Positions 1-64,000 of a stretch of DNA of 64,000 nucleotides are shown one piece after another; within the stretch, counting starts at the first letter, position 1; each line of letters starts with the position of its first letter. The translations under genes and the position numbers were made by a program. Source of the stretch: Thermoplasmata archaeon (lineage in GTDB: Archaea > Thermoplasmatota > Thermoplasmata > Lutacidiplasmatales > UBA184); assembly GCA_028864975.1 (NCBI GenBank), contig JAGWLG010000013.1, positions 2,618-66,617 of the forward strand, in the 5' to 3' direction. The notes below the pieces were generated by a model. That model was not told the origin of the DNA. It searched no databases and was given only the letters and a program-made list of their open reading frames with translations.

Positions 1-1
1 T

Positions 2-397
2 TCCCGCGCCGTGGCGTTCCCCGCCGGCGGTGTGGCGCTTGAGGTCACGCTCGGAGAGACGCATGAGGGGGTGGAAGTGCATGACCCGGCCCGAGAGGAT
101 GAGGTAGCCCGCAATGGCCATCGCCAGCCCGACCACGAAGTAGACAGGGCCGTTGAGCGCTTCCCGGGTCACGAGGAACGCGGCCACCGCGAAGTAGACC
201 AGCTCGCTCATGGCCGCCCGCTGGAGCGTGAAGGCCGCGGAGAAGAAGGCGCCCGAACGTATCCCGCCGCGCCCGGTGGCGGTCCCGACCGAGTAGGCGA
301 AAGTGATCGGCCAGGTGTGCTCGTCGGGAAGGACCCCGTGGAGCATCCCCAGGGCGAAGCAACCGGCGAGGAGGTAGCCCAAGGTGTTGAGGTCCAT
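2..397 (-). CDS. Integral membrane protein, putative divalent-metal permease (N-terminal part only; gene runs off the window start)
   Basis: My own minus-strand translation from the ATG at 397-395 gives MDLNTLGYLLAGCFALGMLHGVLPDEHTWPITFAYS... It has hydrophobic helices and an HGxxPDEH motif reminiscent of NicO/RcnA-type permeases. It lies directly downstream of a DtxR-family repressor on the same strand. It is absent from the ORF track because it has no stop inside the window. Confidence 0.55.
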   Translation of the reverse strand, partial: MDLNTLGYLLAGCFALGMLHGVLPDEHTWPITFAYSVGTATGRGGIRSGAFFSAAFTLQRAAMSELVYFAVAAFLVTREALNGPVYFVVGLAMAIAGYLILSGRVMHFHPLMRLSERDLKRHTAGGERHGAG

Positions 398-399
398 GA

Positions 400-831
400 C
401 TATCGCCTTCCTCGGGCCCGGTGCTCGTGCGGGATCGTCTCCCCGTGCGGGCAGACCTCGGGATGCCCTTCGGCCTCGCAGAGCTGTTCGACGGTGCGGT
501 GCGTGAGGGCGAGGTCGACCTCCCGGGCCGCCGTGCAGCTCTCCTCGGGGGCGAGGCCCATCCGTCCGAACATCGCTTCCGCCACCCGGTGGTGCCGTTG
601 GTACTCCTCCAGGGTCGCGAGCCCCTTGGAGGTGGTCCGGGTCTTCCCGCGATAGCGGGAGACCAGCCCGTGCAGCTCGAGGGCCCCCAAGTGTTCCAGG
701 GCGGAGGGGGCGCTCACCTCGAGGACCTCCGCGACCTCCCCGAGCGGGACCCCTCGTGAGGCCGTCTCGTGGGCCGCGACCGCCTGGAGGGCGTCCACCT
801 GACGCCTCGTGAGCTTCTGCAGGGTCTCCAC
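400..831 (-). CDS. DtxR/MntR-family metal-dependent transcriptional repressor
   Basis: 143-aa ORF. It has an N-terminal wHTH (LTRRQVDALQAVAAHE...PLGEVAEVLEVSAPSALEHLGALELHGLV) and a C-terminal metal-binding/dimerisation region with His/Cys/Glu ligands (CEAEGHPEVCPHGE). Confidence 0.9.
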   Translation of the reverse strand: METLQKLTRRQVDALQAVAAHETASRGVPLGEVAEVLEVSAPSALEHLGALELHGLVSRYRGKTRTTSKGLATLEEYQRHHRVAEAMFGRMGLAPEESCTAAREVDLALTHRTVEQLCEAEGHPEVCPHGETIPHEHRARGRR

Positions 832-885
832 GGGTGGAGCACAGCGTGCCCCTACTTGAGGTGGACCCTAATTTTTTAGCCCTGG

Positions 886-1542
886 CTACTTCTTCTCCTC
901 TTCGGAGGCTCCGATCGGACGCTGGGGCTTTCGAATCAGGTGGCGCAGGACCCACCGACCGCGGGGCCTCGGCAGCTCCTCCCAGGGCCGCTCACGGACC
1001 AGTCGGTCCCAGAGCTCAGGGGTGACGCGCAGGGGACGCCGAGAGCGGCGAGGCCCCTCCCCCCACCGAGGATAGGAAGCCAGCAAGAGTCCCCCCGGCC
1101 GCAGGAGCCTCCACGCCTCCGCGAGCGCACCGGACTTGTCCACGAGGCAGCAGAGCACGAGCGAAAGCAGCACGCGGTCCGCGGAGCCGTCAGGGAAGGG
1201 CGTCCGCTCCGCGGCGCTCCCCACGTGGAACGTCACGCGGGGGTCCGAAGCGACCCGCTTCCTCGCGACCTCCAGATTCTCCTCGTCGATGTCCACGGCG
1301 AGGACCCTCCCGCCGACCCCAAGATCTCTGAGGATCTCCGGCAGGAGGAAGCCCACCCCGGTCCCCAGGTCGACCACGGTCTGGCCCGGGCGGAGACCGA
1401 GGGCTTTCAGGTCCCTGCGGGCGGGGACGAAGGTCCGCCGCAACGGATTGTCCAACGCCCAGGCCTGGCACATGCGGTCCTCTTCGACCGTGAGGAGCTC
1501 GGGCATGGGAGTCGGCAGAGCGACGCGCGCGGTGGGCTTCAA
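886..1542 (-). CDS. Class I SAM-dependent methyltransferase
   Basis: 218-aa ORF with motif I VVDLGTGVGFL, an acidic loop VLAVDID, and post-I/II motifs (LLRPGGLLL). Confidence 0.85.
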   Translation of the reverse strand: MKPTARVALPTPMPELLTVEEDRMCQAWALDNPLRRTFVPARRDLKALGLRPGQTVVDLGTGVGFLLPEILRDLGVGGRVLAVDIDEENLEVARKRVASDPRVTFHVGSAAERTPFPDGSADRVLLSLVLCCLVDKSGALAEAWRLLRPGGLLLASYPRWGEGPRRSRRPLRVTPELWDRLVRERPWEELPRPRGRWVLRHLIRKPQRPIGASEEEKK

Positions 1543-1598
1543 GGCAAGGTGCGCGCGCCCCCAGCGCAGGTTGAAAAGGGAGTGCCCCTCGCGAGGGC

Positions 1599-2348
1599 GT
1601 GGCCCCTCCTCGAGCGCACGCCCTGGTGACCGGGGCGGCTACGGGCATCGGGCGCGCGACCGCGCTCTTGCTCGCAGGACGAGGAGATGCCATCGGGGTC
1701 CACTATCGAAGCCATGAGGCCGAGGCTCGCGCGCTGGTCGACGAGATCGTGCGGGACGGAGGAGAGGCTTTCTTGGTCCGGGCGGACCTCACTCGGACCT
1801 CGGAACTGACCTCGATGGTCGAGGAGGTCTCGCGCCACTTCCCCTCCCTCGAAAGCCTCGTCTTGAACGCGGGGGAGTACCCTCGTCGCAAGCTCGCGGA
1901 CCTCTCGGAGGAGGAGTTCGAGCGGACGCTCCGCACCAACCTGTGGGCTCCCTATGCGCTGACGCGACGGCTGCTTCCGCTCCTGCGCTCCGCTTCACCT
2001 GCGCCTGCCCGATTGGTCGTGGTCAGCAGCGTCCTCGCCTTCAACGGTAGCGAACACGGGGCGGACTACGCGTCGAGCAAAGCGGGACTGCTCGGCCTGG
2101 CGCGTTCCCTGGCCCGAGAGCTCGCCCCGGACATCCTCGTGAACGTCGTGGCCCCGGGGACGATCGATACGGCCATCATGGCCCACGAGAGCGCCCAGCA
2201 GAAGGCCGAGCGGGGTCGCCGCATCCCTCTGGGGAGGATCGGGGAGGCCCGTGAGGTCGCCGAAGCCGTGGCGTTCCTGACCTCCCCTTCCGCCAGCTAC
2301 ATGACGGGGACCACGGTCCACGTGAACGGCGGGCTCCGAATGGACTGA
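1599..2348 (+). CDS. Short-chain dehydrogenase/reductase (FabG-like 3-oxoacyl reductase family)
   Basis: 249 aa. Rossmann motif TGAATGIGRA, NAG motif (LNAGEY), catalytic S...YxxxK (SSV...YASSKAG) and the PGTIDT motif. Confidence 0.9.
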   Translation: MAPPRAHALVTGAATGIGRATALLLAGRGDAIGVHYRSHEAEARALVDEIVRDGGEAFLVRADLTRTSELTSMVEEVSRHFPSLESLVLNAGEYPRRKLADLSEEEFERTLRTNLWAPYALTRRLLPLLRSASPAPARLVVVSSVLAFNGSEHGADYASSKAGLLGLARSLARELAPDILVNVVAPGTIDTAIMAHESAQQKAERGRRIPLGRIGEAREVAEAVAFLTSPSASYMTGTTVHVNGGLRMD

Positions 2349-2363
2349 CCCAAGGAAGCGAAG

Positions 2364-3476
2364 ATGAGCGTCGAGATCGTGACCCGCTGGTTCGGGGTCT
2401 ACGCGGTGGAGAACGGAAGGATCACCCTGGCGCGTCCCTTCCCGGCAGAGAAAGCGGGTCTGCTCGAGCGCTGGGCATTGCGGCGTGAAGGCCGCATCCT
2501 TCCCGACGAGGAGGCGCTCGTCCGGGAGCTCCGTGCCCAGGGGAAGAATGAACTGCTCTCCCGCGACCGGCGGCTCTCGGTCCTCGCGGTCCACCGCGCG
2601 TTCGGCCACCTCCCCGAGATCGTCCCACCGGGGGAGGGTGGACTCACGCGCGAGATGGGCCGGGGGCTCCTGCTAGAGCAGGGACGGAAGGACCTCGCCC
2701 GCGCTTGGGACCCTTCAGTGCACCTCGAGGAGGCCGTTCGGGCGCTGAGCGACCTCGATGAAACGCTCAACCTCCTCGGGGAGCGGCTCTCGAGCTGGTG
2801 GGGGAGGGAGCGGCCGGAGGAGGCGGCAGGGGAGGAGAGCCCCAGGGCGGTCTCCGAAGCCCTCCGAAAGGAGGCGGAGCACCCCTCGGAGCTCGGACCT
2901 GGATCGCTCGCCCCCGGGCCCGAGCTCTCCTCGGCCCGCCGCTCGCTCGCGGAGCTCTGGCTCCGCTCGGAAGAGGTGCGTCGCGCCTTGGAGAAGTCGG
3001 TCGAGCTGGAGGCGCCGAGAAGGTTCCCGAACCTGACGGCCCTCCTGGGGCCGCTCCTCACAGCGCGCATGCTTTCCCAGGCCGGAGGGCTCTCTCGTCT
3101 CGCGCGGATGCCGGCAAGCACCGTTCAGGTCCTTGGGGCCGAGCGGGCGTTCTTCGAACATCTGCGCGGTCGCGGTCCCCCGCCGCGGCACGGGCTGCTC
3201 TTCCTCCACCCCTCCGTGCATACCGCTCCCCGGGCCCAGCGGGGGAAGATCGCGCGCGCGCTCGCGGGGAAGGTGGCCATCGCCTCTCGACGTGACCTTG
3301 AGGGGGTGGGGGCCCTCCCCGCGCTCTCCGAGGCGTTCGAGCGACGGCTCGCGGAGATCCGAAGGCCCCGTAAGGGCGGACCGTCCTCCACCCGCGGCCC
3401 GGCCGCCGAGGGGCGCTCGGGGGGGTCGAACCCTCAGGCCCGCGCGGAGCGCCGAGGGACCGTCACTTCCACTTGA
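2364..3476 (+). CDS. nop5: Nop5 (Nop56/58) C/D-box sRNP core protein
   Basis: 370 aa. The Nop domain is recognisable (NLTALLGPLLTARMLSQAGGLSRLARMPASTVQVLGAERAFFEHL...HGLLFLHPSV...RGKIARALAGKVAIASRRD), with a central coiled-coil-like region and an Arg/Gly-rich tail. No fibrillarin gene follows. Confidence 0.9.
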   Translation: MSVEIVTRWFGVYAVENGRITLARPFPAEKAGLLERWALRREGRILPDEEALVRELRAQGKNELLSRDRRLSVLAVHRAFGHLPEIVPPGEGGLTREMGRGLLLEQGRKDLARAWDPSVHLEEAVRALSDLDETLNLLGERLSSWWGRERPEEAAGEESPRAVSEALRKEAEHPSELGPGSLAPGPELSSARRSLAELWLRSEEVRRALEKSVELEAPRRFPNLTALLGPLLTARMLSQAGGLSRLARMPASTVQVLGAERAFFEHLRGRGPPPRHGLLFLHPSVHTAPRAQRGKIARALAGKVAIASRRDLEGVGALPALSEAFERRLAEIRRPRKGGPSSTRGPAAEGRSGGSNPQARAERRGTVTST

Positions 3477-4014
3477 CGGTGCAGCCGATCACTGAGCTCG
3501 TCGGTGTGGGGACAGGACGTCCCGCGAGACCGGCGTCCAACGCCTCTCGCAGGAACCTGTGCTTCGCCTTCGAGGGCTCCTGCCAGCTGTCGTCGAGCTT
3601 CCCCTGGAAGATGAGCCGGCGGTCCTTGTCGAAGAGTAACGGATGGGGGGTGACGAGGGCCCCATACGCCCGGGCCACGCTCTGGTCCTCGTCCCGCACG
3701 TAGGGGAACGGATAGCCCTTGGCCCGAGCGCGCTCGATCATCCTGTCCATCCGGTCGTCAGGGTAGTTGACCGTCTCGTTCGGGTTGATCATGATCGTCC
3801 CGAGCCCCTTCACGGCGTAGTCGCGGACGACCTCGACGATGCGTCCCTCCCAAGCCTGGGCGTAGGGGCAGTGGTTGCAGGAGAAGACGACCAGGAGCAG
3901 CCGAGATCGGTCGAAGTCCCGGAGTCCCCATTTCTTGCCGTCGGTCCCCGGCAGGTCGCGGAACGTCGGTGCGTGGTCCCCGACGTTGAGCTTGAAAGCG
4001 TCGAGCTCGGCCAT
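3463..4014 (-). CDS. Thioredoxin-fold thiol-disulfide oxidoreductase (AhpC/TSA-redoxin-like)
   Basis: 183 aa with the CxxC-type active site FSCNHCPYA in a redoxin-like context (LLLVVFSCNHCPY...GYPFPYVRDEDQSVARAYGALVTPH). Its end overlaps the nop5 end by 14 nt (convergent genes). Confidence 0.8.
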   Translation of the reverse strand: MAELDAFKLNVGDHAPTFRDLPGTDGKKWGLRDFDRSRLLLVVFSCNHCPYAQAWEGRIVEVVRDYAVKGLGTIMINPNETVNYPDDRMDRMIERARAKGYPFPYVRDEDQSVARAYGALVTPHPLLFDKDRRLIFQGKLDDSWQEPSKAKHRFLREALDAGLAGRPVPTPTSSVIGCTVKWK

Positions 4015-4098
4015 GCACTAGCCATGAGGCCCTCTTCCTCCTTAAACTTGGGTGGAGCATCGGTCCGCCTCCGGAACTCGGACCAGAGAGGTACCACG

Positions 4099-4806
4099 AT
4101 GGAGACGCTGCTCGAGGAGCGGCCAAGGTCGGGAGAGGAGGTGATCTCCGGGGACGAGGAGCTCCTGCGACGAGGGTCGCCGGTGGTCAGGGTGGGACGT
4201 TTCCGTGAGCCCGTGGTGTCGGTCGGCGTTTCGCAGAAGGGGAGCGAGCCCTTCGTGGACCGGGCGGCCGAGGCAGGGCTCCCGGTCGTCCGAAGGGTCT
4301 CGGGAGGAGGCCCCTTGCTCCATGGCCCGGGGGACCTCTTCTGGTCGTTGGTGCTCCCCCGCGCCCACTCGCTCGCCGGAGCTGGGTTCGTCCGGAACTA
4401 CGCCCGGCTTGGGGCCGGCTGGACCACGTTCCTTGCGACACACGGGATCTCGGCGGGATGGACCTCGCCCCCGGCCTCGAACGAAGGGTACTGTCTCCTC
4501 TCCTCGCGAGGAGAGGTGCTGGCATCGGACGGGAGGGTGCTCGGAGGAGCAAGCCAGCACGTGACCCAACGTGCCCTGCTCCACCACGGGGTGGTGAATT
4601 GCGCTCTCGACCGCGACCTGCTCTCGCGGATCTTCGGCCTCCAGAGGGAGGAACTCGCTCTTCTGACGTCCTTGGAGGAGCTGGGCGTACCGTCGGACTT
4701 GGTCCAGCTCCGCACCGTAGCCCGTCACCTGACCCGAGCTTTGGAAACGCTCAAGGGCGTGGAAGGCGTTCCCGTGTCCCCCAGTGACGACAAGAGGGTC
4801 AGCTGA
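4099..4806 (+). CDS. Biotin/lipoate A/B protein ligase family protein (LplA/LipM-like)
   Basis: This is the in-frame ATG at 4099 inside track ORF 3643..4806; the upstream 152 codons overlap the opposite-strand redoxin gene and look like junk. Motif VVRRVSGGGPLLHGPGD matches the RRxSGGGAVxHD lipoate-ligase signature. Confidence 0.8.
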   Translation: METLLEERPRSGEEVISGDEELLRRGSPVVRVGRFREPVVSVGVSQKGSEPFVDRAAEAGLPVVRRVSGGGPLLHGPGDLFWSLVLPRAHSLAGAGFVRNYARLGAGWTTFLATHGISAGWTSPPASNEGYCLLSSRGEVLASDGRVLGGASQHVTQRALLHHGVVNCALDRDLLSRIFGLQREELALLTSLEELGVPSDLVQLRTVARHLTRALETLKGVEGVPVSPSDDKRVS

Positions 4807-4856
4807 GCGGGGCTCGAAGCTCCCTTGGATGACTGTTACGCTAGCGGAGGGGGAGC

Positions 4857-6176
4857 CTAGCCCAGCGAAGCTGGATGCAGGAGGGCCGAGGCGATCCGTT
4901 CGATGTTGGGCGCTTCCTTCTCCCAGTCGAGCTTGAGCAACCGCCGGGCTTCGACGACCTTCTCCCCTTGGACGTAGACCGTGTGCACGGCATCGTCCTG
5001 AGCGGAGTAGACCAGGTTGGAGACCGCGTTCTCGACCCGTGTGGGAAGGAGCGAAGGGTGCGAGAGGTCGTAGAGCACCAGGTCGGCCTTGAACCCGGGG
5101 GCGAGCTGTCCCAGGTCGCGCTCCCGTCCCAGGGCCTTGGCCGCGTCCCGGGTGGCCATGTCCAGCACCACTGGGGCGGGGAGGCTCTCCGGGTCGTGCC
5201 GCTGCTGCTTGTGGGCCAGAGCCGCGAGGTGCATCTCCCGGAGCATGGAGAGGCCGTTGTTCGAGGACGAGGAATCGGTGGCCATCGCGACGGTCGCTCC
5301 CGCTGCGCGCAGCTCCGTCACCGGGCAGATCCCTCCACCTCCCGAGGCGAGCTTCATGTTGGAGCTTGGACAGTGCGCGACGGCGACACCCTTGCGCGCG
5401 AGCAGCTCGATCTCCCGGGTGGTGAGCCACACACCATGGGCCGCCACCTGATGGCGTCCGAGGAACCCTAGGGAGTCCAACCACTCCGGGGGGCGCTTTC
5501 CGCGCTTCTTCTCGTTCTCCTGGACCTCTCCTCGCGTCTCCGAGAGGTGGTAGTGGAGGAGGACCTTCTCCCTCTCCGCGAGCTCCTTGGCCTTGAGCCA
5601 CGTATCGTCCTTGCAGGCGTAGACCCCCTGCAAGGAGACCAGGGGGGAGACCCTCTCGTGCTTCTTCCATCGCGTGATGAAGTGGGCCGCGTTCTCCACG
5701 GGGACTCCCTTCTGGGTGGTGATCTCCGGGTCGAGCACGACCCATCCGAGGAACCCCCGTATCCCGATGCGCTCGCACGCCCGCGCCACGGCGTCCTCTC
5801 CGTAGTACATGTCGAGGAACCCCGTTGTTCCGCCGAGGAGCATCTCGGCGGCCCCCAGGAGGGCCCCCGCCTCGATGTCCTCCTCGGTCCTCTTGGCGTC
5901 GACCGCGAACATCGTCTCCAGGAACTGGAAGAAGCCACGGTCGTCTGCCGTGCCCTTGAGGAGGGCGTTCGCGATGTGGGTGTGGGTGTTGACGAAGCCA
6001 GGGGCGATGAGGTACCGGTGAGCATCCAGCTCGTGGTCTGCCTTCCCCTTGATCGCCGGGGCGACCTGCTCGATCGTACCGTCGCGGAGCAGGACATCTC
6101 CGCGGAACACCTTCCGCTCGTCATCCTGCGTGACCAGGAGGGCGCCCCGAAGGGCGGTTGAGGAGTGGTCGGCCAT
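4857..6176 (-). CDS. mtaD: Amidohydrolase, 5-methylthioadenosine/S-adenosylhomocysteine deaminase family
   Basis: Metal-binding motif FVNTHTHI, plus HLSET, HGVWL and the later D of the amidohydrolase fold (ATDSSSSNN). I placed the start at ATG 6176 (MADHSS...ALLVTQDD...DVLLRDGTIEQV, a typical N-terminus). The track start at 6245 is a TTG. Confidence 0.85.
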   Translation of the reverse strand: MADHSSTALRGALLVTQDDERKVFRGDVLLRDGTIEQVAPAIKGKADHELDAHRYLIAPGFVNTHTHIANALLKGTADDRGFFQFLETMFAVDAKRTEEDIEAGALLGAAEMLLGGTTGFLDMYYGEDAVARACERIGIRGFLGWVVLDPEITTQKGVPVENAAHFITRWKKHERVSPLVSLQGVYACKDDTWLKAKELAEREKVLLHYHLSETRGEVQENEKKRGKRPPEWLDSLGFLGRHQVAAHGVWLTTREIELLARKGVAVAHCPSSNMKLASGGGGICPVTELRAAGATVAMATDSSSSNNGLSMLREMHLAALAHKQQRHDPESLPAPVVLDMATRDAAKALGRERDLGQLAPGFKADLVLYDLSHPSLLPTRVENAVSNLVYSAQDDAVHTVYVQGEKVVEARRLLKLDWEKEAPNIERIASALLHPASLG

Positions 6177-6272
6177 CGGCGGCGGGAAGGGTTGGGGGGT
6201 TTGACCGTTTCGAGTCGCTGCGAGGAGGGTCTGTCCGCCCACCAAAGCAGCTACCCACGGAGCGGGGGTCCG

Positions 6273-6674
6273 CTACGGCCGCAGGCGTTGACCCTGGCTC
6301 CCATCCGTTCCCGAGTGCGCCCATTGTCGCTCGAGTTCCGGGATGTCTGCGAGGGCACGTTGGATATCCCGGTGGAGATTGCGGTAGGTCAGGGGATCGC
6401 GGCGGCGGAAACGGTAGAAGTAGGCGGTGCCTCGGTGTAGCAAGTAGAGCCCTCGATAGCCAGGGTCGTCCTTTGACAGCCTATGGACGAGTTTGCGCAG
6501 CTCCGCCGGACCCCGGAGGGGTTCGATCTGTACATGATGGACCGGGTCGGGTGCGTCGTAGGTCGGGTCCTCGTGGAGGAGGGCCATAACGGCGAGGAAG
6601 TCATCCTGCACGGCTTCGGGAAAAGCCGCAAAGGCCGCCTGTGCCCATTCGAAGATGTGGACCCCGGGGCCCAT
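6273..6674 (-). CDS. RelE/ParE-like toxin-like protein (putative)
   Basis: 133 aa. The C-terminal half (GYRGLYLLHRGTAYFYRFRRRD) resembles the RelE/ParE core strands. Its start overlaps the stop of the upstream small gene by 1 nt. Confidence 0.5.
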   Translation of the reverse strand: MGPGVHIFEWAQAAFAAFPEAVQDDFLAVMALLHEDPTYDAPDPVHHVQIEPLRGPAELRKLVHRLSKDDPGYRGLYLLHRGTAYFYRFRRRDPLTYRNLHRDIQRALADIPELERQWAHSGTDGSQGQRLRP

Positions 6675-6913
6675 TAGCGGCGCCCCGCCAGGACGCGTGC
6701 TCGGAACTTGTCAAAGGGGACGGTGCGTGCCGCACCGGACAGGAGGGCCTCCCGGGCCCTCAACCCCTCCACGACGTCCTGGAGGTCCTCGATCCGCTCG
6801 GCCATGTCAAGAAGGAACTGGTCCCAATTCTGAGAACCGGTCTTCATCTGTTGGAGGAAGCGAATGGTCGACGCGTGCGCCGGGATGCTGGAAAGGGGGT
6901 CCTTCGTCGCCAT
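6674..6913 (-). CDS. Small antitoxin-like protein (putative partner of 6273..6674)
   Basis: 79 aa, translationally coupled to the downstream toxin-like ORF. Its N-terminus resembles that of the antitoxin at 32860..33156 (MAT...; xxxRFLQQMK vs xxARRLAELK). Confidence 0.45.
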   Translation of the reverse strand: MATKDPLSSIPAHASTIRFLQQMKTGSQNWDQFLLDMAERIEDLQDVVEGLRAREALLSGAARTVPFDKFRARVLAGRR

Positions 6914-6931
6914 GACCCTTTCATGAGGTCC

Positions 6932-6945
6932 ATGATATTAATGGA
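6932..6945 (-). promoter_or_regulatory. AT-rich TATA-like box upstream of 6674..6913
   Basis: The plus-strand sequence atgatattaatgga is an isolated AT-rich patch centred about 26 nt from the ATG at 6913. Confidence 0.4.
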
Positions 6946-7385
6946 TACGGGGATCGCACTTGCGGACCGCGAGCCTTTGGGCCGAGGAGACGGCGGCTAG
7001 GCGGCCTTCGAAAGGAGCCTACCTTCGGTGCGATCACCTCGGGCCCGCGGTTCGGTCGGAAGCACCTCGGTTCGGCGCGGGCCGAGGCGGTGTGCCTGCC
7101 CGGCTCGAGGCCGGGCGGGGGAGAACTGCTCACCGGGATCACCTGTGCTCAGAACCCTGCGTGGAGGGGGCTCAAGAGCGCTGACTACCTGAGCAGGTAG
7201 GACATTCCATCGAGGCCTGCCCTCATGCCCTTGAGCGAAAGCATCACGGAGGGAGGGCTCCTGCTCCCACCGGGAAGGGGCCTTCACGCACCTGCTCCGG
7301 CGCTGGGAGGGAGGGGCGAAAGGCTACCCGAACCCGTGAGGTGCCTCCCGAGAGGCATAAGACCTCCTCAAATCATGGGCTCGCG

Positions 7386-10300
7386 ATGTCACGCCTCGCT
7401 ATCGCCCTTGGCGCCCTCTTGTTGCTGACCCTGTCCTCCTTCGCCTCCACGAGCGTGGGCGGGACCCCTTCGACCCCGGGCCTCCCCCACGAGCCTCACG
7501 CGACCACCTCGTCCGCCGCCACGGCGGGGAGCCCCACGGTGCCGCTCGTTCCTTCGCTCTCCGCGGGCAAGCCGGTCACCGGGTGTGCCGGGTACTTCTG
7601 GGCCCCCTGGGTCAACGCGTGGTACACGAACAACTGCTACGGGCACGACGAGCCTACGTTCACCTACTGGGACACGACGCCGGGGAGCGGGGCGGACGCG
7701 AGCTGGAAGATCACCCTCCCCGCGGACGGCCCCAGCGTCGCGCAAGGGGACGCTTACGCGACGTTCTGGTTCGGCGGTGTCGTCAACGACGCCAACAGCC
7801 TGGGGGGTCAGGCGTTCCTCGAGTGGCAGTTCTATCCGCTCTCGCCGACGAGCCCCCTCGGGTCCAACGACTGCACGTCGACCGGGAGCTACAAGGGGAC
7901 CTTCACGCCGGGGGCGAACCTCTGGTTCAGTTGCATCGTCGTCTGGCAGATCGTCGGGAACAAGGAGAACGCGGCCTTCGGGGGCCCGATGGACGCGAAC
8001 TCGACCACGAACATCTTCACCTTCCACTCGGGAGACGACCTCATTGCCAACATGACCGGCGTCACGAACGGGACCACGGGTTGGACGCTCTCCGTGAAGG
8101 ACATGTCCGCGCCCCGGGACAAGACGACCGGTGCCATCCAGTGGGGTAGCACGACCCTCGTCGGCTCTGGAGGTGCGACCCTCGCCCCGTACTTCTCGGC
8201 CTCGGACAAGTGCATGTACTGGGGGGCCGACTGCGCTCCCGCCGTCGACTTCGCCTACGAGATCGGGCACACCTACGCGTCGGGCTACGGGGGGGCGACC
8301 TGCGGCCCCGCGGCGGGGAGCATCTGCGGCGGTTACGACTACGCGGCCTGGCAGGGACTCCCGGACCTCAAGCTCTCGGTCCCGGTTCTGGGCATCTCCG
8401 GGGCGGGGTCGTACCCGGTGAACTTGGGCTTCACCTCCTCGTACCCCACCGGGGCCACTCCCTACAAGGGGCTCCCGAAACCCGTCAACGCGAGCAGCTG
8501 CGGGTCCCCCACGAACACCACGTCGTGCATCTACCCGTGGTACAGCTACGAGGACTCGAACCTGTCGTACGACTTCGGGGTGGACCACGCGTGGAGGAAC
8601 TACTCGTACGGGTGGTTGAGCCAGTTCCCCTCCGCGACGAACTGGGCCAGCGAGTACCTCTCCAAGAACTGGCGCGCCCCCTGGGCGAACGTCACCGTCG
8701 CGGTCACGCCCGGGACGGCCACCGTGACCGCTTCCCCCGGGCCTATCAATCAGACCTCCTGGCCGTATGCTGGGGGCGCCATCACGACCCAGATGGTCGA
8801 GGGATGGTACTGGATCAACGTCTCGAACGTGGGGTGCACCCCCTCCTCCGCTCACTACTTCTTCGAACAGGCGAAATCGTACCTGCTCAACATCGTGCTC
8901 AACTGCGGTGCGAAGCAGAGCGTGACCTTCGGGGTCAGCCCTCAGGGCGCGGGGACCATCTACTTCAACGGGGGGCCCGAGTACCAGGGGTCCACGGCGT
9001 CCGTTTCGGCCGGGTTCTACTCGCTCTCCCAGATCGCTACCTCGGGATGGCACTTCTCCTCCTGGGCCACCACCGGGGGCGTCACCGTCTCGAACGGCGG
9101 GGTCTGGGTCAACTCCTCGGGGAGCCTCACGGCGGACTACGTCGCCTACCCGATCGTGGCCTTCACGACCAGCCCCTCGTCCTGCGGACCCATCACCTTC
9201 AACGGCACCCCCTTCGCGAGCGGGGTGAGCTGGCCCTTCTACGCCTCGGCCACGGCCTACGCCTTCTCCGTGCCCAGCTGCGCGAGCCTGACCTTCCAGG
9301 GCTGGTGGGTGACCGGCGGCCTCACGGTGGGCTCCCCCACGTCCTTGAGCACCAACGGGGTGCTCTCGGCCAACGCGACCCTCCAGGCGAACTTCACGGG
9401 TTCGCTCACCGTCCACTTCGGCCTTCTGGGCCCTCCCGGCTCCGGAGCCGTCTGGTTCAACTTCCTGCCCTACTACAACGGTCAGTCCACGGCGGTCTCC
9501 CCAGGGACCTACGCGCTGGGAGAGATCCCGAACCTGTGGTCGCACTTCGTCGCGTGGAGCTCGACCTCCGGCATCACCCTAGCTTCGGGCAGCGCCACGG
9601 TGGCCGCCTCCGGCTGGATCAACGCCACCTACGAGCTCTACCCTGCGGTCGGGTTCACGGTCCTTCCGGCCTTCTCCCCGTGCACGACCCTCGCTGTCAA
9701 CGGGACCACCTACTCCACCGGGACCAGCGGCCGTTTCTTCACTTCCCCTCCGAGCTATGCCCTGAGCGCCGCCACCTGCGGCGGGTACTCGTTCATCAAC
9801 TGGACCGGGGACGTGAACCTCACCGTCGCCGCCTCCTTCTCGGCCACGACCACCGCGAACCTCACGGGGAACGCGACGCTGACCGCGAACTATGCTCCCA
9901 CCGCCTCGACGTTCTCGATCACCTTCAACGTGAACGCTCCGAGCGAGGGGGCGATCGACTTCGGGGGTGCGCTCTTCTTCAACGGTGGAACGGCGCGGGT
10001 CGCGGCGGGGACCTACTCCCTGGGGCAGACCACGACCCCCGGATGGCACTTCGTCCAGTGGTACGCCCAGGGGAACGTGGTCGTGGGAGCTGGGAACGTG
10101 TCCGTCTCCGCCCCCACGGGCCCCGCGGGGGATGCCCTCTCCGCGAACTACACGGCCTACCCGCTCGTGAGGCTCTCCTGGACACCTTCCACGTGCGGCC
10201 CCGTCACGTTCAACGGCACCGCCGTTGCGAACGGATCGGCCTTGGGCTACTACGCGGCGCCCCCGCACGCCCCCTACTCCGCCTCGGTACCAAGCTGCGC

Positions 10301-11684
10301 GGGGGCGACGTTCACGTCGTGGGTCTCGACCGGGGGGGTGAGCGTGTCCTCCCCTTCCTCCCTCTCCACCGCGGTGAACGTCAGCGCGAACGGGACGCTG
10401 GAGGCGGAGTTCACGCCGAACCCGTACGCGACCGTCACGTTCGGCATCTCCCCGGTCGGGGCGGGGGTGTTCGTCGTGGGGGGTGTCTCCTACTACGACG
10501 GCTCAACGGCGAGCCTCGCCCGAGGGAACGATGCGTTCACGCTGAACGTCGCACCCTACGCCCACCTGGCCTCCCTCCGCGCGAGCGGTGGCGTCTCCAT
10601 CGTGGGCTCCAACCTGGTCGTCACCGGGCGGGGCTGGGTGAACGCGAGCTTCACGCTCCTCGCAGGCGTCGCGGTCCAGGTCAACGCCGGCGGATGCGCT
10701 CCGCACCTGAACGGCTCCGCCGTGCTGAACTCGACCGTCTGGTTCGTCCCGGGGTCGTACAGTTTCGCGACGACGAACTGCTCCTGGCTCTACTTCCCGC
10801 CCATCCTCGCGACGGCGGGAGGGGTCACCCTCGCCTCGGGTGGGACTCAGGTGAGCCTCACCGGGAACGGGAGCCTCTCGCTCACCTACGACCGTCTGCT
10901 CTATGGGAACTTGACGGGCCCCTCGTCCGCGACCGCCGGGTCCGCCGTCACCCTCGGGTCCTCGGTCTCGGGGGGTACTCCCGGGGGAGAGGGGTACACC
11001 TGGGTCTGGTTCTGGGGCGACGGCACCAAGCCTTCCTGGGCGAACTTGACCTCTCGGGCCCCCTCCGCTTCGCACACCTTCGCTTCGGCCGGCTCCTACA
11101 CGGTCACGCTCCGGATCAACGACACGGACGGGCAGACCATCTGGCGGAGCTTCGTCGTGACGGTAAGCGCGTGCACGGGTAGCTGCGCCGGCCCCCAGAC
11201 GAAGGCCACTTCGCTCGAGACCTACGCGCTCCTCGCCCTGCTGGCGGTGATCGTGGCGGCCCTCCTGCTCTGGCTCTACGTGCGCCGTCGACGGACCTCG
11301 AGGACGGGCGCGGAGGAGGAGACCAAGCCGAGCGGACTCGAGGAGCCCGCGGCGGCGGGAGCCACCGCGGCGTCGGAGGAGAAAGCCCCCGCTCCTGAGG
11401 CCTCCCCCACCGTGGGACCGAAGGAAGCGGGTACTTCGGCGAGCGAGCCGCCCGCTTCGACCGAGCCGCCCCAGGAGGGGGCCCCCCCTGAACCTTCGAC
11501 GAGCGACACCCCGTCTCCCGACGATAGGGGGGCTCCCACGCCTTCGACGGACGAGGGGGAGGAGCGTTCCCCCGTGGAGCAGGGAACGGCGGGCCCCCCC
11601 GCCCCTCAGACGAGCCCGGAGGACGAGGTCACCGTGGAAGGCGGCGAGGAAGGCGGGCCCGAAGGGGACGCCCCGGACATCTGA
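7386..11684 (+). CDS. Very large exported surface protein: signal peptide, repeated beta modules (InlB B-repeat-like), PKD domain, C-terminal TM anchor, acidic Pro-rich cytoplasmic tail
   Basis: The start at ATG 7386 gives a signal-like N-terminus (MSRLAIALGALLLLTLSSFAS), with a CATAAGA box about 30 nt upstream. There are many roughly 85-aa modules with a recurring aromatic-x-W then TGGVxV motif (GWHFSSWATTGGVTV, FQGWWVTGGLTV, FTSWVSTGGVSV). A PKD-like module is WFWGDGTKPS...SHTFASAGSYTVTLRINDTDG. The TM is LLALLAVIVAALLLWLYVRRRR. N-x-S/T sequons are dense. Confidence 0.9.
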   Translation: MSRLAIALGALLLLTLSSFASTSVGGTPSTPGLPHEPHATTSSAATAGSPTVPLVPSLSAGKPVTGCAGYFWAPWVNAWYTNNCYGHDEPTFTYWDTTPGSGADASWKITLPADGPSVAQGDAYATFWFGGVVNDANSLGGQAFLEWQFYPLSPTSPLGSNDCTSTGSYKGTFTPGANLWFSCIVVWQIVGNKENAAFGGPMDANSTTNIFTFHSGDDLIANMTGVTNGTTGWTLSVKDMSAPRDKTTGAIQWGSTTLVGSGGATLAPYFSASDKCMYWGADCAPAVDFAYEIGHTYASGYGGATCGPAAGSICGGYDYAAWQGLPDLKLSVPVLGISGAGSYPVNLGFTSSYPTGATPYKGLPKPVNASSCGSPTNTTSCIYPWYSYEDSNLSYDFGVDHAWRNYSYGWLSQFPSATNWASEYLSKNWRAPWANVTVAVTPGTATVTASPGPINQTSWPYAGGAITTQMVEGWYWINVSNVGCTPSSAHYFFEQAKSYLLNIVLNCGAKQSVTFGVSPQGAGTIYFNGGPEYQGSTASVSAGFYSLSQIATSGWHFSSWATTGGVTVSNGGVWVNSSGSLTADYVAYPIVAFTTSPSSCGPITFNGTPFASGVSWPFYASATAYAFSVPSCASLTFQGWWVTGGLTVGSPTSLSTNGVLSANATLQANFTGSLTVHFGLLGPPGSGAVWFNFLPYYNGQSTAVSPGTYALGEIPNLWSHFVAWSSTSGITLASGSATVAASGWINATYELYPAVGFTVLPAFSPCTTLAVNGTTYSTGTSGRFFTSPPSYALSAATCGGYSFINWTGDVNLTVAASFSATTTANLTGNATLTANYAPTASTFSITFNVNAPSEGAIDFGGALFFNGGTARVAAGTYSLGQTTTPGWHFVQWYAQGNVVVGAGNVSVSAPTGPAGDALSANYTAYPLVRLSWTPSTCGPVTFNGTAVANGSALGYYAAPPHAPYSASVPSCAGATFTSWVSTGGVSVSSPSSLSTAVNVSANGTLEAEFTPNPYATVTFGISPVGAGVFVVGGVSYYDGSTASLARGNDAFTLNVAPYAHLASLRASGGVSIVGSNLVVTGRGWVNASFTLLAGVAVQVNAGGCAPHLNGSAVLNSTVWFVPGSYSFATTNCSWLYFPPILATAGGVTLASGGTQVSLTGNGSLSLTYDRLLYGNLTGPSSATAGSAVTLGSSVSGGTPGGEGYTWVWFWGDGTKPSWANLTSRAPSASHTFASAGSYTVTLRINDTDGQTIWRSFVVTVSACTGSCAGPQTKATSLETYALLALLAVIVAALLLWLYVRRRRTSRTGAEEETKPSGLEEPAAAGATAASEEKAPAPEASPTVGPKEAGTSASEPPASTEPPQEGAPPEPSTSDTPSPDDRGAPTPSTDEGEERSPVEQGTAGPPAPQTSPEDEVTVEGGEEGGPEGDAPDI

Positions 11685-11708
11685 GCCGCGCGAGCGCCGC
11701 CGTTCGGT

Positions 11709-12155
11709 TCACGGCTGGAGCAGGACGCCCGGGACCCCCCAGAGCTTCAGCCAGACACGCTTGCCCTCGAAACCGGGGCCGGGCCGGGTCGCCCAGTAGC
11801 GGGTCTCCCACTTCCGCGCCCAGAGGACGACCTCGTGGACGGGGAGCGGTGGGCTCTTCGCGGGCGCCAGGTAGTCCGAGGAGCACTTGAGCGTCGAGCC
11901 CACGGAGCCCAGGTCGCCGATCGCCGAGATGAGCGTGGGGGCTGGAGCGGGGAGATGGATGGGCGTGTAGTCGGCGAGGACACAGCTGCCGGAGGGCGGG
12001 CTCTTCCAGTCCTTTCCTGCGATCTCCTGGGCCATCTCTTCCGCGGTGACGGGAGGGTTGCCGATCGCCGGGTGGCGTCGCGAGATCTCCCGCTCGGCCT
12101 TCTCGAGGAGCTCGAAGAAGGGATGTTTCGCCCAGTCACGGGGGGATTCGGCCAT
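11709..12155 (-). CDS. Hypothetical protein
   Basis: 148-aa ORF with protein-like composition (MAESPRDWAKHPFFELLEKAEREISRRHP...). Its 5-prime end overlaps the stop of the upstream CorA-like gene by 20 nt. I did not recognise a family. Confidence 0.5.
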   Translation of the reverse strand: MAESPRDWAKHPFFELLEKAEREISRRHPAIGNPPVTAEEMAQEIAGKDWKSPPSGSCVLADYTPIHLPAPAPTLISAIGDLGSVGSTLKCSSDYLAPAKSPPLPVHEVVLWARKWETRYWATRPGPGFEGKRVWLKLWGVPGVLLQP

Positions 12156-13236
12156 CGTCCTTGGTGGGAGGGGCTTCGGTATTTCTCTCCTTCGAGGAGC
12201 GGGCGGCCCCTGCCTTGCGTGCCGTGGGATTCGACGGCTTGGGGGGCGCTCGCGCCTCCAAGGCGTTGTAGTCGATGTCGACCCCCTCGATGTTCTCGGT
12301 GAGACGGCCGAACCCCTCCTCGACGCGGGCCTCGTAGCCCTTCATGCCGCGGAAGAGGTCCCGGATCCAACGCTGCCGGAAGAAGTAGTACATCGGGATG
12401 ATGGTCGAGAAGATCAGGACGTAGGCGACGAGCCAACCCGGGACGTTCGCCGCCGAAGGCATGCCCAGGATCGTTGCCGCGGTGTTCGGGAAGACGATCA
12501 CCGAGGTCATCACGGCCAAGATCAGCATCACGTAGGAGAGGCCGAGCATCCGGATGTTCGAGATGTTCGCCAGCTCCGCGATGCGGTTCGACACCGCGCT
12601 CATCCGGTTCGCGACGACCTGCAGCTGGTTCGCCTGCTCCGTCTGCCGGATCATGAAGATGTCCGTAAGGGCGCTCTGCGTCGCCTGGGTGAGGTCGCGA
12701 AGCCGCAGGAGCTCCTGCTCGACCGAGTGGAGCGCTTTCTCGGAACCCCCCAGCACCGGAAGGAGACCCCCTTCTGCAAGGTCGGCGACCGCGGTAATCG
12801 CCCGTCCGAGCTCCTCCCGCACGTCCGCGAGCTTCTGTTTGAGCTCCAGGACCTTGAGCGGGGGCGCGTGCAAGGCGTCCTGTTCCAGCTCGGCGAGGCC
12901 GCGCTCCACATCCTCGATCCTCTCGAGCGATGTCCGGTTCACCTGGACGAAGGCGTCGAACACTCGGGAGGCGCTTTCGTTGAGATGGTACTCCGCGGAG
13001 GGGGTGATCTCCGGTCGGAACTCCCCTTCCGGGACGAGGACCTTGAGCCGGGTCCCGTCGGACCAGATGGCGAGAGGGCGGAGCTTGAAGCCCGCCTCCA
13101 GCAGCCCCAGATGAAGCATGACCTGGCCGTGGCGCCGGTTAACCACGTGGCCGGGTCGCCTCTCGGGATGGAGCCCCAGCGAGGCATACCCTTCGGCGAG
13201 GTTCTTCGGACCTCCAGAGGGGGGCGGGGTGGACAC
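12136..13236 (-). CDS. CorA-like divalent cation transporter family protein (divergent; GMP in place of GMN)
   Basis: 366 aa. A long helical cytoplasmic domain is followed by two C-terminal TM helices. The loop motif is ILGMPSAAN where CorA has YGMNF. Confidence 0.6.
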   Translation of the reverse strand: MSTPPPSGGPKNLAEGYASLGLHPERRPGHVVNRRHGQVMLHLGLLEAGFKLRPLAIWSDGTRLKVLVPEGEFRPEITPSAEYHLNESASRVFDAFVQVNRTSLERIEDVERGLAELEQDALHAPPLKVLELKQKLADVREELGRAITAVADLAEGGLLPVLGGSEKALHSVEQELLRLRDLTQATQSALTDIFMIRQTEQANQLQVVANRMSAVSNRIAELANISNIRMLGLSYVMLILAVMTSVIVFPNTAATILGMPSAANVPGWLVAYVLIFSTIIPMYYFFRQRWIRDLFRGMKGYEARVEEGFGRLTENIEGVDIDYNALEARAPPKPSNPTARKAGAARSSKERNTEAPPTKDDGRIPP

Positions 13237-13416
13237 AAGGGTCGCACGGCATCGAGTCCTTGAACCCTTGCTCGGCCCCTCAGGGCCTCAGGAGGCCTGC
13301 CCCCCCCATATGCCCTCGTCCCAGGAGGACCGTAGCCCCTTCCCCGTACGTGCGACGTTTGAGCTTCTACACAGACCCACGACTCGACGAAGGCGGGGCC
13401 CCCGAGCGATGCGCGG

Positions 13417-15870
<2,454 letters not shown>

Positions 15871-16099
15871 TCAATTCTCCTCAGAGATGGCCTGCCTTAA
15901 GGCCTTCGCCTACACGCGAAAGTGAGCTCTGGAAACGAGACCCCCGGCGCCGTGCGGAGACCTCCGGAAAGGGGGACCTGCTGCCGAGAATCGGTGGCCG
16001 CCCCAAGCCTCGTCCGATGCGCTACCGCTTGGACCGAACGGGCCCTCGGGAGCTCGACGCGAGGGCCACCTCGGGAGACCTCGCGTGCGCGAGCCGGTC

Positions 16100-17119
16100 T
16101 CAGGGTCCGCCGCGGGGCCCGTCGGCCGTCGAGAAGACCTGGAGCGCGCTCTGCTGCGGAAGGAAGGCGTAGAAGTACCCCCTCTTCGGGTCGATGGCGG
16201 AGGTGTGGCAGCCCCGTTGCGTGTCGACCGTGTCCACGCGCTTGAAGGTGAGCGTGTCGAACACGTCGACCTTGCCGGGTTCCCCGACCGCCACGTAGAG
16301 ACGATGGGTCCTGAGGTCGTGCCAGACCACGTCCGGGGGACCCGTCAGGGGTAGGGTCCGCTCGACCTGGGAGGTGGCGAGCGAAAGGACCACCAGCTGG
16401 GCATCATCGGCGGCCACGAAGGCCCTGCGGGCTTGGGCATCGATCGCGAGCCCGTGCGGCCCCTCGGCTGGGATGGGGGTCGAGGACGCTGTCGCAAGGT
16501 CCATGCTGCGGAGAGACAGGAGGGCAGACGGTTCCCGAATGTTGAGAAGGAACGAAGAGGAAAGGGAATCGTAGAGACACCAGCGTGGGCGCCCGGGGAG
16601 GGGGACCTCGTGCTCGACCTTCCCCGCCGAGAGGTCGACGAGCCTAGCCGAAGGGTTGGGGCCCACGTCGGCGACAAGGAGGCGCTGATGTCCCGGGTCC
16701 CAAGCGAGCCCGTTCGGCTTCGCTCCGACCTGGACCGTCCGAAGGACCTTGAACGTCGTCGCCGAGATGACCACGACCCGCCCCGTGGCGCGGGAAGCGG
16801 CCACGACCTCGTCCCGGTCCGGGAGGCAGAGGAGGCCGCTCCCCTCGGGACACCCGGGGATGGAGACCCGATGCTTCCCTGGCCAGGGGTCGAGCACCTC
16901 CACGGTGCCGTCCGAGGTGTGCGTCACGAAGACCCGGCCGCTCGGCAGGTGGACGTCGCCGTGATCGAACGCGCCTGCCCTCCTTGGGGGTATAGGGCGG
17001 TCGCCGAGGAGCCGAAGCACGAAGGTCCAACCCACGTCGGTTTTTTCGCCTTTCGGTCGGACGCACGCGTGTCTTACGTGTGAAGCTCCCCGACCGCGGT
17101 GGGTCCAACGGCGGTCCAC
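16100..17119 (-). CDS. Beta-propeller repeat protein (YncE/YVTN-like), apparently cytoplasmic
   Basis: It has repeated motifs of the type VxxxxxPxGLAxDxxxxRLxVA (PNGLAWDPGHQRLLVAD, PHGLAIDAQARRAFVAAD, THRLYVAVGEPGKVDVFD). The start is uncertain: the track start at 17119 is a GTG, and an alternative GTG at 17035 would give 311 aa. Confidence 0.75.
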   Translation of the reverse strand: MDRRWTHRGRGASHVRHACVRPKGEKTDVGWTFVLRLLGDRPIPPRRAGAFDHGDVHLPSGRVFVTHTSDGTVEVLDPWPGKHRVSIPGCPEGSGLLCLPDRDEVVAASRATGRVVVISATTFKVLRTVQVGAKPNGLAWDPGHQRLLVADVGPNPSARLVDLSAGKVEHEVPLPGRPRWCLYDSLSSSFLLNIREPSALLSLRSMDLATASSTPIPAEGPHGLAIDAQARRAFVAADDAQLVVLSLATSQVERTLPLTGPPDVVWHDLRTHRLYVAVGEPGKVDVFDTLTFKRVDTVDTQRGCHTSAIDPKRGYFYAFLPQQSALQVFSTADGPRGGP

Positions 17120-17125
17120 GGCGGG

Positions 17126-17133
17126 CTTTTAGT
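17126..17133 (+). promoter_or_regulatory. TATA-like box for the VIT1-family gene
   Basis: The sequence cttttagt is centred about 28 nt upstream of the ATG at 17157. Confidence 0.4.
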
Positions 17134-17156
17134 CGACGGACCGTCGTGCCTCCCAG

Positions 17157-17930
17157 ATGACGGACGGGGGCTCGGCACGACTTCATCACGTGGCCCGACC
17201 GACCCAGCCCGTGGTCGAGCCCCATCGCGTGGGGGATACCGGGGCGGACCTGGAGGCCTACATCTTCGGGACCTTGGACGGGCTCGTCACGAACCTTGCG
17301 GTGGTCGCGGGGGTCGTCGCGGCCGGATTCGGCATGGGCGCGGTCGCCATCGCCGGCATCGCTGCGATGTTCGCAGGGGCCGTGAGCATGTTCGTCGGGG
17401 CCTACGTCTCTTCCCACGCACGGTGGGAGCTGGCCCAGCGAGAGAAGCGCCGCGAGGAAGAGGAGGTCGAACACGTCCCGGACATCGAGAAGGCCGAGGT
17501 CCGAGAGATCTTCGAAAAGTGGGGGTTCCCGGAGGCCGAGGCTCGCGCGGTCACCGAACGGATCGCCATGAACAAGGAGCTCTGGGTCGACTTCATGATG
17601 CAAGAGGAGCTCGGGTTCACCCGCGACGATCTCAAGCGCCCTCCGAAACGCCACGGCGCGATCATCGGGTTCGCCTACCTCATCGGGTCGCTGATCCCGC
17701 TCCTCCCCTTCCTCTTCGTCGAAGGGTGGATGCGGCGCGCTTCCAGCACCTGGGACAGCCTGGTTGCCGCCATCGCGCTCGGGTGCGTGGCCCTCGCGGT
17801 CCTTGGGGCGTACAAGGAACGGTTCGGAGGGGAGAGGCCGGTCTGGGGCGGGCTTCAGATGGTAGGGATCGGCCTGGGTGCCGCCGCCGCCGTCTACCTC
17901 GTGACCTACCTCATCACCAGCTTCCTCTGA
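17157..17930 (+). CDS. VIT1/CCC1-family iron/manganese transporter
   Basis: 257 aa. The family signature is present (YIFGTLDGLVTNLAVVAGV...AMFAGAVSMFVGAYVS), followed by a central cytoplasmic Glu-rich metal-binding helix region and C-terminal TM helices. Confidence 0.9.
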   Translation: MTDGGSARLHHVARPTQPVVEPHRVGDTGADLEAYIFGTLDGLVTNLAVVAGVVAAGFGMGAVAIAGIAAMFAGAVSMFVGAYVSSHARWELAQREKRREEEEVEHVPDIEKAEVREIFEKWGFPEAEARAVTERIAMNKELWVDFMMQEELGFTRDDLKRPPKRHGAIIGFAYLIGSLIPLLPFLFVEGWMRRASSTWDSLVAAIALGCVALAVLGAYKERFGGERPVWGGLQMVGIGLGAAAAVYLVTYLITSFL

Positions 17931-17994
17931 GCTTGGGGAGCGCCTCTCCTCCCCCCAAAGGACCCCTAAATACCCCTTCACGTTGAGGCCGGCG

Positions 17995-18627
17995 ATGGCC
18001 TTCTCCGAGGACGAGGAGGAGGAACCGCGCCGGCGCCGTCGTTCGCGAGGACGAGGCGAAGGCGCCGAGGCTCCGTTGCCCGACCGGGCCCAACCGCTCT
18101 CTTGGGCCATCCTCCCCCCGGAGGAGGAAGAAGAGGAGGGAACGGGTTCCGCAGCCGGGACGGTGAGTGCCGCCGAGACGCCGGCGGCTCCCGCCGCGGA
18201 GGACTGGAGGTCCCGCTACCAGTACCTGCTGGCCGAGTTCGACAACTACCGCCGCCGGGTCCAGAAGGAGACCGAGGCCGCGGTGGCCGCGGCCCGCGGC
18301 AAGGTCCTTCTGAAGGTCGTCGCCCTCCACGAGGGCATCGAGGGGGCGCTCGCCTCCCTCCCCCCGGAAGCGAAGGCCCTGCGCGAAGGACTCATGCTCA
18401 TCCTGCGGAACATGGACGCGATGATGAAGGAGGAAGGGGTCGAGCCTGTCGCCTCGGAAGGGGCCAGGTTCGAGCCCGAAGTGCACGAGGCGGTAGGGCA
18501 GTCCCCCGCGACGCCCAAGGCGCCCGAGGGGACCGTGGCGGTCGTGGTCCAGCAAGGCTACCGGGGGCCTACCGGCCTCCTGCGCCCCGCGAAGGTCCTC
18601 GTGGCCGCGAAGGCCTCCCCCCGCTAG
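17995..18627 (+). CDS. grpE: GrpE nucleotide-exchange factor
   Basis: The ATG at 17995 is used (the track start at 17983 is a TTG). There is an acidic N-terminus, then YLLAEFDNYRRRVQKE and the C-terminal beta domain (FEPEVHEAVG...VVVQQGYR...LLRPAKVLVA). No dnaK or dnaJ follows. Confidence 0.9.
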   Translation: MAFSEDEEEEPRRRRRSRGRGEGAEAPLPDRAQPLSWAILPPEEEEEEGTGSAAGTVSAAETPAAPAAEDWRSRYQYLLAEFDNYRRRVQKETEAAVAAARGKVLLKVVALHEGIEGALASLPPEAKALREGLMLILRNMDAMMKEEGVEPVASEGARFEPEVHEAVGQSPATPKAPEGTVAVVVQQGYRGPTGLLRPAKVLVAAKASPR

Positions 18628-18694
18628 GGGACCGGACCTGCCGAGCTCGACCGAATAGCTTCATCTTCCCGCGGAGCAGCCTCGAACGAAGGCC

Positions 18695-20011
18695 ATGGCG
18701 GAGCGTTCCAGCGACCTGAGCGGCTTCTACAAGAAGAGCGCCGAAGAGCGGAGGAAGACCGTTCTCGAGTTCGCCGGCATCGAGCCCGGCGCGGAGCCTG
18801 CCTGGCTCCCTCCTCCGGGGGTGGACCGCGGGATCCTCGAGAGGATGATCGAGAACGTGATCGGGACGTTCCCGCTACCCTTGGGCATCGCGACGAACTT
18901 CCGCGTGAACGGGAAGGACTACTTGGTCCCCATGGCGCTCGAGGAACCGAGCGTCGTCGCCGCCGCCAGTCATGCGGCCAAGATCGCGCGGGGGAAGGGA
19001 GGCTTCCATGCGGCGACGAGCCGACCGGTGATGATCGGGCAGATCTCGCTCGTTGACGTACCGGACCCGAACGCCGCCCGGCTTCGTATCCTCGAATCCC
19101 AGAACGAGCTGCTCTCGCTCGCGAACGGGAAGGACCCCCTCCTCAACAAGGTGGGAGGGGGCGCTCGCGACCTGGAGGTGCGCTTGGTCCCGACCCCGAG
19201 GGGCACCATCGTGATCGTCCACCTTCATGTGGACGTCCGCGATGCGATGGGCGCGAACGCCGTCAACACCATGGCGGAGGCCCTGGCGCCCGAGCTCGCG
19301 AGGCTCTCGGGAGGGCGCAGGAACCTGCGGATCATCTCCAACCTCGCGATCCACCGCGTCGCGCGCGCCTGGGCCATCTTCCCGAGGGAAGGGCTTGAAG
19401 GTGAGGGGGCGAAGGGACCCGACGTCGTGGAAGGGGTCCTCGACGCCTGGAACTTCGCGGCCCACGACCCCTTCCGATGCTCGACGCACAACAAGGGGAT
19501 CATGAACGGGGTCTCCGCCGTGGCGATCGCCACGGGGAACGACTTCCGGGCGCTCGAGGCGGGGGCCCACTCCTACGCGGCCTGGAAGGCCAAGGACGGC
19601 GGGGTGATCGCTCCCCTCACAACCTACGAGAAGAACCCGGACGGGGACCTGGTAGGAACGATCGAGATGCCCATGGCCGTGGGGCTCGTCGGCGGGGCCA
19701 CTGCCGTTCACCCCACCGCCAAGCTCAACGTCCGCGTCCTGGGCGTCAAGACCGCGAGCGAGCTCGCGGAAGTGATGGCCTCGGTAGGCCTCGCCCAGAA
19801 CTTCGCCGCGCTCCGCGCGCTCGCGAACGAGGGGATCCAGAAGGGCCACATGGCGCTCCACGCCCGGAACGTCGCGGTGATGGTGGGAGCCCAGGGGGCT
19901 GAGGTCGATGCGCTCGCCGCTCGTCTCGCCGCCGAACACACGGGCCGTCAGGACCGTGCCAAGGAGATCCTCGTCGAGATGCGAGGGAAGGTCGCGACCT
20001 CAGGGACATGA
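18695..20011 (+). CDS. hmgA: Hydroxymethylglutaryl-CoA reductase, class II type
   Basis: 438 aa. IENVIGTFPLPLGIATNFRVNGKDYLVPMALEEPSVVAAAS, DAMGANAVNT and the C-terminal GIQKGHMALHARN resemble the class II (Pseudomonas mevalonii-type) enzyme rather than the class I archaeal type. Confidence 0.95.
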   Translation: MAERSSDLSGFYKKSAEERRKTVLEFAGIEPGAEPAWLPPPGVDRGILERMIENVIGTFPLPLGIATNFRVNGKDYLVPMALEEPSVVAAASHAAKIARGKGGFHAATSRPVMIGQISLVDVPDPNAARLRILESQNELLSLANGKDPLLNKVGGGARDLEVRLVPTPRGTIVIVHLHVDVRDAMGANAVNTMAEALAPELARLSGGRRNLRIISNLAIHRVARAWAIFPREGLEGEGAKGPDVVEGVLDAWNFAAHDPFRCSTHNKGIMNGVSAVAIATGNDFRALEAGAHSYAAWKAKDGGVIAPLTTYEKNPDGDLVGTIEMPMAVGLVGGATAVHPTAKLNVRVLGVKTASELAEVMASVGLAQNFAALRALANEGIQKGHMALHARNVAVMVGAQGAEVDALAARLAAEHTGRQDRAKEILVEMRGKVATSGT

Positions 20012-20604
20012 GCAAGAGAGCGGGGGTCCTCGCGCTCCAGGGGGACGTTCCGCAGCACCTCGAGGCCGCCGCTGCGGTGCTGGGAGGCGATAGGGTCCTC
20101 GAGGTCCGGACCCCGAAGGACCTGGAGCAGGTCGAAGCCCTCTTTCTCCCCGGAGGGGAGAGCACGACCCTCTCCCAACTTCTGGACAAGTCCTTCCTCC
20201 GCGTACCCCTCACCTCAAGGATCCGACAGGGGCTCCCCGTGCTGGCCACGTGCGCGGGCTTGATCCTTCTCGCCCGGGAGCTCGAGCCGACCCCGCACGG
20301 CCGGGACCCCGAGCCCCTGCGCGTCCTGGACGTCAAGGTCCGGCGGAACGACTACGGGCGTCAGGCCGACTCCTTCGAGACGGTCCTGGAGGTCGAGGGC
20401 GTGGGGAAGGACATCCCCGCCGCGTTCATCCGCGCTCCAAGGATCCTCTCCGTGGGCTCTGGCGTACAGGTGCTCTCACGGGTCCGCGAGGACCCGGTCA
20501 TCGTGCGCCAGGGTTCGATCTGGGGGCTCACGTTCCACCCTGAGGTGACCGGAGACCATCGACTGCACGCCGCATTCCTCCGGGCGAGCGGGCTTCTCTC
20601 CTGA
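20008..20604 (+). CDS. pdxT: Pyridoxal 5-phosphate synthase glutaminase subunit PdxT
   Basis: 198 aa. GVLALQGD, LPGGESTT, the catalytic Cys in LATCAGLILL, VRRNDYGRQ and FHPE are all present. It has an ATGA start/stop overlap with hmgA. Confidence 0.93.
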   Translation: MSKRAGVLALQGDVPQHLEAAAAVLGGDRVLEVRTPKDLEQVEALFLPGGESTTLSQLLDKSFLRVPLTSRIRQGLPVLATCAGLILLARELEPTPHGRDPEPLRVLDVKVRRNDYGRQADSFETVLEVEGVGKDIPAAFIRAPRILSVGSGVQVLSRVREDPVIVRQGSIWGLTFHPEVTGDHRLHAAFLRASGLLS

Positions 20605-20662
20605 GCGCTCCATCGCTCGCTCGACCTTCGACAGGACGTCGTCGAGCGTGGCTCGGCTCCGA

Positions 20663-21232
20663 TCAATTCGCCACGACGGTGCCCCCGGGGAACGCGTAGC
20701 TCCCCGGTTCGAGCGGCACGTCGATGGTCATGTTGAGCTGGGTGGACCCCCGCGGGGGGATCGAGAGCGGGAGCGAAGGCGTCGTGGAAACGAGACGGTA
20801 GGACTGATTGAGCTCTATGGAGTTGACGACGCCCGTACCAGCGCTCATCGTGTTGGTCAACACGAGGAAGTGATGGCCGGGATACTCCGAGCCCGGCGGG
20901 AGGGATTCCGGACCTTCGGGACAGAGAAGGGTGGGGCCGTAGGAGACTTGGAGCCAGCCCGAGGGCTCTCCCATGTAGGCCACCGCGAAGTGCCCGACCT
21001 CGTTGCCGCAGTACCACACGACGACCACCTGGCCGCCGGTGGACGGGGGGGGCGGGTGGGTCCAGGCCACGATGCCCGCGCCGAGGCCTGCCATCGCAGC
21101 CGACAGTACCACGACGAGGACGAGGGACGGCAGTGAGAACGGATGGGCCGGTGAACGCAGGACCTTCCAGAGGGAAGCTCCAGGAGCCGCTCCCGTCGAG
21201 GCAGGGCTCCGTTCAGGACCCGGGTCCGGCAT
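20663..21232 (-). CDS. Membrane-anchored hypothetical protein (N-terminal TM, small beta-rich ectodomain)
   Basis: 189 aa with the TM LVLVVVLSAAMAGLGAGIVAW followed by a Cys-containing beta-rich domain. It is on the same strand as, and downstream of, the BNR-repeat membrane protein. Confidence 0.6.
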   Translation of the reverse strand: MPDPGPERSPASTGAAPGASLWKVLRSPAHPFSLPSLVLVVVLSAAMAGLGAGIVAWTHPPPPSTGGQVVVVWYCGNEVGHFAVAYMGEPSGWLQVSYGPTLLCPEGPESLPPGSEYPGHHFLVLTNTMSAGTGVVNSIELNQSYRLVSTTPSLPLSIPPRGSTQLNMTIDVPLEPGSYAFPGGTVVAN

Positions 21233-21284
21233 GGCCGATGGGCTCCAGCGAGGAGACGGAGGAAGACCGCAAAGCCCTCTCCTG

Positions 21285-23840
21285 TCAATCCGGTACCGTC
21301 ACCGGCTCGACGGTCCAGCTGGACCTACCGAGCAGCCCCAGGAGGATCGCGATCCCCAGGAGCGTGGTGGGTAGGAAGGCCCAGGGCAGCCAGGTCGCGG
21401 CCCCCGGGAGGGCGGGCTGGAGGGACCAGCCGACGAGCAGCCCGACGAAGGGATTGCAGACCAAGAGCGCGGAGCCGACCCGGTTCCGCAGTAGGACCCC
21501 GGCCTCGAGGGGGGCGTCCTCGGAACCGGTCGTCATCTCGGCGCGCACGAGCGCGACCGCATCCGAGAGCTCGATATGGTAGAGGAGCCGCAGGCCGACC
21601 GCGCCAAAGACCGCGACGAGCAGCGCCCAGGCACCCCCTCCCAACAGGGAGCCCGGACCCATCCCCCCTAGCACGGTGGCATCGGTCCGTGAGAACCCGC
21701 CGGTCGCCGCGACGAGGAAGAGCACGACGACCGCGAGCCCCGCGAACCAGCTCGCGTAGGCGAACAGGGCCGCGAGGCGGACCTTGTCCTGCGCCTCGCC
21801 CGCGGTCTCTGGGTCCTCGGTGAAGAAGCGCTCCGGCTCCACGCCGTAGACCCCCTGGAGGTTGCGACGGACCATCGCGTGGTAGGGCATCGACAGGAGG
21901 GCGCCCGCGGTCCCGCCGAGGATGGCGATCCAAGGGCCCCAACCGAAGGCCCCGCCCGAGCTCGGGACGAAGCTCAGCAAGGCGAGCGGGAGCCAGACCA
22001 GGGCCCAGACCTGGAGACCACGACGGTACGCGCTCAGGATGCGCTTGGGCTCGAGCCCCCCGCCATTGGCGGAGGTCGAGGCGTGCCCTGGAGATTGGGG
22101 CTTCGCGGCGTCGATGCGCCGTCGCGCTCGACGTGCGGTACCGATCCAAGCCAGCCCGACGATCACGATGAGGGCCGACAGCGCGCTCACCAGGGCGGGA
22201 GAGATCTCGGCGTTCTCCGTGAACGCGTAGGCCGCGAGCCCTTGGGTCGAGGTGCAGCCCTCGATGCAGATCGAGGTCCCGACCGCTGCCGCACCGCTCA
22301 TCGGGGCGGAAGGCGTGGTACCGCCGCCGGTGGGCGTCCCGCCCTGGTTCTGGGTGCTCTGCGGGCAGACATCGAGGCAGTTCGGGTTCCCCGAGGCCCC
22401 GATGGCGATCCAGTACCCCCCTCCGTCGAGGAGGGAGACGATCGGGAACTGCTCGCTCGCGGGGACGAGGAGCGAGCCCAAGGGAACATGGCACGCCTGC
22501 GAGATAGCGAAGGTCAACGTGTTCAGGTCCCAGCAGTCAACCCCTGTGCCCTTCGGCATCGTGGCCGCGATCTCGACCGTCGTCCCGTCGAGGGGGACCA
22601 GCGAGACGATCTCGGGCAGCTGGCTCAACCCTCCCCCATCCTGCTGGAGCTGGTAGAAAGGTAGCGAGGTGAAGTTGTTCGGGTCGCCCGTCAGTAGCGT
22701 CAGCGAGATCGGGGTGATGAGAACCGCGGGAGTGTCCGGATCCCCCTGTAGGGTCCAGCTCGCGGGGGGTGTGATGAGCGAGAGCGGGCCGCTCCCGAAC
22801 CCCGAGGAGCCAGGGAAGTGCATCCACAGCGCGAGCTCCGGGCTGGAGAGGCCGTTGGGGGTCTCGAGGAACGCCATCACGATGCCCTGAGACTCGGGAG
22901 CCATCTCGAGGCTCTCCTCCGAGGAGGGGAGCGTCGCGGTCCCGTTGGTCAGGTTCTGTTCCTTCGTCCAGCTGGCCCCGTAGTTCCCGCTGGTGATCGC
23001 GCTCACCTCTCCCGGAGCTCCACCGCAGGGCCCGACGGGTTGCTGGATCCAGGCCACGGCCTCCTCGCGGGCCTCGACCGAGGCTTGAAGCGACGTAACG
23101 ACCTCGCCGGGGGTCGAGACGACGCGAGCATTCCAGCTCGAACCCTCGTCCTGGCTCGTGGCCACGAGGATCGTGGAGTCCTGGTTGCATCCCCCGGGGG
23201 AACCTCCGCCCGTCCCTGGGGGGGTGGTGAGACCCGAAGCTGCCGTCAGGAGCATGTGGTTACCGTCCGCCGCCACGACGGCCAAGTCCCAGGATGCCCC
23301 GCCGGCCACCGCGTGGTAAGGGACGGCGCTCGGGCTCCACGTGAGGCCGCGGTCCGCGCTCTTCTCGAGGATCACGGAGCCTCCGTTGGACGAGGCCGCG
23401 AAGAGCTGGTTGTTCGCTTCCGCGAGAGCGAAGAAGCTCCCCGAGGGCGCGAGCATCGTGAACTGGTACTCCGGGTTCGCATTGGCCACGATGGCCACCG
23501 ACAGGCCGAGGAGGACGAGCGCGAAGCCGATCCCGCGGTTCCAGAGCTGCCCCTTGGGGTCGTCGAGATGCCAGCGACGCATCCTCGCCAGGACCTTGGG
23601 GGGGATCGGACGGGGCCGACGCTTGCGCGCCCTGCGAGGTGGAGGGGGAGGGAGGGGTGAGGACGGGGTTGGAGCAGCGGGGGAGGCAAGGGGTGTCCCG
23701 TCCGCAAAGCTGGGTCCTTCGGACCAGGTGGGAGCAGCTGACAACGGCCCCATCGGGATCGCTTCGGGAGCAGGGCGGGGAGGGATCGGAACGCGCGTTC
23801 GCTCGTTCTTGGCGTTCGAGTCGTAGGGTTCGGGGGTCAC
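21285..23840 (-). CDS. Large membrane protein with BNR/Asp-box beta-propeller ectodomain and polytopic C-terminal domain
   Basis: 851 aa. It has a Pro-rich cytoplasmic N-terminus and a TM (IGFALVLLGLSVAIVANA). Asp-box motifs are SADRGLTWS, SQDEGSSWN and SGNYGASWT. About seven hydrophobic helices occupy the last roughly 300 residues. Confidence 0.85.
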   Translation of the reverse strand: MTPEPYDSNAKNERTRVPIPPRPAPEAIPMGPLSAAPTWSEGPSFADGTPLASPAAPTPSSPLPPPPPRRARKRRPRPIPPKVLARMRRWHLDDPKGQLWNRGIGFALVLLGLSVAIVANANPEYQFTMLAPSGSFFALAEANNQLFAASSNGGSVILEKSADRGLTWSPSAVPYHAVAGGASWDLAVVAADGNHMLLTAASGLTTPPGTGGGSPGGCNQDSTILVATSQDEGSSWNARVVSTPGEVVTSLQASVEAREEAVAWIQQPVGPCGGAPGEVSAITSGNYGASWTKEQNLTNGTATLPSSEESLEMAPESQGIVMAFLETPNGLSSPELALWMHFPGSSGFGSGPLSLITPPASWTLQGDPDTPAVLITPISLTLLTGDPNNFTSLPFYQLQQDGGGLSQLPEIVSLVPLDGTTVEIAATMPKGTGVDCWDLNTLTFAISQACHVPLGSLLVPASEQFPIVSLLDGGGYWIAIGASGNPNCLDVCPQSTQNQGGTPTGGGTTPSAPMSGAAAVGTSICIEGCTSTQGLAAYAFTENAEISPALVSALSALIVIVGLAWIGTARRARRRIDAAKPQSPGHASTSANGGGLEPKRILSAYRRGLQVWALVWLPLALLSFVPSSGGAFGWGPWIAILGGTAGALLSMPYHAMVRRNLQGVYGVEPERFFTEDPETAGEAQDKVRLAALFAYASWFAGLAVVVLFLVAATGGFSRTDATVLGGMGPGSLLGGGAWALLVAVFGAVGLRLLYHIELSDAVALVRAEMTTGSEDAPLEAGVLLRNRVGSALLVCNPFVGLLVGWSLQPALPGAATWLPWAFLPTTLLGIAILLGLLGRSSWTVEPVTVPD

Positions 23841-23854
23841 TTCCGCACCTCGAG

Positions 23855-24253
23855 CTATACCATGTGGGAGAGGGGATCGTCCTCTTCCTCGGGTGGAGGG
23901 AGCTCCTCCACCGGGCGGGGCGGCGACGGAGGGGGTCGGAGCGGACCGCGTCGCGAGAGGAGCGTCGCGGCCCCTACCACCCAGAGCAGGAAGAAAACCC
24001 CGGAGCCGAGGAAGGGAAGAAGCAGTGGAGACGCGGAGAAGCTTGACGGGCCATTCGCGGCGCTAGGGGGGGTGCCGTTCCCCGTGCAGTTCACGTGGCA
24101 GGTAGGAGCGCCGGCCGTGGGCCCGGAGTGGCCCTCGATTGTCAGGGTCATTCCAATGGCGAAGAAGAGAAGTGCGAGAAGTCCCACGACCCAAACGAAG
24201 CTCCGAAGCGGGCCCCAGGAACTCTCGCGTTCCGGAGGGGAGGGCGAGGACAT
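23855..24253 (-). CDS. Small two-TM membrane protein
   Basis: 132 aa with two hydrophobic helices (FVWVVGLLALLFFAIGMTL; LLLPFLGSGVFFLLWVVGAATLL). It lies immediately upstream of 21285..23840 on the same strand. Confidence 0.55.
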   Translation of the reverse strand: MSSPSPPERESSWGPLRSFVWVVGLLALLFFAIGMTLTIEGHSGPTAGAPTCHVNCTGNGTPPSAANGPSSFSASPLLLPFLGSGVFFLLWVVGAATLLSRRGPLRPPPSPPRPVEELPPPEEEDDPLSHMV

Positions 24254-24351
24254 CGAGAGAAGGATGAGGCGCGGCGGACTTCAACGAGCCTACAAGTACA
24301 GGGTCGAGGGTTGTACACCGTGCCACGGTGTGAACACCAGGGGCATCGTCG

Positions 24352-25416
24352 TTGCGCGAGCTCACTCCGTCGGAGCACCGGACCCTTCTTGCGATCCTGG
24401 CCCTTCCAGGGAGCACGGAACGGGAGAGGATCCGCTGGTCCCACCTCCCGAGCTCCACCTACAACGTCGTCAAGCGTCGTCTCTACGCGCAGGGTTGGGT
24501 GGAGGACCGGTGGGTCCCCCAGCCAGGCCCGCTCGGGTTCTCCGAGGTCGAGCTGCGGCTCGAGCGCCCCTTCGCCGCCGAACGGGGCAGTCTCGAACGG
24601 GTGCAGTCCTCCGACCTCTCGCGGGTCCTTCTATGGTCCGGGGTCCATGGGGTTCTTTCGGTCGCGTTCCGCGAGGACGCCGGAGATGCGCCCGGGGGAC
24701 ATCTTGGTCAAGGACGCGACTTTGTCGTTCGAGCTCGCCCCCGCGAGGGGAGCGTTCCGGTCTATTTCGACTACTCTGGGCTGTGGGCCCGGTTCGCCGG
24801 TGAGACGATCCCCCCGGAGTACCCCCGAGGACTGGACCTTCGACCCGCTCCCGCCCCGGACCGGGAGCGGGCGGCCGCGCGGAGGGCCGTGGGGGGCTTG
24901 GGCCCGCCCGATGCCGAGGAGACCTCGCACCGATGGACGAACCTGCTTCGGCTCCCGCGCAGCCAACGGAGAGCGGTGGTGGGAGGGCTCGTCTCGGCGC
25001 GGAGCCTGCCGAACCTGGCGCGGCTGCCGCCGTGGGAGGGACGACGGTTGGGGGAGGTCCTGCTCGTGGTGGGCAGGGCGCGGGACCGCTCAGCCCCTTC
25101 GCGACTGCTGAACGCTCTGACGAAGGACCGGGGGGTGTTCCCCTTTCTCTTCGCGGAGGGACACGGCTCGGTCTTGCTCGCGGGGATCGGCCAGACCAGT
25201 GCGCGGGACCCGGGGCGGGTCCCTGTTCGGTCGGCTCGGGGCTCCGTCCTCTCCACTATCAACGCGCACCTGGACCAGGTGGAGGTCCTCATTGAACCCG
25301 TCGAGGGCCTGCGGGCGGTGGTGGACCACCGCTATGCGTCGCTCTTCGCAGGGGACCTTCCTTTCCCTCCCGTCGGCCGAGGTGAGACCACGACGAAGGC
25401 CGCCCCGCACAGGTAG
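24352..25416 (+). CDS. Hypothetical protein with N-terminal wHTH-like segment
   Basis: 354 aa with a TTG start, so the start is uncertain. The N-terminus (LTPSEHRTLLAILALPG...YNVVKRRLYAQGWVE) looks like a winged helix. The two halves look loosely similar to each other. Confidence 0.5.
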   Translation: MRELTPSEHRTLLAILALPGSTERERIRWSHLPSSTYNVVKRRLYAQGWVEDRWVPQPGPLGFSEVELRLERPFAAERGSLERVQSSDLSRVLLWSGVHGVLSVAFREDAGDAPGGHLGQGRDFVVRARPREGSVPVYFDYSGLWARFAGETIPPEYPRGLDLRPAPAPDRERAAARRAVGGLGPPDAEETSHRWTNLLRLPRSQRRAVVGGLVSARSLPNLARLPPWEGRRLGEVLLVVGRARDRSAPSRLLNALTKDRGVFPFLFAEGHGSVLLAGIGQTSARDPGRVPVRSARGSVLSTINAHLDQVEVLIEPVEGLRAVVDHRYASLFAGDLPFPPVGRGETTTKAAPHR

Positions 25417-25521
25417 GGGGAGGAGGACCCTTCCCCGCCGCATCACCCCCCGACACACCCCGAGGGGTCCGGCACGGTGTCGGTTCATCCGACATCGTGT
25501 CCAAATACCGGCGGGAGATGC

Positions 25522-28500
25522 ATGCGTGAGCATCGCATGCCGTCCTCACCCCCGGGCCTGCGCGCGCACGACGGAATCGCCGAAAGCCCCCCGACCTCTG
25601 GACGACTTGCTGGAGCGCTCGCTCCGTCCAAGCGCCATGCGCTGCGGGGCGCTGTGCTCCTGGTGGCCCTGCTGGCCCTGATCGGCGTCCCCGGAGCCCA
25701 AGCCGCGGCAGGGCCTTCGGCGGCCGCGCACGCCGCGTCCGGCCAGGCGCTCCCGGGAGGTCTCTCGATGATGCCCGCGAGCTACGGAGTGATGCCGACC
25801 CACGTGCAGCTCCTCTCCGCGGTGCCGGCGTCGCGGGCCATCTCCGTCAACATCGAGATGGGGTTCGCGGACGAGGCGCAGGCCCAGGCGTTCGCCAGCG
25901 CGGTCGCGACCCCGGGGTCACCCTCGTACGGCCACTACATCCCCGGGGCGGAGTACGTGGGGCTCTTTGGGGCCGAGCCAGGCACCGTGAACGCGCTCGG
26001 GAGCTACTTCGAGAGCTACGGCCTCACGTTCCATTCGCTGGACAAGCTCGGGCTGCTCTACTCGGTCAGCGGGAACGTGGGCGAGCTCGATTCCGCGCTT
26101 CACACCACGCTCTGGACCCAGCAGGCCGGGGGGAAGGTCGCGGTCGCGCCGCTCACCGCCCCCTCCCTGCCCTCCTCCCTTGCCCCCTGGGTCGAGGGAT
26201 TCCACAACCTGAACGGCTTCGACCTCCCCCACCCGCTCTACCAGACGGCGCCGAAGATCACCGCTGCCGCGATCTCCGTTGCGGCCATGCAGGGCGCGTA
26301 TGACGCGACCCCGCTCCTCTCGGGCGGGGACACCGGGAGCGCCCACACCATCGGGCTGTCGGAGATGTGCGACCCCGGAGAGACCACGAGCCAGTACTCG
26401 AGCGACGCGAGCTCCTTCGACTCCTCCTACGGTACCCCCGCCAACAGCATCACCTACTCCGACGGCGGCGCGACGAGCTGCACCAGCGGCTCCTCCGGCT
26501 GGGGGACGGAGACCGACCTCGACATCCAGTGGTCCCACGTCATCGCGACGGGGGCGGCCCAGAACGTCTGCCTGGACAACACCGACCCGTCGATCTGCGA
26601 CAGCAACTTCGTTTCGGGCGGGATCATCTTCGGTTCGAACAGCTGGGGCGGGGGAGGGCCCTACCACTCGATCTGGCAATCGGCCATGTCGGCGGGCGAC
26701 ACACTCCTCGCCTCGTCCGGTGACAGCTGCTCCGGCGTGAGCTACCCCGCGGGAGAGCCCGACGGGGTCGGGGTGGGCGGCACATCGCTCACCGTGAGCG
26801 GCAACTCCTACGGAAGCGAGACCGCCTGGAGCTGCTCGGGAGGCTCGGGCACCGGTGGTGGCTGCGACACCGCGGATGCCGCTCCCAGTTACCAGGTCGG
26901 CATGACCGGCTATCCGGGGGCCTGCGCGAGCGGTAACCGCGGAGACCCGGACGTGGGGATGGACGCGGACCCGAACACCGGGGTCGCGGTCGTCACGCCC
27001 ACCGGGACGATCCAGGTAGGAGGGACCTCGCTCGCTTGCCCGATGTGGGCCGCCGCTCTGGACCTTGTCTCCCAGAAGGCGAGCTTCACCGGGTTCATGG
27101 CCCCCAACATCTACGGCCTCGCCAAGTCCTCGGCCTACGCGACCGACTTCCACGACGTCACGAGCGGGAACAACGGCTACGCCGCGACTGTTGGATGGGA
27201 CCCGGACACGGGGGTCGGCTCCCCCGACATCAACCAGATCGCCCTCGGGTGGATCGCCCCGCTCACCACGAGCTTCTCGGCGACTCCCGCGACCGTCGAA
27301 GCCGGCGCGACCGTCACGCTGACCGCGGGGGCGAACGGCGGTTCAACCCCCTATAGCTACACTTGGACCCTCAACGGGTCGACGACCCTCGCCACGACCA
27401 CGACCTCCCCCTACAGCTGGGTCCCCCTGCACGCGGCTACCTACACGGTCGGGGTGACCGTGAAGGACAACAGCGGCAAGACCGCGACCGGAGGGCCCGC
27501 GACGATCACCGTGACCCCGGGACCCTCGGTCGTCTTCACCGCCACCCCTGGTTCGGTGGATGGCGGTCAGGCGGTCTCCATGACCGCGACACCGAGCGGA
27601 GGGAGCGGTGTCTACCCGACCTACGACTGGACCCTCAACGGGACCATCCTCCTAGCCACCTCCTCGGGGAGCCACACCTGGACCGCCCCCGACCACGACT
27701 TCGCGGCGGCCCTGGGGGTCCGGGTCTTTGACAGCGCCGGGGGCAGCGCGATCGCGAGCACGACCATCAATGTGTTCGCGACCCCCACGGTGACCCTCAG
27801 CGTTTCCACGGCCGGTCCGATCGATGTGCTCACCCCCGTGACGCTGTCGGCGGGAGGATGGGGAGGCGCGACCCCGATCACCTACACGTTCCTCGCGAAC
27901 GGCACGACCGTTCTCTACACCGGTCCGAGCGCGACCCCAACCGCCTGGAGCCCCCAGGGCCCTGGGACGTACACGCTGGCCGTTGAAGTGAAGGACGCGA
28001 ACGGCCTCACCGCGCGTTCGGCCAATGCGAGCCTTCAGGTGAACGCGAACCCGTCGGTCACGATCACCGGGCTGAGCAGCCCGGTCGTCGACACCGGGAC
28101 CTACGTCCAGCTCCAAGCCCACGTGAACGGTGGGACGAACTGCTGTACGTTCACCTGGAAGATCAACGGTGTCGTCCAGACCGGGGCCGGCTCGAGCACG
28201 TACTCGTTCCGCGCTCCTCCTCCTGGAACCGACTCCATCACCGTGACCGTTCTGGACGGGGTCGGGCGGTCCGCGGCGTCTCAGCCTCTTTCCCTCCAAG
28301 TGAACTCGGACCCGACCATCAGCCTGCAAGGGTCGAACACCGTGGAGGCGGGAGCCACCGACCCGCTGAACGCGGCCGTGGCCCAGGGGACCACCCCGTA
28401 CTCCTACTCGTGGACCTCGCTGCAGGTCGGGGGCGGAGGTGGACCTGCGCCGGTCGGCTCGAACTCGGCGAGCTACGGTTTCTCCTCGACCACCATCGGC

Positions 28501-28932
28501 CCGTACATCGTCACGGTCACGGTCACGGACTCGGGCGGTTCGAAGGTCTCCGCCAGTCTGACGATCAACGTGACCGCCGTGCCGGCTTGGTACGAGACCC
28601 CGTTCATCCCGGGGACGAGCGCCGCGGAGAGCTGGGGGATCATGGCCATCGTCATCGTGGCCGTCGTCGTGACCCTCGCCGTGGTCGCGGCGCGTCACCG
28701 CAAGAAGGTCCGCGGTGGCGACACTGCGGTCATGGGGAGCGCCGCGGCCGGCACCTACTCGCCGGTGCAAGCCTCGGGATACTGCCGCGCATGCGCGGCG
28801 CCACTGGCGTGGGGCGCTCCGAGCTGCGGACGCTGCGGCGCGCCGGTCGCGGGCCCCGGGGGCCTACCTCCTGGTTACCCGGCACAATACCCTCCTCAGT
28901 ACCCGCCCCAGTACCCGCCTCCGGGTCGCTGA
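25522..28932 (+). CDS. Sedolisin (S53) family serine protease with pro-kumamolisin-type propeptide, multiple PKD-like domains, C-terminal TM and cytoplasmic zinc-ribbon/PPxY tail
   Basis: The ATG at 25522 is used and the signal is RGAVLLVALLALIGVPGAQA. The propeptide region is SPSYGHYIPGAEYVGLFGAEPGTVNALGSYFESYGLTF. Catalytic-region motifs are TETDLDIQWSH and VGGTSLACPMWAAALDL. Five or six Ig/PKD-like repeats follow (GGSTPYSYTWTLNG, YPTYDWTLNGT, TPYSYSWTS...). The TM is IMAIVIVAVVVTLAVVAARHRKK, followed by CRACAAPLAWGAPSCGRCGAPV and PPGYPAQYPPQYPPQYPPPG. Confidence 0.9.
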   Translation: MREHRMPSSPPGLRAHDGIAESPPTSGRLAGALAPSKRHALRGAVLLVALLALIGVPGAQAAAGPSAAAHAASGQALPGGLSMMPASYGVMPTHVQLLSAVPASRAISVNIEMGFADEAQAQAFASAVATPGSPSYGHYIPGAEYVGLFGAEPGTVNALGSYFESYGLTFHSLDKLGLLYSVSGNVGELDSALHTTLWTQQAGGKVAVAPLTAPSLPSSLAPWVEGFHNLNGFDLPHPLYQTAPKITAAAISVAAMQGAYDATPLLSGGDTGSAHTIGLSEMCDPGETTSQYSSDASSFDSSYGTPANSITYSDGGATSCTSGSSGWGTETDLDIQWSHVIATGAAQNVCLDNTDPSICDSNFVSGGIIFGSNSWGGGGPYHSIWQSAMSAGDTLLASSGDSCSGVSYPAGEPDGVGVGGTSLTVSGNSYGSETAWSCSGGSGTGGGCDTADAAPSYQVGMTGYPGACASGNRGDPDVGMDADPNTGVAVVTPTGTIQVGGTSLACPMWAAALDLVSQKASFTGFMAPNIYGLAKSSAYATDFHDVTSGNNGYAATVGWDPDTGVGSPDINQIALGWIAPLTTSFSATPATVEAGATVTLTAGANGGSTPYSYTWTLNGSTTLATTTTSPYSWVPLHAATYTVGVTVKDNSGKTATGGPATITVTPGPSVVFTATPGSVDGGQAVSMTATPSGGSGVYPTYDWTLNGTILLATSSGSHTWTAPDHDFAAALGVRVFDSAGGSAIASTTINVFATPTVTLSVSTAGPIDVLTPVTLSAGGWGGATPITYTFLANGTTVLYTGPSATPTAWSPQGPGTYTLAVEVKDANGLTARSANASLQVNANPSVTITGLSSPVVDTGTYVQLQAHVNGGTNCCTFTWKINGVVQTGAGSSTYSFRAPPPGTDSITVTVLDGVGRSAASQPLSLQVNSDPTISLQGSNTVEAGATDPLNAAVAQGTTPYSYSWTSLQVGGGGGPAPVGSNSASYGFSSTTIGPYIVTVTVTDSGGSKVSASLTINVTAVPAWYETPFIPGTSAAESWGIMAIVIVAVVVTLAVVAARHRKKVRGGDTAVMGSAAAGTYSPVQASGYCRACAAPLAWGAPSCGRCGAPVAGPGGLPPGYPAQYPPQYPPQYPPPGR

Positions 28933-29319
28933 ACGCTCGCCTACGCCACGGGCCTCCCGCGCTCTGGGTGCGGGCGTGACCCGGCGGCCCGGAGCGGTCG
29001 CGAACGCCGGCGGTCCAGCAGACTACTCTGACCACCGGAAGCCCGCGGAGACGTTGTCCTCCTCGCTATGTCGTCGCCTTTCGGAGCGACCACCTCCGAT
29101 GCCCGACGGCGGTCGCGGTGGCACGCTCCGGCGGCAGAGGGAAGAAAGAAGCTCGGGATCGAGGGGGGTAGAGGAAGAACCACCACCCCAACATGTTGGA
29201 TTCCAAGGCCAAGAACGTCGAGGGCCTCCCCCGTCCGTGCGTCGGTGCCCTCGGCCAAGCCTGAAAACTTTCCCCCCTTCCGATCTGTGAAAGGGTGCCG
29301 ACCCGACGCCACCACGAGC

Positions 29320-31224
29320 ATGACCTCGGAAGCACGACGGCTCTGGCTTTGGAGCAAGCGGAAGCTCTCCATACCTTGGACCAAGGAGCTCGGCCTCCGG
29401 GGGGGCGGGTGGAGCAAGGTCTCCCGCGACCTCGCCCGCTGGGCCGTCATCGCGGTCCCCATCGGGCTGGTGGCCGGGCTGGGAGCCGCGCTCTTCTACG
29501 CCATCTGGCTCGTGGCGCAGGACTTCTTCTTCGGCGTGCTCCTGGGGATCTCGGTCCCCCTCCCTGGCCCGAACCTCATCCGCTGGACCAGTTCGTTCCC
29601 GCGTGTCCTCCTCCTTCCTGCCGTGATGGGTCTGGGGGGGGCCGGGGCCGGGTACATCGCCCAGCTCCTGGCCCCTGAGGTCGCGGGACACGGGACGGAC
29701 CAAACCATACGCGCCTTCCATCAAGGGGAGGGGAAGATCCGCGCCCGGGTCCCGATCCTCAAGATCCTGGCCAGCAGCTTGACCCTGGGCACCGGAGGTA
29801 GCGGCGGGCGAGAGGGGCCGGTGAGCCAGATCGGAGGGGGTTTCGGTTCCTGGTGGGCGGACATCCTGGGGCTGTCGGCCCGGGAGCGACGTATCGCCCT
29901 CGCGTCCGGGCTCGGAGCCGGGGTGGGCGCGATCTTCCGTGCGCCGCTCGGAGGCGCCATCTATTCCGCCGAGATCTTCTACACGGGCGACTTCGAGCCG
30001 GACGTCTTCGTGCCCTCCATCATCTCCTCGGTGGTCAGCTACTCCATCTTCGGGGAGATCTTCGGATGGACGAGCCTCTTCGCGACCCCGTCCAACTTGG
30101 GCTGGACCGTCCCGCAGATCCCCCTCTACGCCCTGCTCGGGGTCATCTGCGCCGCCGCGGGGGTGGGGTTCGTGCGGCTCTTCCACAGCATGCATGGCTG
30201 GTTCTCCCAAAGCACGTTGCCCCTCTCGCTGCGAGCCGGGGGCGGGGCGGTCCTCGCGAGCGCGTGCGTTCTGGCGGTCTACTTCGCCTTCCCCGCTTAC
30301 AATCACTTCGCCGCGCTCTCCGCACTGGGGGTCGGTTACGGCTTCGTCCAGGCGGCGATGATGGGCCAGGGGGGCTTCCTGGTCTTCGCGCCCATCGCTC
30401 TCGTCTCGATCGTCGTCGCGGTCGTGCTGCGGATGTTCACGACCTCTCTCACGGTGGGCAGCGGAGGGAGCGCAGGCCTCTTCGGGACCAGCGTGGTCGT
30501 GGGAGCTTTGCTCGGGGCGAGCGTGGGGGGCTTCTTTCACTGGCTCTCTCCCGCCCTCGTCAGCGTGGCGGACGTGGCCGCCTTCGTCATCGTCGGGATG
30601 ATGGCCTTCTTCGGAGGGATCTCGAAGGCCCCGCTGGCCGTCCTCGTGATGGTCGTGGAAATGGCCGGGAGCTACACGCTGCTCCTGCCGGCCATGCTCG
30701 CGATCTTCCTGGCCTACGTCATGACGGGAAGCGACCACCTGTACATCGAACAGATCTCGACGCGGCTACGGAGCCCCGCACATCGGGACGAGTACCGACA
30801 GGCGGTCCTGGGCGAGGTGCCGGTGCTCGCGCTCACCCGGACGGACCTGCGTCGTGTCCCCCCCGGGAGCACGGTGGAGCAGGTCCTGGCGCAGAACATC
30901 GGGTCCCGCCAGTCCTTCTTCCCCGTGGTGCAAGGGGAGACCTGGCTGGGTGTGGTCACGCTCTCGGACCTCCGCTCCGTCCCCGCCGCCGAGCGGGCCG
31001 ACCGTACGGTCGAGGACCTGGTCCGACCCTTCGAGGTCACCGTGGACGAGGGGTCCTCCGCGGCCGACGCCCTGAGGTCGCTCGACCGGGCAGGCGCGGA
31101 AGAGGCGGCAGTCCTGACCGGCGGCCCGGAGATCCGGGTGGCCGGGGTGATCACGCGACGCAGCCTCCAGCAGCTCCGGGCGTCGGCCGGAGGCCTCATG
31201 ACGGAGGAGACCGGTGCTACCTGA
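29320..31224 (+). CDS. ClC-family chloride channel/antiporter with C-terminal CBS-domain pair
   Basis: The ATG at 29320 lies inside track ORF 29068..31224. ClC signatures are present (GSGGREGP, GAIFRAPLGGAIYSAE, GSAGLFGTS). Two CBS-like segments occupy the C-terminus (FFPVVQGETWLGVVTLSDL; AAVLTGGPEIRVAGVITRRSL). Confidence 0.93.
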   Translation: MTSEARRLWLWSKRKLSIPWTKELGLRGGGWSKVSRDLARWAVIAVPIGLVAGLGAALFYAIWLVAQDFFFGVLLGISVPLPGPNLIRWTSSFPRVLLLPAVMGLGGAGAGYIAQLLAPEVAGHGTDQTIRAFHQGEGKIRARVPILKILASSLTLGTGGSGGREGPVSQIGGGFGSWWADILGLSARERRIALASGLGAGVGAIFRAPLGGAIYSAEIFYTGDFEPDVFVPSIISSVVSYSIFGEIFGWTSLFATPSNLGWTVPQIPLYALLGVICAAAGVGFVRLFHSMHGWFSQSTLPLSLRAGGGAVLASACVLAVYFAFPAYNHFAALSALGVGYGFVQAAMMGQGGFLVFAPIALVSIVVAVVLRMFTTSLTVGSGGSAGLFGTSVVVGALLGASVGGFFHWLSPALVSVADVAAFVIVGMMAFFGGISKAPLAVLVMVVEMAGSYTLLLPAMLAIFLAYVMTGSDHLYIEQISTRLRSPAHRDEYRQAVLGEVPVLALTRTDLRRVPPGSTVEQVLAQNIGSRQSFFPVVQGETWLGVVTLSDLRSVPAAERADRTVEDLVRPFEVTVDEGSSAADALRSLDRAGAEEAAVLTGGPEIRVAGVITRRSLQQLRASAGGLMTEETGAT

Positions 31225-31245
31225 GCGAGGAAGGTCGGTCGGAGG

Positions 31246-31947
31246 ATGCCACAACTTCGTGTCGAGCTCCAGCTCCCCCCTTCGTTCTGGCTGACCCGGC
31301 TCAGCCAGGGCTTCTCTGAAACCTCGTTCTGGGTCGTCGCGCTCCAGCGCCATCGCTCTGGCATCGCGGTCGCCCTCCTTTCGGGCTCGGGATGGCCTCC
31401 CGGGGCGGTCACCTCTTTCCTGGAGAAGCACCCGGACGTCGTCCGGGTGCGGGCCCTCGAGCGGAGCCGCTCCACGACCATGCTCCGCGTCCGTTACCGG
31501 CGGCCGGTCCTCGTCCCGATCCTGGAAGAGATCGGGCTCCTCCCGCGCTTCCCGTTCGCCGTACGCTCGGGGGTGGCGTACTGGGAGATCCTGGGCGTCG
31601 AGCGCGCTTCGCACGGCATGATCCGGGTCCTCGAGCACCGACTACCGGGGAGCCGGGTGCGTTCCATCTCCTCCACCCCCACCTTCCCTTCCAGGACCCA
31701 GTTCACGCCCCGGCAGGAGCGGGCCTTCGAGCGCGCGCTCGCGCTCGGGTACTATGACTTTCCTCGCAGGATCACCCTCACTGACCTCGCAGAGACGCTG
31801 GGGGTCGACAAGGGGAGCCTCTCCGTTATGCTGGTCCGCATCGAAGCGCTCCTGGCCGACCACTGGAGGTCGACCGCATCGCTCCCCCGGCCCTGGGTCC
31901 CCATGGCCCCGAGACGCAGACGCAGCCGAGGGCGCGCTCCACGCTGA
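31246..31947 (+). CDS. HTH_10 (bacterio-opsin activator-type) DNA-binding protein
   Basis: 233 aa. The C-terminal motif FTPRQERAFERALALGYYDFPRRITLTDLAETLGVDKGSLSVMLVRIEALL matches the archaeal Bat-type HTH. Confidence 0.8.
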   Translation: MPQLRVELQLPPSFWLTRLSQGFSETSFWVVALQRHRSGIAVALLSGSGWPPGAVTSFLEKHPDVVRVRALERSRSTTMLRVRYRRPVLVPILEEIGLLPRFPFAVRSGVAYWEILGVERASHGMIRVLEHRLPGSRVRSISSTPTFPSRTQFTPRQERAFERALALGYYDFPRRITLTDLAETLGVDKGSLSVMLVRIEALLADHWRSTASLPRPWVPMAPRRRRSRGRAPR

Positions 31948-32065
31948 CCGATCGCCTTGGCTCCAAAGCGCTCCGAGGAGAATCTCACAGGACCCGGAGA
32001 TCCGAGGGGGCCCGGAGATCCCCCCGATAGGCTTGCGAGGCGGAACGGCGAGGGCCACGACCCGG

Positions 32066-32341
32066 TCAATACCGGAAGGTGACGACACGGCACTCGTCGC
32101 ACCGAAACCCTTCCATCCGGGGCGCCATTCGGCCGACCCCCAACGCCACGACAGGACGATCGCTGAACAGGTCCCAGCGCCCGGACCCATCCTCCCAGGC
32201 GGGGGCGAAGACTCCAATGAAATTGGAGGTCCGACAGACCGTCAGCGAGCCCGAGCTCATGACTACGCCGCAGGCAGGACACTTCGGAGCTCCGGACAAG
32301 AACGGGAGCGGCTTGCCGGCGAATGGCCACTCGTGCAACAA
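32066..32341 (-). CDS. Small zinc-ribbon protein
   Basis: 91 aa with CPACG...FRCDECRVVTFRY. The split CxxC pairs flank a beta-rich insert, as I recall for a small zinc-ribbon DUF family (assignment from memory). Confidence 0.55.
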   Translation of the reverse strand: MLHEWPFAGKPLPFLSGAPKCPACGVVMSSGSLTVCRTSNFIGVFAPAWEDGSGRWDLFSDRPVVALGVGRMAPRMEGFRCDECRVVTFRY

Positions 32342-32539
32342 GACCGTTTCGGCCCCAGCTATCTGGCGGCCTTCTGCTTGGGTGATCGAAGGACAAAGCT
32401 CGCCGAGGCGATCAAGGTGAAGAAAGGGGCGTCCCTCGGTGCCGGGACCTTCGCCGCCCGTCTCCTACGAAGTGGGCCAGCGGTGCGTCAGGCTCGTCCC
32501 CTAACCTCCCCTACGAGGCGAGCCTTGCGTCGAGGGTGT

Positions 32540-32863
32540 TCAGAGCGCCCGAGTGTGCATTCCTTCGAACCGCCGATACACCGTCCCTCTGGGACCGATG
32601 ACCCAGAACTCGACCTTGGCGTTGTCGAAACGGTAGATTGCTCGCCAACCCAGAGGGTAGCCCGGACGAACGCCGAACTTCACCCGCCAGAACCCGGGGT
32701 GGTGGACCAGCCGTTTCACCACGGGCGGGGGAGGTGGATGAAGCGGGTCGCGGCAGACGCGGCGGCGCAGCTCGTTCAGTTCACGCTGGAGCGAGGGGTC
32801 CACCTTCGCGAGCCCGTCGAACTCCTCGGCCGCGGCGTAGACGAACTCGAAAGGGATGCTCAC
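32540..32863 (-). CDS. relE: RelE/ParE-family toxin
   Basis: 107 aa. FWRVKFGVRPGYPLGWRAIYRFDNAKVEFWVIGPRGTVYR is a typical RelE core. It has a 4-nt overlap with the upstream antitoxin gene. Confidence 0.8.
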   Translation of the reverse strand: MSIPFEFVYAAAEEFDGLAKVDPSLQRELNELRRRVCRDPLHPPPPPVVKRLVHHPGFWRVKFGVRPGYPLGWRAIYRFDNAKVEFWVIGPRGTVYRRFEGMHTRAL

Positions 32864-33156
32864 ACCACGAGGCCGTTGCGGCGCGTCACTTCCTCACCAG
32901 GAATGCGCGGCTGGTGCGCGCGGCGTTTCAGTTCGGAGCGCAGGCGTGGGGAGAGGCGACCCTTCTCAAGGGCGGCGTCGTCCGAGCCAGAGAAGGTGAA
33001 GAAGCTCGTGCGCTCCTTGAGCACCCGCGCGACCTCCTCGCGGCTCTTGCCTGAGATCGCGACCGAGACCACCTCGTCGTAGGTGGCCCCCGCGGGCTTG
33101 AGCTCCGCTAGCCGCCGGGCCGTCTCCGTCGAGACCTGGATCGTCGTGGTCGCCAT
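32860..33156 (-). CDS. Antitoxin (partner of RelE-like toxin)
   Basis: 98 aa. MATTTIQVSTETARRLAELKPAGATYDEVVSVAI is an antitoxin-type N-terminal DNA-binding segment. It is translationally coupled to 32540..32863. Confidence 0.7.
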   Translation of the reverse strand: MATTTIQVSTETARRLAELKPAGATYDEVVSVAISGKSREEVARVLKERTSFFTFSGSDDAALEKGRLSPRLRSELKRRAHQPRIPGEEVTRRNGLVV

Positions 33157-33173
33157 CCAAGAACCCAGGCAGG

Positions 33174-33188
33174 CTATAGTCCTTATAG
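33174..33188 (-). promoter_or_regulatory. Tandem TATA-like boxes upstream of the relBE-like operon
   Basis: The plus-strand sequence ctatagtccttatag reads CTATAAGGACTATAG on the minus strand, centred about 20-29 nt from the ATG at 33156. Confidence 0.45.
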
Positions 33189-33593
33189 TTTATCGACGCT
33201 GGCCCCACGCTCACCACGGGGCCCTCCCGAGGGGCGCCAGGCAGCGGAGCTCTGACGGCAGAGCTCCCCCTACGGGCTCTTCGGCGGTGGATGTCTGGCA
33301 GATCCCCGACGGAGAGGTCCCGGGGAGCGACACCGGGGTGAGCCTTGGGATGGCCCAGGTGATGGTCTCCTTTCATCTCGAAGGAGTTGGGACCCCCGGC
33401 CAGCGTCGTCTGGCCGAGGCGAGGGTCGAGTTCTCCGGAGGGACATGAGCCGACCCGACGACCGATGGCTCGGCCCCCCGGATGCCGTTCTTCTCCTCGA
33501 GGAACGGCACCGAACCGACCCCCTTCACCTCCCTTGGGCTGGGGCGGACCCACAAGCCGAGCGGTTTGAGTCCCCCGCCAAGCGTACTGCAGG

Positions 33594-34001
33594 TCACCGC
33601 CCCACATGTTGCTCGACCCATCGCAGGACACGCTCGGCCTGGGCCAGGGCACGTTCGGCTTCATCGGCGGAGAGTCCGTCTCCCCCATACTCCACCCGAT
33701 TCTTGAGGTCCAGAACGGAGAGCACCCGCCGCGTGACCACTTCCAGCCCCTCGGTCGGAGCGTCTTTCATCAACCGAACGACGTCTCGGTGGTCCTCCCC
33801 CTTGTTCCTGAGGCCGAGCTTGCGTACGGTGAACGCGTCGCAGGCGGAGATGACGGCGTGTATCGCGGCCAGTCCTGCGCCTGAATACCGTAGGTCTTCG
33901 AGCGCCCATCGAGCCATCCCCTCAAACTCACGAGCTTTGGACAGGTAGTTCGTCGACTCTCTGGAGGCGACCTGCTCGGTCCTGGGGGGAGGTCGTGTCA
34001 T
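33594..34001 (-). CDS. hepT: HEPN-domain toxin (HepT-like)
   Basis: 135 aa with the Rx4-6H motif in LRNKGEDHRDV and a helical composition. It has a 4-nt overlap with the upstream MNT gene. Confidence 0.85.
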   Translation of the reverse strand: MTRPPPRTEQVASRESTNYLSKAREFEGMARWALEDLRYSGAGLAAIHAVISACDAFTVRKLGLRNKGEDHRDVVRLMKDAPTEGLEVVTRRVLSVLDLKNRVEYGGDGLSADEAERALAQAERVLRWVEQHVGR

Positions 34002-34591
34002 GACGATCTCAGCAGGTCCACGCCCTCGCGCTCCACGCTCTCCAAGAAGCTCGGGCTGATGCGCCCATGAAGGTCATCTCGGGTCACGATCAGCGGAGCC
34101 AGGACGAGGCCGTATCGATCCCGGATCTTCTGGCGGACCGGAAAGAGCAGGTCCTCCACGCCTTGGCGATCGGACGCCCGTCGAAGTTCGATGAGGATGT
34201 CCACGTCGCTCCAGCCTTTCTCAGTCCCGCGAGCCACGGAACCGAACAGCAGGGCCCGCCGCACCCGTGGGGAGCGCAGGCCCTCCGTCAGCTCCCTCTT
34301 GAGCTCGCTCTCCAGGGCCTCCTCGGCTCGGAAGAGGGCGCGAAGAGGCCCGAGGAGGGCATTCTTCGGCTCAAGCGTCCATTGATGAATGCGACCCACG
34401 ACCCGACGGTCGATCACCCCCTCGCCTTCGAGAAGCGCCAACGCACCCTGAACATGGGAGAGAGCCAAACGACCGCTGCGAGCCAATTCGGGAGCGGTGA
34501 ACGGCTCCCCCGGGGATCGCGTCAGCACTCGGAGAACATGGAGGGTACCTTTCCCCCTCAGGAGATCATCCAGTGGGCGGTGAACTCTCAT
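33998..34591 (-). CDS. mntA: wHTH plus minimal nucleotidyltransferase (MntA-like antitoxin)
   Basis: NTase motifs are LLFGSVARGTEKGWSDVDILIEL, and the N-terminal winged helix is LHVLRVLTRSPGEPFTAPELAR. The ATG at 34591 is used (the track start at 34594 is a TTG). Confidence 0.88.
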   Translation of the reverse strand: MRVHRPLDDLLRGKGTLHVLRVLTRSPGEPFTAPELARSGRLALSHVQGALALLEGEGVIDRRVVGRIHQWTLEPKNALLGPLRALFRAEEALESELKRELTEGLRSPRVRRALLFGSVARGTEKGWSDVDILIELRRASDRQGVEDLLFPVRQKIRDRYGLVLAPLIVTRDDLHGRISPSFLESVEREGVDLLRSS

Positions 34592-34600
34592 CAACCTGGA

Positions 34601-34622
34601 TATAGGTCGTACAACCTATAAA
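34601..34622 (-). promoter_or_regulatory. Palindromic TATA-containing promoter/operator candidate of the mntA-hepT operon
   Basis: The sequence tataggtcgtacaacctata is a perfect 7-bp-arm palindrome (TATAGGT / ACCTATA). The minus-strand TTTATAGG box is centred about 28 nt upstream of the ATG at 34591. Confidence 0.5.
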
Positions 34623-34624
34623 GA

Positions 34625-35025
34625 GGTCGTAGGCGCCAAGGCGGATTCGAACGCCCGTAATGGCAGAGTTGTGGGCCCGCCGTACGACTTTCTATGATCG
34701 GGGACGAGGCACCAACTCAAGATGGCGCGCGCTACCCGCGCTCGCCTTCGCGTGGTCGTGCCGCCCCCCAGGATCCTACGGACCTGTGGGCGCGGGCAAG
34801 GTTGCGCACGCGGTCCCGCGCCTCGGGCGGGGCCCGCACGCTACAGCGGGAAGCGCGCGGGCTTGTGTTCATCGGGACGGACAGACCGAGAAGAACGCCT
34901 CTCGATCGCGATGGGGCTCGCCCTGGGGTGTTCAACCATCGAGCGTGGGGCCCTTTCCCTCTCCTCGGGCCGGTCCCTGGGGGTGGTCGGCGAGGGGCCG
35001 GGGCCAGCGCGTGGGGTCCTGAGGC
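34625..35025 (-). ncRNA. Candidate structured non-coding RNA of unknown class (tRNA-like T-loop at its 3-prime end)
   Basis: This is a 437-nt gap between genes in which only Arg/Pro-rich junk ORFs occur. On the minus strand, 34656-34632 reads GGGCGTTCGAATCCGCCTTGGCGCC (a T-loop TTCGAAT plus an acceptor-like strand). A long-range inverted repeat links ccgccccccagg (34761-34772) and cctgggggtgg (34976-34986). I could not complete a cloverleaf, and the strand and ends are uncertain. Confidence 0.25.
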
Positions 35026-35031
35026 GCGCCG

Positions 35032-35493
35032 TCACGCGTTCGCCCGCATCGCGTCCTCGACCATCTCGAGGGCGAGCGCCACGTCCTCGGGGCCGTTCAA
35101 GGGAACCGTCGCCCAATCCGCCGAGGGACCCCTCGTCTTCACACGGTGGTCGAGGTTCCCTTCTGCCTTCAGTTCTTTGATCCGCTGCCGGATCAGCCGG
35201 ACATCCATGCGGCTGTCGCCATGGAAGTGGGCGATCTCTCGTCCCCCAACGAAGTAAGAGTGGCTGTCCCCGTACCTCGAGGGGCGCCGGGAGAGGTCCG
35301 CAAGGGCACACAGCCTCCGCTCCAAGTCTTCTCGAACCGTCATGTCCGCCGGGGAGAATACCGAACGCTCAGCATAGTCCTTCCCCGCCGCGAGCGGAAT
35401 CCCCCCATCCAGAGGTGTGTAGGAATCTGCCGATGGCGAGGGAAACCTCCAGGGAATTTCTGTGGCTGTGAGCCGATGGAGGGCACGCGTCAC
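35032..35493 (-). CDS. Hypothetical protein (luciferase-domain/DUF5519-like, from memory)
   Basis: 153 aa. The C-terminal half (SHSYFVGGREIAHFHGDSRMDVRLIRQRI) resembles that small family. Confidence 0.6.
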   Translation of the reverse strand: MTRALHRLTATEIPWRFPSPSADSYTPLDGGIPLAAGKDYAERSVFSPADMTVREDLERRLCALADLSRRPSRYGDSHSYFVGGREIAHFHGDSRMDVRLIRQRIKELKAEGNLDHRVKTRGPSADWATVPLNGPEDVALALEMVEDAMRANA

Positions 35494-35630
35494 CTGCTCC
35501 CCCGATACGAACCGCGGGGTGCCGAGGGCGGATCGGGGATCGAGCGAAGGCGCGGCCGCCCTGGAGTTCTTCCCCCGGTAGGGTCACCTGCGCAACAGCT
35601 AGATGAGGAGATGCGCGCTGCCCTCGACGA

Positions 35631-36803
35631 ATGTTCAAGGAGCTGAGCGAGCTTCGTCACATCGCTTCCTTCCGCCGGGTGTTCCTTCCGCTCTCAGCGA
35701 CCTTCTTCGTCTACACCTTCGGCTGGGGGATCGTCTCCCCCATCTTCTCGATCTACGTCAACCAGGTGACGGGCAGCCCCACGCTGACCGGCCTCGTCCT
35801 TTCCCTGACCACGATGGCCGGGATCTTCCTCAACATCCCGTTCGGCATCCTAGAGGACCGCCTCAACATGAAGAGGGTCCTCCAGGTGACCCTCCTGGCG
35901 TACGCGGGCCTCGCGGTCCTCTACCCCCTTGCCCACACCGTACCCTCGCTCATCGCACTCAGCATCGCCCGTGGAGTGGCCTCCTCCTTCCTGTGGCTGA
36001 CCTCCTGGGCCTACGTCCTCAGCTACGCGGAGAAGCAGGTCAAGGGGAAGGAGACCGGGTTCTTCTCCGACATGAACGACCTGGCCTCGGCGGTCTCCCC
36101 GGTGCTCGGAGGCTTCGTGGCGCTCCTTTCCTTCTTCCTTCCGTTCTACCTCCTGGCCGTCACCAGCCTCGCGGCATGCGGGATAGCGACCGCCTTCCTG
36201 CACGAGTCTCCCCCGCCTCAGCGCACACCTTGGCGGACCCAGGTGGATACGGTCGCCCGGTACTTCCGGGACCGGCGCTTCGTCAAGACGATCCTCCTGG
36301 TGGTGGTCTTCTACGCGATCATCAACGTCTACTACGGGTTCCTCGCGATCCTGCTCAATGGCGAGGGTCTCGGGTACGACGCCATCGGTGTCGTGCTGAC
36401 CGTGGCGCTGGCCCCCGCGGTCGCTCTCGAGGTTCCGATGGGCAATCTCGTCGACCGCATCGGCATCCGCCGCACGCTCGCCATCGCAATCGCCGCTACG
36501 GCGGGCACGGCGCTTCTCATCCCTTTCTCTGGCGACCTGTACTACGCTTTGGTGGTCGTCACGGCCTTCACGGTGAGCTACACCGCGATCTTCATCGCGC
36601 TCTACTCGCGAATGTCCGACGTGATGCAGAAGGACAAGGTCGCGATGACGGGGGCGATCGCGACCTTCAAGGACCTCGGGTACACTCTGGGGCCGCTGTC
36701 CGCGGGATTCCTTATCCCGGTGGTGGGCCTTCATGGGACGTTCCTGGGTGCGGGGGCAGCCTTCCTCGTGCTGCTGCCGCTCGCGCTCACGCTTCACGAC
36801 TAG
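35631..36803 (+). CDS. MFS transporter
   Basis: 390 aa with about 12 hydrophobic helices. The MFS loop motif region is GILEDRLNMKRV between TM2 and TM3. Confidence 0.9.
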   Translation: MFKELSELRHIASFRRVFLPLSATFFVYTFGWGIVSPIFSIYVNQVTGSPTLTGLVLSLTTMAGIFLNIPFGILEDRLNMKRVLQVTLLAYAGLAVLYPLAHTVPSLIALSIARGVASSFLWLTSWAYVLSYAEKQVKGKETGFFSDMNDLASAVSPVLGGFVALLSFFLPFYLLAVTSLAACGIATAFLHESPPPQRTPWRTQVDTVARYFRDRRFVKTILLVVVFYAIINVYYGFLAILLNGEGLGYDAIGVVLTVALAPAVALEVPMGNLVDRIGIRRTLAIAIAATAGTALLIPFSGDLYYALVVVTAFTVSYTAIFIALYSRMSDVMQKDKVAMTGAIATFKDLGYTLGPLSAGFLIPVVGLHGTFLGAGAAFLVLLPLALTLHD

Positions 36804-37046
36804 GGTCGCGGGCCGGTTCCGAGGCGGGTTCGGCCCGAAGCGGAGCGGCCAGGAAGGCCCGGACGACTCGAACTCCAGCCGCCAGAACCCGGGTGGTGGG
36901 CCAGGCGTTTCGCCGCGGTGGGGGGGGGCGGCTGAAGGGGGACGGCCTCGCGTTCGCCGTAGCTGCGACGGCGACGTTGCTCCTGGTGGTGGTCGCGAGA
37001 GGGCTCGGGCCCCGACGGGACCGAAGTGCGCTCGAGCGGTTCTGAA

Positions 37047-40000
37047 CTAGGCTCGGGAGGGCCTCGGAGCGAGGGCATCGGACGAAGGGCCGCGAGTGTA
37101 CCTCGCGTAGAGCCCCAGGGCGAGCGCCTCCACCATGAGGGCGAGCGCGATCGGCAGGAGCGGGGCGCCCATGAACGAGGGGCCGCTCCCTCCGAGGACG
37201 ACCTGGGTGATCCCCGTCGCGACCGAGGCCGGGGAGGCGGAGGACGCGCTCACCGCGAGGCTCGCGGTGCAGCTCGGGCCGCTGCCGGGGTTCCCGTTGG
37301 AGAGCTGGGGCTCGAAGCAGAAGCCGCCGGAGCCTCCTGACCCGCTCACGACGACCCAGTAGGTTCCCCAACCGCCGTACTGTCCCTGCGCCTGGGTGAA
37401 GAGCCCGATCTGGATCTGCGCGTTGGGGCCGTTCGCGGTCTGCTGGGCGCTCGAAATGCTGGGCGTGCCGCCCATCCCCGACCCCATCTGGAAGACGGGC
37501 TGGGTCCCGGAGACGGTTCCGTCGTTCTCGTAGACGTTGACGTAGTACCAGTTGTTCCACTGCGTCTGCGAGAGCGTGAACTGGAGGACCGTAGTCTGCC
37601 CCTGGTTGAGGGAGCAGCTCTTCACGCTCCCGAACGCGACGGAGTAGGTCGACCCCGCACAGGAGGCGGTGCCCCCCGAAGCGCTCGCGGTGATGGCGAC
37701 GGAGGAGGTCGCCGAGTGGCCGGCACTGTCCTTCGCCGTGAGGGTCGCGGTGAAGGTGCCCGCGCTGGCGTAGGTGTGCGAGGGGTTCTGGGCGCTGCTC
37801 GAGGCACCGTCGCCGAAGGCCCAACTGTAGGTGTAGGGCGAGGTCCCCCCGGAGGCTGAGCCCGAGAAGACCACCGCGAGAGGTGCGGTCCCGGAGGTCG
37901 GGGTCGCTGAGGCCGACGCGGTGAGCGGGTTGCCTCCGCCTCCTCCGCCCCCACCTCCACCCCCGCCGCCTGCGCACGCCGGGGAGCTTCCGGGGGCGCT
38001 GTTCTCGAGCTGCAGAACGAAACAGAAGCTTCCCGAGTCGCCCGCAGAGGCCTGGAGCAGGAACTCGTAGGTCCCCCAGCCCCCGTACTGACCGCTCGCC
38101 TGGACGTTCAAGTTCACGGATAGCGCGGCGTTCGGCCCGGCTTGGGACTGGGAGTTGGAAGTGGGCGTGGGAGCGCTGCCCATCGCGGCGTAGACCGTGA
38201 AGACCGGCTGGCTCCCGCTCACGGTCCCATCGGTCTCGTAAGCGTTGAGGTAGTACCAGTTGTTCCATTGGGACTGGGAGAGCGCGGCAGAGTAGAGCGC
38301 GCACCCGCCGGTGGGGGCCGAGCCGCTCACCTGGGTGCCGATGGAGATCGTGGTCGGTGTCGTGCAGCTGCTGCCTCCCCCTCCGCCACCCCCGCCGGAA
38401 GTGACCGTGATGGTCTGGACCTGCCCCTGGGCGGTGGCGCCCTTGCTGTCGGTCACGGTGAGGGTCGCGCTGTAGGTCCCGGCGCTCGTGTAGGTGTGCG
38501 AGGGGTTCTGCGCGGTGCTCGTCGCTCCGTCGCCGAAGGCCCAACTGTAGCTGTAGGGCGCGGTCCCGCCCGAGGCGGACCCCGCAAAGCTGACCGCGAG
38601 CGGTGCCGTACCTGAGAGCGGGTTCGCGGCCGTCGATGCGGTGAGCGGGTTGCCTCCTCCGCCGCCGCCTCCGCTCGACCAGGCCGAGGCGAGCGCTCCG
38701 ATGTCCGGGGTCCCGACCCCGGTCGCGGCGTCCCAGCCTACCCCGGCGGAGTACTGCCCGTTGCTGCCGGAGGTGATGTCGTGGAAGAGCGAGGAGTACG
38801 AGGAGCCCTTCGCGAGCGAATAGAGCGTGGGCGCGGCGAACCCGCTCGCCCCCGAGCTCTGGTAGATGAGGTCGAGCGCGGCCGCCCACATCGGGCAGGA
38901 GAGCGAGGTCCCCCCGATCTGCTGGCTCTGGCCGTTCGTGATGACGGGGACCCCGGTGTTCGGGTCCGCGTCCATCGCCACGTCAGGGTCTCCACGCTGG
39001 CCGCTCGAGCACTGGGAGGAAAGGCCCGGCATCCCGCTCTGCCAGGATGGAGGTGCGTCATTGGTGTCGCACCCGCCCCCCGTCCCCTGGTTGCTGGCGC
39101 AGTTCCAGACGGTCTCGCTCCCGTAGGCGTTCCCGCTGGGGGTGATGGAGGTCCCTCCGACCCCGAGCCCGTCGGGCTCGGCCGCGGGGTAGTCCACGGC
39201 CGCGCACGCGTCTCCGGAGGACGCGAGGAGCGTGACGCCCGCCGACATGGCCGACTGCCATATCGAGTGGTAGGGCCCTCCGCCGCCCCAGCTGTTCGAC
39301 CCGAAGCCCAGGTGCCAGGCCTGCGCGTTGTTGACGAAGGTCTGGTCGCAGACGGAAGGGTCGTTGTTGTCGAGACAGACGTAGAGGGTGGCGCCCGGGG
39401 CGATCACGTGGGCCCACTGGATGTCGAGGTCCGTCTCTCCGCCCCATCCCTGGTTCCCCGGGGAGCAGGTGGTTGCCCCTGAGCCCACATAGTTCACCGT
39501 TGCCGAAGGGAGCCCGTACTGGGAATCGAACTGGTTGAGGTCGCTCGTGTAGGTGCTCGTGCCCTCCGAGGGGTCGCACATCTCGGCGAGCCCGATGGCC
39601 CACGCCGAGCCCGTGTCGCCTCCGCTGATCAGGCTCGCCGCGTCGTAGAACCCGCGCATCGTGGCGGGCGAGGTCGAGGCCGCGACGATCCCCGGGACCA
39701 CATGGAAGTCCGGGTGGGCGAGGTCGAACTGGTTCAGTCCATGGAAAGCGAGCACCGCTCCCGCGAGCGACGCCGGAAGCGAGGGTGCCCCCGAAGGCGC
39801 CATGCCGCTCTTCGTCCCGAGCTGGTAGTTGGTGAGGGTGAGATGGAGCGCCGCGTCGACCTGTCCCGCGCTGCCGCTCACACGGTAGAGCAGAGGCCCG
39901 TCCGTCGGGGTCACCGTGAGGCCCTTTTGGGCAAGGTAGGTCGTGAGCCCGTTCACCTGAGAGGCCGACGGGCCGAAGTCGGAGACGAACCGGTCGAGGG

Positions 40001-40331
40001 GGAGATAGTGGTGATAGTTGGAGGAGGACGGGTCGAAGAGCCCGTTCTCGTAGCTTTGCAAGGCGGGCGAGTTCGGCAGGTTGAGCTCGATGGTGAAGCT
40101 CACGGGGACGGAGGAGGAGACGAGGCCCAGCGAGGACGCGCCGGAGGGGGCCAGCGCATCCGCCTGCTTGACCGAGACGAGGCCGCTCGGGGGGGCGAGC
40201 GGCGCGGAGGTCGCCCCGAAGAGGACGAACCCCGAAGGGGAGGAGGAGAGGGTGGGGACGACCCAGGACTCGAGGAACACGAGCACCAGGAAGCTCGCGA
40301 GAAGGGCCGCCGCGAACCGAGTCCCGGTCAT
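37047..40331 (-). CDS. Sedolisin (S53) family protease with propeptide, two tandem PKD-plus-PPC-like modules joined by poly-Gly linkers, and C-terminal TM
   Basis: The ATG at 40331 gives the signal/anchor MTGTRFAAALLASFLVLVFLESWV; the track ORF extends to 40607. The propeptide is NYHHYLPLDRFVSDFGPSASQVNGLTTYLAQKGLTV. Catalytic motifs are GGETDLDIQWAH and IGGTSLSCPMWAAALDL. There are two repeats of a PKD module (YSYSWAFGDGATS...SHTYTSAGTYSATLTVTD) followed by a PPC-like module (SQWNNWYYLNAYETDG...GQYGGWGTYEFLLQAS). The TM is LLPIALALMVEALALGLY. Confidence 0.9.
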   Translation of the reverse strand: MTGTRFAAALLASFLVLVFLESWVVPTLSSSPSGFVLFGATSAPLAPPSGLVSVKQADALAPSGASSLGLVSSSVPVSFTIELNLPNSPALQSYENGLFDPSSSNYHHYLPLDRFVSDFGPSASQVNGLTTYLAQKGLTVTPTDGPLLYRVSGSAGQVDAALHLTLTNYQLGTKSGMAPSGAPSLPASLAGAVLAFHGLNQFDLAHPDFHVVPGIVAASTSPATMRGFYDAASLISGGDTGSAWAIGLAEMCDPSEGTSTYTSDLNQFDSQYGLPSATVNYVGSGATTCSPGNQGWGGETDLDIQWAHVIAPGATLYVCLDNNDPSVCDQTFVNNAQAWHLGFGSNSWGGGGPYHSIWQSAMSAGVTLLASSGDACAAVDYPAAEPDGLGVGGTSITPSGNAYGSETVWNCASNQGTGGGCDTNDAPPSWQSGMPGLSSQCSSGQRGDPDVAMDADPNTGVPVITNGQSQQIGGTSLSCPMWAAALDLIYQSSGASGFAAPTLYSLAKGSSYSSLFHDITSGSNGQYSAGVGWDAATGVGTPDIGALASAWSSGGGGGGGNPLTASTAANPLSGTAPLAVSFAGSASGGTAPYSYSWAFGDGATSTAQNPSHTYTSAGTYSATLTVTDSKGATAQGQVQTITVTSGGGGGGGGSSCTTPTTISIGTQVSGSAPTGGCALYSAALSQSQWNNWYYLNAYETDGTVSGSQPVFTVYAAMGSAPTPTSNSQSQAGPNAALSVNLNVQASGQYGGWGTYEFLLQASAGDSGSFCFVLQLENSAPGSSPACAGGGGGGGGGGGGGNPLTASASATPTSGTAPLAVVFSGSASGGTSPYTYSWAFGDGASSSAQNPSHTYASAGTFTATLTAKDSAGHSATSSVAITASASGGTASCAGSTYSVAFGSVKSCSLNQGQTTVLQFTLSQTQWNNWYYVNVYENDGTVSGTQPVFQMGSGMGGTPSISSAQQTANGPNAQIQIGLFTQAQGQYGGWGTYWVVVSGSGGSGGFCFEPQLSNGNPGSGPSCTASLAVSASSASPASVATGITQVVLGGSGPSFMGAPLLPIALALMVEALALGLYARYTRGPSSDALAPRPSRA

Positions 40332-40646
40332 CCGCGGCAACGAGGGGACGAGCGCCGACCCCGTCCGGGGGCGATGTCCTCCGGCGTCGGGGCGGGGCCA
40401 GGCCCGGTAGACCATGGTGCTACGGCCTCGATGTTCGAGGTCCGGGGCGCGGGCGGGGCCCGGGGTCCCTGAGTTTCCGTAGTAGGCGAATCGCGTGTCA
40501 CGCCGCGGAGAGCCGTGTGTCGTCATGACAACACAACCTAAGGTGACGCGTGCTGAGCCGCTACATAACACGCTCGCCGCGTGGAACAGAATTTGCACGT
40601 GACGCATACAGCCCGGGAGCTGCGAAACCCGGAGCGAGCCCGCTGC

Positions 40647-41105
40647 TCAGGCCCGGAGCGCGAGCACGAACACGAAGATGGCCAGGAGGGTCACGACAGC
40701 CATCGCGATGAGGTACGGGAGCCACCCCGGGCGGTTCCCGAAGACGACGGGGACGGGCCCGATGAGGAGGAACCCTCCGTAGGAGACCCGCGGGGTGCGC
40801 GTGTTGCCGCCGCTCGCCGGGGCGGAGCGGACCGGACCTGTCGAGGCGGTGGTGGAGCGCGAGGAGCCCGCGTCTTCGTCGTCCTCTTCAGTAGCCCGTG
40901 CCGCCGCGGAGAAGAAGAGCGCGAAGAACCCCGCAATGAGCAGCACGATCCCGAGAGCGAGGAGCGGAGAGGAGCCTGCGACGAAGGGAAAGATGAGGAA
41001 GACCCCCGCCGTCGCCCCCCCGTGTACGATGGCCTCGGCGATGAGGCCGACCGCCGCGCCGAAGCAGAGGAGCGCAAGGAGGAAGGGCAGCCAACCTGCT
41101 CGCAT
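40647..41105 (-). CDS. Small membrane protein (DUF131/TIGR00304-like, from memory)
   Basis: 152 aa with four hydrophobic segments and the motif GGFLLIGPVPVVFGN. Confidence 0.7.
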   Translation of the reverse strand: MRAGWLPFLLALLCFGAAVGLIAEAIVHGGATAGVFLIFPFVAGSSPLLALGIVLLIAGFFALFFSAAARATEEDDEDAGSSRSTTASTGPVRSAPASGGNTRTPRVSYGGFLLIGPVPVVFGNRPGWLPYLIAMAVVTLLAIFVFVLALRA

Positions 41106-41132
41106 GCCTCGCTCCCCTTGCCGATGGTCCCT

Positions 41133-42188
41133 TCAGTGGAACGTGTCGAAGCGGTAGGGGGTGAGGGGCCTCTCTCCGATCGCGGAGAGGAACTCGGGGG
41201 CCGTGAGCATCGGTCGGTCGTACGACTCTGCGTCGTCGAGCGCGATCCGCGGGCAGGCGGTGCACACATAGGCGTCGAGGTCCCGACCCATGAGGTCGCG
41301 GGGGTCCAGACGGTCGAACAGAAGGATCTCTGCGCTCCGTCCCTTGGCGCGGGCCTTCTCGACAAGGCTTAAGGCCATCCCTCGCCGGTCCTGGCCCCCG
41401 AAGCTGCTCGCCAGCACGCCCCACCGCTTCGCGTCCATCGCCCGTGCGATGGTCATGAGGCGTTTGGCGACCATCCTATCACGATCGAGGGGAGGGGAGA
41501 TCTCGACCTGGAGCGGGTCCAGCGCCCACACGGGGCGGTCCACCGCAAAGGCCAACCCCAGGGGATGGAAGAGCCCGGTCCCGAGGAAGAGCACCCCTTC
41601 GGACTTCTCCGCGATCGATTCGGCCGTCGTGTAGTTGCACCCGAGGGCCTGCCCGGGATAGGCCAGGCGTCGGTCCCCTTCTCCCACGTAGGTCTCGAAG
41701 GAACGTCGAGAGAGGGCGTCGCGGAACCTCGGCAGAATGTCCAGGTGCTGGACCGAGGAGACGATCCCGAGGTGTTTCGGAAGTCCGGCCTTCTCGACCG
41801 CCTCGGCCATCCGCTCCACGTCGCCCTCGCTCGTCCTCATCTCGACGAAGTACGTGGGGAGCGCGAGCGGCATGTTCGGGATCGGGGCGTGGCCGAGGGT
41901 GACGATCGCCTCCGCCCCGGGGGCTTCCCGAGGTGAGGGCGGGTCGCAGGCGCCGAAGCAAGCGCGGGCCACGTGGACCACACGCGCCCCTGTCGCCTCT
42001 CGGATCTCCTCCCCCAGCTTCGCGAAGTCGCGGGTGAGTCCCGCCGGGACCTGGAGCACGATCTTGCGGTAGGCGGAGGCCCGGAGGTCGCGGAAGAGCT
42101 CGGGGCCTACTCGAGCGTAGACCCGGGCCCCCGGGGCCGCTCCACGCGCCGGTCCGGGGCCCAGGGGGACGACAGGAGAGGCGCGCAC
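41133..42188 (-). CDS. dph2: Diphthamide synthesis protein Dph2 (2-(3-amino-3-carboxypropyl)histidine synthase)
   Basis: Motifs: KIVLQVPAGL, ACFGACD, VTLGHAP, YPGQALGCNYT and TACPRIALDD (the Cys ligands of the radical-SAM-type cluster). The start is uncertain. I chose the GTG at 42188 because the track start at 42410 would overlap vapC by about 140 nt. Confidence 0.85.
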   Translation of the reverse strand: MRASPVVPLGPGPARGAAPGARVYARVGPELFRDLRASAYRKIVLQVPAGLTRDFAKLGEEIREATGARVVHVARACFGACDPPSPREAPGAEAIVTLGHAPIPNMPLALPTYFVEMRTSEGDVERMAEAVEKAGLPKHLGIVSSVQHLDILPRFRDALSRRSFETYVGEGDRRLAYPGQALGCNYTTAESIAEKSEGVLFLGTGLFHPLGLAFAVDRPVWALDPLQVEISPPLDRDRMVAKRLMTIARAMDAKRWGVLASSFGGQDRRGMALSLVEKARAKGRSAEILLFDRLDPRDLMGRDLDAYVCTACPRIALDDAESYDRPMLTAPEFLSAIGERPLTPYRFDTFH

Positions 42189-42268
42189 CCCTTCCGACAA
42201 CGGACCCTCCTCTGAGAGACGCAGTGAGAGGCCCTTGAGCCTTCGCAGGGGATCGCCCTGGGTTCGCC

Positions 42269-42688
42269 TCAGGGGACGGAGGGCGCCAAAGAGGCGAGCC
42301 GTCGGTCGAAGGTGGCGAGGCGATCTATCCGCAGCTCCCGCATCGAAGCCAGGAGCGCGGCGTCGGTGAAGCTGAGCCGCTGATCGCGGTACTTGCGGAA
42401 GACCCCCCACGCAGGCCGCATCAACGAGGTCCCGAGGGAGGCGATCGAGAGCCCCCGGAGCTCCGGAGTGGGCAACGGGAGGAGCCGGGCCGCAGCCTCT
42501 TCGAGGGCGGGGGGGTCCCTTCGGCTGCGGATCAAGGTGAAGAGCTCGTGGACCACGTGGTCCAGCACGAGGGGAGCCCCGAACTCTCGTCGACCGACAC
42601 GGTCCAGGAGCGCGGTGGCCCGTTCGTGGGCCTCATCATCATGGTTGAGCGCCCCGTAGAGCACCCCGGTGTCGAGGAGGACGCTCAT
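42269..42688 (-). CDS. vapC: PIN-domain ribonuclease toxin VapC
   Basis: The ATG at 42688 lies inside track ORF 42269..42850. PIN acidic residues are in MSVLLDTGVL, ...HELF..., SFTDAALLA and LATFDRR. It has a 4-nt overlap with the upstream antitoxin gene. Confidence 0.88.
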   Translation of the reverse strand: MSVLLDTGVLYGALNHDDEAHERATALLDRVGRREFGAPLVLDHVVHELFTLIRSRRDPPALEEAAARLLPLPTPELRGLSIASLGTSLMRPAWGVFRKYRDQRLSFTDAALLASMRELRIDRLATFDRRLASLAPSVP

Positions 42689-42960
42689 CGGAAGGTCTTG
42701 GCGATGTCGCGGTCGATATCCTCCTCGCGCGAGCGTTTCCCGGTACGCACGCATAGGCGGTGGAGCCTCTCGAGCTCCCTCTGGGTCATAGGGCGGAACG
42801 CGTCGGGTCCCAGGCGGTCCCGTTCGGCCTCGGCCAGGTCCATGACCCACGAGAGCAGGAGCTGCTGCGGGATCCTCTCGCCATACTTGGCCATGAGCTC
42901 CCCCTGGAGCCGGTCCAAGCGGTGCTTGTCGGCTTCCAGCATTTTCACGGACGTGGTCAT
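42685..42960 (-). CDS. vapB: VapB-type antitoxin
   Basis: 91 aa, small and helical, translationally coupled to vapC. Confidence 0.7.
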   Translation of the reverse strand: MTTSVKMLEADKHRLDRLQGELMAKYGERIPQQLLLSWVMDLAEAERDRLGPDAFRPMTQRELERLHRLCVRTGKRSREEDIDRDIAKTFR

Positions 42961-42980
42961 CGTCGGAGTAGAAGTTTCTA

Positions 42981-42993
42981 CAAAATATAAAGC
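42981..42993 (-). promoter_or_regulatory. TATA-like box for vapBC
   Basis: The sequence caaaatataaagc (CTTTATATTTTG on the minus strand) is centred about 26 nt upstream of the ATG at 42960. An adjacent palindrome gtagaagtttctac (42968-42981) lies between the box and the start. Confidence 0.45.
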
Positions 42994-43003
42994 TCTACAA
43001 GCG

Positions 43004-43030
43004 GGGTTCTGTCCCAGATTCGGGCCGTGG
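43004..43030. repeat. Left terminal inverted repeat
   Basis: The sequence is gggttctgtcccagattcgggccgtgg. Confidence 0.8.
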
Positions 43031-43134
43031 GCCGGTCAGGCACTCGCCCGTCCCGCGTCGGGGCGCCACCTCACCTAGCATGCGATCTCGTGGTCCCCTC
43101 CACCTTTATCCGTCGCCCACCACGTAGTTTTCCC

Positions 43135-44373
43135 GTGCCCCCCGTCGTCCTTTCCCTGACCTTCCCTGTGGCCGACCTGCCGCCCCCGGTCCGCTCGGTC
43201 ATGGCCGAGTTCCGATTGATGGTCAATCGCGGCATCCGCTTCGCCCTCGAGGAGAACAAGACCGCCCGGGGGTCCATCCCTCCCTCCTTCCGACAGACGC
43301 TCATGCGGGAGCATCGGGTGAACTCGACCCATGTCGCCGCCGCGCTCGAGGTCGCCCTCACCTGCGCCAAGGGGCACCGACGCCTCCTGCGGAAGGGGAG
43401 GGCGGGGCACGTCCCCTACTGCCGACGCCCCTTTCTGAAGACCTCCAAGTCGAGCTTTCACATCGACCCGGACACCGGGAAGGTTCGCTTATCGCTCCGG
43501 AACGGGGAGTGGGTCTCCTTCTTCGTACCCGTCTCCCAGCATGCACGGCGGACCCTCCTTGACCCGAAGGTCCGCTTGAAGGCGCTCACCCTCACCGAAC
43601 GGAAGCTCTCCCTCGCCTACGAGGTCGACGCTCCGGAGCCCTATGTCCCCGAGGCCGCCATCGCTCTCGACACCAATGAGCGCTCGCTCGACGGGGTGCT
43701 CGCGACCCCCTCGAGCTGTGAGCCTGTCGTCGTCCCCTTCCCCGAGGTCAAGAGGGTCCAGCAGACCCACTTCGAGCGCCGACGGAGACTGGGGAGGAAG
43801 AAGGCTCACGACCGCAGGGTGAAGCGGCGACTGCTCGGCCGCGAGGGAAAGCGAGAGCATGACCGGGTGAACTCCCGCCTGCACATGCTGACGAACACCC
43901 TGGTCGCCACGGCCCGCGAGAATCGGGCCGTCCTGGTCCTGGAGGACCTGAAGCCCCCCCAGGGGGGAGGTCGCGGACGCCGGCAGCGTCGTGGGCTCTC
44001 CTCCTGGCCGCAGGGGGAGCTGCACCGACAGATCCGCTACAAGAGCGCCCTGCACGGGGTGCCCCTCATCACCGTGAACCCTCGATACACGAGCAAGACC
44101 TGCCCGAGATGTGGCGTGAGAGCCGAAAGGGTGGGCAAGGTGTTCGACTGCGCGGGCTGCGGGTGGTCCTTGGACCGCCAGCGGAACGCGGGGATCAACA
44201 TCTACGCAACGGCTCGGCGGGAGACCGCCGAACTTGGAGGTCTACGGTTCGACCTCGACGCCCTGGCCAAGGATGTGGTGATCCCCCTCTACCCCGCGGG
44301 CAGCGCCGCGAGGGCACGGGAGGAGCGGACGGTCAGGGAGCCCAAGGGGACGGTCGGGCGAGGGACATCCTGA
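43135..44373 (+). CDS. tnpB: TnpB-like RNA-guided endonuclease homologue (IS200/IS605 OrfB family), third RuvC Asp replaced
   Basis: RuvC-I is IALDTNERSL, RuvC-II is VLVLEDLK, and the zinc finger is CPRCG...CAGCG. The RuvC-III region reads LDRQRNAGINIY. I chose the GTG at 43135 as start because a TTTAT box lies about 28 nt upstream; the track start is 43027. Confidence 0.9.
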   Translation: MPPVVLSLTFPVADLPPPVRSVMAEFRLMVNRGIRFALEENKTARGSIPPSFRQTLMREHRVNSTHVAAALEVALTCAKGHRRLLRKGRAGHVPYCRRPFLKTSKSSFHIDPDTGKVRLSLRNGEWVSFFVPVSQHARRTLLDPKVRLKALTLTERKLSLAYEVDAPEPYVPEAAIALDTNERSLDGVLATPSSCEPVVVPFPEVKRVQQTHFERRRRLGRKKAHDRRVKRRLLGREGKREHDRVNSRLHMLTNTLVATARENRAVLVLEDLKPPQGGGRGRRQRRGLSSWPQGELHRQIRYKSALHGVPLITVNPRYTSKTCPRCGVRAERVGKVFDCAGCGWSLDRQRNAGINIYATARRETAELGGLRFDLDALAKDVVIPLYPAGSAARAREERTVREPKGTVGRGTS

Positions 44374-44769
44374 GCCGCGGCCCGAATCGGGGACAGAACC
44401 CTCGGAAAAAGTGGCAATCAGCTCCCTACCGGCGAGGCTCCGCTCCGGTACGATGAAGACGTCGAGCTGAGGTTTGGCCCGGCTACGAAGTGCCTCCAAC
44501 TCCTTCCTCCTCGCCCTATAGAGGGCGGGAGGGACCACGACGAGAATGTCGATGTCGTGAGGAGCGGGCTCCGATGTCACGAAGCTCCCGTTGATAAGGA
44601 CAGATCCGGAGATGGCCCTGCGCTCGAGGTCCGCCAAAAGACGACGGAGCTCCCGAAGCAACTCACGACGACGTCGAGTCTGTCCGAACCGCGCCTCCAG
44701 CTCGTGGTAGGTGCAGGGCCAGACCCCGAAGGGCAGCTTCCCATCGTTGTCAAGAAGTGGAATGGTCAT
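44242..44769 (-). CDS. Nucleotidyltransferase-fold protein (DUF6932-like, from memory); 3-prime end runs into the tnpB element
   Basis: The N-terminal region is LPFGVWPCTYHELEARFG and the NTase motif is INGSFVTSEPAPHDIDILVV. From about codon 123 onward, the ORF is encoded by sequence inside the right TIR and the tnpB 3-prime end (44242-44401), so the true C-terminus is doubtful. Confidence 0.65.
   Translation of the reverse strand: MTIPLLDNDGKLPFGVWPCTYHELEARFGQTRRRRELLRELRRLLADLERRAISGSVLINGSFVTSEPAPHDIDILVVVPPALYRARRKELEALRSRAKPQLDVFIVPERSLAGRELIATFSEGSVPDSGRGSGCPSPDRPLGLPDRPLLPCPRGAARGVEGDHHILGQGVEVEP
44375..44401. repeat. Right terminal inverted repeat
   Basis: The plus-strand sequence is ccgcggcccgaatcggggacagaaccc. 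Its reverse complement, gggttctgtccccgattcgggccgcgg, matches the left repeat at 25 of 27 positions. Confidence 0.8.
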
Positions 44770-44778
44770 CGCCCGCCC

Positions 44779-45438
44779 TCACAGGGTCGAGGACGGGCGG
44801 GAGACGCGCGTCGCCGTGAGGCCCCACGACTCCAGCTCCTCGAACGTCCGCCGCACGGCGGCCTCCAGCAGCCCCCACTGACGCGCGGTGGCAGGAAGCT
44901 GCTGCGCGTGGTACGCCCTCCAGGCGACCCGAGCCACGTACTTGGAGTTCGCCTTTCCCGCGTCCGTGTAGAGGCGCCGACCGAGGTGATCGGGGTCACC
45001 TCGCGCGAGGTCGCGGAAGTGGTCGCGCGCTTCCCGCCAGGCGTACCCGCCTGGCGGCGCGGCCCGCAGGGCCTTCATCCGGTTCTCGGTGCGATCTTCC
45101 GAGGGGAGCGCGCGGATCCCCGGGGTCGCGCGCAGCTCCCGCGTGACGAACTTCGGGTCCGTCATTGCGGCGTCTCCATGACGGGGTGCTCGTAGCTCAC
45201 GGCGGCATGAAGGGTGCGGACACATAGCTCGCACACGCGCGCGAGTCGCTTCGGGGGGGGAGCGAGGGCCCGCCTTGCGCGTCTTGCCTTCATGCGGGAG
45301 GGAGGACGCGCCCCGACCTCGCCGGGGTGCGTAAGCTACGTAGACCCCCCCGAACCTGGTCCCTTTCGGGAAGCGCTCGCCGCAGTTGCGGCATGTTCGG
45401 CAACCGTCGGTGATGTGGACGTAGAATCGGCGGGCCAT
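44779..45438 (-). CDS. Hypothetical protein upstream of the NTase gene (possible zinc-ribbon N-terminus; Rx6H motif near the C-terminus)
   Basis: The ATG at 45438 gives MARRFYVHITDGCRTCRNCGERF... An alternative ATG at 45165 gives a 128-aa product (MTDPKFVTRELRA...). The C-terminal region contains KYVARVAWRAYHAQQL. I did not recognise a family. Confidence 0.4.
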   Translation of the reverse strand: MARRFYVHITDGCRTCRNCGERFPKGTRFGGVYVAYAPRRGRGASSLPHEGKTRKAGPRSPPEATRARVRAMCPHPSCRRELRAPRHGDAAMTDPKFVTRELRATPGIRALPSEDRTENRMKALRAAPPGGYAWREARDHFRDLARGDPDHLGRRLYTDAGKANSKYVARVAWRAYHAQQLPATARQWGLLEAAVRRTFEELESWGLTATRVSRPSSTL

Positions 45439-45481
45439 GGACCTCGTTCCTCGGAAAGGAGGAACGAGTTGGGTGGGGGGC

Positions 45482-45865
45482 TCAGTCGCGCGCTTCTTGG
45501 AGGACGAACTGGTGTCGCCTCTCACGCAGGATCAGGTCGTAGTGCTCGAAGAAAGGCCTCCGCCCGAGGAGCGCGACCGGGGTGTCCCGTCCTTTCTCGG
45601 TAACCAGGATCGGGTCCAGGGGGAAGGAAAGCAGGACCTTCCCCTCGAGGTCCGGGCTGAGGACGTGAAGGTGGACCCTGGAGGCGCGCGCGGGGACAGG
45701 GCCCCCGACCGCGGCACGCTCTTGCGTCCTGTCCCCCTTCTCGAGCCCAAGGACCTCCGCGACCTCCGACGGGACGGCAGAGAAGGTCGAACCCGTGTCG
45801 ATGACCATCCGGGTCTCCAGATGGGAGCGGCCCCAGGAGAGACGGACCTTCAGGGAGGGGGCCAT
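45482..45865 (-). CDS. Retropepsin-like (clan AA) aspartic protease domain protein
   Basis: The ATG at 45865 lies inside track ORF 45482..46189, and a GTG alternative is at 45886. The active-site context is ETRMVIDTGSTFSAVP, with a later LLGRRPFFEHYDL typical of single-domain retropepsin-like proteins. Confidence 0.7.
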   Translation of the reverse strand: MAPSLKVRLSWGRSHLETRMVIDTGSTFSAVPSEVAEVLGLEKGDRTQERAAVGGPVPARASRVHLHVLSPDLEGKVLLSFPLDPILVTEKGRDTPVALLGRRPFFEHYDLILRERRHQFVLQEARD

Positions 45866-45957
45866 CTCCTTCCGGGCCCCGTACACTACCGGCTGGTAGG
45901 GGAAGGCCCGGGAGCGGCTCCGCCCCGCGCGAGAGGAAGAGGGCGTTCGCGGCCCCC

Positions 45958-46194
45958 CTACAGCAGGAGGGAGTCCTGCTCCAAGACGTGGAACATCATG
46001 GGTTCGTGGCCAGGGGAAGCCCTGCGACCCTCCTCCAGCACCCGGCGCAGCTCCTTGCCTGCTGCGACCACCTTCCGGTTGACGATGGCCACCCACTCGC
46101 CACGGTGGCGGCGCATCACCGCGTCCGGTGGCATGTCTGCCCCAGGTGGGGCCGAAGGTCCTCGTCCGGGCATGGGCTTGCTCGTCCATCTCAT
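45958..46194 (-). CDS. Small DUF5678-like protein (from memory)
   Basis: The C-terminal part is HRGEWVAIVNRKVVAAGKELRRVLEEGRRASPGHEPMMFHV. The start is uncertain, with ATG codons at 46194 and 46134. Confidence 0.55.
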   Translation of the reverse strand: MRWTSKPMPGRGPSAPPGADMPPDAVMRRHRGEWVAIVNRKVVAAGKELRRVLEEGRRASPGHEPMMFHVLEQDSLLL

Positions 46195-46303
46195 CGTCCC
46201 TCCGCCATTACCCCTTTCGTCATCCGAGCATCCCCGTCCCCGAGGTCTCCTCACGAGACGGGAAATCTCGGGCCCGACCCCACAGCTCACGCGGGGGCCC
46301 GGG

Positions 46304-46666
46304 CTACGGAAGGCCCAACAGGGCCCGAAGCAGGTCGTCGACCATGCCCATCACAGGGCATGTCCCGAGCTGGCGGAGGATACGGTCCTCCGGGACCGTC
46401 GCGAGGTTGTCTAGCGCGAGGACGGAGTCCGTACGAAGTCCCATGGAACGTCCCTCGGGGCTCTCGACGTGGAACAGGGGCCTCGTCGGCCCTGTGGTCT
46501 CGATCGCGGAGGTGATCGCCGCGACCAGGACGTCGGGGTAAGGTCCCCTCACCGAGGGGTCCTGGACGAGGAGCGCGGGTCTTGGCTTCCAGGAGCGAAA
46601 GTCGATGTTCGGGAACTCGACGAGGGAGACCCCGCCCCTCTCAAGGCGCGGCGTCATTGTAGACAT
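46304..46666 (-). CDS. mazF: MazF/PemK-family toxin
   Basis: 120 aa. KPRPALLVQD...VLVAAITS...GLRTDSVLALDNLATV matches the PemK/MazF core. Confidence 0.8.
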   Translation of the reverse strand: MSTMTPRLERGGVSLVEFPNIDFRSWKPRPALLVQDPSVRGPYPDVLVAAITSAIETTGPTRPLFHVESPEGRSMGLRTDSVLALDNLATVPEDRILRQLGTCPVMGMVDDLLRALLGLP

Positions 46667-46856
46667 CCATCCGGGGGTCGTCCCATTCCCGAGCGAAGGA
46701 AGCGAGACGGGCGCGCAGCGCCTTCGCCTCGGAGGGGGTCATCCCGACCTCGGAGAGCGGTCGCCCCTTGGCGGGGTGCCGATCTTCTGGGGGCTCGTGG
46801 GTTTGGGAGGCGGATGCCTTGGATGCCACGAGGGCAAAAGGGCCCGGGCGGCCCAT
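46641..46856 (-). CDS. Putative antitoxin of the MazF-like toxin
   Basis: This is a short ORF from an internal ATG of track ORF 46641..47057. Its end overlaps the mazF start by 26 nt, and the C-terminus is MTPSEAKALRARLASFAREWDDP. Both the start and the reality of this gene are uncertain. Confidence 0.4.
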   Translation of the reverse strand: MGRPGPFALVASKASASQTHEPPEDRHPAKGRPLSEVGMTPSEAKALRARLASFAREWDDPRMDVYNDAAP

Positions 46857-46905
46857 AACGGTTTCCCCGGCCACTCGGTCTGACGAACGCGAAGGGCGGG
46901 GCTCG

Positions 46906-47301
46906 TCAGAGAAGGCGGACGTTACGTCCCTCTTCGCGCAGGACCTCCCTCTCGGCGATCCGTGCGAGCTTGAACGATACGCTTCGACCGGCGCCCCGAC
47001 GGCGGCGGGCCCCCCTCGCGAAGAACCCCGCCAAGACGCAGATGTCCGCGGGAACACATAGGTGGGTTCCGGCCCTGGCGACTCCTTCGTTCGTCACCTG
47101 ATGGCGTGGGAACGCCTCGCTAAGACTTCGCCTGAGCCACCGTGCCTCCGGCCCCGTCAGGTTCAGCTTGACAAGATGGTCGCTTTCGGCCAGCATCTCC
47201 TTGTAGGTCATCTCGAGATAGGACTTCTGAGGCATCGAGAGCACCATGGCTTCCGAGGGGACATCTGTTTCGGTCCTCCTCGGAGGTGAAAGGTGACCCA
47301 A
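46906..47301 (-). CDS. Hypothetical protein
   Basis: 131 aa in locally less GC-rich DNA, with protein-like composition in the first half (MPQKSYLEMTYKEMLAESDHLVKLNL). I did not recognise a family. Confidence 0.35.
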   Translation of the reverse strand: MGHLSPPRRTETDVPSEAMVLSMPQKSYLEMTYKEMLAESDHLVKLNLTGPEARWLRRSLSEAFPRHQVTNEGVARAGTHLCVPADICVLAGFFARGARRRRGAGRSVSFKLARIAEREVLREEGRNVRLL

Positions 47302-47616
47302 GCGGCGCCGCTACAGGTCGCCCTCCTGGCGTTCCTCCGCGAGGCGCCACGTCCGGACCCCCCGCCCGCCGAGCACGGCCACCAGGAGGACGGCCGCGGT
47401 CAGTCCGAGGTCGATCATCGTCCCCTCAACGGGCGACCAAGTTCGTCGTGGGGAGGAAGCTGGGGCAGCAGGGGCGAGTGGGAGTGAGGAGCGCCGACCC
47501 TCGCGCCAGGAGTGTGGCCACGGCCCGCGCGACAGCCGGCCGCGCGTGGCGGGAAGGGGGAGAGAGCGACCCTACAGGGAGGTCGGGGGCCCCGGCGGCC
47601 CTGGCCGAGGGGTCGG

Positions 47617-48189
47617 CTACGGATTCTGCCAAGGCTCGAGGAGCGGTTCGTCTACGCTGCCGTGCACGTCGACGGAGTTGCTCGATGCCCCGCTGGCACA
47701 AAAGTTCGTGATCGTTCCGTCCGCGGTGAACGACCAGGAGCCGCTCGATCCCGCCCTATCGTAGTTCAACTGGCCACCGTACGATGAGACAGTAAAGTTG
47801 ACGGTCGAACCATCGGAGGTCGACCAATCGAACGAGACGGGTGCGCCATGGGGGTAGTTCGTGACGTAACAAGTGCTGAACGCCGTGCTTCCCGAGATCG
47901 GTACACTGAACGAGAAGGGAGTGTTGACCGGGACGATTGCGGCGAAGACGAAGGCCCCGACCGCGACTGCCACTACCACAACGGCGCCCAAGTGAATCTT
48001 GCGTCCCGAAGGCCTACCTGTCCCGACTCCGGTGAAGGGCTTCTCACTCTGAGGTTCCACGATTCCATCGCCCCCGCCCTGCTCGCGGGCCTCGTTCGCT
48101 CTCGGACCGAGGCTCGCGCCGCACGCACTGCACGATGGCGCATCGCCAAAGTTCGCGTTGCCGCAGGCAGGGCAGATGTGTACGCTCAC
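47617..48189 (-). CDS. Zinc-ribbon / single-TM / beta-rich ectodomain protein
   Basis: The GTG at 48189 overlaps the upstream stop (GTGA). The N-terminus is VSVHICPACGNANFGDAPSCSACGASLG, the TM is LGAVVVVAVAVGAFVFAAIV, and a Ser/Thr-rich beta domain follows. Confidence 0.7.
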   Translation of the reverse strand: MSVHICPACGNANFGDAPSCSACGASLGPRANEAREQGGGDGIVEPQSEKPFTGVGTGRPSGRKIHLGAVVVVAVAVGAFVFAAIVPVNTPFSFSVPISGSTAFSTCYVTNYPHGAPVSFDWSTSDGSTVNFTVSSYGGQLNYDRAGSSGSWSFTADGTITNFCASGASSNSVDVHGSVDEPLLEPWQNP

Positions 48190-48773
48190 GGCTCTTCCTC
48201 GGCGTGCAAGTGGATGAAGCTCGGCGCGTCGGAGTCCGAGGAGGGGAGGGGCGGATCTTGCCCGGCCGTCCCACTCCCAGGAGGCGCCGTCGCCTCGCTC
48301 GCCTGAGCTGCGGCAAACACCTGGTCGTAGAGTTCTTGGAGTATCTCTTTCCGGGGCGGATAGAAGACCTGCTGCTCCCCGTTCGCCAGCGTGAGGAGGA
48401 GGACGGGCCGGAGCTCGAGGAGTGATTTTTGGATCGAAACCTGAGTAATGTTTTCGAGCGGAATCTCCAGAAGGAAGTCGCTCCGCTGTTGACTGGGTGT
48501 GAAACCGAGGGGGGTGTCGTGGCCCAAGTAGTGTCGAATGCGCCGGTCGGAGAGGACGAAGAGACCCGAGATGTTCTCCATCTGGGAGCCTGCGGCCCCT
48601 GGGTTCATCCATCCAAAGTCGACGAGCCCGGGACGGCCCGTGAACCAGGCCCCCAAGAACTTCTCATCGGAACCAAGGTCCACGATGGCGCGAAACTCAG
48701 AGGGGATGCTGTCCATGGTAGGGATACTGCGGTCTTCGAGACAGGTGGGAGGCCCTCGAACTTCTTCAACCAT
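48186..48773 (-). CDS. Hypothetical protein with PH/GRAM-like fold features
   Basis: 195 aa in less GC-rich DNA. GLFVLSDRRIRHYL...EIPLENITQVSIQKS...LLLTLANGEQQVFY resembles bacterial PH-type domains. An alternative ATG is at 48716. Confidence 0.6.
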   Translation of the reverse strand: MVEEVRGPPTCLEDRSIPTMDSIPSEFRAIVDLGSDEKFLGAWFTGRPGLVDFGWMNPGAAGSQMENISGLFVLSDRRIRHYLGHDTPLGFTPSQQRSDFLLEIPLENITQVSIQKSLLELRPVLLLTLANGEQQVFYPPRKEILQELYDQVFAAAQASEATAPPGSGTAGQDPPLPSSDSDAPSFIHLHAEEEP

Positions 48774-49415
48774 TTGATGGGTAAGAGCTCGTCCAGGATG
48801 TGAGCCGGGCGCCTGTAGCGTGGGTGAGCGGGCGAGCCTCGCGCAGCGGACCTGGCTTCTGGGGCTCCCCGCGTGCGGTCATGGACTGCGCGAGGAGTCC
48901 TCGTCTCCGATGACTACCCCGCGATGTTCAGCGGCGGTTCGCCACCCAAGGACTTCCTGGTCCCACTCAGCTTCCAGGACATCGGCCTCGCGCTTCCGGT
49001 CGACCAGCTCCATGCCGATCCAGTCCCAGTCGGGCTGGTTGGGGGGCAGCCCGGGCCGCGGTCGCCTGCAGCCTCGGAAGTGCGGGGCGAGCTCGTAGCT
49101 CGCGTCCCCGCAGGAGACGTGGGTCCAGGTCGTACGTCACCCGGTACAGCACTGGACCGCAGGTGAAGGACTCGGCGACCCAGCCCGTCACCGGGTCGTC
49201 GCGGGCAGCGAGCAAGCCCCCCGACGGCGGCACGTTCGGCGGGGCGATGTCGACCTCGGCCCCTCAGCCGTTGCAGAGCGCTCGGATGGGGTTGGACATG
49301 GCGGCACCTCCTCACTGGGGGAGGAGGGGTCGCAAGTTTCGCCGGCGTCTCCCCTGCGCGGATATGGCGAGCCGACCACAACCGCCTTGGTCCGCGGCGT
49401 CTCGGGTGGCCCGTG

Positions 49416-49658
49416 ATGGAAGGAACCGCGCCTCCTTCGAAGCCCAAGAAAGAGCCCAAGGTCGAGCCTCCGCGGGTCATGGAGTGCGCGGACTGCCACA
49501 AGAGCTTCGCGAGCAGGTCCGTCTTCCACTGGGACGTGCACCTCCCGGAGGGGGGCTACGTCACCGTCTGCACCCCGTGCTTCGAGAAGAGGGACCAGTC
49601 GAGGATCAGCGCCGAGCGGCGCGAGGCGGACAAGCCTCCGGCCAAGAGGCGGAAGTGA
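49416..49658 (+). CDS. Small Cys4 zinc-binding protein with Lys-rich termini
   Basis: 80 aa with CADCHKSF...VCTPCFEKRD and basic N- and C-terminal tails. Confidence 0.5.
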   Translation: MEGTAPPSKPKKEPKVEPPRVMECADCHKSFASRSVFHWDVHLPEGGYVTVCTPCFEKRDQSRISAERREADKPPAKRRK

Positions 49659-49785
49659 GCACCCGACGGCGGGCATCGGGGACCTTGTCGCCGAGCCCTT
49701 GAAAGGGGACGGGGCTGACCCGGGGCACCTCCTAGGGGGTGGCGAAGCTCTCGTAGGCTCGACGTTCGGTGTTCGACTGGGTGGA

Positions 49786-49818
49786 CATCTTCGTCCTCGT
49801 GGAGGGAGGACGAAGATG
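49786..49818. other. Perfect 13-bp-stem hairpin in an intergenic region
   Basis: The left arm catcttcgtcctc (49786-49798), a 7-nt loop gtggagg, and the right arm gaggacgaagatg (49806-49818). Confidence 0.8.
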
Positions 49819-49976
49819 GCGCGGCTTGGACCCTTACTCGGGTGACGCCTCGCGCTTCGCGCCCCCGGCCAAAGTTACAGGCTCAGCCCCGGGGCGTGGG
49901 AGTGGAGCCGACTGAAAAGTCACGCGCTCGCCTTCGCACGCACAACTATAGGTAGCGCCAAGTTGGTTCTTGAGGC

Positions 49977-50531
49977 GTGGCAACCGCGACGGGCTTCGGG
50001 ACCGTGGTAGTGGTGGCTGCGTTGGTATCGGGGGCCTTACCCGCCCCTGCGGTGACCTCATCGTCGAGCGGTCCGGACAAGGCCGGACAGGGCGCCCCCC
50101 ACCTAGCAGTAGCGGCTTGGGCAAACGAAACCAGTGCCCTCAGCCCAACCTGCAAGGGGACCGGGGGTTGGCTGAACGTAACTCTTCAAGCGCGTGCGTG
50201 GAACGGAACACCGCCCTACACCTTTGCATGGGCTTGGGGAGCCCCCCTGACGACCGTGAAGGGCGAATCAACGTGGTACAACTTCACTGGTGGCAGCTAC
50301 CGGTCAGGGGGGGTGGTGGACTTGAACGTCACTGACTCCGTCGGGTCCTCCCTGCAACACCCGGTTTCCCTCCCATGGGTACCCCCGCCCGGCTGTCCGC
50401 CGGGAGGCAACAGACCTCCATACCTCGCCTTGGAGCTTGTCGGTGCGGCGGCCACAATCTCGATCCTGGCCCTAACACTTGTTCTATGGATCCACAGGGC
50501 AAAGAGACAACCGCCAACCGTTGTTCGATGA
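49977..50531 (+). CDS. Exported, C-terminally anchored protein with a PKD-like module
   Basis: The GTG start has an AACTATAG box about 30 nt upstream. The signal is VVVVAALVSGALPAPA, the PKD-like module is GTPPYTFAWAWG...VVDLNVTDSVG, and the TM is LELVGAAATISILALTLVLWIHRAKR. Confidence 0.65.
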   Translation: MATATGFGTVVVVAALVSGALPAPAVTSSSSGPDKAGQGAPHLAVAAWANETSALSPTCKGTGGWLNVTLQARAWNGTPPYTFAWAWGAPLTTVKGESTWYNFTGGSYRSGGVVDLNVTDSVGSSLQHPVSLPWVPPPGCPPGGNRPPYLALELVGAAATISILALTLVLWIHRAKRQPPTVVR

Positions 50532-51065
50532 ATGGAACTGTTGTCGGTGCGCGTTCGCCGAGCCCTGGGAGAGGCCGAGAACTTCTACCGCGCGCCACCG
50601 ACTTCAAACTCCAAAGGCATGTTACTTCGCGATTCCCGCCTCCAAGGCGGGGTTCGAAGCGACGCCCCAGGAGTTCACGCCGACACGGAGGCTCGGACCG
50701 AGCGCGAGCGCGCTCCACCCTCTCCAAGTCGGGAGCGTGGAGGAGAGGGCGGTGCAATTCGGGGAGACGCGGTCCCTCGTCAGGCGGACGACGGACACCG
50801 TGGGCGTCAGTTCAGCGCACGACCACGGAGGGTCGATGGCGTGTTCGAAGCACGCCAGGTCGCGCGCTCCGCGGCGGCGCAGCGGGGCAGATCGCCCGCG
50901 GTGAGGTTGCCGCTCGCTGTCCGCAGGACCTCGAGGATGGTCTGACCGAGCCCCTCCGCGTTCGCGCCGTGCGACGGGAGGGTCGCCGGTCATCGAGAAG
51001 CGGGCGATGGCCCCAAGGCCGGTGGGAGGGCGGTCAGTTCCGCGCTCGGAACGATGGTCCGTCGG

Positions 51066-52115
51066 CTACGGGAGGACGTACGCTGTGGGCGGGGGAGGTG
51101 GAGCGGGGAGAAGCGTCGCGGGCCTCCCCGGGTCGAGCCCCGCCTCCGCGGCGCGCTGGAGGTCTCGGATCCGCCGGAGCGCCCGCTCGAGGAGCACCAA
51201 GCCGGCACCGATGACCGCGGGGCCAACGGCGCCGACCGCGAACGTCGCTGCGAAGGACACGGGATCCCAGCCCGAAGGGAACCTGACGAAGGTCCAGACC
51301 GCGCCGAGCAAGCCCCCGACGATCTCGCCTGCGACGACGACGACCGTACCTTGGAAGAGCCGACGCCGCTCTTGGAGGTCGGCGCGGCCATGCATCTGGC
51401 GCCGAAGGACGCTCCCCGCGACCGCGGCCCCAACAGCGGCAAGGATCGCCGCAGGGAGGCCGAGAATCAGGGCTTCGTAGTGAAAGACGACGAAGAAAGT
51501 CCACGGTGAGACCACGACGGGCAGCACGAGGAACAGGAGGAGGTCAGAGGACCCCACCAGGAAGCTCGCCAGGCCGAAAACAACCGCGATGCGAAACCCG
51601 CGCAGCGGATCTCGCTCTGGGGGAGCGCCGCCCGCTATTCGTCGCGGGTTCGACCGCTCGACGAGCAGACTGGACCTCCAGAGGATCGCCGCGCCGACCA
51701 AGGGAGCGAGGGTGACACCCACGAAAACAGTTTCGAAGAACCCCCCCTCGATGAGCCACGCCGAGTCGAAGGGGGGTGTCGGAGCGACCAACCATTCCAG
51801 GTACCCCAGCCTGATGACCAGGCCCAGGAGGGTCGAGATGAGCGCCCAACGGACTGCCCTGAGGGTCCGCGACACCGTTGCGAATGATGGCTCCCCCAGG
51901 CGGCCGAAGGGGTCGTCTCGCGGTCGGCGAACGAGCAGAAGGGGGAGTCCAACAGCGAGCAGGGAGATCCCCCAGGTGAGAAGGGCTGGGCCAAGCTCGA
52001 GGCAACTGATCCCCCCCGGGATCTCCGTGCAAACCGGGGCCACCGTCAAGGCGACGCCCGAGAGCAGAAGACCGGCTCCCACCAGGGTCAGTGCACCACC
52101 GATGAGCCGACGCAC
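51066..52115 (-). CDS. Polytopic integral membrane protein, unknown function
   Basis: 349 aa with 8 or more hydrophobic helices. Confidence 0.75.
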   Translation of the reverse strand: MRRLIGGALTLVGAGLLLSGVALTVAPVCTEIPGGISCLELGPALLTWGISLLAVGLPLLLVRRPRDDPFGRLGEPSFATVSRTLRAVRWALISTLLGLVIRLGYLEWLVAPTPPFDSAWLIEGGFFETVFVGVTLAPLVGAAILWRSSLLVERSNPRRIAGGAPPERDPLRGFRIAVVFGLASFLVGSSDLLLFLVLPVVVSPWTFFVVFHYEALILGLPAAILAAVGAAVAGSVLRRQMHGRADLQERRRLFQGTVVVVAGEIVGGLLGAVWTFVRFPSGWDPVSFAATFAVGAVGPAVIGAGLVLLERALRRIRDLQRAAEAGLDPGRPATLLPAPPPPPTAYVLP

Positions 52116-52243
52116 GGAAGGGGGAGCGCTGTTCAGGGGGATGAATCTCGCGGCGTCCCACGCTCTGCGACCAAGAGGGCTTCTCCGCGAACTCAGGACG
52201 CACCGACCGAGGGGTTCATCGGGGAGGAGGCGGTCCGGAGTTC

Positions 52244-52954
52244 GTGGCGGGAGCGTTTGCCTCGCGACGGACGTGGGTCGTCCCGTTGCTCCTCCTGGTC
52301 GCGGGCGGGCTCGCGGTCGCTTCGGTCGCCTTCCCGTTCTGGGAGAACTGGGGAAGGGGGACCGACGGCACCACCAGCGGGTCCACCTGGTCCGTCGACG
52401 GGGCCTGCTACGGGATGGACCCCCCGGGGTGGGCCTGCCAGACCTACCCCCAGTACCTGGCGTACCTCGGGAGTGATGCCCAGTTCATCGAGGTGATGGT
52501 GGCAACCATCTACCTCGCTGGAGGGCTGGCCCTCTCGGGTGCCTTGGTCTCGGCCTTGGCCGCGTCGTTCGTCATCCGGGAAGGACGGCGAGGGCTCACT
52601 AGCGGTCTGAACACGGGGCGGCGGCGGGTCGCGATCCGTGTCGGAGCCATCCTCCTCGTGATGGCCGCGGCCGCCGTCCCGATCGGGGTCGAGGTGTGGC
52701 TCGCCCAGAGCGACGCCCGAGGGCCGGGCAATTGCACGGTGGCGTTCTTCTCGCTTTGCGGGACGGTAGTCGCTACAGCGGGCCCCGGCTGGTTCATGCT
52801 CGTCGCCGCGGCGGCCCTCGGGGCCGCCGCGCTTCTTCAGGTGAGGAGGGAGGCTCGCCGTGCAGGGCCTCCCGAGGTGCCCTCCCCTCCGAAGTCGGAC
52901 CCGCCCGGAGAGGGCCGATCCACGGCGAACGCGGCCGAGTTCTTGCTCCCGTAG
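52244..52954 (+). CDS. Four-TM membrane protein, unknown function
   Basis: 236 aa with a GTG start, four hydrophobic helices and Cys pairs in the first loop. Confidence 0.65.
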   Translation: MAGAFASRRTWVVPLLLLVAGGLAVASVAFPFWENWGRGTDGTTSGSTWSVDGACYGMDPPGWACQTYPQYLAYLGSDAQFIEVMVATIYLAGGLALSGALVSALAASFVIREGRRGLTSGLNTGRRRVAIRVGAILLVMAAAAVPIGVEVWLAQSDARGPGNCTVAFFSLCGTVVATAGPGWFMLVAAAALGAAALLQVRREARRAGPPEVPSPPKSDPPGEGRSTANAAEFLLP

Positions 52955-53001
52955 ATTCGGGAGCCTCGCGCGACGCGAGTTCGACCCAAGCAGGGCACGT
53001 G

Positions 53002-56000
53002 CTACCCGTTCGGCCGCTCCTGTTGCGGAGCGATCGTCGCCGGGTCGGGAGGGGGCGCGTCGGACGGCTCGGGGGTCGGGGGAGGAGAGAGGTCCCTCCT
53101 CCGACGACGCGAGACGAGGAGGAGCGTGAGGATGACCGCAGCGGCGGCGATTGGGAGGACGACCAGAAGGATGCTGGCGGAGGTGGAGAGGCCGAAGAGG
53201 GAGAAATGCGGTGGGGCGGGGGGGGGACAGGTGGCCGCTACTACTTGGACGGTCAGGTTTGCCCAAGCATGCAGGCCGCGCGCGTCGGTAACGAAGAGGC
53301 TCGCGGTCAAGGGCCATCTTTGAAACGTGTGGGTGACGTTCCTTCCGATGACGGCGTTGCCCCCGTCGCCGAAGCTCCACGCGAAGGTGTACGGGGGCAC
53401 GCCACCACGCGCGTTGCCCGAGACGGTCGCGGTCTCAGGGCTCTCAGAGCACACGGCCCCTCCTATCCAGGTGTAGTTCGCGAACGCGACGAGGGGGGGC
53501 GGGGCTGAGAGTGGGGGAAGTACCTCGATGACCTGACCCGCGGTCTGGTTGGAGAAGACGTCGAGCGAGTCTTCCACGAGGAGGAAGTAGGTGTAGTTCC
53601 CAGTGTGGACGAAATGGACGCTGCTGGGCCCGCAGGGGAGACCGGGTAGGAAGCCAGTCCCATTCGGGAACCAAAGGCAGTAGTAGGGTGGGGTTCCACC
53701 CGATATGGTCGGGTCGAACTCGACCGACCCACCCACGCGGACCGATGTCCTGTTCAAGGTGAATCCCGCCGTGATGGGGAGCGCTCCATTGCGCGTGAAG
53801 TGGAGAGCAATGCTAGCGTAGTCCGCGATGCTCACGTTGAGCCACGGGGTCGTGAATGACTCGAGGGAACCGTTCCCGGTGTTCACGAACCAGTTCCAGA
53901 AGGTGTATCCTGCACATGGAAGTGCGTGGGCGGGGTAGGTCCCTGCCCAGAACTTCGAGGAGGACCCGTTGGGCATCAGGGACCCATTGAACTCCAGCGA
54001 GTTGCAGGCAGCCGGGGTGACAAAGAAGCTGGCCGTCAGACGAGTCGCGGTCCCTTGCCAATAGACGGCCTCGACCGTACCGTTGCCGTAGACCTGGATG
54101 GCGACGGGATCGACCGAGCTCGTCCCGGACCAGCTCATCGACCCCTGGTGGAACTGCCAGATCCACCCGTGGAAGACGTAACCGGGGCAATTGGGGGCGA
54201 AGGCGGTGTAGTTGCTACGGGTGAAGAGGCCCCACGAGTCGTTGGCCACGAGAGAACCGTTGAACGTCCATGTACACGTCGAGGGCTGCGCCAGGAACGT
54301 CACGTTATGGGGAGCGAGAGCCGTGGGGACGTAGACGACTGTCACGGATCCATTCCCCCGCACCCAAAGGGTAGAGGGGTTCTGGGTCGAGACGCGGGCC
54401 ACGCCCGAGACATTGGTCTCGAACTCCTTGAATACCTGCCCGGAGCACGTCGGCGCGAAGGCCGTGTAGTTCCCGAAACTGAAGGAGCCAGTAGACGCGT
54501 TGGTCCTCGAGGACCCGTTGAAGTCCATGGCACACCAGACCGGGACGTCGTAGAACGCCACGGTCGCTTTGGGCGGGGGAGAAGCAATGATCGAGACCGG
54601 CACCGCCGTGCTCTGAACGGTGAGTCCGTTGAGCGTCGCGTTGACAAAGAGGTAGGTGGTACCCGCGGTGGTCCCCGCCGTGAACTTCACGACGCTCCCT
54701 GTGGTCGCGTTGAAGTACCCGAGCGGGCCGTTCGTGGACCACGAATAGGTCGTGCCCGAGGGGCAGGCTCCGCCGGAGCAGGAGGTGGTGGCGGTGAAGG
54801 ATTGCGAGCCTCCCAGGGCGAGCGCCGCCGAGGAAGGGGAAACCGACACCGATGCGAGGCCAGCAAAGATGGTGACCTGGACAGGGGTACTTTGGACGAT
54901 CACCCCTTTGAGCGTGGCGTTCAGGAAGAGGTAGATGACGCCCGCAGTCCCTCCTGCCGTGAACCTCACGACGCTCCCAGTGGTCGAGTTGAAGCTCCCG
55001 AGCGGGCGGTTCGTGGACCACGAATAGGTCGTGCCGGGAGGGCACGGACTGCCGGCACAGGAGGGAGAACCGGTGAAGGTCTGAGAGGCACCGGTAGCCA
55101 GGGAAGCGGTCGGTGGCGAGACCGAGACCGACTTCAGCATGGGAGGAGGCACCCAGCCGAGGACGTAGACGCAGTTGCACGATCCTCCGGGCACATACAG
55201 GTAGCGGTTGGCGGAGTCGTACGTTCCACCGAACGGGGTGAACGCTCCTCCGAACGATAGGTTCTCGACCAATGTCGTACCGTTGAGGATCTGGACGAGA
55301 CCGGTCGCCTCGAGGTCGAGAATCGTCTGGTTGGCCGGGTAGTACAGCAAGTCGGTGGCGAAGTCCCACATCGTGACCCCTGTGTCTATCTTGGAGCCGT
55401 TGAGCAGAATGACGGTCTTCCCGTTCGGGCCGAGGGCGCCACTGCTTGCGAGGTACATGAGTCGGGTTGCAGCGTCGTAGACGATGGAGTCCGGGGTGTA
55501 CCCCGAGCCGAACCTTAGGTACGTCCCAGACGTATGGTTCAGGAACATCACGGCTGGACAGCCCGCGTCCGCGTCGACGGTCGAGTGGCCCACATCGAAT
55601 GCGAACGGTCCTGACCCGTCGCACGTGAGAAGACCACCGGTGGGGTCGCCTATCGTAGCCACGTAGGTCGTTCGGTTGACGACATACCAGCAGTCGGAGA
55701 TGTAGGCGCTTGCGTACACCCAACCATCCCTTGCGTCGTACGAGAGGTAGTCCGTCAGGCAGCCCCCGGGGGGGAGCGAGACCGTGGCCACCAGACTCGT
55801 GCCTTGCAAGACGCTGAGGTTCGTGTAGGTCTCGTGCGAGACATACGTGAGGCCGTTCACGGGGTCGAAGAGGACCTGGAAGGGGTTGGGCGCGGTCCGA
55901 AGCCATATCGTCGCGAGGATGGTGGTACGATTGATGACCACCACGTCGTTGCTACTGAAGTTCGGTAGGTAGACGTACCCTGTACGAGCATCGCACGCGA

Positions 56001-56373
56001 TGACCGAGGAGTTGAAACCCAGGGAGATAGTGGCCGCGACCGAGGTCCCGTTCAGGACAGAAACGCTGTTCCCCTGTCCATCCGCGACGTAGACCTCGTT
56101 GTCCAAGGGATCCAAGCAACTGCCGGCGGGACTGGGACGGGTTGTTATGGTGGCCACGACGCCCAAGCCACCGCCAGCGGCAGAATGGGGTCGAGCCGAG
56201 TGTTGGATGGTGCCCGGATTTCGGGAGGCACGACCCGTTTCGGGGTGGAGGTGGTGAGGGTGACTGGGAACTGAGGGCACCGCACCACCTGCCGCCGAGC
56301 CGGGAAGAACGAGGACCGTGAACGCGAGGATTGCAAGTAGCCCTGCGGGCCCGGCTTGAGGGCGCAAGAACAT
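53002..56373 (-). CDS. Very large exported surface protein: YVTN beta-propeller, Ig-like Cys-pair domains, repeated beta modules, PKD-like domains, C-terminal TM
   Basis: The signal is LLAILAFTVLVLPGSAAG. Propeller repeats include YVADGQGNSVSVLNGTS and YVSHETYTNLSVLQGTS. Two Ig-like modules carry SCAGSPCPPGTTYSWSTN and SCSGGACPSGTTYSWSTN. Beta modules have F-x-W motifs, a PKD-like module is PPYTFAWSFGDGG, and the TM is ILLVVLPIAAAAVILTLLLVSRRRRRD. Confidence 0.9.
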   Translation of the reverse strand: MFLRPQAGPAGLLAILAFTVLVLPGSAAGGAVPSVPSHPHHLHPETGRASRNPGTIQHSARPHSAAGGGLGVVATITTRPSPAGSCLDPLDNEVYVADGQGNSVSVLNGTSVAATISLGFNSSVIACDARTGYVYLPNFSSNDVVVINRTTILATIWLRTAPNPFQVLFDPVNGLTYVSHETYTNLSVLQGTSLVATVSLPPGGCLTDYLSYDARDGWVYASAYISDCWYVVNRTTYVATIGDPTGGLLTCDGSGPFAFDVGHSTVDADAGCPAVMFLNHTSGTYLRFGSGYTPDSIVYDAATRLMYLASSGALGPNGKTVILLNGSKIDTGVTMWDFATDLLYYPANQTILDLEATGLVQILNGTTLVENLSFGGAFTPFGGTYDSANRYLYVPGGSCNCVYVLGWVPPPMLKSVSVSPPTASLATGASQTFTGSPSCAGSPCPPGTTYSWSTNRPLGSFNSTTGSVVRFTAGGTAGVIYLFLNATLKGVIVQSTPVQVTIFAGLASVSVSPSSAALALGGSQSFTATTSCSGGACPSGTTYSWSTNGPLGYFNATTGSVVKFTAGTTAGTTYLFVNATLNGLTVQSTAVPVSIIASPPPKATVAFYDVPVWCAMDFNGSSRTNASTGSFSFGNYTAFAPTCSGQVFKEFETNVSGVARVSTQNPSTLWVRGNGSVTVVYVPTALAPHNVTFLAQPSTCTWTFNGSLVANDSWGLFTRSNYTAFAPNCPGYVFHGWIWQFHQGSMSWSGTSSVDPVAIQVYGNGTVEAVYWQGTATRLTASFFVTPAACNSLEFNGSLMPNGSSSKFWAGTYPAHALPCAGYTFWNWFVNTGNGSLESFTTPWLNVSIADYASIALHFTRNGALPITAGFTLNRTSVRVGGSVEFDPTISGGTPPYYCLWFPNGTGFLPGLPCGPSSVHFVHTGNYTYFLLVEDSLDVFSNQTAGQVIEVLPPLSAPPPLVAFANYTWIGGAVCSESPETATVSGNARGGVPPYTFAWSFGDGGNAVIGRNVTHTFQRWPLTASLFVTDARGLHAWANLTVQVVAATCPPPAPPHFSLFGLSTSASILLVVLPIAAAAVILTLLLVSRRRRRDLSPPPTPEPSDAPPPDPATIAPQQERPNG

Positions 56374-56436
56374 CGTCTGGCCTGATACCGATCCGCCGCT
56401 ATTTGGTCCCTCTCCCGAGCGACCTTTGCTCAGCGC

Positions 56437-59400
56437 CTACGAGGGTGGAAAGCCAGGAGACCCAGGCGGAGGGGTCGCATGCTCGGGAGGCGTCGCTCTC
56501 CCCCGTCGCCTCCGAAGGACGACGAGGACCACGACCGCGGCGAGGATGGCCGCAAGGACGCCGGCGATGAGGAGGAGGCTCGCGGTGGGGCTGAGGCCGA
56601 GGAAGGAGAAACCACCCGTCGGCGGAGTCTCGGCAGGGCACTGAGAGGGCGAGCCGAAACTGACGGTCAGGTTCTTCCAAGCCCGATGCCCGGATGAATC
56701 GGCCACCTGGAGGTCCGCCTGAGTGCCGGCGACGTTGAGGCCGCCGTAGGTGTACGTGAGGGTAGCGTTCCGACCTGAGGCGCCGCTGTTGTTCATGGTG
56801 AAGATCCAGAAGAATGAGTACGCGGGTACTCCGCCGCGGGCATTCCCCGCGAACGCGAAGGCTTCGGAAAGGGTGGTGCAGCTCCACGGAGAGACGACTG
56901 TCTCATTCGCGAAGGCAACGAGTGGCGGAGGGGACGACCGCGAAGGTGCCCTGACCGCAATCGCGACCGCGTTGCTCCCTGCGACCTCGGTGGCGGAGTC
57001 CGTCGCCCACACGCGGTAGGTGTAGGTGCCGGGATGGGACCAGGAGAGAGTGGCTGCGGTGCAGCCGGTCTGGGATGTGTTGGTGCTGTTGAGGGACCAG
57101 GCGCAGGCATAGGGCGGGGCTCCTCCCGAGACTGTCGGGGTCAGTCTGACGAGAGAACCTACCGTGGCGGAGGTCGCGTTGGCCGAAAGGGAAACCGAGA
57201 GCGGGGGCGGCGGTCCGCTGGCCGTGTAATTGGCGAAGAGCGTCCCCGCTGCCCCGACCGAGACGTTGACCCACGTCCCGATGTAGGCGACACGCTGAGA
57301 GGGGAAGGCGTAAAGCCACGCGCGGAACGGATGACTCGCGCACGCAGGGGCACGCGCCGCGTAGGTCGACCCGAGGAAGCTCGCCGAGGTGCCGTTCGTC
57401 TGAGAGGTACCGTTGAAGGAGACCGGACCGCAGGGGGAGGGGGAGATGGAGAAGGTGAGGGTGTAGTGGCCGGGCGGGGGGGCGCCGTTGTAGATCTCCG
57501 TCAGCGTCCCGTTGGAGGAGACCGAGATGTTGACCCACGCGGTCGCGAAGCTCTGACCTGGACCCCTGGCGGGCTGCCAGACCCACCCCGTGGGGGTGCA
57601 TCCCGCTCGCGCGAGGTCCTTCGCCAGGTACGTTCCCGACGGATAGTAGCCGGTCGTAGCATTCGACCAGTAGGTCCCGTTGAAGTCTACCGGCTGGCAG
57701 GGGAACGGGTGCACGAAGAAGTGGAGGGTGTACCACGGCGCGGGACCCCAGACGTAGGTCGCCGTAACGGTCCCATTACCCAGGACGTCGAGGCTCGTGG
57801 AGTTGGAGGCGGACGAACCATGGACCCAGCCTCCGGGGGTCGAGAACGACCAAGACCAGTTGTAGAAGGTGAAACCGGGGCACCGGCTCGCGACGATTGG
57901 ATAGTTCCCGGCTTTGGCGACCCACTGGCTGTTGTTGGACGCGTAGGTCCCGTTGAAGGTCCCCGTGCAGACCGAGGGGTCGAAGAGGAGCGTCAGGGAG
58001 TAGAGCTGAGGTGTCGAGGTGATCCGAACGAGGACTGCGCTGCTCGAGACGGTCACGCCGTTCAGCGTCGCGTTGACGAAGAGGTAGGTGATGCCCGCGG
58101 AGCCTCCCGCCGTGAATTTCACGACGCTCCCGGTCGTCGCGTTGAAGCTTCCTAGCGGGTGGTTCATGGACCACGCATAGGCCGTGCCCGCCGGGCACGG
58201 CCCGCCGGTGCAGGTCGGGGTGGCGGTGAAGGACTGCGATCCTCCGGGTGCCAAAATCGCTGAGACCGGAGAGACCGTGACGCCGGTCAGGGTCGCCAGG
58301 GGGAGGGGGGGTTCGACTGTGACGAGAACGGGGTTGCTCTCGGCGGTTTTGGCAGAACTGTCCGTGATGTTGACCCAGACGGTGTAGTTCCCCTTCGCGA
58401 GGTAGGTGTGGGAGGGGTTCGGCGCTGCGCTGGTCGTGCCATCGCCGAAGTGCCACACCCATGACGTATAGCTACCGGTTCCCCCCGCGGCGACCTCCGT
58501 GAAGTTGGTGTGGAACCATGCGGGGCCGTACGTGGTGTTCGCGCTCGCGGTCACTGAGAGGGGAACGGAGGACCCCTCGTTGATGACCGACTCTGTTCCG
58601 ACGGCCGTGTTCGTGCCGACGTACACCTGGTTGGTCGAAGCATCGTAAGCCAGACCATTGGGGAAGGAGGGGAGGGGTGTGCCGCCGACGACTTTGTTGG
58701 TAGCGTCGGAGATCTCGCTCAAGTTCTGGGAACCGGCGTTGGCCACGAAGACCCGACCCAGGCCCGGAGCATAGTCAAGCCCGAAGGGCTGGGTACCCAC
58801 CGGGATGTTCGCGACCACCGTGTCGGTCGCATCCGAGATGACACTGACGTTGTTCGAACCGTGGTTCGTGACGAAGATCTCTCCCTTGGCGCTATCGTAA
58901 ACAGCGCCCTCTGGGTCGACTCCGACCGGGATGGTCGCCACCACCGTGTCGGTCCTGTCGGAGACCACGTAGACGTCGGAGTAGACGCAGGGAACGAAGA
59001 GCTCCCCCCGACCGCTGTCGTAGGCAACGGAGTAGGGGTCGGTGTTGAGGAGCACGTTGCGGAGGATCGTGTTGTTGGCGTCGGCGATCACGTCTAGGGA
59101 GTTCCCTGCGGTCGCGAAGATCTGGTTCGCTCCCGGGTCGTATCCCATCGCGTTCAGGTAGTTGCTCACGCCGGTCAGCGATGCGACGACCGTGTTCGAG
59201 CTGTCGTTGATGACGCTGATGCTGTTGGAGTTCGCGTTGGCCACGAAGAGCTCGCCGCGACCGGGGTCGTACGCGATTCCCGAAGGCGCCGCCCCCGTGG
59301 GGATGCCCGCCACGGTCTTCTCGGTCGATGCCGAAATGACCGTCACATTCCCTCCCACCATGCTCGTCACGAACACTTCCCCCTTGGCTCGATCGTAGAC

Positions 59401-59643
59401 GGTGTCGAACGGCTGGCCCCCGACGGTGATGTTGGCCACAACGCACCCAGTGCAGGAGGGGGTATCCGACGCCGACGCACCCTCGGCCACAGCGCTCGGG
59501 CGCTCCACACTGGAAGGACCCCGTTCGGGCGGTCCGGCCAGCACGTGGCCGGTGAGCGGAACACCCCAGGGGGCCATCAACAGAAGGACACTCCCGAACG
59601 AGAAGCCCGCCACGAGGAGGGCCCGAACGCGATCGTGCCTCAA
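56437..59643 (-). CDS. Very large exported surface protein, paralogue of 53002..56373 (YVTN propeller, PKD, Ig-like, beta modules, TM)
   Basis: It has a TTG start and the signal RALLVAGFSFGSVLLLMAPWG. Classic YVTN repeats are present (PSGIAYDPGRGELFVANANSNSISVI; PEGAVYDSAKGEIFVTNHGSNNVSVI; PFGLDYAPGLGRVFVANAGSQNLSEI). The PKD module is WVWHFGDGTTS...SHTYLAKGNYTVWVNITD and the Ig-like module is TCTGGPCPAGTAYAWSMN. The TM is LLLIAGVLAAILAAVVVLVVLRRRRGR. Confidence 0.9.
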   Translation of the reverse strand: MRHDRVRALLVAGFSFGSVLLLMAPWGVPLTGHVLAGPPERGPSSVERPSAVAEGASASDTPSCTGCVVANITVGGQPFDTVYDRAKGEVFVTSMVGGNVTVISASTEKTVAGIPTGAAPSGIAYDPGRGELFVANANSNSISVINDSSNTVVASLTGVSNYLNAMGYDPGANQIFATAGNSLDVIADANNTILRNVLLNTDPYSVAYDSGRGELFVPCVYSDVYVVSDRTDTVVATIPVGVDPEGAVYDSAKGEIFVTNHGSNNVSVISDATDTVVANIPVGTQPFGLDYAPGLGRVFVANAGSQNLSEISDATNKVVGGTPLPSFPNGLAYDASTNQVYVGTNTAVGTESVINEGSSVPLSVTASANTTYGPAWFHTNFTEVAAGGTGSYTSWVWHFGDGTTSAAPNPSHTYLAKGNYTVWVNITDSSAKTAESNPVLVTVEPPLPLATLTGVTVSPVSAILAPGGSQSFTATPTCTGGPCPAGTAYAWSMNHPLGSFNATTGSVVKFTAGGSAGITYLFVNATLNGVTVSSSAVLVRITSTPQLYSLTLLFDPSVCTGTFNGTYASNNSQWVAKAGNYPIVASRCPGFTFYNWSWSFSTPGGWVHGSSASNSTSLDVLGNGTVTATYVWGPAPWYTLHFFVHPFPCQPVDFNGTYWSNATTGYYPSGTYLAKDLARAGCTPTGWVWQPARGPGQSFATAWVNISVSSNGTLTEIYNGAPPPGHYTLTFSISPSPCGPVSFNGTSQTNGTSASFLGSTYAARAPACASHPFRAWLYAFPSQRVAYIGTWVNVSVGAAGTLFANYTASGPPPPLSVSLSANATSATVGSLVRLTPTVSGGAPPYACAWSLNSTNTSQTGCTAATLSWSHPGTYTYRVWATDSATEVAGSNAVAIAVRAPSRSSPPPLVAFANETVVSPWSCTTLSEAFAFAGNARGGVPAYSFFWIFTMNNSGASGRNATLTYTYGGLNVAGTQADLQVADSSGHRAWKNLTVSFGSPSQCPAETPPTGGFSFLGLSPTASLLLIAGVLAAILAAVVVLVVLRRRRGRATPPEHATPPPGSPGFPPS

Positions 59644-59706
59644 ACCTGGCTCCCGTTCGCGGGCGTGCGCGCCCGCTCCTCCTCGATGGGCAGGGGGGCT
59701 ATTTCT

Positions 59707-59729
59707 CCCCTCGCCCGCCGGGCGAGGGG
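59707..59729. other. GC-rich hairpin between two minus-strand genes
   Basis: The sequence is cccctcgcccgccgggcgagggg, with a stem of about 10 bp and a 3-nt loop. It lies 116 nt downstream of 59845..60564 and 64 nt upstream of the start at 59643. Confidence 0.6.
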
Positions 59730-59844
59730 CCTCTCGAGGGGTCGAGAAAGAGGAGGGGCCCGGGAAGTGGGCCCGGCGGTGAGAGGCGGGCCCGTGCCGT
59801 CGGCCTACCGCGGGGGCCGTCGCAACCGGGCGATCCCGGGGCCG

Positions 59845-60564
59845 TCAGGCGGGCCCCAGGTCGACCACGTTCACCGTCACCTCGTAGCCCGCGACGGAGA
59901 TGTTCTGCGAGCTCAAGATGAAAGAGATCACGTAGAACCCGGCGAACATGGTCCCGGTCGCCGTGCAGCTGCTGGAGTCGTTCAGCAGGTCGCACCAGAG
60001 CCCCGTCGGACCGAGCTGGGTGGAGTTCGTGAGGTCGGTGCTGCAACTCATCTCGGAGGAGGGACAGGCGGGGGAGGTCTCGAGCGTCACGCTGACCCGG
60101 GAGGACGTGCCGGCCTTCCCCGGCACGGTGAGCCCATCCTGCCAGATGACGCAGTGTCCCGTCCCGCAGAGCGTGTCACCGGTCCAGATCCGGTGACAGG
60201 AGATCGCTCCGGCGAGGCAATAGTTCGGAGGGGGCGGGGGGGAGTAGGTGAAGCGCGCGACGGTGCCCGCCACCACCAGGAGGGCCAGCACCAAGAGCAC
60301 CCAGAAGAGGGGGCTCCTACGCCAGGCACCCCGATGGAAGAGGGCGTCGAAGGGGCTCGGGGCGTACCTCGGGAGCACCGACGGGCCGTTGCTGACCACC
60401 CAGTGCGTTGTCCGAGGGGGGCGTGGTGGGTCCTCGGTGGGGGGCTCCTCCAGCGTGGAAACGAGGCGCGTGGGCGGAGGGCCCAGGGACGCTCCACAAG
60501 CGCGGCAGACCCCCTCCTCCCCGAAGTGGACCTGGCCGCACCGGGGGCAGACGCGCGTGGTCAA
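59845..60564 (-). CDS. Zinc-ribbon / single-TM / Cys-rich ectodomain protein
   Basis: It has a TTG start. The N-terminus is VCPRCGQVHFGEEGVCRACGASLG, the TM is LFWVLLVLALLVVAGTVA, and a Cys-rich extracellular domain follows. The architecture is the same as 47617..48189. Confidence 0.7.
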   Translation of the reverse strand: MTTRVCPRCGQVHFGEEGVCRACGASLGPPPTRLVSTLEEPPTEDPPRPPRTTHWVVSNGPSVLPRYAPSPFDALFHRGAWRRSPLFWVLLVLALLVVAGTVARFTYSPPPPPNYCLAGAISCHRIWTGDTLCGTGHCVIWQDGLTVPGKAGTSSRVSVTLETSPACPSSEMSCSTDLTNSTQLGPTGLWCDLLNDSSSCTATGTMFAGFYVISFILSSQNISVAGYEVTVNVVDLGPA

Positions 60565-60683
60565 CGCCCGCTTTGAGCGGGCCTCGACCTGATAGAGCTG
60601 CCGCCCGGCGAGAGCGGTGGCCGGCGACCGCCGGACCGCGAAGGGCGAGTACTGCTCCTGGCCCGGAGACTACAGTAGCCGGA

Positions 60684-60920
60684 CTACTCCCAGCGAACGT
60701 CCCTCGGCTGCGCCGCGTTCGCTGCCACCGCTCCAATGGTGGAGGCGGCGATCCCGACGAGCGCCAGATCGAGGAGAAGCCCTCCGACGTCGTCGCCGGA
60801 CCTCCGTCTGGGCCGTCGGGGAGGGGGTGGTGGGGTGTCCGGGATGACCACCTGAGCTTCGCGAAGCACGCCTGGGCCCGCGGCGGTCACGGCGTGGATT
60901 CGCCCGGTGATCCTCTCCAC
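60684..60920 (-). CDS. Small hypothetical protein with C-terminal hydrophobic segment (doubtful)
   Basis: The GTG at 60920 lies inside track ORF 60684..61037. The first about 39 codons of the track ORF read through the left-end hairpin of the adjacent IS, so they are unlikely to be native. Confidence 0.3.
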   Translation of the reverse strand: MERITGRIHAVTAAGPGVLREAQVVIPDTPPPPPRRPRRRSGDDVGGLLLDLALVGIAASTIGAVAANAAQPRDVRWE

Positions 60921-60963
60921 CGTACCTCTACGACAGATGGGGGGATCGGGGGGAGGAGCAGAG

Positions 60964-60983
60964 CCCCCGTTTTCAAACGGGGG
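60964..60983 (+). repeat. Left-end subterminal palindrome
   Basis: The sequence is cccccgttttcaaacggggg, with stem CCCCCG/CGGGGG plus inner TTT/AAA pairs. Confidence 0.8.
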
Positions 60984-61136
60984 GTACGACCTCCCCCCGA
61001 CCCGTCCAGGGACCACCTTCGGTCCAGAGCTCGACACGGGAGCACCTTACAGGTCACGCCGTACCACGGCGACGTTATGCCCGCTGGCCGCCCATGAGCG
61101 CCCGGGAGACGCTGCCCGTCCGCTCTCCTCCGCCCC

Positions 61137-62366
61137 ATGCTGACCGCCGTGAAGTTCCGCCTCTATCCTTTCCCGGACCAGGCGCGGGAGCTCGACCGTC
61201 AGCTCTCCGAACTGAACTCCCTCTGGAACCACGCCCTCGAAGAGCGGTGCGCTGCGTGGAAGAAGGAGAGGCGGTCCCTCACCTTCGTCCAGCAGTGTCA
61301 GGAGCTGACCCGGTGGCGGAACTTCGACCGGGAGGGTCTCGGGAGGGTGAACGCCCAGGTCGCGCAGGAGTGCCTGGCCCGCCTGAACGACGCGTTCCAG
61401 CACTTCTTCCGCAGGGTCAAGAGCGGGGAGGCTCCCGGGTTCCCTCGCTTCAATCGGGAGACCACGTCGCTGACCTATCCCCAGGCCTACGACTCCGTGA
61501 GGCTCGTCCCTGGGAGGAACGGGACGCGAAGGCTCTCCCTGTCCAGGGTGGGGGACCTTCCGATCGAGGTCCACCGGGAGCTTCCCGCGGGCCGTACGAA
61601 GACCTGCACGGTCGAGCGGGAGGGAGACCGATGGTATGCGGTCCTGATCGTAGAGATGGCGGACCCGGTCCCTCCCCCCGACCTTCCTCCCCGCCATCCC
61701 TTGGGCGTGGACCTGGGACTCTCTCGCCTCGCCACGCTGTCGACCGGGGAGGCGGTCGAGGCCCCGAGGTTCCTCCGACGCTCGGAGGTCCAGCTGAAGC
61801 GCCAGCAGCGGAGGCTCTCGAGGAAGCGGAGGGGCTCCCACAACTGGCGGAAGCAGAAGGCGAGGGTCCAGCGGTGCCACGCGAGGGTCCGGGACCAGCG
61901 GCGCGATCTGGCGCACCAGCTCACGTCGACCTGGGCGCGAGAGCACGACCTCATCGCCTTCGAGGACCTGGACGTGAGGTCGCACCTCATGGGCCCCTTC
62001 TCCAAGTCCACCGCCGACGCGGGTTGGGGGATGCTGCGTCGGTTCGCCGAGTACAAGGAAGCGCGCCGGTCGGGCCGGTACGTCGAGGTGCCGTCGAAGG
62101 GGACGACCCAGAGCTGCTCGGCGTGCGCACGGCCGCATGACCCGCCCCTGACGCTCCGGGACCGCACGTACGAGTGCCCGTGCGGTCTGCGGCTCGACCG
62201 AGATGTGAACGCGGCGAGGAACGTGCTCGCCCGCGCCCTCGCCATCGTAGGGGGGGATACCCCCGAAGTGACGCCGGTGGAGATCGGACCTCCGGTGGCC
62301 CGCAAGGGCCGCCGCGTCCGGTCCATGAAGCAGGAACCGCCCTCGGCCGTGGGTGCGAGCACCTGA
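61137..62366 (+). CDS. tnpB: TnpB RNA-guided endonuclease (IS200/IS605 OrfB), catalytic triad intact
   Basis: 409 aa. The N-terminus is MLTAVKFRLYP. RuvC-I is PLGVDLGLSRLA, RuvC-II is LIAFEDLDV, the zinc finger is CSACA...CPCG, and RuvC-III is LDRDVNAARNVL. Confidence 0.95.
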   Translation: MLTAVKFRLYPFPDQARELDRQLSELNSLWNHALEERCAAWKKERRSLTFVQQCQELTRWRNFDREGLGRVNAQVAQECLARLNDAFQHFFRRVKSGEAPGFPRFNRETTSLTYPQAYDSVRLVPGRNGTRRLSLSRVGDLPIEVHRELPAGRTKTCTVEREGDRWYAVLIVEMADPVPPPDLPPRHPLGVDLGLSRLATLSTGEAVEAPRFLRRSEVQLKRQQRRLSRKRRGSHNWRKQKARVQRCHARVRDQRRDLAHQLTSTWAREHDLIAFEDLDVRSHLMGPFSKSTADAGWGMLRRFAEYKEARRSGRYVEVPSKGTTQSCSACARPHDPPLTLRDRTYECPCGLRLDRDVNAARNVLARALAIVGGDTPEVTPVEIGPPVARKGRRVRSMKQEPPSAVGAST

Positions 62367-62380
62367 CGGCCGGGAGGAAG

Positions 62381-62400
62381 CCCCCCGTTTCAACGGGGGG
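62381..62400 (+). repeat. Right-end subterminal palindrome
   Basis: The sequence is ccccccgtttcaacgggggg, with a 7-bp stem and a TTTCAA loop. It is closely related to the left-end palindrome. Confidence 0.8.
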
Positions 62401-62406
62401 AGGATA

Positions 62407-62610
62407 TCACTCGCTCGAGATCTCCAGCCGTTCGCGTTCGATCTCTCGGCGAACGAGCTTGTCGTTCTTGAAGTGTTCCGTTACTCGCTCGCGAACGATG
62501 GCCTTCACGCCGGCCTCGCGCAGGGTCTTAGGGTCGAGCATCAGCCCCCGGCGCCCGCTCGGTAGAGTGACGAGCTCGACCGACGACTCTTGAGCGGATC
62601 CCTCAGCCAC
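62407..62610 (-). CDS. Small AbrB/SpoVT-like protein (putative)
   Basis: 67 aa. VELVTLPSGRRGLMLDPKTLREAGV resembles the looped-hinge-helix swapped-hairpin motif. It overlaps the upstream 400-aa gene by 8 nt, and its stop codon abuts the IS right end. Confidence 0.5.
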   Translation of the reverse strand: MAEGSAQESSVELVTLPSGRRGLMLDPKTLREAGVKAIVRERVTEHFKNDKLVRREIERERLEISSE

Positions 62611-63805
62611 GCGTCTTCACCTCGATGGCAATGTTCCGGTTGTAGGAGGTCGTGATCACACCAGGGTCGTGAGGGTCCATGTCCTGGACAAGCCGTTCAT
62701 CGAAGCTGCGGTGGAGGGTGAAGCCTTTCGCACCCGGGGGCGGAAGGATCGGGCTCCGGAGCGGAGCTCGGTCCAGCGCTCCAAGGATCGATCGGAGGGC
62801 ACGGAGGCCCTCGACCGCCAGCTCGGCCTCGACAGGGAAGGCCAGGTCGGGCTTCTCGACCAAGAACGCCTCGGTCGTCTTCCTGCCGGAGTGGGGAAGC
62901 TGCTCTGGCTCCACCGTGACAGGAGCAGGGGAGGTTGCGAGCGGAAGAGGCGCGATCGTCCTCTCGCCGGTAACGGTCTGCCAGAGCTCCTTGAAGGCCG
63001 CCGTGGCTCTTGGATCCGCATCTCGCAGCCAGCTCTCGGTGGCATGCTCTTGGAAGCGGGTGAGCCAAGACAGCACGGTCACTCGAGAACCCTCGTCAAG
63101 GCCGAAATGACCGAGCAGAAGCTGAAGCTGTCCTGACACAACCGATGCCCCGGCCAAGAAGAGCAAGAGGGAGGTCCAATCCTCAGGACCGGGAATCTCG
63201 AGTTCGCCCGGCGGAACGCGGAGAGAGGTCAGAACACTGTTCGTTGTGGGCGTACCGCTACGCCCCAGCGTGGACTCGATGGACGCTCGGATCCGCCGGT
63301 CCCGGCTGGCAAGTCCCCAAGTCTCGTCGAGGAGCAGCTGGAGCTCGTTGCGCAGGTCTGACCTGTCGGGCTCGAAGATGTGAGGCAGAACCTCCAGATC
63401 CACGGGGACGTCGGGCTTGGAAAGGCGGAGAAAGAGGCGCTCCTCCCTCGGAGCCACGCCGGCCTCTCGGAGCAGGTCGTGAACCCTCGCTCTGGCCCTG
63501 TCCTGATCACCTTCGTCGAGAGAGAATCCCAACTTCTCCATCTGCTCCAGTACCTCGCCCCGGGTGAGTCCGCACGCCTGCGCGACGGCCCCGATGGTGT
63601 AGTGTCCAAGCTCGAACCGCTTCTCCAGAGCGCGAAGCAGCGCCACGTGCTGGGAGGTCTCCACCTTGTCCTTCAAGGCGTCGAAGACGACCTCGGAGAC
63701 CGATGCGACCTTCTCGCGGGCCGCAAGCTCCTTCGCCTTCTCCCACACCTTCGTGTCGACCACGAAGAGCGTGGTGCGCGCCTCCTTGGGCGCTCGCTTC
63801 CTCAT
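62603..63805 (-). CDS. Uncharacterised protein: N-terminal RHH-like and UPF0175-like antitoxin-type modules fused to an approximately 270-aa unknown domain
   Basis: The ATG at 63805 is used (a GTG is at 63808). The RHH-like module is TTLFVVDTKVWEKAKELAAREKVASVSEVVFDAL and the UPF0175-like module is GHYTIGAVAQACGLTRGEVLEQMEKLGFSL. I did not recognise the remainder. A strongly AT-rich promoter region lies upstream (63810-63890). Confidence 0.7.
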   Translation of the reverse strand: MRKRAPKEARTTLFVVDTKVWEKAKELAAREKVASVSEVVFDALKDKVETSQHVALLRALEKRFELGHYTIGAVAQACGLTRGEVLEQMEKLGFSLDEGDQDRARARVHDLLREAGVAPREERLFLRLSKPDVPVDLEVLPHIFEPDRSDLRNELQLLLDETWGLASRDRRIRASIESTLGRSGTPTTNSVLTSLRVPPGELEIPGPEDWTSLLLFLAGASVVSGQLQLLLGHFGLDEGSRVTVLSWLTRFQEHATESWLRDADPRATAAFKELWQTVTGERTIAPLPLATSPAPVTVEPEQLPHSGRKTTEAFLVEKPDLAFPVEAELAVEGLRALRSILGALDRAPLRSPILPPPGAKGFTLHRSFDERLVQDMDPHDPGVITTSYNRNIAIEVKTRG

Positions 63806-64000
63806 CACTATGTAAGAACAGGAACAAGCATAAGTAGCCTATGATTCATTTTACTGCAACGTTGCCATGTTTAAATAATGGCTCACCCTGGCAGTTCCGT
63901 GCGAATGACGACAGTTGGAGGTCCAGGGGAAGGTGGCTTCCAGTGACCCTCCGCGGACTCCTGCAAGACCCGAGCCCGTAGTCCGGCTTCCCCGGCCCCC

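Follow-up and report, generated by a model that had tools for sequence, protein, structure and literature searches.

Crossover sublocations at the T-loop and the 3′ end were reportedly described for tyrosine integrases by Williams in 2002, and integrase-mediated gene capture in archaea is said to have been described by She et al. in 2001. When DNA integrates into a tDNA, the target is restored and a displaced fragment stays behind as a mark of the island's end (PMC4383910). Displaced fragments of the Islander type (attL/attR) are direct-orientation copies of the tRNA 3′ end, about 20–23 nt long and starting in the T-loop region, and the same principle covers a target intact elsewhere, an unoccupied state in a relative and tandem arrays at one tDNA. 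The streptococcal ICE/IME-related CIMEs (PMC5704250) are small, carry att sites on both sides, lack integration and transfer genes and accrete in tandem, being stacked where the target gene ends by successive site-specific integrations; toxin–antitoxin cargo is typical of what survives their decay. In the tycheposon islands of Prochlorococcus, beside a conserved tRNA, later arrivals move the older elements, and partial tRNAs with them, farther into the island, and the hypervariable region is strewn with partial tRNAs and degenerate remnants (10.1101/2020.12.28.424599). In Archaea, captured blocks are bordered by tRNA-derived direct repeats, IS- and att-mediated chromosomal rearrangements are documented, and integrated copies can drive inversions and translocations (PMC8371274). 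Intron-containing and split tRNAs are also known from Archaea, with introns at non-canonical positions (PMC4090602).

The locus analyzed here is a 437-nt gap (34595–35031) within the window, the whole 64,000-nt stretch of archaeal DNA under study. The original prediction saw in this gap a tRNA-like T-loop that does not fold as a tRNA and offered several readings of it, among them an atypical tRNA, a larger RNA and a decayed tRNA at an old integration site. We conclude, with a probability of roughly 85%, that what looks like a T-loop is a fossil site of recombination, the displaced 3′ end of tRNA-Val(UAC) left by the integration of mobile DNA.

In orientation, length and start the fragment is of the Islander type, and the locus shows all three elements of the Islander principle, but no integrase lies in the segment or near the arrays, the tRNA is on another contig, and the core has decayed at 4 of 23 positions. 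As Islander filters need an integrase and the same replicon, the fragment in the window would not be called by them. The traits listed above for CIMEs are likewise found here, but the host is archaeal, no conjugative element was identified, the units measure 0.6–2.1 kb, and two arm types share one tRNA core; as att-flanked units without an integrase they therefore resemble CIMEs, their mobilization being putative. The displacement of older units and the scattering of remnants are shared with tycheposon islands, but tycheposons encode a tyrosine recombinase and a replication module of their own, neither of which is seen here, and they belong to another domain of life and use another target tRNA. 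Archaeal gene capture offers the same tRNA-derived borders, and the inversions or translocations known for it would explain a fragment stranded from its tRNA; no split (SSV-type) or intact integrase (PF16795, PF00589) was found here, however, only synteny breaks. In that extra nucleotides stand between the T-loop with its acceptor strand and any 5′ partners, the locus recalls intron-containing or split tRNAs, but the sequence has no bulge-helix-bulge, anticodon stem, covariance score or 5′ conservation and is not a member of that class. An integron (IntI, attI and attC) was considered and rejected, as no tyrosine recombinase adjoins the arrays and the repeats are tRNA-derived rather than attC.

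Results

The source genome is an archaeal MAG of 3.6 Mb and 67% G + C with tRNAs of archaeal type, and the closest named relatives of a conserved neighbor gene come from soil and peat Thermoplasmata MAGs. The features of the gap (68% G + C in this region) and its surroundings are collected in Table 1.

Table 1 Features in and around the gap, with further tRNA-Val fragments of the same genome; positions without a contig name refer to the window
Feature	Position	Strand	Basis
Second att-type fragment, type 2, GGGGACTCAAACC-N14-TCCGCCCCAGCCCA	33535–33575	−	14-mer core, arm matches
hepT, HEPN-domain toxin-type partner	33594–34001	−	Pfam HEPN, 8.5e-6
mntA, winged helix and minimal nucleotidyltransferase, antitoxin-type partner of HEPN	33998–34591	−	Pfam, tblastx
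Predicted mntA promoter: TATA box TTTATA (34622–34617) in palindrome TATAGGT-N6-ACCTATA (34620–34601)	34601–34622	−	
Displaced 3′ fragment of tRNA-Val(UAC), type-1 att fragment	34632–34654	−	Comparison with own tRNAs and relatives
Probable decayed left arm of integrated element, GGCGGGCCCACAACTCTGCCATTACGG	34655–34683	−	MAFFT alignment
IS630-family transposase relic, 38 codons (SRC..PPEARDRV..HRSVGSWGA..REGE)	34745–34858	−	blast
G + C-rich spacer, IS relic to stop codon of upstream gene	34859–35031		No Rfam hit
Luciferase-domain protein gene (upstream gene), complete Pfam Luciferase domain at end	35032–35493	−	Pfam
Further tRNA-Val 3′ fragments	C6 4561, 2405, 1537, 629	Same as tRNA-Val, downstream of it	Fuzzy-pattern search
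Further tRNA-Val 3′ fragments	C36 (short contig) 3494, 2446, 1697		Fuzzy-pattern search

Identity of the T-loop-like fragment

The T-loop motif is present as originally read, the minus strand from 34656 to 34632 giving GGGCG, TTCGAAT, CCGCC and TTGGCGCC. The fragment itself is made up of GCG, the T-loop TTCGAAT, the 3′ strand of the T-stem (CCGCC) and TTGGCGCC, which is the decayed 3′ strand of the acceptor with the discriminator. Only one tRNA of the genome contains TTCGAATCCGCC, namely tRNA-Val(UAC), which is encoded intact on contig C6 (c5471–5543), while the window fragment lies on contig C46. In a fuzzy-pattern search the fragment matched the consensus fragment GCGTTCGAATCCGCCCCGGCCCA at 19 of 23 positions, 15 of them contiguous, leaving 4 of the 23 core positions changed. 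By our estimate from base composition, about one 23-mer match at four or fewer mismatches is expected per whole genome, so that the core match alone is close to genome-wide chance and its significance rests on its position relative to the mntA promoter. A TTCGAAT-type motif is short, and a fortuitous T-loop resemblance in G + C-rich intergenic DNA would fit this expectation; it is nevertheless a practically negligible explanation, given that three other genomes have tRNA-Val or one of its fragments at exactly the orthologous position next to the conserved mntA promoter, and that all other matches at four or fewer mismatches in the own genome are real tRNAs or att fragments. A blastn search of the gap against its own genome (word size 9) returned no second copy; the other fragments were located by fuzzy-pattern search only.

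The same position in related genomes

When the gap was searched against 40 related genomes, only two pieces of its 437 nt proved to be conserved, 34595–34654 and approximately 34745–34838. The first matches three genomes of the same genus (G001, G002 and G003) at 83–85% identity and takes in the T-loop with the 3′ strand of the acceptor as well as the mntA-hepT operon's palindromic TATA/operator. A comparison of the orthologous regions, as had been proposed, was informative, since this position holds an intact tRNA-Val in G001 and a 3′ fragment in G002 and G003. In G001 a spacing of 10 nt separates the end of the intact tRNA-Val(UAC) from the same TATA palindrome, followed by the same wHTH-MNT gene, which is the unoccupied arrangement, with the intact tRNA abutting the same flank. 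In G003 it is a 3′ fragment that adjoins the MNT gene, and the same strand carries the intact tRNA-Val about 590 nt upstream; G002 has, in this order, tRNA-Val, two small units, a fragment, mntA-hepT and then at least three more fragments. Across these two genomes the intact tRNA-Val is thus found 0.6–2 kb upstream of the fragment, in direct orientation and on one replicon, the two bounding inserted DNA. Arrangements of this kind are a textbook sign that DNA has integrated at a tRNA gene (PMC4383910). The suggestion of a decayed tRNA marking an old integration site was therefore essentially right, in the form of a displaced tRNA-Val(UAC) 3′ fragment abutting an MNT-HEPN cassette.

A different history could leave a similar remnant, if a second tRNA-Val gene had stood at this spot and lost its 5′ two-thirds to an IS630 insertion and later deletions. 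An IS630 relic does lie 90 nt upstream, GGCGG, the 5′ strand of the tRNA T-stem, is found 25 nt upstream, the upstream sequence has a faint tRNA-likeness, and a whole tRNA-Val stands at the same spot in G001. The three bases 5′ of the T-loop, however, are GCG in the window, as in all displaced type-1 fragments, and not the CGG of the tRNA, and the next ~25 nt align to an element arm rather than to the tRNA body. In addition, the orthologous spot in G002 and in G003 is taken by a fragment that is clearly displaced, as the intact tRNA lies upstream of it, and a derived acceptor change to GGCGC is common to G003 and the window. Together these observations make a gene wrecked in place an unlikely source of the fragment, and a displaced copy the preferred one.

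The stretch preceding the fragment (34655–34683) takes in both the 25 nt that had been proposed for removal and GGCGG. In a MAFFT alignment it was matched, with an 8-nt indel, to the arm GTCCCCACCACCA(C/T)A(A/T)GCG found ahead of the fragments of G002, G003 and the own contigs C6 and C36. Since its similarity to this conserved arm is weak, we describe it as probably the decayed left arm of an integrated element. The sequences upstream of the fragment in G002, G003 and the window are unrelated to the tRNA body.

Tests for a tRNA or a structured RNA

The original prediction put foremost an intron-containing or otherwise atypical tRNA. Spelled out, this would be a functional archaeal tRNA of unusual kind, for example with anticodon CAU, whose T-arm is interrupted by a non-canonical intron and restored to GGCGG/CCGCC through splicing by the archaeal endonuclease. 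Several of the elements that such a tRNA calls for can be found. The 5′ strand GCGCCAT is present, at 34728–34722, and deletion of 34676–34652 (GCCCACAACTCTGCCATTACGGGCG) does join GGCGG to TTCGAATCCGCC and yield a perfect T-arm, although we estimate the chance of a GGCGG within ~50 nt upstream at about 0.2. The resulting 72-nt layout has an acceptor stem paired at 6 of 7 positions (GCGCCAT/TTGGCGC, with a U-U mismatch); TGAG and CTCG give a D-stem-like pairing of 4 bp, a CAT lies in a loop-like context, and archaeal introns at non-canonical positions are known (PMC4090602). The layout nevertheless lacks an anticodon stem, its 5′ strand CCCCG being without a partner (AAAGT stands in register). 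No 4-bp helix can form between the start of the intron (GCCC, CCCA, CCAC, CACA) and the start of exon 2 (TTCG, TCGA, CGAA, GAAT), so that a bulge-helix-bulge is impossible; the sole pairing of the candidate 25-nt intron is internal to it (GCCC/GGGC).

The prediction programs gave no more encouragement. ARAGORN found no tRNA at the T-loop in this region of the window, produced only sub-threshold and inconsistent calls with or without introns at lowered thresholds, and called none in the 25-nt-deleted (spliced) model. Rfam returned no matches at gathering thresholds when the entire window was searched, nor any over 34300–35300 at E ≤ 10, the tRNA model RF00005 included, as against 66.6 and 69 bits for the intact tRNA-Val of G001 and G003 as positive controls. 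In an excision scan of 8396 variants, with single excisions of 8–70 nt from the native sequence and second excisions of 8–60 nt after the 25-nt deletion, 32 variants were called by ARAGORN; all 32 require a second excision, their anticodons are GGT or GAG and never CAT, and their acceptor starts are inconsistent. Twelve versions with a shuffled 5′ part gave 0–26 calls, so that the real count is at most faintly above background, and a faint tRNA-like residue may lie upstream of the T-loop. In the relatives, conservation or covariation of a whole gene was not found, the part from the T-loop to the 3′ end alone being kept; the fragment is preceded in G002 and G003 by a gene end or a hairpin, and the upstream “half” of the window is absent from both. 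An intron-containing or otherwise atypical tRNA is thus extremely unlikely.

A related proposal is that the gap encodes part of a split tRNA, namely its 3′ half, or that an unclassified ncRNA of larger size has its 3′ domain here. A T-loop with an acceptor-like strand is what such a domain or half would be expected to have, and the gap offers 437 nt without a good ORF. Homology to tRNA-Val begins only at about position 51–54, however, so the piece lacks an anticodon arm and does not amount to a 3′ half, and all three tRNA-Val isoacceptors (UAC, CAC and GAC) are intact elsewhere in the genome. Nor is the gap unusually structured, as had been claimed: its minimum free energy compared with dinucleotide shuffles gave z-scores of −1.58 for the minus strand and −0.40 for the plus strand, which places its folding near the shuffled level. 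The arms at 34761–34772 and 34976–34986, from which a larger fold had been proposed, are indeed near-complementary, but this inverted repeat is not among the seven best in the 600 nt examined, where several others at chance level are equal or better, and the larger fold is unsupported. No Rfam family was found on either strand, the middle of the gap is a piece of transposase pseudogene, and, the att piece and the IS relic aside, the 40 relatives show no conservation of the gap. The lack of a covariance-model hit and of conservation, both named beforehand as refuting signs, speaks against the ncRNA reading, and we consider a split tRNA or larger RNA very unlikely.

The IS630 relic and the rest of the gap

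The gap had been described as covered by junk ORFs only, which is not quite right, as the minus frame at 34745–34858 is a relic of an IS630-family transposase. At the DNA level it is 77% identical to a site in one relative (G011, L002) inside a DDE transposase ORF of 216 aa, and the match in relatives (about 34745–34838) falls within such an ORF in both G011 and G024. In tblastn, 37 aa of the relic align to the G011 transposase at 54% identity (E = 1.9e-5 genome-wide). The own genome has an intact IS630 copy (C39:24865–25910), to which the relic aligns over 114 bp at ~70% DNA identity. A full DDE transposase, terminal inverted repeats and a TA target duplication were not found around these 114 bp and no ends were identified; with only 38 codons aligned, the piece is a relic and not an element. 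An apparent extension across 34859–35031 was rejected, as the 97-aa tblastn alignment on which it was based is driven by Pro/Arg composition beyond the 38-aa core. That stretch, into which the open frame continues from the relic, gave no Rfam hit and no match in the 40 relatives. Between the fragment and the relic (34657–34744) there is likewise no match in relatives, save for the weak alignment of the first ~25 nt upstream of the T-loop to the left arm of the element.

The MNT-HEPN cassette and its promoter

Downstream of the fragment lies a two-gene toxin–antitoxin operon. MntA matches NTP_transf_2 in Pfam (4.9e-9) and, weakly, Polbeta and MarR_2, and its gene is 61–75% identical (tblastx) to the gene beside tRNA-Val in G001–G003. 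The start of hepT overlaps the end of mntA by 4 nt, and its orthologues follow mntA in the same three genomes. An MntA-based search for related loci in a collection of genome contigs gave no confirmed relatives. The TATA box stands ~25 nt upstream of the ATG at 34591, and across the four genomes of the genus the promoter/palindrome columns hardly vary, the palindrome being I2 in the inverted-repeat list. The roles of promoter and operator are predicted from the match to the archaeal TATA consensus and from MntA's wHTH domain; the transcript is probably leaderless and the palindrome a probable autoregulatory operator. This TATA/operator palindrome is the only selected sequence beside the fragment.

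The window holds exactly two tRNA-Val-derived sites. The second, of type 2, begins 19 nt after the hepT stop codon and closes the cassette; its 14-mer core has one mismatch to the tRNA-Val 3′ end, and its arm matches own C6 1537–1577, G003 L011 18868 and G002 L013 19309 and L014 1992. At the same position after hepT there is a type-2 site in G003 and a type-1 site in G002. Since the operon (1.1 kb) stands between two tRNA-Val-derived repeats, it is itself a cassette, as in G003 and G002. Pfam found only NTP_transf_2/wHTH and HEPN domains between the two fragments and no recombination genes.

Fragment arrays at tRNA-Val(UAC) in the own genome

On C6, where the upstream block is syntenic with G001–G003, tRNA-Val(UAC) heads an array of small integrase-less cassettes, each ending in the same fragment. 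About 55 Thermoplasmata loci have in common the synteny that runs from UbiD to tRNA-Val. Most fragments have the left arm GTCCCCACCACCACAA-GCG, the second arm type being GGGGACTCAAACC..., and several are followed by a right arm, a hairpin that mimics a T-arm (GGATTCGAACCG-N5-CGGTTCGAGTCC). The units between fragments are 0.9–2.1 kb long in this genome and carry wHTH/RelE-like pairs, an SDR, a DinB protein and a HAD hydrolase; two units in one array are copies of each other with 82% identity. With the tRNA on C6 and the window fragment on C46, no island running from tRNA to fragment can be drawn. Contig-end overlaps gave no join between C6, C36 and C46, whose ends share repeat nodes of ~131–141 nt with other contigs, although a connection of C46 to the tRNA-Val array may have escaped assembly.

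Synteny breaks and search for a recombinase

The genes for a CLC channel and an HTH_10 protein on the left (29.1–31.9 kb) and for a 480-aa protein on the right (35.6–37.0 kb) adjoin different neighbor blocks in relatives, and those blocks correspond to C100 and C64 of the own genome, so that 31.95–35.6 kb lies between two synteny breakpoints. A clean insertion of this islet between adjacent genes could not be shown, the flanks being on different contigs in all three relatives (G001–G003). We infer that an IS- or att-mediated rearrangement parted the fragment and its cassette from tRNA-Val. No PF00589 (Phage_integrase-type) gene was found in the islet or near the arrays that G001–G003 have at tRNA-Val, and PF16795 (SSV-type integrase) had no hits at all; the own genome has seven tyrosine-recombinase genes, all away from the islet, five of them on C73, one on C23 and one on C6 at 105.7 kb.

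Discussion

The displacement of a tRNA-Val 3′ end suggests the following mechanism. tRNA-Val(UAC) would be a docking site for small integrating DNA units in this soil/peat Thermoplasmata genus, each incoming unit bringing its own copy of the last ~20–23 nt of the tRNA. Crossover within the shared core would rebuild the tRNA and shift the previous copy, together with the DNA downstream of it, farther off. The MNT-HEPN cassette is the unit adjoining tRNA-Val in G001; in the window genome, G002 and G003 it comes after a displaced fragment, because later units would have inserted between cassette and tRNA. We infer this order of events, as well as a crossover of the tyrosine-recombinase type in the core from T-loop to 3′ end, from the arrangements compared above. 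Drift in the core, the decayed arm, a tRNA that is not linked on the same contig, and the breakpoints and dead IS630 piece all point to a fragment that is probably inert now, most likely inactive today both as an RNA and as a recombination site.

A bolder extension, which we offer as tentative and rather doubtful, is that the fragment is a worn-out site of a lineage-wide, integrase-less gene-cassette system at tRNA-Val(UAC), whose units are moved singly by a recombinase acting in trans. The units of such a system, 0.6–2.1 kb in length, have unrelated cargo (toxin–antitoxin pairs, SDR, DinB protein, HAD hydrolase) and mostly near-identical arms, and the system would be functionally integron-like with a tRNA 3′ end as docking site. 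Arm conservation across unrelated cargo and the pair of cassettes with 82% identity are compatible with it, and equally compatible with ordinary decay of integrase-bearing elements.

Conclusions

The finding at this locus is an ordinary feature of a known kind, a decayed att fragment and an IS630 relic upstream of the mntA promoter. For annotation, it removes a candidate new ncRNA or odd tRNA and leaves the gap mapped as att scar, IS630 relic and TA promoter. T-loop-like sequences beside accessory islets in archaeal MAGs should be compared first with the tRNAs of the same genome and with relatives. The locus adds one more case of the tRNA-Val(UAC) hotspot in soil Thermoplasmata, at which small TA and enzyme cassettes accumulate without a resident integrase. 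If these cassettes were exchanged in trans, the hotspot would be a simple archaeal platform for gene capture; the fragment in the window is only a decayed bystander of that process.

The mntA-hepT cassette and neighboring features of the window

A second tRNA-Val-derived site, carrying type-2 arms, begins 19 nt past the hepT stop codon and closes the MNT-HEPN toxin-antitoxin cassette of the islet. In one same-genus genome, G003, a type-2 site occupies the same place after hepT, and in another, G002, this place is taken by a type-1 site, with type-2 sites located elsewhere in the G002 array. The palindrome that contains the mntA TATA box is nearly invariant in four species, while the adjoining tRNA fragment drifts; this palindrome is probably an operator through which MntA, by way of its wHTH domain, controls its own expression, with mntA transcribed as a leaderless message.

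The tRNA-Ser(CGA) called by ARAGORN in the window is unlike the genuine tRNA-Ser genes of the same genome in sequence, and Rfam at the gathering threshold returned no tRNA in the whole window, this stretch included. The call is probably a false positive. An intact IS630-family element on contig C39 likely represents the source family of the 114-bp transposase relic in the window; its two reading frames are probably joined by a frameshift.

Features located in the window, its own genome and a same-genus genome
Feature	Location	Strand	Details
Second tRNA-Val-derived site, differently armed	window 33535-33575	-	GGGGACTCAAACC...TCCGCCCCAGCCCA
'tRNA-Ser(CGA)', 97 nt	window 7071-7167	+	ARAGORN call
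mntA TATA box in palindrome	window 34601-34622	-	TATAGGT-N6-ACCTATA
T-arm-like hairpin	own C6 c5440-5470
T-arm-like hairpin	own C6 c4530-4560
T-arm-like hairpin	own C6 c1505-1536
T-arm-like hairpin	G003 L012 c630-663
Intact IS630-family element	own C39:24865-25910		two overlapping ORFs, wHTH part and DDE part

Cassettes and hairpins at tRNA-Val(UAC)

Outside the window, the genome's real tRNA-Val(UAC) is immediately followed by a tandem array of small cassettes (C6:1-5543 and C36). Each cassette is 0.9-2.1 kb, lacks integrase genes and ends in a copy of the last ~14-23 nt of the tRNA, and the left arm GTCCCCACCACCACAA is conserved in most of them. Two of the cassettes are copies of each other (82% identity). 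Among the cargo genes are pairs of wHTH plus RelE-like type, as well as genes for an SDR, a HAD hydrolase and a DinB protein.

A hairpin with the layout GGATTCGAACCG-N5-CGGTTCGAGTCC, both arms of which resemble a T-arm, directly follows tRNA-Val and several fragments. Together with the T-arm of the tRNA itself, it presents three T-loop-like copies (direct, inverted, direct), an arrangement that may be a recombinase binding architecture.

Synteny around the islet and tRNA-Val(UAC)

The segment holding the islet, the gap and a Luciferase-domain gene (window 31950-35600) is flanked by a synteny breakpoint on each side. Among genomes of the same genus, the flank on the left, with CLC channel and HTH_10, runs into a block matching contig C100 of the window's genome, which holds tRNA-Arg(CCG), and the right-flank gene adjoins a block matching contig C64. 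Synteny of a UbiD-family decarboxylase ~3.4 kb from tRNA-Val(UAC) is widespread across Thermoplasmata MAGs (55 loci, L022-L097). The DNA just downstream of this tRNA differs in almost every genome, consistent with an integration hotspot of long standing.

Follow-up and report, generated by a model that had tools for sequence, protein, structure and literature searches.

Does the run of short genes between dph2 and a zinc-ribbon/PH-like gene pair constitute one defence or addiction islet, as a sequence-only reading had proposed, or is it made of separate modules? The genes in question occupy positions 42269-47418 of the window, the whole 64,000-nucleotide stretch of Thermoplasmata archaeon DNA analysed here. 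Much of the earlier description stands. Every gene of the stretch save tnpB lies on the minus strand as stated, all the families named were recovered by HMM searches (PIN, TnpB, DUF6932, Asp_protease_2, DUF5678, PemK/MazF), and the richness in two-gene modules of the toxin-antitoxin type agrees with the family matches and gene overlaps. The single unit did not withstand analysis: each module is found separately at other places, one module boundary coincides with a repeat boundary, and the two halves have different ancestral neighbours. The stretch is best described, with a probability of about 0.8, as an ordinary patchwork of toxin-antitoxin-type cassettes that were acquired separately; its two halves are united only through a repeated insertion sequence (IS). 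Two of the cassettes belong to widespread, putative toxin-antitoxin-type families.

Borders and base composition

In the same-genus genome G001, dph2 is directly followed by NUDIX-NAC-CBS-GNAT-PAC2, and none of the 30 relatives carries islet genes on its dph2 contig; the variability suggested for the block is confirmed by this synteny comparison. The zinc-ribbon/PH-like pair is not the border for which it had been taken, as it is not conserved, and of the region from 42.2 to 64 kb only an 81-aa zinc-ribbon gene, itself multicopy, has a homologue in the same genus. The accessory DNA is at least 22 kb long. A drop in GC had been noticed at 47.0-48.8 kb; it is real (0.644 versus 0.679 +/- 0.018 in 1.8-kb windows, rank 14/311), but modest and mostly outside 42269-47418, over the zinc-ribbon/PH-like pair, the GC of the islet being 0.675 versus 0.678 for the whole window. 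The proposed codon-usage check also turned out against the single islet: usage is normal in most modules (GC3 0.83-0.88 versus 0.857 +/- 0.038 in core genes) and GC3 is low only in DUF6932, in the small antitoxin ORF upstream of mazF and in the orphan.

In the reading that we favor, the 5.1-kb stretch would be a mosaic of small, self-contained type II toxin-antitoxin-type cassettes acquired singly; the strain-specific DNA in which they lie, part of a GC-rich archaeal metagenome-assembled genome, measures at least 22 kb. To the left of the IS, adjoining the core gene dph2, would stand a VapBC pair that is intact and served by a TATA box of its own. To the right would follow, in order, the IS-cut DUF6932 nucleotidyltransferase (NTase) gene, a 0.7-kb module that is repeated in the genome and codes for a rare protein of 128 aa, a DUF5678-retropepsin-like protease pair, a small antitoxin-MazF pair and a rare 109-aa orphan.

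The VapBC and MazF pairs

The vapC gene (42269..42688, minus strand) encodes a 139-aa PIN-domain toxin (Pfam PIN 1.2e-11; NCBIfam VapC subfamily 3.6e-6) in whose sequence the acidic residues D6, E48, D108 and D127 are all present. It is preceded by a gene for a 91-aa vapB-like antitoxin candidate (42685..42960, minus), the stop codon of which overlaps the vapC start (ATGA) as previously read. The vapB-like product has no match in Pfam, NCBIfam or PADLOC. The GC3 values are 0.85 for vapC and 0.87 for the vapB-like gene, and the pair is present at another locus in G008 with 60% and 56% identity, respectively. A TATA-like box, CTTTATATTTTG (42979..42992, minus), was located by an AT-rich scan some 20-30 nt before the start of the vapB-like gene; its region holds the sole 8-mer with at least 7 A/T within 42.2-47.7 kb, and the left end of the IS lies 12 nt past it.

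On the other side of the IS, mazF (46304..46666, minus) encodes a PemK-like endoribonuclease toxin of 120 aa (Pfam PemK_toxin 8.6e-11) whose homologues are sporadic, with 41-46% identity in G003, G010, G012 and contig C71 of the genome itself. The small upstream ORF reported earlier was found again as a candidate antitoxin gene (46641..46856, minus; 71 aa, or 33 aa from the ATG at 46742) overlapping mazF by 26 nt. Its GC3 is 0.76, and its product matches neither Pfam nor any antitoxin family. A homologous small ORF (39% over residues 10-68) is located directly upstream of the MazF homologue on contig C61 of G012.

Both pairs are patchy and multicopy and resemble type II VapBC and MazEF systems in that a PIN toxin with its four acidic residues, or a PemK/MazF toxin, is found behind an overlapping small gene. 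They differ in that the two upstream genes, as candidate antitoxin genes, fall into none of the known antitoxin families (RHH, AbrB, Phd, MazE). From what is known of these families, VapC and MazF would be RNases, each restrained by its upstream antitoxin.

The DUF5678-protease pair

The retropepsin-like aspartic protease is a single-domain protein (45482..45883, minus; Pfam Asp_protease_2, 25.8 bits versus a cut-off of 24.3, 1.8e-5) of 133 aa when read from the GTG at 45883, the equivalent of which starts the homologue P0009, or of 127 aa from the ATG at 45865. It displays the motifs DTGS and LLGR, with the string MVIDTGSTF and D30, G32 and T34 invariant in the alignment; the GC3 of the gene is 0.85. 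The gene for a small DUF5678 protein of 58 aa (45958..46134, minus; Pfam DUF5678 1.5e-11) lies 74-92 nt upstream. The AF2 model of this protein (pLDDT 91.2) consists of a beta-beta-alpha-beta core and a floppy C-terminal tail, without significant fold match in the PDB. The protease is accompanied by DUF5678 in all 18 strong protease matches and in 35 of the 48 loci overall, and the genome itself contains six such pairs, two of them frameshifted. DUF5678 and the protease form a real recurrent pair and a candidate two-gene system, of which no description was found in the literature searched. The stretch had been put forward as a likely place for uncharacterised two-gene systems, which holds for this candidate, whereas the NTase had been assigned the wrong neighbour.

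The protease shares its length of about 130 aa, DTG(S/A) and LLGR with the prokaryotic clan AA single-domain proteases (Asp_protease_2 / gag-asp_proteas, TIGR03698) and would likewise be expected to act as a homodimer. It departs from them in being always preceded by DUF5678 in the class found here, in scoring only 15.9 versus the 57.35-bit cut-off of NCBIfam TIGR03698, and in its six copies, two decayed, which resemble an addiction module. By analogy with known families, DUF5678 would probably restrain the dimeric aspartic protease.

The DUF6932 nucleotidyltransferase and its partner

The gene for the DUF6932 minimal NTase (44401..44769, minus; Pfam DUF6932 1.5e-22; GC3 0.72) is cut off by the IS behind codon 122, and the ORF as annotated runs on through IS sequence to 44242. 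The GS-x9-DxD core is intact, and the Pfam match as found covers 3-115/142 with 81.0 bits. Upon removal of the IS and joining to contig C102, a protein of 139 aa is restored, the Pfam match reaches 3-141/142 and 92.8 bits, the PADLOC PDC-M63A score rises from 46 to 58 bits, and the TGA stop overlaps (ATGA) the start of an 87-aa gene on C102. No DUF6932 homologue was found in the 30 relatives. The homologue P0012 is exactly 139 aa long and 73% identical; on its uninterrupted metagenomic contig a near-identical 87-aa gene lies downstream with a 4-nt overlap and no IS. An upstream partner had been proposed for the NTase; the restored locus and the uninterrupted contig both point to the downstream 87-aa gene as the real one.

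The DUF6932 gene of L078 overlaps the gene that follows it, which encodes an HTH_3 domain. The 87-aa protein aligned to the N-terminal region of this partner with a Smith-Waterman score of 56 versus 28.7 +/- 5.5 for shuffles (0/2000 reach it); BLASTP gave no alignment with the L078 XRE partner, so that homology is supported by the shuffle test only, and profile searches matched the 87-aa protein to no antitoxin family.

The upstream gene, partner129 (44779..45165, minus), belongs to a rare family without known domain. The length of about 219-248 aa previously given is to be corrected to 128 aa: the homologues have 123-130 aa, and codon periodicity is absent from the 5' extension. The gene is contained in a repeated module, 44767-45468, with DNA identities of 84-91% to C72 and 79-84% to C92, whose edge at 44767 falls exactly at the DUF6932 start codon. 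More distant partner129 homologues are found in operons that consist of small uncharacterised genes and lack DUF6932, and the AF2 model is a four-helix bundle of low confidence (pLDDT 57.6). Judged from these sequences, partner129 is not the functional partner of the NTase. A three-gene unit that includes it may exist in the lineage, as a partner129 homologue also precedes DUF6932 in the closest uninterrupted contig.

Family knowledge suggests that DUF6932 would follow a toxin-first, HigBA-like order and be neutralised by the hairpin encoded downstream, whether or not this carries an XRE helix-turn-helix; the copy studied here is probably disabled. The 4-nt overlap with the gene of a helical partner behind it, and the XRE helix-turn-helix in a relative, recall HigBA-like toxin-first, XRE-antitoxin-second operons, whereas the 87-aa partner has no helix-turn-helix and the NTase gene is IS-truncated and split from it. 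AbiEii and MenT are NTase toxins; the present NTase is not DUF1814 and is without an AbiEi-type partner. A minimal NTase within a two-gene cassette is also reminiscent of MNT-HEPN, but no HEPN gene adjoins DUF6932, whose partner forms a helical hairpin. The window does contain a bona fide MNT-HEPN pair, 10 kb away (33594-34594). A further close counterpart is Pfam DUF6932 / PADLOC candidate PDC-M63 (A+B): the minimal NTase with GS-x9-DxD matches PDC-M63A, while the 87-aa hairpin-only partner gives no PDC-M63B match. In E. coli NILS69, PDC-M63AB did not confer defence (bioRxiv 10.1101/2024.12.20.629700).

The IS and the junction of the two halves

The IS (1396 bp; 43005..44400, plus strand) carries tnpB as its only cargo (ORF 43027/43201-44373, identified by TnpB HMMs; TnpB/Cas12f TNB domain 4.6e-20 in Pfam) between inverted ends of about 50 bp, GGTTCTGTCCC...GGGACAGAACC. 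Further copies in the genome define these ends: C102:49749-49971 holds the left end and is cut off by the end of its contig, C79:1-147 holds the right end and opens its contig, and another copy lies at C73:21585-21777. The block is indeed split by the IS as had been claimed, the DUF6932 ORF passing into it at codon 123 and taking its final 53 codons from IS sequence. The window IS itself (copy 1) has no target duplication, as its two flanks do not match. A perfect 8-bp duplication, CTCGGAAA, is common to the right flank in the window and the C102 left flank of a second IS copy, whose left end closes C102, and the left flank in the window matches the C79 right flank at 6/8 positions, an imperfect second pair. 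The conserved neighbours of dph2 (NUDIX, NAC, CBS, GNAT, PAC2) are located on C79, where they follow closely on the right end of the second copy. The IS is the junction of two blocks of different origin. The swapped target duplications, the DUF6932 restored on C102 and the dph2 neighbours on C79 indicate, as read from the assembled contigs, that the halves were joined through IS-IS recombination or by the assembler.

The IS would have inserted into the end of DUF6932, making the 8-bp duplication and parting the gene from its real partner, the overlapping downstream 87-aa helical protein now on C102. The adjacency of the halves would be later, by inversion between two IS copies or by an assembler path through the repeated IS. 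The second of these, a pure artefact in which the assembler took the wrong exit from an IS core identical in both copies, has somewhat less than an even chance; it is compatible with the patchwork reading and concerns only how the halves became adjacent. The true genome would then read dph2-vapCB-IS-(C79) NUDIX-NAC... and (C102) 87-aa gene-IS-DUF6932.... This un-swapped layout keeps both target duplications (8/8, 6/8) and preserves the dph2...NUDIX synteny of G001. Moreover, C102 reaches 223 bp and C79 about 147 bp into the IS, both ending where copy-specific differences stop, which fits an unresolved repeat; their IS parts are 96.4% and 98.6% identical to copy 1, respectively. However, the very same contigs would be expected from a genuine inversion between IS copies in opposite orientation, and C46, a 77-kb contig, passes through the IS without break.

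Origin of the cassettes

The right half, from 44.4 kb onwards, could also derive from an integrated plasmid or virus that has since decayed, the cassettes being its maintenance genes, which we consider improbable. Partner129 homologues do occur in long, mobile-element-like co-directional runs of small overlapping genes with no recognised domain (in L048, the run ends in a 776-aa protein), a divergent DUF5678-protease pair in G108 adjoins a tyrosine recombinase gene, and the region up to 64 kb is entirely strain-specific. However, inspection of 42-51 kb gave no integrase, att repeat, tRNA target or gene for capsid or replication, what looks like a tRNA at the end of C102 proves to be the beginning of a protein gene, and most genes have a host-like GC3.

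A coherent defence/addiction islet between dph2 and the zinc-ribbon/PH-like pair, gained or kept as a unit, is very unlikely: short, tightly packed genes on the same strand, the lack of a counterpart beside dph2 in relatives and one PADLOC candidate match (PDC-M63A) speak for it, but PADLOC, the check proposed for defence genes, gave no validated system in the stretch (only this candidate and Cas12f-type matches to TnpB), no relative shows at least two modules in the same order (the nearest case, G003:C75, has a DUF5678-protease pair then a MazF homologue, a different order), the modules have their own paralogues and repeat boundaries, the two halves come with different ancestral neighbours, the right border is not conserved and the GC is ordinary.

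The orphan and the micro-ORF

At the right end of the patchwork, the 109-aa orphan (46906..47235, minus) belongs to a very rare family, with only 6 clusters among 1.84 billion representatives and no match in the PDB or Pfam. Homologues are present in G010 (two) and on contig C88 of the genome itself, and the downstream neighbours vary, with a weak GNAT-like gene (4-nt overlap) in L079 and another gene on C88. The hydrophobic micro-ORF of 35 codons (47311..47418, minus), formerly listed as a transmembrane micro-ORF, has a counterpart at C8:26326-26556 with 76% DNA identity and an in-frame 12-nt indel, with no start codon at the matching place, which does not support its conservation as an ATG-initiated gene; it is probably a remnant or a non-ATG element rather than a supported gene. 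Its sequence resembles the transmembrane-helix-plus-Arg tails of surface proteins of the same genome.

Insertion sequence and reconstruction of the empty target site

The islet at 42269-47418 combines vapBC, an insertion sequence (IS) carrying tnpB, a DUF6932 nucleotidyltransferase (NTase) gene, a 128-aa gene, a protease gene, a DUF5678 gene, mazF, an orphan and a micro-ORF, and its apparent unity is the product of the IS junction. The ends of the IS, inverted over ~50 bp, were fixed at 43005 and 44400 with the help of other copies in the genome. A second copy is split between two contigs, its left end closing C102 (C102:49749-49971) and its right end opening C79 (C79:1-147), and a solo right end of 193 bp is found at C73:21585-21777. 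No target duplication is present between the flanks of the window copy itself. A perfect 8-mer is common to the left flank on C102 (...CTCGGAAA) and to the right flank in the window (CTCGGAAA...), and the left flank in the window matches the right flank on C79 at 6 of 8 positions.

As it stands in the window, the NTase-fold DUF6932 protein, which also matches the PADLOC candidate PDC-M63A, is incomplete: its profile match ends at position 115 of 142, the C-terminus having been replaced by IS sequence. The empty site was reconstructed by joining the C102 flank to the right flank of the window, minus one 8-mer. A DUF6932 ORF of 139 aa is thereby restored, with its TGA overlapping the ATG of an 87-aa gene on C102. 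The 17 restored residues extend the Pfam DUF6932 match from 3-115 to 3-141 of 142 positions and raise its score from 81.0 to 92.8 bits, and the PDC-M63A score rises from 46 to 58 bits. A metagenomic homologue, 73% identical, is exactly 139 aa long, and its uninterrupted contig (L077) is collinear with the window flank and C102, lacks the IS and contains the target once. The ancestral continuity read from these sequences is that of the right half of the islet with C102, because the empty-site join is supported by the profiles, the homologue length and the uninterrupted contig, and that of the left half with C79, which bears the NUDIX-NAC-CBS-GNAT-PAC2 genes following dph2 in G001, a genome of the same genus.

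The two halves would have been adjoined by one inversion between inverted IS copies, a reading to which we assign a probability of about 60%. The alternative is a wrong path taken by the assembler through the shared IS core, with the odds moderately against it; C102 and C79 both break exactly where the copy-specific differences of the IS end.

IS200/IS605-type carriers of TnpB are normally devoid of inverted ends and of target duplication. The protein encoded by the present IS matches the TnpB family HMMs, and the element displays the ~50-bp inverted ends and an 8-bp duplication. Because these features are unlike those of the usual TnpB carriers, mobilisation of this tnpB-only element in trans by a DDE transposase is suggested. 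An atypical tnpB-only element of this kind is thus documented, and the independent empty site in L077 confirms it.

A tRNA at the end of C102, as the target of an island, was considered and discarded: the GTTCGAATC...CCA-like string reads, on the opposite strand, as the beginning of the 87-aa gene, and no tRNA was returned by ARAGORN. Compared with G001, the C79:148-7570 segment has ~1.4 kb of extra DNA before NUDIX, holding a 207-aa gene (weakly OB-fold-like) and a 143-aa gene, and a further insertion of ~5.5 kb that separates NUDIX from NAC, in which a 114-aa gene and a 115-aa gene lie next to each other (6266-6972).

The DUF6932 cassette and its partner

The DUF6932 cassette of the window is broken and had been mis-paired. 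The sequence-only reading had assigned the NTase an upstream partner, the 128-aa gene; the comparison of loci places the conserved partner downstream, and the repeat containing the 128-aa gene stops exactly at the DUF6932 start codon. An overlapping downstream gene with an N-terminal helical hairpin is found at the reconstructed site and at two further loci. In L077 it is a near-identical 87-aa gene with a 4-nt overlap, and in L078 DUF6932 overlaps, also by 4 nt, a gene encoding an N-terminal helical region followed by an XRE-type HTH_3 domain. The 87-aa protein is collinear with this helical region, with a Smith-Waterman score of 56 vs 28.7 +/- 5.5 for shuffled sequences (z ~5; 0 of 2000 reach it), and BLASTP returned no alignment between it and the XRE partner. 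No helix-turn-helix was found in the 87-aa protein. PDC-M63B was rejected as its identity, as neither the C102 protein nor the proteins P0014 and P0015 match. Pfam detected HEPN neither in this protein nor in the 128-aa one, and DUF6932 does not belong to an MNT-HEPN module on that basis.

The gene order of the cassette is toxin-first, like that of HigBA, and DUF6932 is presumed to be the toxic member. The only published test that was found, performed with PDC-M63AB in E. coli NILS69, showed no phage defence (bioRxiv 10.1101/2024.12.20.629700). The literature search returned no paper on DUF6932 in a toxin-antitoxin (TA) context. The NTase gene of the window is chimeric, ending in IS sequence, and has its partner on another contig; annotation or cloning from the window alone therefore pairs the wrong genes.

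The 128-aa gene (44779-45165) lies in a module of 0.7 kb (44767-45468) that recurs on C72 and C92 with 79-91% DNA identity. A longer reading of 219-248 aa was dismissed, the homologues being 123-130 aa long and the additional 5' part being devoid of codon periodicity. More distant homologues occur, away from DUF6932, in operons of small genes whose function is not known. The gene and DUF6932 may be locally linked in this lineage, since the former does precede the latter in the closest uninterrupted contig. A role as HEPN partner, proposed from an RVAWRAYH string, was abandoned for want of any HEPN or PDB match; the AF2 model is an all-helical bundle of low confidence (pLDDT 57.6). The paralogue of the module at C72:56231-57724 is broken by insertions of 105 bp, ~650 bp and 100 bp, and the one at C92:48172-50703 by 1.9 kb of inserted DNA with no second copy in the genome. 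In front of the 128-aa gene, at 45169-45438, there is a short reading rich in Cys (MARRFYVHITDGCRTCRNCGERFPKG...), which the metagenomic relative P0007 and the C72 and C92 repeats also conserve. The 270-nt stretch as a whole displays no codon periodicity, and the reading may correspond to a very small zinc-ribbon ORF or to a regulatory leader.

The DUF5678-protease pair

The protease carries the D-T/S-G catalytic motif (as MVIDTGSTF), the motif being invariant in the homologue alignment, scores 25.8 bits with Asp_protease_2 (cut-off 24.3) and has the single-domain format of clan AA (~100-130 aa). With NCBIfam TIGR03698 (clan_AA_DTGF) it reaches 15.9 bits, under the curated cut-off of 57.35. 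DUF5678 is encoded immediately upstream on the same strand, with a gap of 74-92 nt. This family is present in 49 of the 151 genomes of the class, in up to 14 copies per genome, and the genome under study has seven. When a profile of the protease was searched against the same 151 genomes, all 18 loci with E < 1e-7 had DUF5678 50-260 nt upstream on the same strand. Over all protease loci, 35 of 48 were paired, the unpaired ones being weak matches limited to the DTG region. Six pairs occur in the genome under study, four intact and two frameshifted (C93 and C101). A divergent pair, outside the reach of the profile, has a tyrosine recombinase gene as its neighbour in another genome (G108). DUF5678 is found without the protease in some relatives, and the protease homologues of Dehalococcoidia stand alone. 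Word-indexed protein searches did not go beyond very close relatives, either for the protease or for DUF6932. In a Gemmataceae MAG (L061:329-987), a different ORF, of 80 aa, takes the upstream place of DUF5678 and runs into the start of the protease homologue. The upstream partner of the protease may be exchangeable.

The AF2 model of DUF5678 (pLDDT 91.2) displays a beta-beta-alpha-beta core and a floppy tail. Judging from this model, DUF5678 is not a recognisable DNA-binding antitoxin, because the fold search against the PDB gave no significant match among solved structures (best E = 0.8). Synthesis of DUF5678 and protease as one protein by -1 frameshifting was rejected: the window pair is in -1 relation, on C84 the two genes are in frame 0, the protease having its own ATG after a stop, and the pairs show no consistent signal.

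The pair has the traits of a TA-like or conflict module whose effector would be the protease: it is patchy, multicopy and accompanied by decaying copies, with the small gene first. The literature search returned no relevant paper on DUF5678 and none on retropepsin-like proteases in a TA context, and the pair is best described as recurrent and experimentally unexplored. We propose tentatively, with the chances somewhat below even, that DUF5678 and a homodimeric protease form a new TA or conflict class and, separately, that the 87-aa hairpin is a minimal DUF6932 neutraliser. If true, the protease would be restrained by a small partner without any DNA-binding fold, and the helix-turn-helix of the other versions of the DUF6932 partner would be dispensable. 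The six copies, four intact and two decaying, would then provide a natural test bed.

Other small genes of the islet

The vapC gene (42269-42688, minus strand) encodes a Pfam PIN domain (45.7 bits, cut-off 23.6) whose acidic residues can be read from the sequence as D6, E48, D108 and D127. Its overlap with the vapB-like gene was confirmed as an ATGA at 42685-42688. The vapB-like protein has no Pfam or NCBIfam match up to E = 1; its gene is the only one preceded by a clear TATA-like box, and the pair is conserved in the archaeal genome G008. MazF displays a PemK/MazF domain (PF02452, 42.5 bits, cut-off 23.1). The small ORF noticed upstream of mazF overlaps it by 26 nt, matches no family searched and is kept with a MazF homologue in G012, another archaeal genome. 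The VapBC and MazEF identities are putative, from the domains and the overlapping small genes.

Only six clusters among 1.84 billion representatives make up the family of the orphan (46906-47235), which has neither a domain match nor a structure match. A fixed partner was rejected, as the downstream genes vary between loci and a GNAT match is sub-threshold (E = 0.047). This match belongs to a 151-aa gene overlapped by 4 nt by the closest metagenomic homologue of the orphan (L079:2315-3129), an arrangement hinting that the family could occupy the antitoxin position of a GNAT-type pair. The 35-codon micro-ORF is not supported as a gene.

Composition, borders and variability of the islet

The genome (3.6 Mb in 124 contigs, 67% GC; the window is C46:2618-66617) is 0.6-1.1 Mb larger than those of the same genus, which measure 2.5-3.0 Mb and imply much extra DNA here. 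It is identified as archaeal by dph2, NAC and a proteasome chaperone of the PAC2 type, and among named loci the nearest one, reached through a mobile gene, belongs to a Thermoplasmata metagenome-assembled genome. All gene families named by the sequence-only reading were recovered by HMM search (PIN/VapC, tnpB, DUF6932, DTG protease, DUF5678, PemK/MazF), and all islet genes except tnpB are on the minus strand, as it stated. The announced GC dip at 47.0-48.8 kb is real (0.644, ~2 SD low, rank 14 of 311) and mainly covers the zinc-ribbon/PH-like pair, outside the islet. Codon usage is divided: GC3 is host-like (0.83-0.88; core 0.857 +/- 0.038) for VapBC, TnpB, the 128-aa gene, the protease pair and MazF, and low (0.72-0.76) for DUF6932, the small antitoxin ORF and the orphan.

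The expected variability of the block was borne out. With a joined query of all islet proteins, no dph2 contig among 30 relatives carries an islet gene and DUF6932 has no homologue in them; VapBC, MazF, the orphan and the 128-aa gene are sporadic at other loci. In G001, NUDIX, NAC, CBS, GNAT and PAC2 directly follow dph2. A joined query of flanking genes limits genus-level synteny to dph2 and its 152-aa membrane neighbour, and, of everything between 42.2 and 64 kb, the genus shares only a multicopy zinc-ribbon gene of 81 aa. At least 22 kb is therefore accessory, and the right border drawn at the zinc-ribbon/PH-like pair is arbitrary. The islet is missing from close relatives, as a genomic island would be; neither tRNA nor integrase was found and the composition is not atypical (islet GC 0.675 vs 0.678 for the window, GC3 mostly host-like). 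A defence island is not apparent either, PADLOC returning no more than the candidate PDC-M63A, Cas12f-type matches to TnpB and, weakly, PDC-M52B (E = 0.02).

The concentration of such modules in one islet does not hold. A second patch of overlapping pairs (32540-34594) contains a bona fide MNT-HEPN module (wHTH-NTase at 33998-34594, HEPN at 33594-34001) and a DUF7557 gene (32860-33156) that overlaps a gene of 107 aa (32540-32863). Cassettes of the TA type are thus spread over the window. Accessory patches rich in TA genes are frequent among archaea. The present one is real, yet it is an ordinary mosaic: TA-type cassettes lying in strain-specific DNA. Considered as an islet it contributes little, the patch being a by-product of IS activity or of assembly. 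The window does add an archaeal, multicopy example of two widespread and experimentally unexplored cassettes, DUF5678-retropepsin and DUF6932-hairpin.

A second, unrelated tnpB gene (409 aa, 61137-62366) lies within the same strain-specific region. The zinc-ribbon/PH-like pair is flanked by repeats of 76-85% identity: 47314-47532, which includes the micro-ORF, recurs at C8:26326-26556, and 49315-49810 recurs at C8:30170-30661 and C8:39806-40070. Within the latter repeat lies the zinc-ribbon gene of 81 aa (49413-49658), present in several copies and 82% identical in the genome G003.

Follow-up and report, generated by a model that had tools for sequence, protein, structure and literature searches.

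The region 43005-44400 of the window, by which we mean the whole 64,000-nucleotide stretch of DNA that was analysed, represents a single copy of a compact insertion sequence, about 1.35-1.5 kb in length, that carries one gene. We propose, with a probability of roughly 0.6, that it is a solo-TnpB element bounded by inverted repeats and moved in trans by a DDE transposase, and that the RuvC site of its protein is rearranged, not dead. The family to which it belongs is a large and widespread archaeal lineage, mostly from Thermoplasmata and Methanomassiliicoccales. A scan of genome contigs with a single protein query returned one close relative only; the metagenomic relatives number more than 557 and come mostly from Thermoplasmata. 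What is new is the Gln variant of the RuvC site, the 9-bp target duplication and the position of the insertions, immediately upstream of divergent promoters.

The first-pass annotation had reported 27-nt imperfect terminal inverted repeats around one ORF, and both were found where it had placed them. The left repeat (43004-43030, + strand) reads GGGTTCTGTCCCAGATTCGGGCCGTGG, and the reverse complement of the right repeat (44375-44401, - strand) reads GGGTTCTGTCCCCGATTCGGGCCGCGG, an identity of 25/27. In a repeat search the arms lengthened to 50 nt with 78% complementarity (43004-43053 and 44352-44401), the weaker complementarity extending up to 43053 on the left and starting at 44352, within the ORF, on the right. 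When a 24-nt repeat pattern was searched with at most three mismatches, these two sites were the only ones in the 64 kb window, and 100 shuffles led to an expectation of 0.00. The terminus GGTTCTGT starts at 43005 and the terminus ACAGAACC ends at 44400. Because of the family termini and of the target duplications seen in relatives, 43005-44400 is most likely the true extent of the element, the G/C pair 43004/44401 being ambiguous. No extra copies of the repeats and no MITE-like pairs were present in the window or in the loci of relatives. An apparent solo right end at one locus (L039) was merely the start of a divergent gene.

Comparison of the sequences within the family indicates that these repeats are the genuine ends of a mobile element, as the annotation had supposed. 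Indeed, two paralogues on a single 449-kb contig are 83% identical, with a homology that begins exactly at one repeat and stops exactly at the other. In 66 relatives the element finishes on the right with the conserved terminus ...ACAGAACC or ...CCCAAAGCC, beyond which the sequences are unrelated. Moreover, 9-bp direct repeats adjoin the inverted repeats at 17 distinct loci (11 of them exact), and target duplications matching at 8 or more of 9 positions were found at 14 of 39 loci, against 0% of shuffled pairings. Two terminus types, GGTTCTGT... or GGCTTTG..., are seen at most loci; many relatives, as well as the window copy, have the former on the left. The inverted repeats measure 12-30 nt in relatives and 27-50 nt in the window copy. 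The family occurs in multiple copies, whose flanks vary and whose 9-bp duplications are fresh. Exact matches to a 15-mer and a 17-mer of the repeat were also sought in viral contigs, with 7 and 48 matches respectively, none of them accompanied by the protein motifs. These matches were judged to be due to chance, including that on an AT-rich viral contig (L129) in which an inverted copy of a 10-mer lies more than 4.5 kb away.

The search of relatives gave ends of the same type together with 9-bp duplications, but the window copy itself has no target duplication. On its right side it adjoins a DUF6932 / nucleotidyltransferase-like gene (44402-44769, - strand) whose 3' end is removed by the right end of the element. 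The PF22014 match of this gene covers only model positions 3-115 of 142, and its reading frame extends past the junction into the element. In two short-read assemblies of this genome the sequence breaks off within the element, at 44290 and 44293, so that the right junction in the window is possibly a mis-join. A search for the empty site through the left neighbour of the window copy recovered contigs of the same genome only. The missing duplication and the truncated gene suggest that the neighbouring DNA was rearranged later or that the assembly is mis-joined. These two features could also be taken as signs of a decaying pseudogene, or of a fixed gene part-way to exaptation, in which the repeats would be fortuitous or would serve solely for pairing between the 5' and 3' parts of an RNA; the 50-nt complementarity of the arms could in principle pair the transcript ends. 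Against such a reading, no repeats are expected by chance, the repeats coincide with the homology boundaries of the paralogues and with the duplications of relatives, the ORF is intact with every family-invariant residue present, and dN/dS is 0.18 for the window copy against a 79%-identical relative (L002). We consider this reading very improbable and largely refuted.

Where the left flank is concerned, an A/T box, ATATAAAG in + strand letters, lies 13-20 nt from the left repeat (42985-42992, - strand). Its position fits a candidate TATA box for a divergent gene (42685-42960), which starts with an ATG located 45 nt away from the left repeat. The same arrangement recurs in the family: the left-flank profile has an A/T peak at -20 to -16, TT at -12/-11 and an A-rich stretch at -35 to -33, and a divergent ORF begins at -43 to -57 in about 16 of 20 loci. 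Insertion may thus be directed to the DNA just upstream of the BRE/TATA promoters of divergently transcribed genes.

The protein encoded by the element belongs to the TnpB/Cas12f type. The ORF (43135-44373, + strand, 412 aa) starts with GTG at 43135 and stops with TGA at 44371-44373, leaving one intervening base before the right repeat, which begins at 44375. The features of the ORF that had been listed from the letters, namely its length of about 412 codons, a TTTAT box, RuvC-I, RuvC-II and a CxxC..CxxC finger, are each present. On the + strand, D179 of RuvC-I lies in IALDTNE (43669-43671), E270 of RuvC-II lies in VLVLEDLK (43942-43944), and an intact C4 zinc finger extends from C323 to C342 (CPRC...CAGC, 44101-44160). 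The TTTAT box (43105-43109, + strand), about 28 nt 5' of the GTG, is a candidate internal archaeal TATA box, which might serve a leaderless or short-leader tnpB transcript. It is also found in the closest relatives, L001 and L002 (GGTTTATC), and the family-wide upstream profile has just a mild A/T peak at -30 to -27. The protein matched Pfam PF07282 (4e-20) and, over its C-terminal half only, the NCBIfam guided_TnpB model at 99 bits for a cut-off of 100. The AlphaFold2 model had a pLDDT of 85.6. With Foldseek it aligned over its full length to AsCas12f (TM 0.64-0.66) and to ISDra2 TnpB (TM 0.54-0.60), and dCas12f and Cas12m were among the structural matches. According to this model, the product is a full-length protein of the TnpB/Cas12f fold, with a WED/REC/RuvC organisation, a split RuvC domain and the zinc finger. 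The dN/dS values in the family (0.10-0.18) indicate that it is under strong purifying selection.

The canonical D-E-D triad of RuvC is modified in this protein: D179 and E270 are kept, and the third position is Gln. Two alignments place Gln349 (codon CAG, 44179-44181, + strand, in CGWSLDRQRNAGINI) at the RuvC-III Asp position, in agreement with what had first been noticed. In BLASTP against the second TnpB of the window (61137-62366), LDRQRNAGIN pairs with LDRDVNAARN, and in a 61-sequence profile aligned with PDB sequences, D-R-Q pairs with N-A-D of the Cas12f motif NADYNAARNI. Gln349 is invariant in 121 of 121 homologues, D179 together with E270 is present in 257 of 259 aligned relatives, and sister clades carry Asp or His at position 349. 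The annotation had considered that the Asp two residues upstream, D347 of LDR (44173-44175, + strand), might occupy the catalytic site instead; we ruled out this residue as a new compensating one because canonical TnpBs share it (DRDxN). Asp186 co-occurs with Gln or His at position 349 in 157 sequences and with Asp349 in 2, a pattern that reflects few independent events. It might conceivably be a compensating residue or, alternatively, belong to a non-catalytic SDG turn of ordinary TnpBs. The Asp-type clade (L151) has the same repeats and an exact 9-bp duplication, CTACGCTTC, and the His-type clade (L159) the same repeats and an 8-9 bp duplication, TGCGCTGA; as judged from these loci, the repeat-bounded lifestyle is independent of Gln.

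The 3' part of the gene is, in addition, constrained in its nucleotide sequence. Conservation at third codon positions rises from about 0.55 to 0.75-0.84 across 44135-44344, the last 210 nt or so of the ORF, and dS collapses over the last 80 codons approximately. RNAalifold predicted helices at 44237-44242/44251-44256, 44283-44286/44318-44321 and 44292-44300/44306-44314 (+ strand), and these helices show compensatory changes: 95.9% of cells were paired, compared with 39-50% when the helices were slid, and the covariation was 0.343, compared with 0.119 at most. The + strand is favoured because of G-U wobbles. The omega-RNA-like structured region (44135-44400, + strand) overlaps the 3' end of the ORF, finishes with the conserved ...GGGGACAGAACC and reaches the right terminus. 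No known RNA family of Rfam matched at the gathering or the permissive thresholds. The folding check that had been suggested for this region yielded a guide-RNA-like pattern, and the covariation argues that the end of the ORF overlaps a conserved structured RNA, which resembles an omega-RNA in that it stops precisely where the element ends on the right. If it works like other TnpB elements, and given the conserved boundary between scaffold and flank, the guide would be read from the flank just 3' of the right end (44401-44422, + strand).

The invariant Gln, the retention of D179 and E270, the low dN/dS and the constrained 3' RNA structure together argue that the change is neither a one-off mutation nor the mark of a decaying gene. 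The annotation had left the choice between an inactive or rewired nuclease and an intermediate on the way to exaptation. Of these proposals, the intermediate is contradicted by the counts for Gln (121/121) and for D179 and E270 (257/259) and by the dN/dS of 0.10-0.18, as is any degenerating copy, and rewired is the better of the two options for the nuclease. The D-E-Q site may then have been rearranged in a conserved manner, with some catalytic or metal-dependent role preserved. The Gln side chain is a poorer metal ligand than that of Asp, and for this reason a binding-only role is conceivable. The protein would in that case be a nuclease-dead RNA-guided DNA binder, like Cas12k, Cas12m or TldR, which aids targeting or regulates the adjoining promoter without cutting. 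The replacement of the metal-binding Asp by Gln, the conserved omega-RNA-like structure, the location of the elements directly upstream of divergent promoters and the presence of dCas12f and Cas12m among the structural matches all go in this direction. In addition, the duplication would put a copy of the nine initial nucleotides of the presumed guide beside the promoter. However, D179 and E270 are kept in nearly all relatives and the Gln is invariant instead of variable. Sister clades with His, a competent metal ligand, or with Asp share the element architecture, and the element moves and occurs in multiple copies instead of staying next to a single target gene. Furthermore, the loss of several catalytic residues is usual in the exapted dead TnpBs and Cas12s that are known, according to PMC10691335. 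We therefore regard a dead binder as unlikely, at perhaps one chance in five.

A repeat-bounded element of this kind raises the matter of what moves it. In about 90 loci, with some 460 kb of flanks, there was no recurrent neighbour gene and no transposase, and neither Y1 (TnpA) nor serine recombinase genes were recurrent in cis, although such an enzyme could still be supplied in trans. Neither the flanks nor the window contained an element that shares these ends and encodes a DDE transposase. A screen of all flank ORFs for YREK-type motifs gave two candidates, one of which is a DDE_Tnp_1 gene (L055). This gene was rejected as a partner: it stands in place of the 5' end of a family member, without matching ends, and results from an unrelated insertion or from a chimeric assembly. 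IS903, a DDE element of the IS5 family, has an 18-bp inverted repeat starting with GGCTTTG and generates 9-bp target duplications. It resembles the GGCTTTG terminus type of part of the family, over 7 nt only, whereas the window copy is of the GGTTCTGT type, and no IS5-type transposase with the ends of the family was found.

In the scenario that we favour, a transposase encoded elsewhere would recognise the repeats and act in trans, through cut-and-paste or copy-and-paste transposition of the DDE kind. The protein and its omega-RNA would form an RNA-guided complex with a guide taken from the right flank. This guide would match the unoccupied target, which consists of the 9-bp duplicated sequence and the DNA downstream of it, and a T-rich motif in the left flank would lie ahead of the target. 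By analogy with the TnpB systems of IS200/IS605, the guided complex could serve the retention or the homing of the element. TnpB and Cas12 cleave TAM-distally. Staggered cuts by TnpB were thus rejected as the source of the duplication, whose 9 bp would be TAM-proximal (positions 1-9 of the presumed target).

Alternatively, the TnpB-like protein, perhaps with its RNA, could itself be the transposase of an autonomous single-gene transposon. The type of terminus follows the clade of the protein, and very divergent clades and archaeal phyla have the terminal 8-mer in common, which would equally fit a protein that recognises its own ends. All of the roughly 90 loci hold the gene alone with no transposase nearby, the terminal motif and the duplication persist in Gln-, His- and Asp-type clades, and paralogous copies retain intact ORFs under purifying selection. 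RuvC also shares its RNase H-like fold class with the DDE transposases. Nevertheless, such an activity is without precedent, and TnpB is dispensable for IS605 and IS607 transposition (PMC13565253). The existing precedent is rather that of solo TnpBs moved in trans, as inferred in the main text of PMC10691335 for those sharing ends with DDE-associated TnpBs. Finally, the right repeat doubles as part of the RNA scaffold, and this alone would explain the co-evolution of terminus and protein. An autonomous transposon of this kind seems to us improbable, and we are just as doubtful of its more specific form, in which an 'MJ0013-type' archaeal TnpB with its RNA performs or directs insertion at a fixed distance upstream of BRE/TATA, with 9-bp duplications.

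The annotation had also judged that nothing of this sort was described for this kind of archaeon. The Gln variant does appear to be new, and literature searches gave nothing relevant on Gln in the TnpB RuvC site, on MJ0013 or on ISA1214, ISC1217 and ISM1; altered-RuvC-III archaeal TnpBs and repeat-bounded TnpBs are known, though, from the main text of Altae-Tran et al. (2023, PNAS, PMC10691335). Six large TnpB branches with an altered RuvC-III are presented there, some nearly exclusive to archaea, and their conservation is read as a sign of retained, possibly altered, activity. In these RIIIr branches, as in the present family, the RuvC-III Asp is replaced throughout the clade in a conserved way and RuvC-I and RuvC-II are kept, but RIIIr-4, as described in that text, has His in place of Asp, lacks the zinc finger and is RHH/MazE-linked, whereas the present family has Gln and an intact C4 finger. 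As a separate observation, repeats and a duplication flank a related RHH-plus-TnpB module that the literature regards as an immobile pair of toxin and antitoxin. In that same main text, all six DDE-associated branches (DDE-1 to DDE-6) have inverted terminal repeats. Like the present family, they have symmetrical inverted ends and a tnpB 3' end less than 250 bp from the transposon end; eukaryotic Fanzors in repeat-bounded transposons (PMC3627910) likewise have symmetrical ends. The main text of PMC10691335 describes no 9-bp duplication and no promoter-proximal insertion, both of which are seen here. Moreover, the DDE-associated TnpBs have a transposase, and the present family has none in cis at about 90 loci. 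IS630 elements make TA duplications. DDE-6 is IS630-linked in that main text (PMC10691335), and the present family duplicates 9 bp.

Other TnpB systems resemble the family in part. With the IS1341 group of IS200/IS605 it shares a single tnpB of about 400 codons, an element of about 1.4 kb and a 3' omega-RNA-like region running to the right end. To our knowledge, IS200/IS605 and IS607 elements never make target duplications. The asymmetric ends of IS200/IS605, with subterminal hairpins and neither inverted repeats nor target duplication (PMC13565253, PMC4810608), differ from the inverted repeats of this family and the 9-bp duplications of its relatives. Like TldRs, the proteins of the family derive from TnpB and combine a non-canonical RuvC site with a conserved scaffold for a guide RNA. 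TldRs, reportedly described by Wiegand et al. in 2024, are said to be immobile, tied to a fixed target gene and degraded or truncated in RuvC. In contrast to such immobile proteins with several RuvC residues lost, the present family is mobile and multi-copy, and one invariant catalytic position is changed.

Prokaryotic TnpB is usually seen as a passenger of IS200/IS605 and IS607 elements, which are not known to have inverted repeats or target duplications. The occurrence of inverted repeats and 9-bp duplications without a transposase in cis widens the range of transposition chemistries that are paired with guide-RNA retention, and raises the question of the mover. Should the 'MJ0013-type' reading be true, it would provide the first case of a TnpB that works as a transposase or integrase, as well as the first archaeal insertion sequence to target promoters in this way. 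The D-E-Q, D-E-H and D-E-D clades, with one architecture, form a natural series for the tolerance of the RuvC site, which is relevant to the engineering of compact editors or nickases. Finally, the aiming of these elements at the upstream edge of divergent promoters would, if it is mechanistic, represent a new mode of target selection in archaea.

The inverted-repeat-bounded tnpB element lies at 43004-44401, in a window of 67.8% G+C. The terminal repeats reported in the first-pass annotation were recovered, with 25 of 27 positions agreeing between 43004-43030 and the reverse-complemented 44375-44401, and in an inverted-repeat search the arms grew to 50 nt with 78% complementarity (43004-43053 and 44352-44401). 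A 24-nt repeat pattern with up to 3 mismatches occurred at only two sites in the 64-kb window, namely both arms, for a chance expectation of 0.00 (100 shuffles). The single long ORF between the repeats (GTG at 43135 to TGA at 44373, 412 aa) and the TTTAT box about 28 nt 5' of the GTG (43105-43109) were likewise present as annotated. Immediately ahead of the terminus, repeats of the GGGACAGAACC subgroup contain the short palindromic stretch CCCG-N3-4-CGGG (window 44375-44400; right ends at loci L016, L026, L033, L037 and L047). It might fold into a small hairpin, either at both element ends or in the RNA.

Comparison among relatives showed that the repeats are the element ends. A 449-kb Thermoplasmata contig carries two paralogues separated by 23 kb and sharing 83% identity; in both loci their homology covers exactly 2338-3686, running from one inverted repeat to the other (GCTTTGAAAYCGGAT). 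Most of 80 metagenomic loci carry inverted repeats of 12-30 nt starting with GGTTCTGT or G/TGCTTTG, and the right repeat ends 3-37 nt past the stop codon. Moreover, a 9-bp direct repeat lies immediately outside the inverted repeats at 17 distinct loci, 11 of them exact (for example CCGCTCAGC, CCTACCGGT, TCCTGGAAC, CTACCCGCT, CCTGCATAC and CTCAAGGTC). When an unbiased set was scored for the 9 nt on either side of the repeats, 14 of 39 distinct loci reached at least 8/9 identity, against 0% of shuffled pairings. The elements measure 1344-1500 bp with one gene each, and when all flanking ORFs of 120 aa or more (about 460 kb of sequence) were compared with one another, neither a recurrent neighbour nor a transposase emerged. 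Inverted repeats flanked by fixed-length duplications are the signature of DDE-type transposition. The TnpB-like protein might mobilise its own element, which we consider improbable.

At L055, an IS4/IS701-like DDE_Tnp_1 ORF (749-1903, minus strand; 25.5 bits, cut-off 23) stands in place of the family member's left repeat, 5' region and first codons; the contig is chimeric or an unrelated IS has inserted there. In L037 and L065 the left end and 25 nt of left flank are identical, yet the right flanks differ, the duplication being 6/9 in L037 and absent from L065. Strain variants, or copies that recombined with each other, may explain this pair.

In the window copy itself the 9-bp duplication is lacking, the left side reading TACAAGCGG and the right side CTCGGAAAA. 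A DUF6932/nucleotidyltransferase-like gene (44402-44769, minus strand) is truncated by the element's right end: its match is confined to positions 3-115 of the 142-position model, about the last 27 being absent, and its reading frame continues into the element. This truncation is consistent with the missing duplication. Two assemblies of this genome built from short reads agree with the window at 100% and 99.96% identity until their final base, at 44293 and 44290, within the conserved 3' RNA region of the element (contigs L156, GCA_028867515.1 JAGWGG010000031.1, and L157). These breaks suggest further copies sharing that region, or heterogeneity there, and the right junction in the window may therefore be the product of an adjacent rearrangement or an assembly mis-join.

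Sequence libraries assign the protein a marginal place in the TnpB family. Pfam gave only the Cas12f1-like TNB zinc-finger domain (PF07282, 4e-20), NCBIfam guided_TnpB scored 99 bits against a cut-off of 100 over the C-terminal half only, and the OrfB_IS605 and HTH_OrfB_IS605 domains are absent from it. The second, canonical TnpB of the window (61137-62366, plus strand) has the HTH_OrfB_IS605, OrfB_IS605 and TNB domains and the motif DRDVNAARNV; the two share only 28% identity, in the C-terminal half. Nonetheless, the AlphaFold2 model (61 homologues; mean pLDDT 85.6, pTM 0.77) shows a predicted TnpB/Cas12f fold for the entire protein, matching AsCas12f over its full length (TM 0.64-0.66), as well as ISDra2 TnpB (TM 0.54-0.60), Fanzor2 and a dCas12f. 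For some homologues the precomputed Pfam annotation includes an N-terminal domain, PF27234 'MJ0013'. A homologue search returned 262 hits, which, where they bear a name at all, are called Thermoplasmata, Methanomassiliicoccales or Euryarchaeota; relatives with both signature peptides are encoded on more than 557 metagenomic stretches, and a search with the family profile retrieved 199 cluster representatives (E <= 1e-30). Purifying selection acts on the tnpB-like gene: over codons 1-330, dN/dS is 0.18 between the window copy and a 79%-identical relative and 0.10 between two paralogues on a single contig. For the window copy, decay or exaptation in progress seems highly improbable.

The presence of Gln349 at the RuvC-III catalytic position was borne out by two independent alignments: BLASTP against the canonical TnpB of the window aligned LDRQRNAGIN to LDRDVNAARN, and the family profile against PDB sequences aligned D-R-Q to N-A-D of the Cas12f 'NADYNAARNI' motif. 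Gln was found in 121 of 121 sequences (MAFFT, query and 120 homologues, identity down to about 48%), within the near-invariant motif W-x-x-D-R-Q-x-N-A-G-L-N-I. The RuvC-I residue D179, in an unusual L-D-T-N-E-x-S-L-D-G motif, and the RuvC-II residue E270 are invariant in a 61-sequence alignment and kept in 257 of 259 wider relatives. The alignments indicate that the Asp-to-Gln replacement is a clade hallmark and not a private mutation. A binding-only role for a protein so altered is unlikely in our view, D and E being retained at the other two positions. Distant relatives with the D-x-N-E motif have Asp, His or Gln at position 349, so the residue here was replaced on more than one occasion while the lineage stayed functional. 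Asp347, which the first-pass annotation had considered as a substitute, was ruled out as a new compensator, since canonical TnpBs share it (DRDxN). Of the sequences with Asp186, 157 have Gln or His at position 349 and only 2 have Asp; Asp186 could be a relocated acidic residue, a hypothesis drawing on few events, or perhaps an ordinary non-catalytic 'SDG' turn.

The 3' part of the element carries a second constraint. In a DNA-level alignment of 64 family members, third-codon-position conservation was about 0.5-0.6 over most of the ORF and rose to 0.75-0.84 at 44135-44344, where third positions are as conserved as positions 1 and 2; between two paralogues, dS fell from 0.72 to 0.056 in the final 80 or so codons. 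RNAalifold (66 sequences) found helices with many compensatory changes, and covariation supports those at 44237-44242/44251-44256, 44283-44286/44318-44321 and 44292-44300/44306-44314, the plus strand being favoured because of frequent G-U pairs. With the structure fixed, 95.9% of cells were paired, compared with 39-50% when 3' partners were slid by 1-3 columns; the covariation score was 0.343 against at most 0.119 when slid, and 0 of 500 shuffles matched the observed value. The conserved region terminates sharply, most members ending in ACAGAACC and one subclade in CCCAAAGCC, and sequences past this terminus are unrelated among members. This is the predicted anatomy of a TnpB omega-RNA scaffold adjoining a flank-derived guide; no Rfam family matches the region.

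The same architecture was found in sister clades with other residues at the third position. At L151, a module at 1305-2730 joins a canonical D-E-D TnpB (P0277) to an upstream 43-aa ORF matching Pfam DUF7557, which we read as RHH-like; its inverted repeats end in AACAGAACC and it has an exact 9-bp duplication, CTACGCTTC. The module also occurs at L152-L154. The His-type protein P0285 (L159) lies between the repeats AGTTCTGTCACCTCT and AGAGGTAACAGAACC, with an 8-9 bp duplication (TGCGCTGA). The architecture therefore belongs to a wider archaeal lineage and is independent of the Asp-to-Gln change.

IS200/IS605 and IS607, the known prokaryotic tnpB carriers, have no inverted repeats and no target duplications (PMC13565253, PMC4810608), and the Gln family, having both, does not fit them. 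The TnpB census of Altae-Tran et al. 2023 (PMC10691335) describes six large branches with altered RuvC-III, some nearly exclusive to archaea, the largest being Asp-to-His, without zinc finger and RHH/MazE-linked; conservation of the altered motifs was taken as retained activity. It also reports inverted terminal repeats in 6 of 6 DDE-associated branches and infers trans mobility for solo TnpBs sharing DDE-type ends. The archaeal RHH-TnpB pair is read there as an immobile toxin-antitoxin module, whereas the L151 module looks mobile. The Gln family may itself be one of the named branches. For TnpB elements, our literature search turned up no account of the Gln variant, of a 9-bp duplication or of insertion close to promoters.

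Alignment of left flanks on the left repeat revealed an A/T peak at -20 to -16 (A+T 0.64-0.79; background about 0.3-0.4), the dinucleotide TT at -12/-11 and, less pronounced, an A-rich peak at -35 to -33. Of 20 loci whose upstream DNA was long enough, about 16 have a divergent ORF beginning 43-57 nt from the left repeat. This pattern fits a putative leftward archaeal promoter (BRE, TATA, proximal A/T element, leaderless start), and since flank sequence differs between copies, it belongs to the target rather than to the element. The window copy shows the family-type context, with ATATAAAG at 42985-42992 and a divergent 91-aa ORF (42685-42960, minus strand, ATG at 42960) followed by a PIN-domain gene. 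These two genes (42269-42960, minus strand), directly left of the element, resemble a VapBC-type toxin-antitoxin module. The duplicated 9 bp start at the upstream, BRE-side edge of the putative promoter, and tnpB always points away from it (window 42960-43004; left flanks of L010-L091). Such spacing could reflect a targeting mechanism or the survival of harmless insertions; its nucleotide-level precision favours the former, and family elements may choose targets by their promoters. T-rich bases lie directly 5' of the duplicated 9-mer, the place expected for a TAM.

Altogether, the observation of the first-pass annotation is confirmed, while its interpretation, an inactive or rewired nuclease or an exaptation intermediate, is only partly right. 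The window holds an inverted-repeat-bounded insertion sequence whose sole gene is tnpB; it belongs to an archaeal lineage that is widespread and whose members make 9-bp target duplications. The encoded protein has a predicted, conserved D-E-Q RuvC site, and the element's conserved scaffold appears omega-RNA-like. We propose, with a probability of about 0.6, trans-mobilisation combined with RNA-guided retention or homing: a DDE transposase encoded elsewhere would move the element, and a rearranged but functional nuclease, using a guide read from the right flank that would match the unoccupied site, would retain or home it.
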